A stretch of DNA of 6,141 nucleotides, taken from Candidatus Baldrarchaeum yapensis. Lineage in GTDB: Archaea; Asgardarchaeota; Baldrarchaeia; Baldrarchaeales; Baldrarchaeaceae. The position numbers and the translations under genes were made by a program. This document shows positions 1 through 6,141 of the stretch, in pieces. The notes beneath the pieces were generated by a model. It had not been told where the DNA came from. It was given only the letters and a program-made list of their open reading frames with translations, and made no database searches. Location: contig JAEOSH010000077.1 in assembly GCA_016840465.1 (NCBI GenBank), positions 1 through 6,141 on the forward strand, in the 5' to 3' direction. Positions within the stretch are counted from its first letter, which is position 1; each line of letters begins with the position of its first letter.

Positions 1-15
1 CCTCACGTGCGTCCG
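1..15 (+). repeat. Direct terminal repeat, left copy (CCTCACGTGCGTCCG)
   Basis: Nucleotides 1-15 are identical to 6127-6141. Confidence 0.97.
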
Positions 16-100
16 CCCACGCCTGATCGGGACCGCCCGGTCATCAGCACGGGCACCACGATCGATGTTCCCAGCCGGGTTTATAAAAGTTGGGGTTTCC
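1..100 (-). mobile_element. Element E3, promoter-proximal part (continues across the junction into 6126->5979)
   Basis: GC-rich, non-coding and hairpin-rich (CTGAT/ATCAG and GACC/GGTC on the - strand). TATA box CTTTTATAAA at 89->80. Contiguous through the 15-nt overlap with 6126->5979, which has the family right end. The outer boundary is uncertain: CC at 99-100 or GG at 106-107. Confidence 0.5.
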
Positions 101-107
101 ATGATGG

Positions 108-368
108 TTGAAAGTATCGGCAATATTCATCCTAGTGAATAGTCGATGTTGGTGAGGTTGAGCGATAGCCGAGTTCATAGCCAGTGTGGATGACAGAATT
201 CCACTCCACATAATAGGGTATATGCCCGTACCAGGTATGCCTTGGAGGAGACCAACAGTTGAGGAGATGCGGAGGGCAGCGCTTCGCGCGAAAAGGCATC
301 TAAGGAGTGTTTCGTGGTCACTACCGTCGATAGAGGAGATATCGTATCTGAGCATCAGGTTGCTTTAA
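108..368 (+). pseudogene. Radical SAM protein (PFL-activase-like), C-terminal fragment, frameshifted
   Basis: Reads LKVSAIFI, +1 shift near 132-138, IVDVGEVER, -1 shift near 166, then AEFIASVDDRIPLHIIGYMPVPGMPWRRPTVEEMRRAALRAKRHLRSV to TAA at 366-368. The IA-F-ASVD-IP-HI and PT-EE-A-AK pattern resembles C-termini of PFL-activase-like radical SAM proteins. No usable start of its own. Confidence 0.8.
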
Positions 369-390
369 TAAAAAGGAAGTTTTTGTTTTA
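369..390. terminator. Putative bidirectional oligo-T terminator between convergent genes
   Basis: A5 run at 370-374 (T-run on -) and TTTTTGTTTT at 380-389 (on +), between the radical SAM stop (368) and the dfx stop (405). Confidence 0.4.
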
Positions 391-404
391 ACGTTCGGTA
401 GCGG

Positions 405-788
405 CTATTTTGACATCCACAATCCGTGGACGTTGCAGTATGCTCTAGCTTTGATATTATCAATCCCGGTTTTTACTTCAAAAGCCGCCTTCGGCTTGTC
501 TCCAAGGCTCAAAAACTTTCTGTAGACACCGTTGTTCGTTATCAGTTCTATCCATTCGATATGGTGCGCCTCGTTCATTGGATGCTCTACTGAACCAACC
601 CTTACGAGGATTCCCTCGTCCGTTGTTTCGATTATGGGCACGTGCTTCTCTCTGCCCTCATCCATCGTCCTTTCCTCTATTAGTTCCATGGGCTGTCCAC
701 AACAGACAAGCTTCCCCTTCCCAGGGTGTAGCACCTCGACAATATTCCCGCAGACGTTACATTTATAGATCTGCATCTCCTCGGTCAT
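405..788 (-). CDS. dfx: Desulfoferrodoxin (two-iron superoxide reductase)
   Basis: N-terminal centre I YKCNVCGN...LVCCGQPM. Centre II ligands in EKHVP, HPM, HHIEWI and YCNVHGLW. 127 aa, ATG start, 16 nt downstream of the rubrerythrin stop. Confidence 0.96.
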   Translation of the reverse strand: MTEEMQIYKCNVCGNIVEVLHPGKGKLVCCGQPMELIEERTMDEGREKHVPIIETTDEGILVRVGSVEHPMNEAHHIEWIELITNNGVYRKFLSLGDKPKAAFEVKTGIDNIKARAYCNVHGLWMSK

Positions 789-804
789 GATCTCATCTCA
801 CTTT

Positions 805-1389
805 TTAATATTCCTCACAGAGAGGTTTGAAATACGCGCGAGAATGACCGCAGGAGGGGCATTCTTCCGGCGGCTCCTCCCCGTAGTGCACGTATCCGCA
901 CTCCATACATACCCACCATATCTTTTTCTTCTTCCTAAATATCGACCCCGCTTCCAACTCCTTCAATATCTTTCTGAATCTCTGCTCATGGTGTTCCTCG
1001 GCCCTGGCAATGGCCCTCAGCCTGTTTGCAACTTCTATAAGACCCTCACTTTCAGCAACATCGGCAAACTCGGGATACATTTTTGTGTGCTCGTAGTTTT
1101 CTCCTATTATTGCCGCCTTCAGGTTCTCGACCGTGCTTCCCAATACTATAGGGGCGCCGACCTCTACTTTTACTTCGTCGGGCGCGTTATTCGTCCTTCT
1201 CCTAATCTCATTGATAAGCTTAAAAAGGGTGCTTGCGTGCTCTCTTTCGTTTTCGGCGGTGATCTCAAAAACCTCTGCTATTTGCTCATACCCCTCCTTC
1301 CTAGCGACTTTTGCGTAGAACAAATAGCGATTTGCTGCCTGGGATTCGCCAACGAACGCCTTAACGAGATTATGGAGCGTTTTCTGCAA
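805..1389 (-). CDS. rbr: Rubrerythrin
   Basis: Di-iron helix-bundle motifs AFVGESQAANRY, ENEREHA, GENYE and AEEHH. C-terminal rubredoxin-like CMECG...CPSCG. TTG start preceded by AGGAGGAGGAATGAGGT. Confidence 0.96.
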   Translation of the reverse strand: MQKTLHNLVKAFVGESQAANRYLFYAKVARKEGYEQIAEVFEITAENEREHASTLFKLINEIRRRTNNAPDEVKVEVGAPIVLGSTVENLKAAIIGENYEHTKMYPEFADVAESEGLIEVANRLRAIARAEEHHEQRFRKILKELEAGSIFRKKKKIWWVCMECGYVHYGEEPPEECPSCGHSRAYFKPLCEEY

Positions 1390-1427
1390 ACCTCATTCCT
1401 CCTCCTAAAACATAGGGTTTTCGTTGC

Positions 1428-1455
1428 CTTAAACTTTCTAGTAATGGAACATTAC
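1428..1455 (-). promoter_or_regulatory. Putative BRE/TATA promoter of rbr-dfx with an adjacent palindrome
   Basis: On the - strand, AGAAAG-TTTAAG at 1439->1428, about 40 nt upstream of the rbr start. Perfect 6-3-6 inverted repeat GTAATG-GAA-CATTAC at 1441-1455. Confidence 0.5.
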
Positions 1456-1540
1456 GATGAGAAATTCGTTTGATTGTTGCAACATACTTTAACAATAAGA
1501 ACTCGGAAGCCTATGCACAAAAATTGTGTGGGAGGTGGTG

Positions 1541-2206
1541 TTATCTTCTACGTGTTCCTCTAAGCAGTCTATACATTTGAGTTCCGAATTTTATCGATTC
1601 TTCCGGAAGCAGATGGACGTCGCCTATGCCCGATGCGAGGATGTAGATCATTGCCGCTCGTTCTACAAGTTGCGTTACTAAAAACGCCTCTTCTAAATCC
1701 TTGCCACAACATAGGAGTCCGTGATTTGCGAGCAACACAGCATTTCTATCCTCTAATGCCGCGACGGCATTGTTTGCAAGTTCCTCCGTTCCGGGCATCG
1801 CGTATTCTGCAACTTTAACTTCCCCTCCGACGTGTGCGAGGAACTCGTCCACAAGTGGAGGTATGTTCTTTCTGGCCACCGCAAATGCCGATGCGAATAT
1901 CGGGTGGGTGTGTATCACCGCGCCCACGTCCTCTCTTGATCTGTAAATTGCCAAGTGCATTTTTATCTCTATTGAGGGGTTGCGTTTGCCCTCGATTCTC
2001 TTTCCGGAGAGGTCTACGACAACCAAGTCATCGGGTGTTAAATCCTCGTAATTCACTTGACTTGGGGTTACAACTATGAGGTTTGGGTCTTCTGGAACCC
2101 TTGCGCTTATATTTCCGGCCGATCCTACGACTAGTCCGGACTCTAAGATCTTCCTTCCGTACCTGACAACTTCGTTTTTTAATCCGGTGATATCCTTTCC
2201 GGACAT
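1541..2206 (-). CDS. Class II aldolase/adducin family protein (L-fuculose-1-phosphate aldolase-like)
   Basis: GSAGNISAR, VVTPS, PSIEIKMHLAIY, AVIHTHP and LLANHG, which include the Zn-binding HxH and H residues. Shine-Dalgarno GTGAGGT upstream of the ATG. Substrate cannot be assigned from sequence. Confidence 0.93.
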   Translation of the reverse strand: MSGKDITGLKNEVVRYGRKILESGLVVGSAGNISARVPEDPNLIVVTPSQVNYEDLTPDDLVVVDLSGKRIEGKRNPSIEIKMHLAIYRSREDVGAVIHTHPIFASAFAVARKNIPPLVDEFLAHVGGEVKVAEYAMPGTEELANNAVAALEDRNAVLLANHGLLCCGKDLEEAFLVTQLVERAAMIYILASGIGDVHLLPEESIKFGTQMYRLLRGTRRR

Positions 2207-2215
2207 GGGTATACC

Positions 2216-3760
2216 TCACAGGAGGGATTCTGCTTTTAAATATAGTCTTTTCCATCTAGAATAGTGGGTGGTGTAGGCATTATGGTTTTTCTCATCGGCG
2301 TGAACCTCACGTGAGACCTTTACCATCGACCTCACGGCCGATTCAAAGTCGCGGTATTCGCGGATTCCGATCATTGCACATATTGCACATCCGAGACTAC
2401 TACTCTCCGTCACCTTGGGAATCTTCACACTAACTCCGAGCACATCGGATAATATTTGTACAAATAGTTTGTTTTTTGCCATTCCTCCGGTCACTATTGC
2501 GGCCAGTGGGGTGTATTTCGCAACTTCGCATATTGTTTCCAAGTTTGCTCTTATTGCGAATGCTATATTTTCGAGAATGGATCTTATGAAGTGACCCGCC
2601 GTTACTTGTCGAGCCCTGACAAGGACCTGTTGCGGGAAGAGAAAGACCGACGGCCTGATGGATACGAACTTTCGTGCATCCATTATTTGTGGACCGAGGG
2701 ATGAAACTAAGCCGTCGGATCCCACTGGTGCTTTTGATCCGAGTTTTTCCATGACTTCGTAAAGGACTTCATCCTTCTCTCTTATTTCGGGTGGCATTAG
2801 TGGTTTTGTGATGTTGTCCTTAAACCAGTCATAAACAAGGCCGGCGGCGCCTATGTTTGCTTCTAGTATCCATTTTCCAAGATACACGTGGCAGGTTGTC
2901 CAAATACGCATATGGGGGTCCAAAAGGGGAGAGTTTAGCACCATTTGGATGGGTGCTGTTGTCCCAGCTGCTATTCCCAGATCTTTATCGGCAATTACAC
3001 CCGCCCCGAGCATTGCACATTGGGTGTCTGCTCCTCCCACAATTACCTCGGTATTGTTACTTAATCCCAATTTGCTTGCCACCTCGCCTGTTATTGTTCC
3101 TATGGCCGTGCCTGGCTTTTCTATTTCCGGTAAAAGATACATTGGCAGACCAAGAGCTTCACATATTTCCTCGGACCATTCAAGTTTGTGAATATCGAGA
3201 AGCATTGTTTCGGCTGCGTTTGAGGGTTCTGAGACAATCTTACTCGATAATCTGTAAGTTACCCAGTCATTGATCGACAAAACCTTCCATATTTTGCTGA
3301 AGACCTCCGGGTTGTACCTTTTGAACCACAGAAGTCTGGGAAGCGCGAATAGAACTGGTGGCCAGTGTCCTGTTATTTCGAATATCCTATGGCCCATGGC
3401 TTTTTCTATTTCCGCCTGCACGAGAACCCCGCGTCCATCGGTGTTAGGTCCCGCGTACAGTTCTTTCCCCTCTTTGCTTATGAAAACGTAACTGTATCTC
3501 ATTCCAGTTACTGCGATCGCTCTTATTGCAGAACTGGGAACTCCGCTTCTGTCTATCGTTTTTCTAGCGGTTAAAACTATCTTATTCCAGAAGTCCTTTG
3601 GGTTGAACTCCACGGCATACGGCCTTGTGGGATCGTAGATATACTCCCATTTTGTGCGTTCTAAGGAGAGCATGTTCCCGTAGGAGTCAAAAATCGCGCA
3701 TCTTACCCCGCTAGTACCCGCGTCTATTGTGAGAACGTAAGGCTCCGGCATTGACATCAC
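2216..3760 (-). CDS. FGGY-family carbohydrate kinase, LsrK (autoinducer-2 kinase)-like
   Basis: IDAGTSG phosphate loop, GGADTQ, AGTT and GGMAKN motifs. LsrK-like features are GMR and PNTDGR (in place of the usual WxDxR), EPSNA and P..DPHM. The likely start is ATG 3757, overlapping the upstream stop as TGATG; GTG 3760 and ATG 3751 are alternatives. Confidence 0.9.
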   Translation of the reverse strand: MMSMPEPYVLTIDAGTSGVRCAIFDSYGNMLSLERTKWEYIYDPTRPYAVEFNPKDFWNKIVLTARKTIDRSGVPSSAIRAIAVTGMRYSYVFISKEGKELYAGPNTDGRGVLVQAEIEKAMGHRIFEITGHWPPVLFALPRLLWFKRYNPEVFSKIWKVLSINDWVTYRLSSKIVSEPSNAAETMLLDIHKLEWSEEICEALGLPMYLLPEIEKPGTAIGTITGEVASKLGLSNNTEVIVGGADTQCAMLGAGVIADKDLGIAAGTTAPIQMVLNSPLLDPHMRIWTTCHVYLGKWILEANIGAAGLVYDWFKDNITKPLMPPEIREKDEVLYEVMEKLGSKAPVGSDGLVSSLGPQIMDARKFVSIRPSVFLFPQQVLVRARQVTAGHFIRSILENIAFAIRANLETICEVAKYTPLAAIVTGGMAKNKLFVQILSDVLGVSVKIPKVTESSSLGCAICAMIGIREYRDFESAVRSMVKVSREVHADEKNHNAYTTHYSRWKRLYLKAESLL

Positions 3761-4773
3761 GCTTGTCCCTTTTCTAATACTTCAGGATTGACAACGAACT
3801 TGGGGCGTTCACCTCTGATAAAGCGCTCAATGTCCTCCGCTAGGATCTTTGCCTGTCTATCTATTACCTCGTGTGTTGATCCGCCTATGTGCGGCGTTAC
3901 TATCACGTTATCGAATTCAAGCAACGGGTTTCTCGAATCTATTGGTTCCCTTGCCGAGACGTCTACCGCGGCGCCCGCAATCCATCCTTCTCTGAGGGCT
4001 TTTATCAAGGCGTCCTCCTTGACAACCGCCCCACTAGCCATGTTGATGAAGTACGCCGTTCTCTTCATTCTCCTGAATTGTTCCTCCTTGAACATGTAAA
4101 GGGTTTCGGGCGTTACAGCGCAGTGAACCGTTACTATATCGGATTCGCGCAAGAGGGTTTCGAAATCCACCTTTTTAGCACCGACTTCGCGCAGTCTCTC
4201 ATCGCCATCTCCCACATATGGGTCGTAGACGAGAATTCTTGTTCCAAATGGCACCAATCTCTTTGCAACGCGGTATCCTATTCTTCCAAAGCCCACGATT
4301 CCCACGGTTTTTCCTCCCAGTTCGAATCCTCTCAGCCTTTCGTAGGTATCGAGGAAGTCGTCAAATCCCCCGACCACGACTTTTTCCACGCGGAGCATTC
4401 TATCGGCGAGGCATATTTTACGTAGGAGCGCTATTATGAGCCCTATTGTGAGATCCGCGACGGCATCGGCATTTCTCCCGGGAGTGTAAAAGACGGGAAC
4501 CCCTTTTTTCGTCGCGGCGTCTACTGCGACGTTTCGGACCTCATTTCTACATACTCCCACGAACTTCAGATCGCAAGACTCGAATACCCGCTTCCCCACG
4601 AAGTCTACCTCTACTATTATCGCGTCGAAATTCTCCTCCCGTATTCGCCTGATGAAGTCGTTATCTGATAGAACCCTTCTCGTCTTGAGCCACGGTTCAT
4701 ACACTATCTCCATGTACTTTTCGAGAATCCGCATTCCCTCTTTCCCGAAAGCTGCGGTTATGAGCACCCGCAA
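3757..4773 (-). CDS. D-isomer-specific 2-hydroxyacid dehydrogenase family (SerA-like), NAD-dependent
   Basis: TPGRNADAVADL, GKTVGIVGFGRIG Rossmann motif, YDPY (acidic residue favouring NAD), DV..REP and TPHIGG. TTG start. The usual NxARG motif reads NMASG. Confidence 0.93.
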   Translation of the reverse strand: MRVLITAAFGKEGMRILEKYMEIVYEPWLKTRRVLSDNDFIRRIREENFDAIIVEVDFVGKRVFESCDLKFVGVCRNEVRNVAVDAATKKGVPVFYTPGRNADAVADLTIGLIIALLRKICLADRMLRVEKVVVGGFDDFLDTYERLRGFELGGKTVGIVGFGRIGYRVAKRLVPFGTRILVYDPYVGDGDERLREVGAKKVDFETLLRESDIVTVHCAVTPETLYMFKEEQFRRMKRTAYFINMASGAVVKEDALIKALREGWIAGAAVDVSAREPIDSRNPLLEFDNVIVTPHIGGSTHEVIDRQAKILAEDIERFIRGERPKFVVNPEVLEKGQA

Positions 4774-4805
4774 TTTTATCCCTTTGCATAGTTACGGCGA
4801 AGGAC

Positions 4806-4818
4806 TTTTATTATTTTC
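4806..4818 (-). promoter_or_regulatory. Putative BRE/TATA of the dehydrogenase-kinase-aldolase operon
   Basis: On the - strand, GAAAA-TAATAAAA about 33-45 nt upstream of the TTG at 4773. Confidence 0.4.
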
Positions 4819-4834
4819 ATGTCACTCGGACGTT

Positions 4835-5018
4835 CCGTTCTGACTCTCCGCCACTTTTGTTGCAATTGACGCGTGTGTGGCGGAGAGCCTTCCCGTCTCG
4901 GGGTCCATCGACGGGCTTTCGCGGGGAGCGGTACTCCGCGCGTCCATCTGCCCCTCGCTCCGCCCTTTCGGGCTTCCCTTCCTCTCACCGTCCCTCCCAC
5001 ATCCCGGGCGGAGCCCGC
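4835..5018 (-). ncRNA. Putative structured RNA of E1 (omega-RNA-like scaffold)
   Basis: AAAA-CC-CTTATAAA with the TATA box at 5044->5037, about 25 nt before the GC-rich start GCGGGCTCCG. Helix CGGGCT/AGCCCG. 13-bp terminal stem (4889->4877 with 4854->4842) whose one non-Watson-Crick pair is a G.U only on the - strand. Confidence 0.55.
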
Positions 5019-5102
5019 TTAACACAACAGAAGTCCTTTATAAGGGTTTTGAGGTTGTAAAGGTGCGTGAAGGCAGCAAATGCAACACTATACGTTTCCT
5101 CC
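4835..5102 (-). mobile_element. Element E1: 264-bp non-autonomous, GG-bounded, IS607-like mini-element
   Basis: Left end 5098->5059 is 37/40 identical to E2 5709-5748. Terminal 30 nt (4864->4835) are 28/30 identical to E2 5929-5958. Homology to E2 stops at the right-end GG, and GGGG precedes the left end in both. No credible ORF. The family assignment is inference. Confidence 0.75.
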
Positions 5103-5259
5103 CCGAGTTTCTCGAGGCGGAAGGAAAGTTATTAAATTATGGGTAACATCCTTTCCCTGAAAAGTAATACATGATAGGCGGTCATGTGACCATTTGCCGA
5201 GAAACAAATCGCAAGGACACAACTCACATCGATGCGTAGGGGGCGTTAAGGTGGGCGTG

Positions 5260-5706
5260 ATGAAGTGGTGGCGGTGCAGAAATCCATTTTTTAGAAAGGT
5301 AACGTATGCGGAACGGTCAGGCACGATGTACGTTTACAGTTTTGGTTGCAACTGGGCGTGCCTAGTGTGTACTTAATAGGATAAAGGATCCATGTGAGGA
5401 GGACGGTTGCAGGAGGATTGAGGAACGAAGGATGGAGTACTATCGGAGTGGACTGATAAAAACTGTGAGGTTTCTTGGCGGGGAGCCCCTAATAAATCCC
5501 CAGTTGCCGGCCATAGCAAAGTTTGCGGCCGATTTGGGGGGTAAGGGTGGAAATTGGGCATACAAACCTTTCCGTGATGCCTCCCGATGTCGCCGAAAGT
5601 GCTGTTGTTAGCATAAAGGCCATTGATGAGGCATACATAGGAAGTATACTGGAAACTTTTCCAATAGGAATGTGCTCAGGAACTTTGAGAAGTACCACCA
5701 GAGGGG
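5260..5706 (+). pseudogene. Radical SAM protein (PFL-activase-like), N-terminal fragment, frameshifted and interrupted by E2
   Basis: CxxxCxxC (GCNWACLVC, Cys codons at 5347, 5359 and 5368). Shift near 5371, then VRFLGGEPL (5477-5488 = GGEP). +1 G in the G6 run at 5536-5541, then VEIGHTN...SIKAIDE. Shift near 5632, then IHRKYTG...NVLRNFEKYHQRG. Start codon uncertain. Confidence 0.88.
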
Positions 5707-5958
5707 CAGAAACGTATAGTGTTGCATTTGTTGCCCTCATGCACCTTTGATGCACCGTAAAGCAATGAGGTGTGCTGATGCCGTAACTTTATATTTGTTT
5801 TCTCCACAAAGAAGATTTGGTGGGCTCCGATTTCCGAGAGCCCGCGGGCGATGAAGGTCCGGTGACGTACCGGAGAACCCGCGGTGAGGGGGTCGGAGCG
5901 TCGCCGCGATGAAGGTCTCCGCCACGAATGCAACAAAAGTGGCGGAGAACCAGAACGG
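5705..5958 (+). mobile_element. Element E2: 250-bp non-autonomous, GG-bounded, IS607-like mini-element inserted in the radical SAM gene
   Basis: GG at 5705-5706 and 5957-5958. Removing 5707-5958 gives CAG AGG GGT ATG CGG (QRGMR), in frame. Both ends are homologous to E1. Confidence 0.8.
5819..5958 (+). ncRNA. Putative structured RNA of E2 (omega-RNA-like scaffold)
   Basis: TTTATAT at 5788-5794, about 27 nt before GGTGGGCTCCG. Hairpins GGGCTC/GAGCCC, TCCGGT/ACCGGA and TCTCCGCCAC/GTGGCGGAGA (5916-5925 with 5939-5948), followed by ACCAGAACGG. Confidence 0.55.
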
Positions 5959-5978
5959 TATGCGGCTTAAGACAAACA

Positions 5979-6141
5979 CCGTTCTGGTTCCCAGGCTCGT
6001 GGTTGCCCGTGCGTTATCTTTTGGAAACTAAGGGTATTTTGGGAACCCGCACGGGCTTCCCCCTCGGCCGCTTCATCCCTCTCGGCGGCCCATCGGGGGC
6101 CACATCGACGAGCACCACGGAGCCCGCCTCACGTGCGTCCG
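5979..6141 (-). mobile_element. Element E3, right-end part, tail-to-tail with E2
   Basis: 5979-5990 is the exact reverse complement of E2 5947-5958 (GAACCAGAACGG). Terminal stem GGTTCCCA/TGGGAACC (6047->6040 with 5993->5986). Four co-linear sequence blocks are shared with E1. Confidence 0.65.
6127..6141 (+). repeat. Direct terminal repeat, right copy
   Basis: Identical to nucleotides 1-15. Confidence 0.97.

Follow-up and report, generated by a model that had tools for sequence, protein, structure and literature searches.

Gene content of the contig

The DNA analysed here (the window, 6,141 nt) corresponds to one entire contig (C82) of the Candidatus Baldrarchaeum yapensis genome. Searches with Pfam and NCBIfam models identified, all on the minus strand, genes for a desulfoferrodoxin (dfx, a 2Fe superoxide reductase of 127 aa at 405..788; PF06397 plus PF01880, and TIGR00320 with 196 bits), a rubrerythrin (rbr, 194 aa, 805..1389; NF045767, 240 bits), a class II aldolase/epimerase (221 aa, 1541..2206), an FGGY-family sugar kinase (514 aa, 2216..3760) and a D-isomer-specific 2-hydroxyacid dehydrogenase (338 aa, 3757..4773). 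The aldolase/epimerase resembles fuculose-phosphate aldolase or ribulose-5-phosphate epimerase, scoring under the equivalog cut-offs, and the FGGY kinase matched only distant bacterial relatives in a search of the contig collection. Beyond these genes, the same Pfam and NCBIfam searches detected no replication initiator or maintenance gene, and an earlier note on this DNA was right that the whole window lacks Rep, integrase and transposase genes. That note had also named positions 369-404 and 1474-1540 as candidate branches of the assembly graph; neither of these intergenic stretches has another copy in the genome.

IS607-type mini-elements E1 and E2

The components of IS607-family transposons are the serine recombinase TnpA, TnpB and a guide RNA. 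These transposons are reported to insert at GG without target duplication and to give rise to circular excision products, short end segments being sufficient for excision (Chen et al. 2018, PMC6188088; bioRxiv 10.1101/2023.11.20.567912). Two elements in the window resemble this family, namely E1 (4835..5104, minus strand, 270 nt) and E2 (5703..5958, plus strand, 256 nt), which is inverted relative to E1. Both had been noted previously, at lengths (264 and 250 nt) that are corrected here. The genome also contains a tnpA(serine)-tnpB element (C96:26176-28026) whose ends are matched by those of E1: bases 1-115 of E1 show an 83% match to C96:27912-28026, the last ~50 nt show an 80% match to C96:26176-26226, and the ORFs between these E1-like ends are hit by two models, that of the IS607 transposase at 237 bits and that of TnpB at 162 bits. 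E2 is a single-copy, diverged member of the E1 family, inserted at a GG of the radical SAM gene described below, and shares this end homology.

Read in the TnpB orientation, copies of the E1 family start with GG, end with GG and lie between unrelated flanks. By the GG-core rule for IS607 ends (PMC6188088), E1 and E2 have a GG core at both ends, and neither shows terminal inverted repeats or a target duplication. Judging from these sequence features, both elements can be assigned to gene-less mini-elements of the IS607/TnpB type, differing from the gene-bearing transposons of the family in that no genes are carried. Excision of E2 with retention of one GG would restore the radical SAM reading frame, as worked out partly by hand. 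The fold of the putative guide-RNA scaffold includes a terminal hairpin, with a z score of only -1.8. Neither an Rfam search nor a tRNA scan returned a match explaining the GC-rich elements.

Element E3 and the interrupted radical SAM gene

A third element, E3, is cut by the window edges, as had been pointed out before. In plus-strand view, its left part (5999..6141, minus strand) bears a terminal hairpin and represents the putative right-end side, and its right part (1..144, minus strand), whose 144 nt are identical to the end of contig C79, bears a TATA-like box and would be the left-end side. Joining the two (5999-6141 followed by 16-143/144) restores a complete element of ~271 nt, not 244 nt as first estimated; bases 108-144, formerly given to the C-half of the radical SAM gene, belong to E3. 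Base 144 is C in the window, as in other E3 copies, and T at this locus in the independent assemblies L019 and L020. The layout of E3 is like that of the E1 family (TATA-like box, GC-rich body and terminal hairpin). In contrast to IS607-family transposons, E3 is gene-less and has GT, not GG, at its borders (its insertion is precise, with GT on either side); no gene-bearing parent of it was detected in the genome. The search for such a parent covered the genome's six TnpB loci and all fetched loci, and its sole product was a degenerate E3-like end on C6. E3 occupies this site in L020, a 73-kb SPAdes contig, and is missing from the same site in one 30-kb contig (L018) and one 5-kb Logan contig. 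Natural strains thus differ in whether they carry the element here, so it has moved recently.

E2 and E3 interrupt a radical SAM gene (PF04055-type, 245-aa form) on the plus strand. When the 245-aa ORF of a same-order relative (genome G002, L013:9632-10369) was used as reference, the N-half (5260-5707) and the C-half (165-368), which share a strand, mapped to this one ORF in the right order, with only 21 codons left unmatched. With E2 and E3 taken out, these codons are supplied by 5959-5998 and 145-164, at 84% identity to the relative. The gene is represented in the window by a 5' part (5251..5702), a middle piece between E2 and E3 (5959..5998, codons ~158-171) and a 3' part (145..368, codons ~172-245 of the relative's gene). 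No second N-half or C-half, which could have been a partner for C8 or C79, exists elsewhere in the genome, and the earlier proposal that the halves join across the contig ends is upheld: they are parts of one single-copy gene. The 5' part keeps CxxxCxxC and GGEPL, the former motif no longer lying in an intact frame, and this part contains several frameshifts and stops. Because of these and of the two element insertions, the gene is a pseudogene. Positions 5979-5998 were also considered as the beginning of a further E1-type element interrupted by E3; this candidate was rejected, the stretch being radical SAM coding sequence.

Contig ends and terminal overlap

Bases 1-15 of the window are an exact copy of 6127-6141, in agreement with the original observation, and among the 100 contigs of the genome C82 alone has such a terminal self-overlap. 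The overlap (1..15, no strand) is a stretch internal to the multi-copy element E3, and both it and the 6126-to-1 joint consist of E3 sequence that also occurs on C96, C8 and C74. Contig C79 ends inside E3 exactly at window base 1, and C55 and C88 end one or two bases beyond the equivalent of window 6141, such that all three ends fall in one ~17-nt stretch, ~143-145 nt into the element. Since contigs reach ~143-145 nt into E3, the 15-nt overlap reflects only that reach; its length equals twice the contig reach (~143-144 nt) minus the length of E3. In public-run Logan contigs, the 6126-to-1 joint is found only in short contigs, whose depth exceeds that of the window's unique contig by a factor of 2.2-4.3; the joint therefore represents generic E3 sequence.

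The proposed adjacency of the window's end and start is genuine, as L020 crosses E3 at this point with 100% identity over 271 nt. Because the segment does run uninterrupted through E3, the contig ends overlap and mimic closure. Closure by locus-specific sequence, as expected of an extrachromosomal circular replicon, was not found; the loop closes only through an E1 copy that proved to be a hybrid.

Linear arrangement in independent assemblies

In independent assemblies the locus has the order flank U, an E1 copy (E1b), radical SAM N-half, E2, E3 where present, C-half, dfx, rbr, aldolase, FGGY kinase, dehydrogenase, another E1 copy (E1a) and flank V. In L018, assembled with MEGAHIT, U is followed by E1b, window 5105-6000, window 142-4834, E1a and V, and L020 reads U, E1b, window 5105-6141 and window 1-4949. 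The joint of dehydrogenase, E1a and V is seen in five assemblies (L018, L019, L021, L035 and L036), and that of U, E1b and N-half in two (L018 and L020). The chromosomal unit is a 5.86-kb unique segment between two direct copies of the 270-nt IS607-type mini-element, with E1b adjoining the radical SAM N-half and E1a adjoining the dehydrogenase gene. On the outer sides E1b continues into U and E1a into V, which is a chromosomal continuation that a circular replicon would lack. The earlier suggestion of a unit between direct copies of a mini-element thus holds in that E1a and E1b flank the locus, but the unit is linear in the chromosome.

Measured against another contig ending in an E1 copy, the window's unique parts were single-copy-like in depth in four runs (for example, 23.4 versus 25.6 in run X4), these depths being one figure per Logan contig and not read depth. 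Logan contigs break at repeat borders, so a linkage from the dehydrogenase gene to the N-half via one E1 is not visible in them.

A hybrid E1 and other probable mis-joins

The E1 of the window combines the two chromosomal copies. Seven diagnostic sites within 4844-4951 are E1a-type (dehydrogenase side), six within 5067-5100 are E1b-type (radical SAM side), and one base (T at 5058) is private to the window. This pattern points to a false join inside E1, within 4952-5066. In the strain assembled here, E1a and E1b share ~115 nt without any distinguishing base, and the assembler would therefore have crossed from one to the other. The weak point, previously sought at the end-to-start junction, was misplaced: the join across E3 is genuine and the error is internal, in E1. 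The E1a of L019 has an E1b-like centre.

Other contigs of the genome also disagree with independent assemblies at E1 copies. Flank U lies on C69 (100% identity), which links it to another flank, X (also on C39, 25 nt), whereas L018 and L020 link U to E1b and the N-half. Flank V lies on C28 (99.8% identity), which joins it to flank Y, whereas three independent assemblies link Y to the sequence of C80, a contig that begins inside an E1 copy. One of these flank-contig disagreements was checked directly and one by inference. C28 and the window contig were probably mis-joined at E1 copies, and C69 was probably mis-joined as well. Of 200 contig ends, 12 lie in E1 or E3 sequence, which covers 0.26% of the genome. 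E1-family elements thus both break and mis-join this assembly, and since several copies are affected, gene-neighbourhood arguments across E1 elements need to be checked against other assemblies.

Origin of the apparent circle

The window very probably represents not a circular molecule but a linear chromosomal locus, its contig being rotated and collapsed at a repeat. Assembly collapse, one of the options raised in the earlier note, is the one borne out by the hybrid E1 and by the linear order in independent assemblies. The assembler would have entered E1a from the dehydrogenase gene and left by E1b into the radical SAM N-half, and assembly would then have halted on both sides inside E3, the multi-copy ~271-nt element that splits the pseudogene. 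The hybrid E1 is most likely a product of the assembler rather than of the cell.

Such a contig is similar to the pseudo-circular contigs of short-read (de Bruijn graph) assemblies, in which a unique segment lies between near-identical direct repeats, and it shares with repeat-collapse contigs of this kind a short terminal overlap, ends in a multi-copy repeat and the lack of replicon genes. Unlike the usual case, the overlap lies in E3 and the collapsed repeat is E1; because these are different repeats, the end-to-start join is correct and the error lies concealed in the contig's interior. Taken together, a short terminal overlap, a gene joining across the ends and a repeat made whole seem to argue strongly for circularity. 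A circle may nevertheless be false if a second repeat inside the contig was collapsed.

Counterpoints to a collapse are that a circle excised by homologous recombination between the two E1 copies would carry exactly such a hybrid E1, and that the strain of this genome could differ in arrangement from those of the other assemblies. A real 6.1-kb extrachromosomal circle with one hybrid E1, looped out by recombination between the direct copies, is improbable. The polarity of the hybrid is as expected for such a product (E1a-type towards the dehydrogenase gene, E1b-type towards the N-half), the segment is continuous across E3, and the E1b-like centre of the L019 E1a may indicate sequence exchange between copies. 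However, the window has no replication gene, its depth is similar to that of the organism's other contigs, and the reciprocal U-E1-V deletion joint was seen in no assembly examined. Moreover, the flanks to which U and V are joined in this genome are unrelated, a situation better explained by assembler error than by a single recombination event. The headline claim, an actual extrachromosomal circle with metabolic cargo, is unsupported, the genes being linear in the chromosome of independent assemblies. There is likewise only a small chance that in some cells the 5.86-kb block of oxidative-stress genes and a sugar operon loops out, with the hybrid E1 as the footprint of that event.

Less probable still is a chromosome truly rearranged at several E1 copies, with contigs that are correct and differ from those of other strains. 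The dispersed, homologous E1 copies could mediate rearrangements, and the private T at 5058 would be in keeping with this. Nonetheless, at least three independent exchanges would be needed, all in the last ~50-120 nt of E1, a closed 6.1-kb loop without chromosomal link would remain, and the partner contigs stop exactly where other assemblies go on. Equally remote is the possibility that the 6.1-kb unit is duplicated or amplified in tandem within the chromosome, tandem amplification being also listed in the earlier note; the joint of dehydrogenase, E1 and N-half would then be real, and a head-to-tail repeat would yield a contig seeming to close on itself. This reading is disfavoured by the single-copy-like depth of the unique parts relative to the other E1-ending contig in the four runs and by independent long contigs, which show a single copy bounded by U and V.

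Linear order of the locus in independent assemblies

The window constitutes the entire contig C82 (6141 nt) of a draft genome of 100 contigs (2.27-Mb, 46% GC, 96% complete), and its sequence is present in public metagenomic runs covering hydrothermal vents, sediment and seawater. The minus strand encodes desulfoferrodoxin (dfx), rubrerythrin (rbr), a class II aldolase/epimerase, an FGGY kinase and a 2-hydroxyacid dehydrogenase. As described in the earlier note, replication, integrase and transposase genes are absent from the window, whose gene content consists of these five metabolic genes and radical SAM remnants. The observations behind that note were accurate, but the 6126-bp extrachromosomal circle proposed from them is very probably false, an artefact of assembly. 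Behind it lies a chromosomal locus dotted with IS607-type mini-elements.

Contigs from independent assemblies place the genes linearly between two outer chromosomal flanks, U and V. In window orientation, the order is U, E1b, the 5' part of the radical SAM pseudogene (N-half), E2, (E3), its 3' part (C-half), dfx, rbr, aldolase, kinase, dehydrogenase, E1a and V, where E1, E2 and E3 denote GC-rich, gene-less mini-elements. Flank U, adjoining E1b, carries HypA, DUF362 and other genes, and flank V, adjoining E1a, carries a 146-aa ORF and a CoA ligase-like gene. Window positions 4835-5104 (E1) are matched twice in L018 and L020. The dehydrogenase-E1a-V joint occurs in five independent assemblies (L018, L019/L034, L021, L035 and L036), and the U-E1b-N-half joint in two (L018 and L020).

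A hybrid E1 and further mis-joins

The single E1 of the window is of E1a type at positions 4844, 4852, 4878, 4885, 4940, 4942 and 4951, and of E1b type at 5067, 5071, 5076, 5092, 5099 and 5100. Across the intervening stretch (4952-5066), it differs from the E1a of L019 at only two bases, 5044 and 5058. At 5044 the window shares its base with E1b and the remaining E1a forms, while the T at 5058, located within the false-join zone, is private, being absent from E1a and E1b of other assemblies and from the genome's other E1 copies. Neither base distinguishes the E1a type from the E1b type. Since 4952-5066 lacks any type-separating base, a short-read graph has two entries and two exits here. Assembly collapse, one of the options raised in the earlier note, is supported by the hybrid E1 together with the linear order in independent assemblies. 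The L019 form of E1a, compared with those of L018 and L021, has an E1b-like centre (window-equivalent 4933-5020) between E1a-type ends, reflecting either exchange between both flanking copies or a further assembly mosaic.

A circle excised through E1a-E1b recombination would carry exactly this hybrid. However, such a real loop-out circle is improbable, given that the window's contig depth is like that of another contig ending in an E1 copy, that the expected U-E1-V deletion joint occurs in no assembly examined, and that this assembly conflicts with independent ones at further E1 copies. Tandem repetition of the unit and a true strain rearrangement each have a still slimmer chance of accounting for the window.

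Within this genome, U lies on C69 and V on C28. Contig C28 (C28:4599-4872) links an unrelated flank, Y, to V; in three independent assemblies, Y leads through its own E1 copy into sequence held here on C80, which starts within an E1 copy (C80:1-244). Similarly, C69 (C69:3170-3439) links U to flank X, which is also found on C39 (C39:26-296). Other contigs of the genome appear, by comparison of assemblies, to be mis-joined at E1 copies. Contig ends fall in E1/E3 sequence (0.26% of the genome) in 12 of 200 cases.

Contig ends and the radical SAM pseudogene

The reported 15-nt exact terminal repeat is present (bases 1-15 are identical to 6127-6141), and terminal self-overlap is found in no other contig of the genome. 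Contigs ending in E3, namely C82 (both ends), C79, C55 and C88, penetrate it by ~143-145 nt; this reach from each side of an element of ~271 nt yields an overlap of ~15 nt. C79 ends in sequence identical to the window's first 144 nt, and base 144 is C in the window and other E3 copies vs T at this locus in L019 and L020, so the contig tips are generic E3 sequence. The 73-kb contig L020, from another assembly, passes straight through E3 at this locus, with 100% identity to the joined window ends over 271 nt. The two ends of the contig accordingly do adjoin in the genome, and the end-to-start join is real. The 6126-to-1 joint was seen in all four runs aligned, though within short contigs whose depth is 2.2-4.3 times that of the unique contig of the window.

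The plus-strand radical SAM remnants correspond, one after the other, to parts of a single 245-aa ORF in a relative from the same order, and neither part has a further copy elsewhere in the genome; the proposed joining of the halves through the end-to-start junction is thereby upheld, and the two remnants are parts of one gene. Because 21 seemingly absent codons are recovered at 5959-5998 plus 145-164 once E2 and E3 are removed, the gene is full-length yet dead: it is interrupted by two inserted elements and carries several frameshifts and stop codons.

Mini-elements E1, E2 and E3

E1 (270 nt) has at least 12-14 genomic copies at 74-96% identity; the copies have sharply defined ends, and their flanks are unrelated. 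Its two ends resemble those of a C96 element coding for an IS607-type serine transposase and TnpB. In TnpB orientation, E1 copies have GG at start and end, fitting the published rule for IS607, in which exchange occurs over a GG core without target duplication (PMC6188088). At the C96 element (region C96:26176-28132; L015:677-2633), the tnpB frame extends ~35 codons beyond the end of E1-right-end similarity, which apparently places its stop codon beyond the element.

E2 (5703-5958), present as a single copy inverted relative to E1, is a diverged E1-family element. Radical SAM coding sequence 18 nt downstream forms a perfect mirror of the last 12-13 nt at the right end of E2 (window 5947-5990), a match reached by none of 500 shuffles and found in none of 12 other family copies. 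The E2 tip departs from the family consensus at two bases, precisely those that make the palindrome perfect. Quasi-palindrome correction is one possible cause, and choice of a target resembling the element end is another.

E3 (5999-6141 plus 16-143/144) represents a family distinct from E1, with ~10 copies or fragments and a similar layout (TATA-like box, GC-rich body and terminal hairpin); no gene-bearing parent was found in this genome. It is indeed cut by the window edges and whole when joined, but measures ~271 nt rather than the 244 bp first estimated. The locus lacks E3 in L018 (30-kb) and in L022, a 5-kb Logan contig whose joint also occurs in run X4; in both, window base 6000 is joined directly to the counterpart of base 144-145. 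The sequence of the empty site is CTC-GT-TGATG, and in the filled site GT flanks the insert on both sides. The insertion is exact, without duplication apart from GT, and fits a 2-bp serine-recombinase exchange with a non-GG core. E3 is filled in L019 and L020 and empty in L018 and L022; this presence/absence among natural strains shows that the gene-less element has been recently mobile. Decayed relatives comprise a right-end fragment with 69% identity (C6:12662-12775), a truncated copy (C58:6341-6413) and a copy missing ~70 nt from its interior (C74:17817-18024).

Follow-up and report, generated by a model that had tools for sequence, protein, structure and literature searches.

Short DNA segments without open reading frames recur within a 6,141-nt contig of Candidatus Baldrarchaeum yapensis (the whole stretch that we analysed, hereafter the window), which raises the question of whether they are remnants of transposons or carriers of guide RNAs for a nuclease encoded elsewhere in the genome. 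A sequence-only reading had grouped three of them, E1, E2 and E3, into one family of GG-cored mini-elements derived from IS607/TnpB.

Boundaries of the E1 and E2 elements

Repeat search of the window revealed that E1 and E2 share both ends in inverted orientation, the left ends being 89% complementary over 46 nt and the right ends 85% complementary over 39 nt. Their extents are as follows.

E1: 4835..5104, minus strand, IS607-derived mini-element without ORFs, 270 bp with flanking G's included
E1 body: 4837-5100, minus strand
E1 GG core: 4835-4836 and 5101-5102; the extra GG of the TAM-like GGGG is 5103-5104
E1 left end: 5059..5104, minus strand, about 46 nt
E1 right end: 4835-4873, minus strand, 39 nt
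E2: 5703..5958, plus strand, single-copy variant mini-element
E2 inserted DNA: 5707-5958, equivalently 5705-5956, 252 bp
E2 left end: 5703-5748, plus strand, 46 nt
E2 right end: 5920-5958, plus strand, 39 nt

Both elements are bounded as GGGG/CAGAAAC...CAGAAC/GG (slashes mark the junctions), and in an alignment of 13 copies the similarity sets in at GGGG/CAGAAACG and ends at CAGAAC/GG, with unrelated flanks. The repeat search and this alignment recover the order of parts proposed earlier for E1 and E2, i.e. GGGG, left end, TATA box, GC-rich folded part, terminal stem, AGAAC and GG. The core dinucleotide GG is identical at both junctions in 13 of the 13 aligned copies; every further copy is likewise bounded by GG, as had been anticipated, and in 18 of 21 elements the left end is directly preceded by GGGG, TGGG or AGGG (by GG in all 21). 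The published TAM/target of the IS607 element CboIStron is TGGG, and its scaffold ends in ...UCGG (bioRxiv 10.1101/2023.11.20.567912); the NGGG left flanks are consistent with this motif and may represent a putative TAM.

The initial observation that terminal inverted repeats and longer target duplications are missing also holds: the termini are direct (CAGAAAC and CAGAAC), the sole inverted match detected in E1/E2 by the window repeat search is a 15-nt subterminal one (I16), and no duplication beyond GG appears in the 13-copy alignment of the E1 family. The same repeat search found no subterminal hairpins at the left end. In E1 the left terminus reads AGGAAAC, not CAGAAAC, and because of this mutation the copy may no longer move. 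Neither the window ORFs nor tblastn revealed any tnpA-related ORF within E1 or E2, so both are non-autonomous derivatives rather than autonomous members of the IS607 family. The window contains no tRNA genes, and an Rfam scan of its whole length at E <= 1 returned only two chance miRNA matches (E 0.13-0.96).

Full-length relatives and genomic distribution

The E1 family comprises at least 12 copies with 86-96% identity in the 2.27-Mb archaeal genome. A long copy with tnpA and tnpB, expected if the mini-elements stem from IS607, is present in the same genome: the locus C96:26176-28026 has related ends and encodes a serine transposase of the IS607 family along with a TnpB that appears intact. 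The transposase (C96:26236-26850) scores 237 bits against NF033518 (IS607 transposase, cut-off 110) and contains the Pfam HTH_17 and Resolvase domains. The TnpB scores 162 bits against NF040570 (cut-off 100) and keeps the RuvC motifs GVDVN, ALESL and ADRD as well as both CxxC pairs; its nearest solved relative by sequence is a giant-virus Fanzor2. Profile search found no Y1, DEDD or DDE enzyme in the full-length C96 element, so that the concern that the full-length relatives might encode a different enzyme can be put aside. A further full-length IS607 element, with a serine recombinase that likewise bears an N-terminal HTH, on the metagenome contig L118, has an exact E1-type left end following TGGG.

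The covariance model of the scaffold, R1, matches 21 sites in the genome, just one of which lies beside a tnpB gene. Among 150 related genomes R1 has matches in 17, orphan and full-length copies included, and several other genomes from this phylum contain orphans without tnpB. The genome G003 has a mini-element with the same architecture, including the palindromic TATA, and 67% overall identity to E1; the TATA segment is the best-conserved part of the two (0.78 vs 0.57-0.66 in the adjoining segments). A metagenome scan with a 24-mer from the left end yielded seven contigs, which comprise the loci described here again, contigs of other organisms and a single full-length IS607. Near-identical copies with unrelated flanks were found on contigs of the same metagenomes.

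Structure and conservation of the E1 RNA scaffold

The interior of E1 contains the following parts.

E1 TATA module: 5035..5046, minus strand, palindromic, CCCTTATAAAGG on the minus strand, TATA element at 5037-5043
E1 helix P0: 4957..5014, minus strand, 9-bp stem GCTCCGCCC / GGGCGGAGC enclosing a loop
E1 omega-RNA core: 4835..4952, minus strand, helices P1, P2 and P3, then UCAGAACGG at the right end

The TATA module lies about 25 nt 5' of the first RNA helix and is absent from the full-length C96 element. P0 is homologous to C96:27782-27824 (82-88% identity), the part of tnpB that codes for the first CxxC of the zinc finger; the core is 83% identical to C96 27912-28026 and the left end 74% identical to C96:26174-26219. 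TnpB residues 337-402 are detectable by tblastn as a remnant in every copy, and tblastn together with the segment alignment to C96 indicates that the scaffold stems from the tnpB 3' end and finishes at the right boundary of the transposon. Relative to C96, E1 has lost 87 nt of purely coding sequence that separate P0 from the core. Judged from these alignments, E1 is a C96-type element with its genes deleted, which keeps the left end, the TATA module, P0 and the core.

All four RNA helices conserved at the tnpB 3' end (P0-P3) are still present in the elements without ORFs. P2 has a 12-nt loop, GAUGxACCCCGA, and P3 is the terminal 13-bp stem. E1 scores 140 bits against model R1, and its RNA fold has a z-score of -2.35. 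In the core helices P1-P3, 95.4% of the cells are paired, compared with 40-52% when the partners are slid, and compensatory change affects 9 pairs vs 1-3 in the slid controls. The pairing of P0 is kept via CG, UA, GC and AU swaps, with covariation at stem positions 5-8 (15 elements). The covariation that the sequence-only reading had proposed to test for was found in P0-P3, with R1 matches at 21 loci of the genome. That reading had also described a base of the terminal stem that varies while staying paired; this is true of E1 (G-U, C-G) compared with E2 (G-C, U-A), while the GGT/ACC base assigned to E3 is spurious, because GGGAACCAGAACGG lies outside E3 (see below).

Helices P0-P2 are situated 60-175 nt from the right end. 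For one IS607 element tested, the last 60 bp are enough for excision, and P0-P2 lie farther in (bioRxiv 10.1101/2023.11.20.567912). P3 falls within the last 50 bp, and its conservation could reflect TnpA binding and not a role in the RNA.

E2 and the interrupted host gene

E2 has the ends of the E1 family and an interior that is unique in the genome.

E2 TATA-like element TTTATAT: 5788..5794, plus strand, from sequence reading only
E2 folded RNA part: 5812..5958, plus strand, long near-perfect hairpin, terminal stem 5914-5950, then CAGAACGG
Host radical-SAM-like pseudogene, 5' part: 5260..5706, plus strand, with frameshifts and in-frame stops

The TTTATAT element precedes by roughly 25-30 nt the long GC-rich hairpin that starts near 5818 and encloses a K-turn-like GAUGAAGG hairpin together with another GAUGAAGG. 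The fold, predicted from the sequence of this one copy, is stable (z = -4.52, 0 of 200 shuffles as stable). Against R1, E2 scores 36 bits (E 7e-12), compared with 140 bits for E1, the interior aligning poorly.

The pseudogene resumes at 5959-5998 and again at 142-365. In-silico removal of the 252-bp E2 leaves one GG and exactly restores the radical-SAM-like frame, colinear with a homologue, so E2 is a precise insertion at GGGG. The empty alleles expected of mobile elements were found in part: the deletion of E2 provides a virtual empty site, but no real empty allele was detected in metagenome contigs or relatives. The 24-mer metagenome scan gave no empty/occupied pair and further occupied sites only; a search for close relatives yielded no empty sites (the nearest comparison genomes belong to the same order, and the flanks have no match), and look-ups of the flanking proteins revealed a recombinant arrangement and no empty site.

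E3 belongs to a separate family

E3 extends past the end of the contig and resumes at window positions 1-144, the two contig ends overlapping by 15 nt.

E3, 3' half: 5999..6141, minus strand, right end ...GGGCAACCAC at 5999, from copy boundaries
E3, 5' half: 1..144, minus strand, left end GACTATTCAC at 144, TATA near 88-94

The right end at 5999 is common to eight or more genomic copies. These copy boundaries rule out E3 as a member of the E1/E2 family and contradict the TATA-to-AGAAC/GG layout ascribed to it, since the AGAAC/GG in question is host coding sequence outside E3. The segment GGGAACCAGAACGG at 5978-5991 (minus strand) corresponds to codons T-V-L-V-P of the radical-SAM-like pseudogene. 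We also considered that this inverted GGGAACCAGAACGG might belong to a fourth element, interrupted by E3, as its right end; this was rejected because it is host coding sequence conserved in a homologue. The junctions of E3 have the core dinucleotide AC, and its relatives sit at the 3' end of tnpB, adjoining a serine tnpA. By this evidence E3 is a mini-element of a second IS607/TnpB-derived family, of another lineage than E1 and E2. No parent or cognate tnpB was found in this assembly, the best TnpB match being only 28-30% identical.

Proposed mechanism and alternative explanations

The C96 parent, the GG bounds, the virtual empty site and the retained helices uphold the initial view of E1 and E2 as non-autonomous IS607/TnpB derivatives. 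We consider it likely that they are protein-less elements whose retained omega RNA scaffold is used with TnpB supplied in trans. The predicted guides are as follows.

E1 predicted guide: 4815..4834, minus strand, 20-nt flank of the read-through transcript, after the TnpB/IS607 model (bioRxiv 10.1101/2023.11.20.567912)
E2 predicted guide: 5959..5978, plus strand, pseudogene codons M-R-L-K-T-N

The E1 guide would lie 42-61 nt 5' of the start codon (4773) of a 2-hydroxyacid dehydrogenase gene. According to this scheme, archaeal transcription would start at the element's TATA and read through the scaffold into the flank, and the resulting omega RNA would carry a guide of roughly 16-20 nt identical to the DNA adjoining the right end, so that each insertion would make its own site-specific guide. 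The genes for tnpA and most of tnpB are gone from E1 and E2, and C96 is the only locus with an intact cognate tnpB in the genome, its scaffold being 83% identical to that of E1; its TnpB, whose compatibility with the E1 scaffold we assume, would load the RNAs of E1-type elements in trans and may also accept that of E2, with its divergent interior. TnpA, also provided in trans, would excise a mini-element, whereupon the rejoined GGGG with the guide match would be cut and the site repaired from a sister copy still holding the element, which would thereby be retained. A search for second genomic targets of 20 predicted guides, with as many as 3 mismatches tolerated over 16 nt, gave background matches only.

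A more far-reaching version, which we put forward tentatively and with considerable doubt, is that the promoter-bearing gene-less elements form an old, self-sustaining lineage of guide-only hyperparasites, and not recent products of deletion, in which a TATA module of their own and a shortened omega RNA have evolved. They would borrow TnpA and TnpB from scarce autonomous IS607 copies, which they exceed about 20 to 1, persist and move between genomes of the phylum, and provide repeats for chromosome recombination. Recombination at such repeats could account for the hybrid element and for the 6.1-kb contig that closes on itself.

The elements might instead be plain non-autonomous transposons, maintained and spread solely by TnpA recognition of their ends, with the piece of the tnpB 3' end as a passive relic and any RNA functionless. 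This would agree with their IS607-like bounds and multiple copies, with the ease with which deletion derivatives arise, and with the overlap between P3 and the region that TnpA probably needs; moreover, at 86-96% identity some E1 copies are young enough to have kept the structure without selection. We nevertheless regard it as rather improbable, since P0-P2 keep compensatory pairing even in orphans from separate genomes, which are free of coding constraint, the second internal deletion took exactly the 87 nt between two RNA modules, and E1 and the G003 mini-element resemble each other more in the TATA module (0.78) than in the segments nearby (0.57-0.66).

The possibility that they are domesticated, immobile genes for small RNAs with a regulatory or antisense function, or serve neighbouring genes as outward-facing promoters, seems very remote. 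The mutated left terminus of E1, its putative promoter facing the 2-hydroxyacid dehydrogenase gene (operon) 62 nt away, and the E3-type elements without cognate tnpB in the assembly would fit such a role, but the insertion sites are unrelated, one of them lying in a pseudogene, the guides have no second genomic match, and near-identical copies with unrelated flanks in the same metagenomes point to recent movement. Finally, an origin from PATE-type IS200/IS605 elements moved single-stranded by a Y1 (HUH) transposase, a published class of protein-less omega RNA carriers (bioRxiv 10.1101/2023.03.14.532601), is practically untenable and already contradicted by the serine recombinase, not Y1, in full-length relatives of both the E1/E2 and E3 families, by the duplicated-looking core dinucleotide (GG, or AC for E3) expected for serine recombination, and by the lack of subterminal hairpins at the left end.

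Under the preferred reading of E1 and E2 as guide carriers dependent on TnpB in trans, the numbers deserve attention: this genome has about 20 guide cassettes to one matching nuclease gene. Should the RNAs be produced and put to use, about twenty guide cassettes, each mobile in its own right, would supply a single nuclease gene. One effector would then have its guides encoded at many different loci, a state arrived at via transposon decay and not via a CRISPR array, which would bear on how guide and nuclease became separable in the evolution of RNA-guided systems. For an archaeal TnpB of the IS607 type, the family also offers a naturally shortened scaffold (about 175 nt vs about 240 nt) together with NGGG as a defined target, and the elements break contigs, split genes and mediate rearrangements, which makes them relevant to assembly and annotation.

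Comparison with known systems

The guide-only idea itself is not new, as stand-alone omega RNAs and protein-less PATE-like elements have already been published (PMC10691335; bioRxiv 10.1101/2023.03.14.532601). In the literature covered, which excludes subscription journals, we found no description of natural IS607-derived mini-elements or of cases from Asgard archaea.

The stand-alone omega RNAs of OMEGA systems described by Altae-Tran et al. (2021) are scaffolds without effector or transposase, reported to be active in trans with compatible effectors (PMC10691335). Like E1 and E2, they are mobilised scaffolds in genomes with effector-containing loci; E1 and E2 differ in that their parent is an IS607 serine-recombinase element in an archaeon, that E1 has its own TATA module and an 87-nt internal scaffold deletion, and that the use in trans is here a prediction. 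The PATE-like elements of the IS605 family in Geobacillus stearothermophilus (Meers et al.) are minimal and gene-less with conserved ends, and according to the authors often encode omega RNAs that need TnpB in trans (bioRxiv 10.1101/2023.03.14.532601). They are moved by a Y1 transposase via single-stranded hairpin ends, whereas the ends of E1 and E2 have a GG core and their relatives encode a serine recombinase. MITEs resemble the E1 family as short, multi-copy, ORF-less IS derivatives, but possess terminal inverted repeats and a target-site duplication, both absent from E1 and E2.

Among RNAs encoded at tnpB genes, the RAGATH-18-derived reRNAs of IS607 TnpBs provide guides downstream of or overlapping IS607 tnpB (PMC11061315); they represent a different scaffold family, as the window has no Rfam match to it at E <= 1, provided that Rfam holds RAGATH-18. 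The sotRNAs are archaeal transcripts that overlap the 3' end of IS1341-type tnpB in sense orientation (PMC4615843), i.e. archaeal tnpB-3' ncRNAs, as the E1/E2 scaffold RNA would be by origin. They overlap an intact tnpB, whereas in E1 and E2 tnpB is gone and a separate putative promoter stands in front.

In CboIStron, studied by Zedaveinyte et al., 40 bp of the left end and 60 bp of the right end suffice for excision, and a homing model has been proposed for TnpB (bioRxiv 10.1101/2023.11.20.567912). It has in common with E1 and E2 the GG core, the G-rich target, a scaffold end at the right boundary and the flank as guide (predicted in our case); its TGGG target equals the TAM, and its scaffold ends in ...CGG. 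Natural CboIStron elements are bacterial, carry tnpB and a group I intron and have no archaeal promoter module, and the CboIStron mini-IS is a laboratory construct, whereas E1 and E2 are natural.

Ends, copies and insertion sites of the mini-elements

The host genome (2.27 Mb, 46% G+C, with an archaeal SSU rRNA gene) is assembled in 100 contigs, and the window is one whole contig, C82. The features relevant to the analysis are:

4835-5104, minus strand: E1, an ORF-less mini-element
5703-5958, plus strand: E2, a mini-element of the same family
6141-5999 and 144-1, minus strand: E3, a mini-element of a second family
5260-6001 and 142-365: halves of a radical-SAM-like pseudogene, at opposite contig ends

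A repeat search of the window revealed inverted copies of the left end (46 nt, 5059-5104 and 5703-5748, 89% identity) and of the right end (39 nt, 4835-4873 and 5920-5958, 85% identity); thus E1 and E2 share both ends and lie with left end facing left end. A genome-wide search recovered 11 further E1-type copies (86-96% identity), and their alignment shows that similarity starts with CAGAAACG, immediately after GGGG, and stops at CAGAAC followed by GG, with unrelated flanks. The termini of E1 and E2 (CAGAAAC and CAGAAC) are direct rather than inverted repeats, and duplication at E1/E2-type junctions is limited to GG, which bears out the sequence-only reading of E1 and E2 as GG-bounded elements lacking terminal inverted repeats or a longer duplication. 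The left end is preceded by GGGG in 11 of the 12 aligned E1-type copies (GAGG in the other), in E2 and in two metagenome copies; TGGG or AGGG precedes the full-length elements and the mini-elements of other genomes, and the GG before the left end is invariant. These comparisons establish the boundaries and the target motif of the mini-elements.

E2 lies within a radical-SAM-like gene that has decayed; a 245-aa homologue of this gene is encoded in a related genome (G002). The homologue aligns to the window as follows:

5260-5373
5378-5707, with frameshifts and stops
5951-6001
142-365

In silico removal of 5707-5958 (252 bp) and of E3 yields RNFEKYHQRGMRLKTNTVLVPRLVDVGEVER, gap-free and colinear with ENFEKCYQKGITLKTNTVLVPKFVDVGEVEK of the homologue; E2 therefore inserted precisely at the last GG of AGAGGGG, and its removal leaves a virtual empty site. 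After rejoining, this site would have GGGG directly before the flank of E2, exactly the arrangement required by the published homing model. The host gene (5260-5706) is a pseudogene even apart from both insertions: it contains in-frame stops, and its reading frame changes near 5373-5378 and near 5545-5640. We also observed a perfect 12-bp inverted repeat at 5947-5990, in which the last 12 nt of E2 (GAACCAGAACGG) are exactly complementary to host codons (CCGTTCTGGTTC) 20 nt downstream, the enclosed 20 nt being exactly the would-be guide of E2. This 12-mer occurs only at those two places in the genome, and the match is made perfect by precisely the two bases in which E2 deviates from the family consensus.

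Full-length relatives and retained RNA scaffold

Two longer elements have related ends. The long copy with a serine-recombinase tnpA and tnpB anticipated from the sequence was found in the host genome at C96:26176-28026, with a left end 74-80% identical to those of the mini-elements and the right 115 nt 83% identical. The proteins encoded are one of 204 aa with Pfam HTH_17 and Resolvase domains, which matches NCBIfam transpos_IS607 (237 bits, cut-off 110), and one of 436 aa, which matches guided_TnpB (162 bits, cut-off 100). The latter retains the three RuvC motifs and both CxxC pairs, and its closest relative of solved structure is L79, a TnpB-like protein of mimivirus and a Fanzor2. The other is a full-length IS607 element on a metagenome contig (L118), whose left end is the exact E1-type 24-mer with TGGG in front. 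Three other IS607-type loci of the host genome have different ends. The E1/E2-type mini-elements thus originate from IS607.

The C96 tnpB frame (G000:C96:26822-28132, equal to L044:411-1721) has no stop codon within the element; it crosses the entire omega-RNA region, passes the right end and terminates 106 nt into the flank. In L106 and L107, the E3-type tnpB frames likewise extend well into their own omega-RNA regions. An inserted ORF of roughly 800 bp with LAGLIDADG-like sequence interrupts another IS607 tnpB of the host genome (G000:C55:22690-23500), and the omega-RNA-like 3' end of that tnpB finishes with CTGAACCC, not CAGAACGG.

When aligned globally with the C96 element, E1 falls into four parts:

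Part 1: left end, 46 nt
Part 2: 46-nt stretch with a palindromic TATA module, no C96 counterpart
Part 3: module homologous to C96 27782-27824
Part 4: last 115 nt, corresponding to C96 27912-28026

Absent from E1 are tnpA, most of tnpB and 87 nt between parts 3 and 4; TnpB residues 337-402 are still detected by tblastn in every copy. An alignment of the last 118 nt of 20 elements, orphan and full-length, from the host genome, G002, G003, G008 and G131 supports three core helices, with standard pairs in 95.4% of helix cells versus 40-52% when partners are slid by 1-3 columns, and changes on both sides at nine pairs versus 1-3 in the slid controls. None of 500 shuffles reached the observed values; the helices are supported by covariation. 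The upstream module (part 3) forms a fourth helix, P0, whose stem positions 5-8 vary as CG, UA, GC and AU across 15 elements, full-length ones included, in which P0 overlaps zinc-finger codons. It follows that all four conserved helices are retained in the mini-elements and covary, and that the intervening coding-only DNA has been lost. A search of the window against Rfam gave no family match.

Distribution

R1, a covariance model of the core, matches 21 loci in the host genome, one of which is the C96 element; its score for E2 is 36 bits (E about 1e-9 to 1e-11). Orphan scaffolds greatly exceed nuclease genes in the host genome. R1 also has matches in 17 of 150 genomes of the phylum. Among 29 R1 loci inspected, several lie behind a complete tnpB and at least ten lack an upstream tnpB. 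A mini-element in G003, from the same order but another family and genus, has the complete E1 layout at 67% overall identity, shares the module AAAACC[C/T]TTATAAAGGA and has a compensatorily changed P0. Between it and E1 the TATA segment is most conserved and the spacer from TATA to the first helix least; the mini-elements carry a promoter-like module at the right distance.

Two metagenome contigs (JGI Ga0180301) contain E1-type mini-elements (L114:3034-3307 and L113:1323-1553) 94-98.5% identical to the C55 and C89 copies, and their flanks have no match in the host genome. Either they belong to parts of that genome missing from the assembly, or they were recently transferred into another organism.

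The second family and closure of the contig

As defined by its other copies in the host genome (G000:C96:28615-28887 and at least 7 more, about 270 bp and TATA-bearing), E3 begins with GACTATTCAC and ends with GGGCAACCAC, running from 144 down to 1 and from 6141 down to 5999. The AGAAC and GG earlier assigned to E3 did not hold up, being part of a host codon run (T-V-L-V-P). In G300, G302 and G307, relatives of the E3 scaffold sit at tnpB 3' ends, two of them with a serine-recombinase gene upstream, and all end with CACGGGCAACCAC, as does a G010 relative without tnpB upstream. E3 thus represents a second IS607-derived mini-element family, from another IS607/TnpB lineage. AC occurs at both of its junctions and is therefore its probable core. 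The host assembly (96% complete) yielded neither a cognate tnpB nor a cognate tnpA.

The position of the pseudogene halves at opposite ends implies that the two ends of C82 join within one E3 copy, where they overlap by 15 nt (1-15 and 6127-6141). C82 thus represents either a circle of 6126 bp, a collapsed tandem duplication or a repeat path left unresolved by the assembly. Two other assemblies (L120:2637-2970, ENA ERZ27227320 k141_526719; L123, GCA_054386075.1) contain a clean hybrid element that connects the dehydrogenase operon side of E1 with the left flank of the C28 copy. Compared with window 4835-5104 and G000:C28:4599-4869, the hybrid agrees with C28 at every informative site on the left and with E1 at every one on the right, and the crossover falls within a 66-nt identical middle. 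This indicates recombination between mini-element copies; a C82 circle recombining with the C28 copy would be expected to produce such a hybrid. Two E1-type copies share an identical 25-nt left flank (G000:C39:1-25 and G000:C69:3440-3464) and differ in their right flanks, which points to either a further recombinant or an assembly-graph branch.

Proposed mechanism and comparison with known systems

Transcription would start at the TATA box of the mini-elements and read through the scaffold into the flank, the RNAs could be loaded in trans onto the C96 TnpB, and homing would follow TnpA-mediated excision. None of the 20 predicted guides (20 nt of flank past the right end) has a second target in the genome, which fits self-directed homing rather than defence or regulation.

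The IS607-family CboIStron, which has been studied by experiment, has a strict GG core and a TGGG target equal to its TAM, the motif adjoining the left end; its omega RNA ends with UCGG, and a left end of 40 bp together with a right end of 60 bp is enough for excision (bioRxiv 10.1101/2023.11.20.567912). The target site of the E1/E2 family agrees with this GG core and TGGG target. We found no description of natural IS607 mini-elements of this kind in the searchable literature. Stand-alone omega RNAs working in trans have been reported (Altae-Tran 2021, according to the summary in PMC10691335), and omega RNAs have been noted on protein-less PATE-like IS605 elements (bioRxiv 10.1101/2023.03.14.532601). 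The mini-elements differ from both in their serine-recombinase (IS607) parentage, archaeal host, dedicated TATA module and internally trimmed scaffold, and in an architecture that persists across genera.
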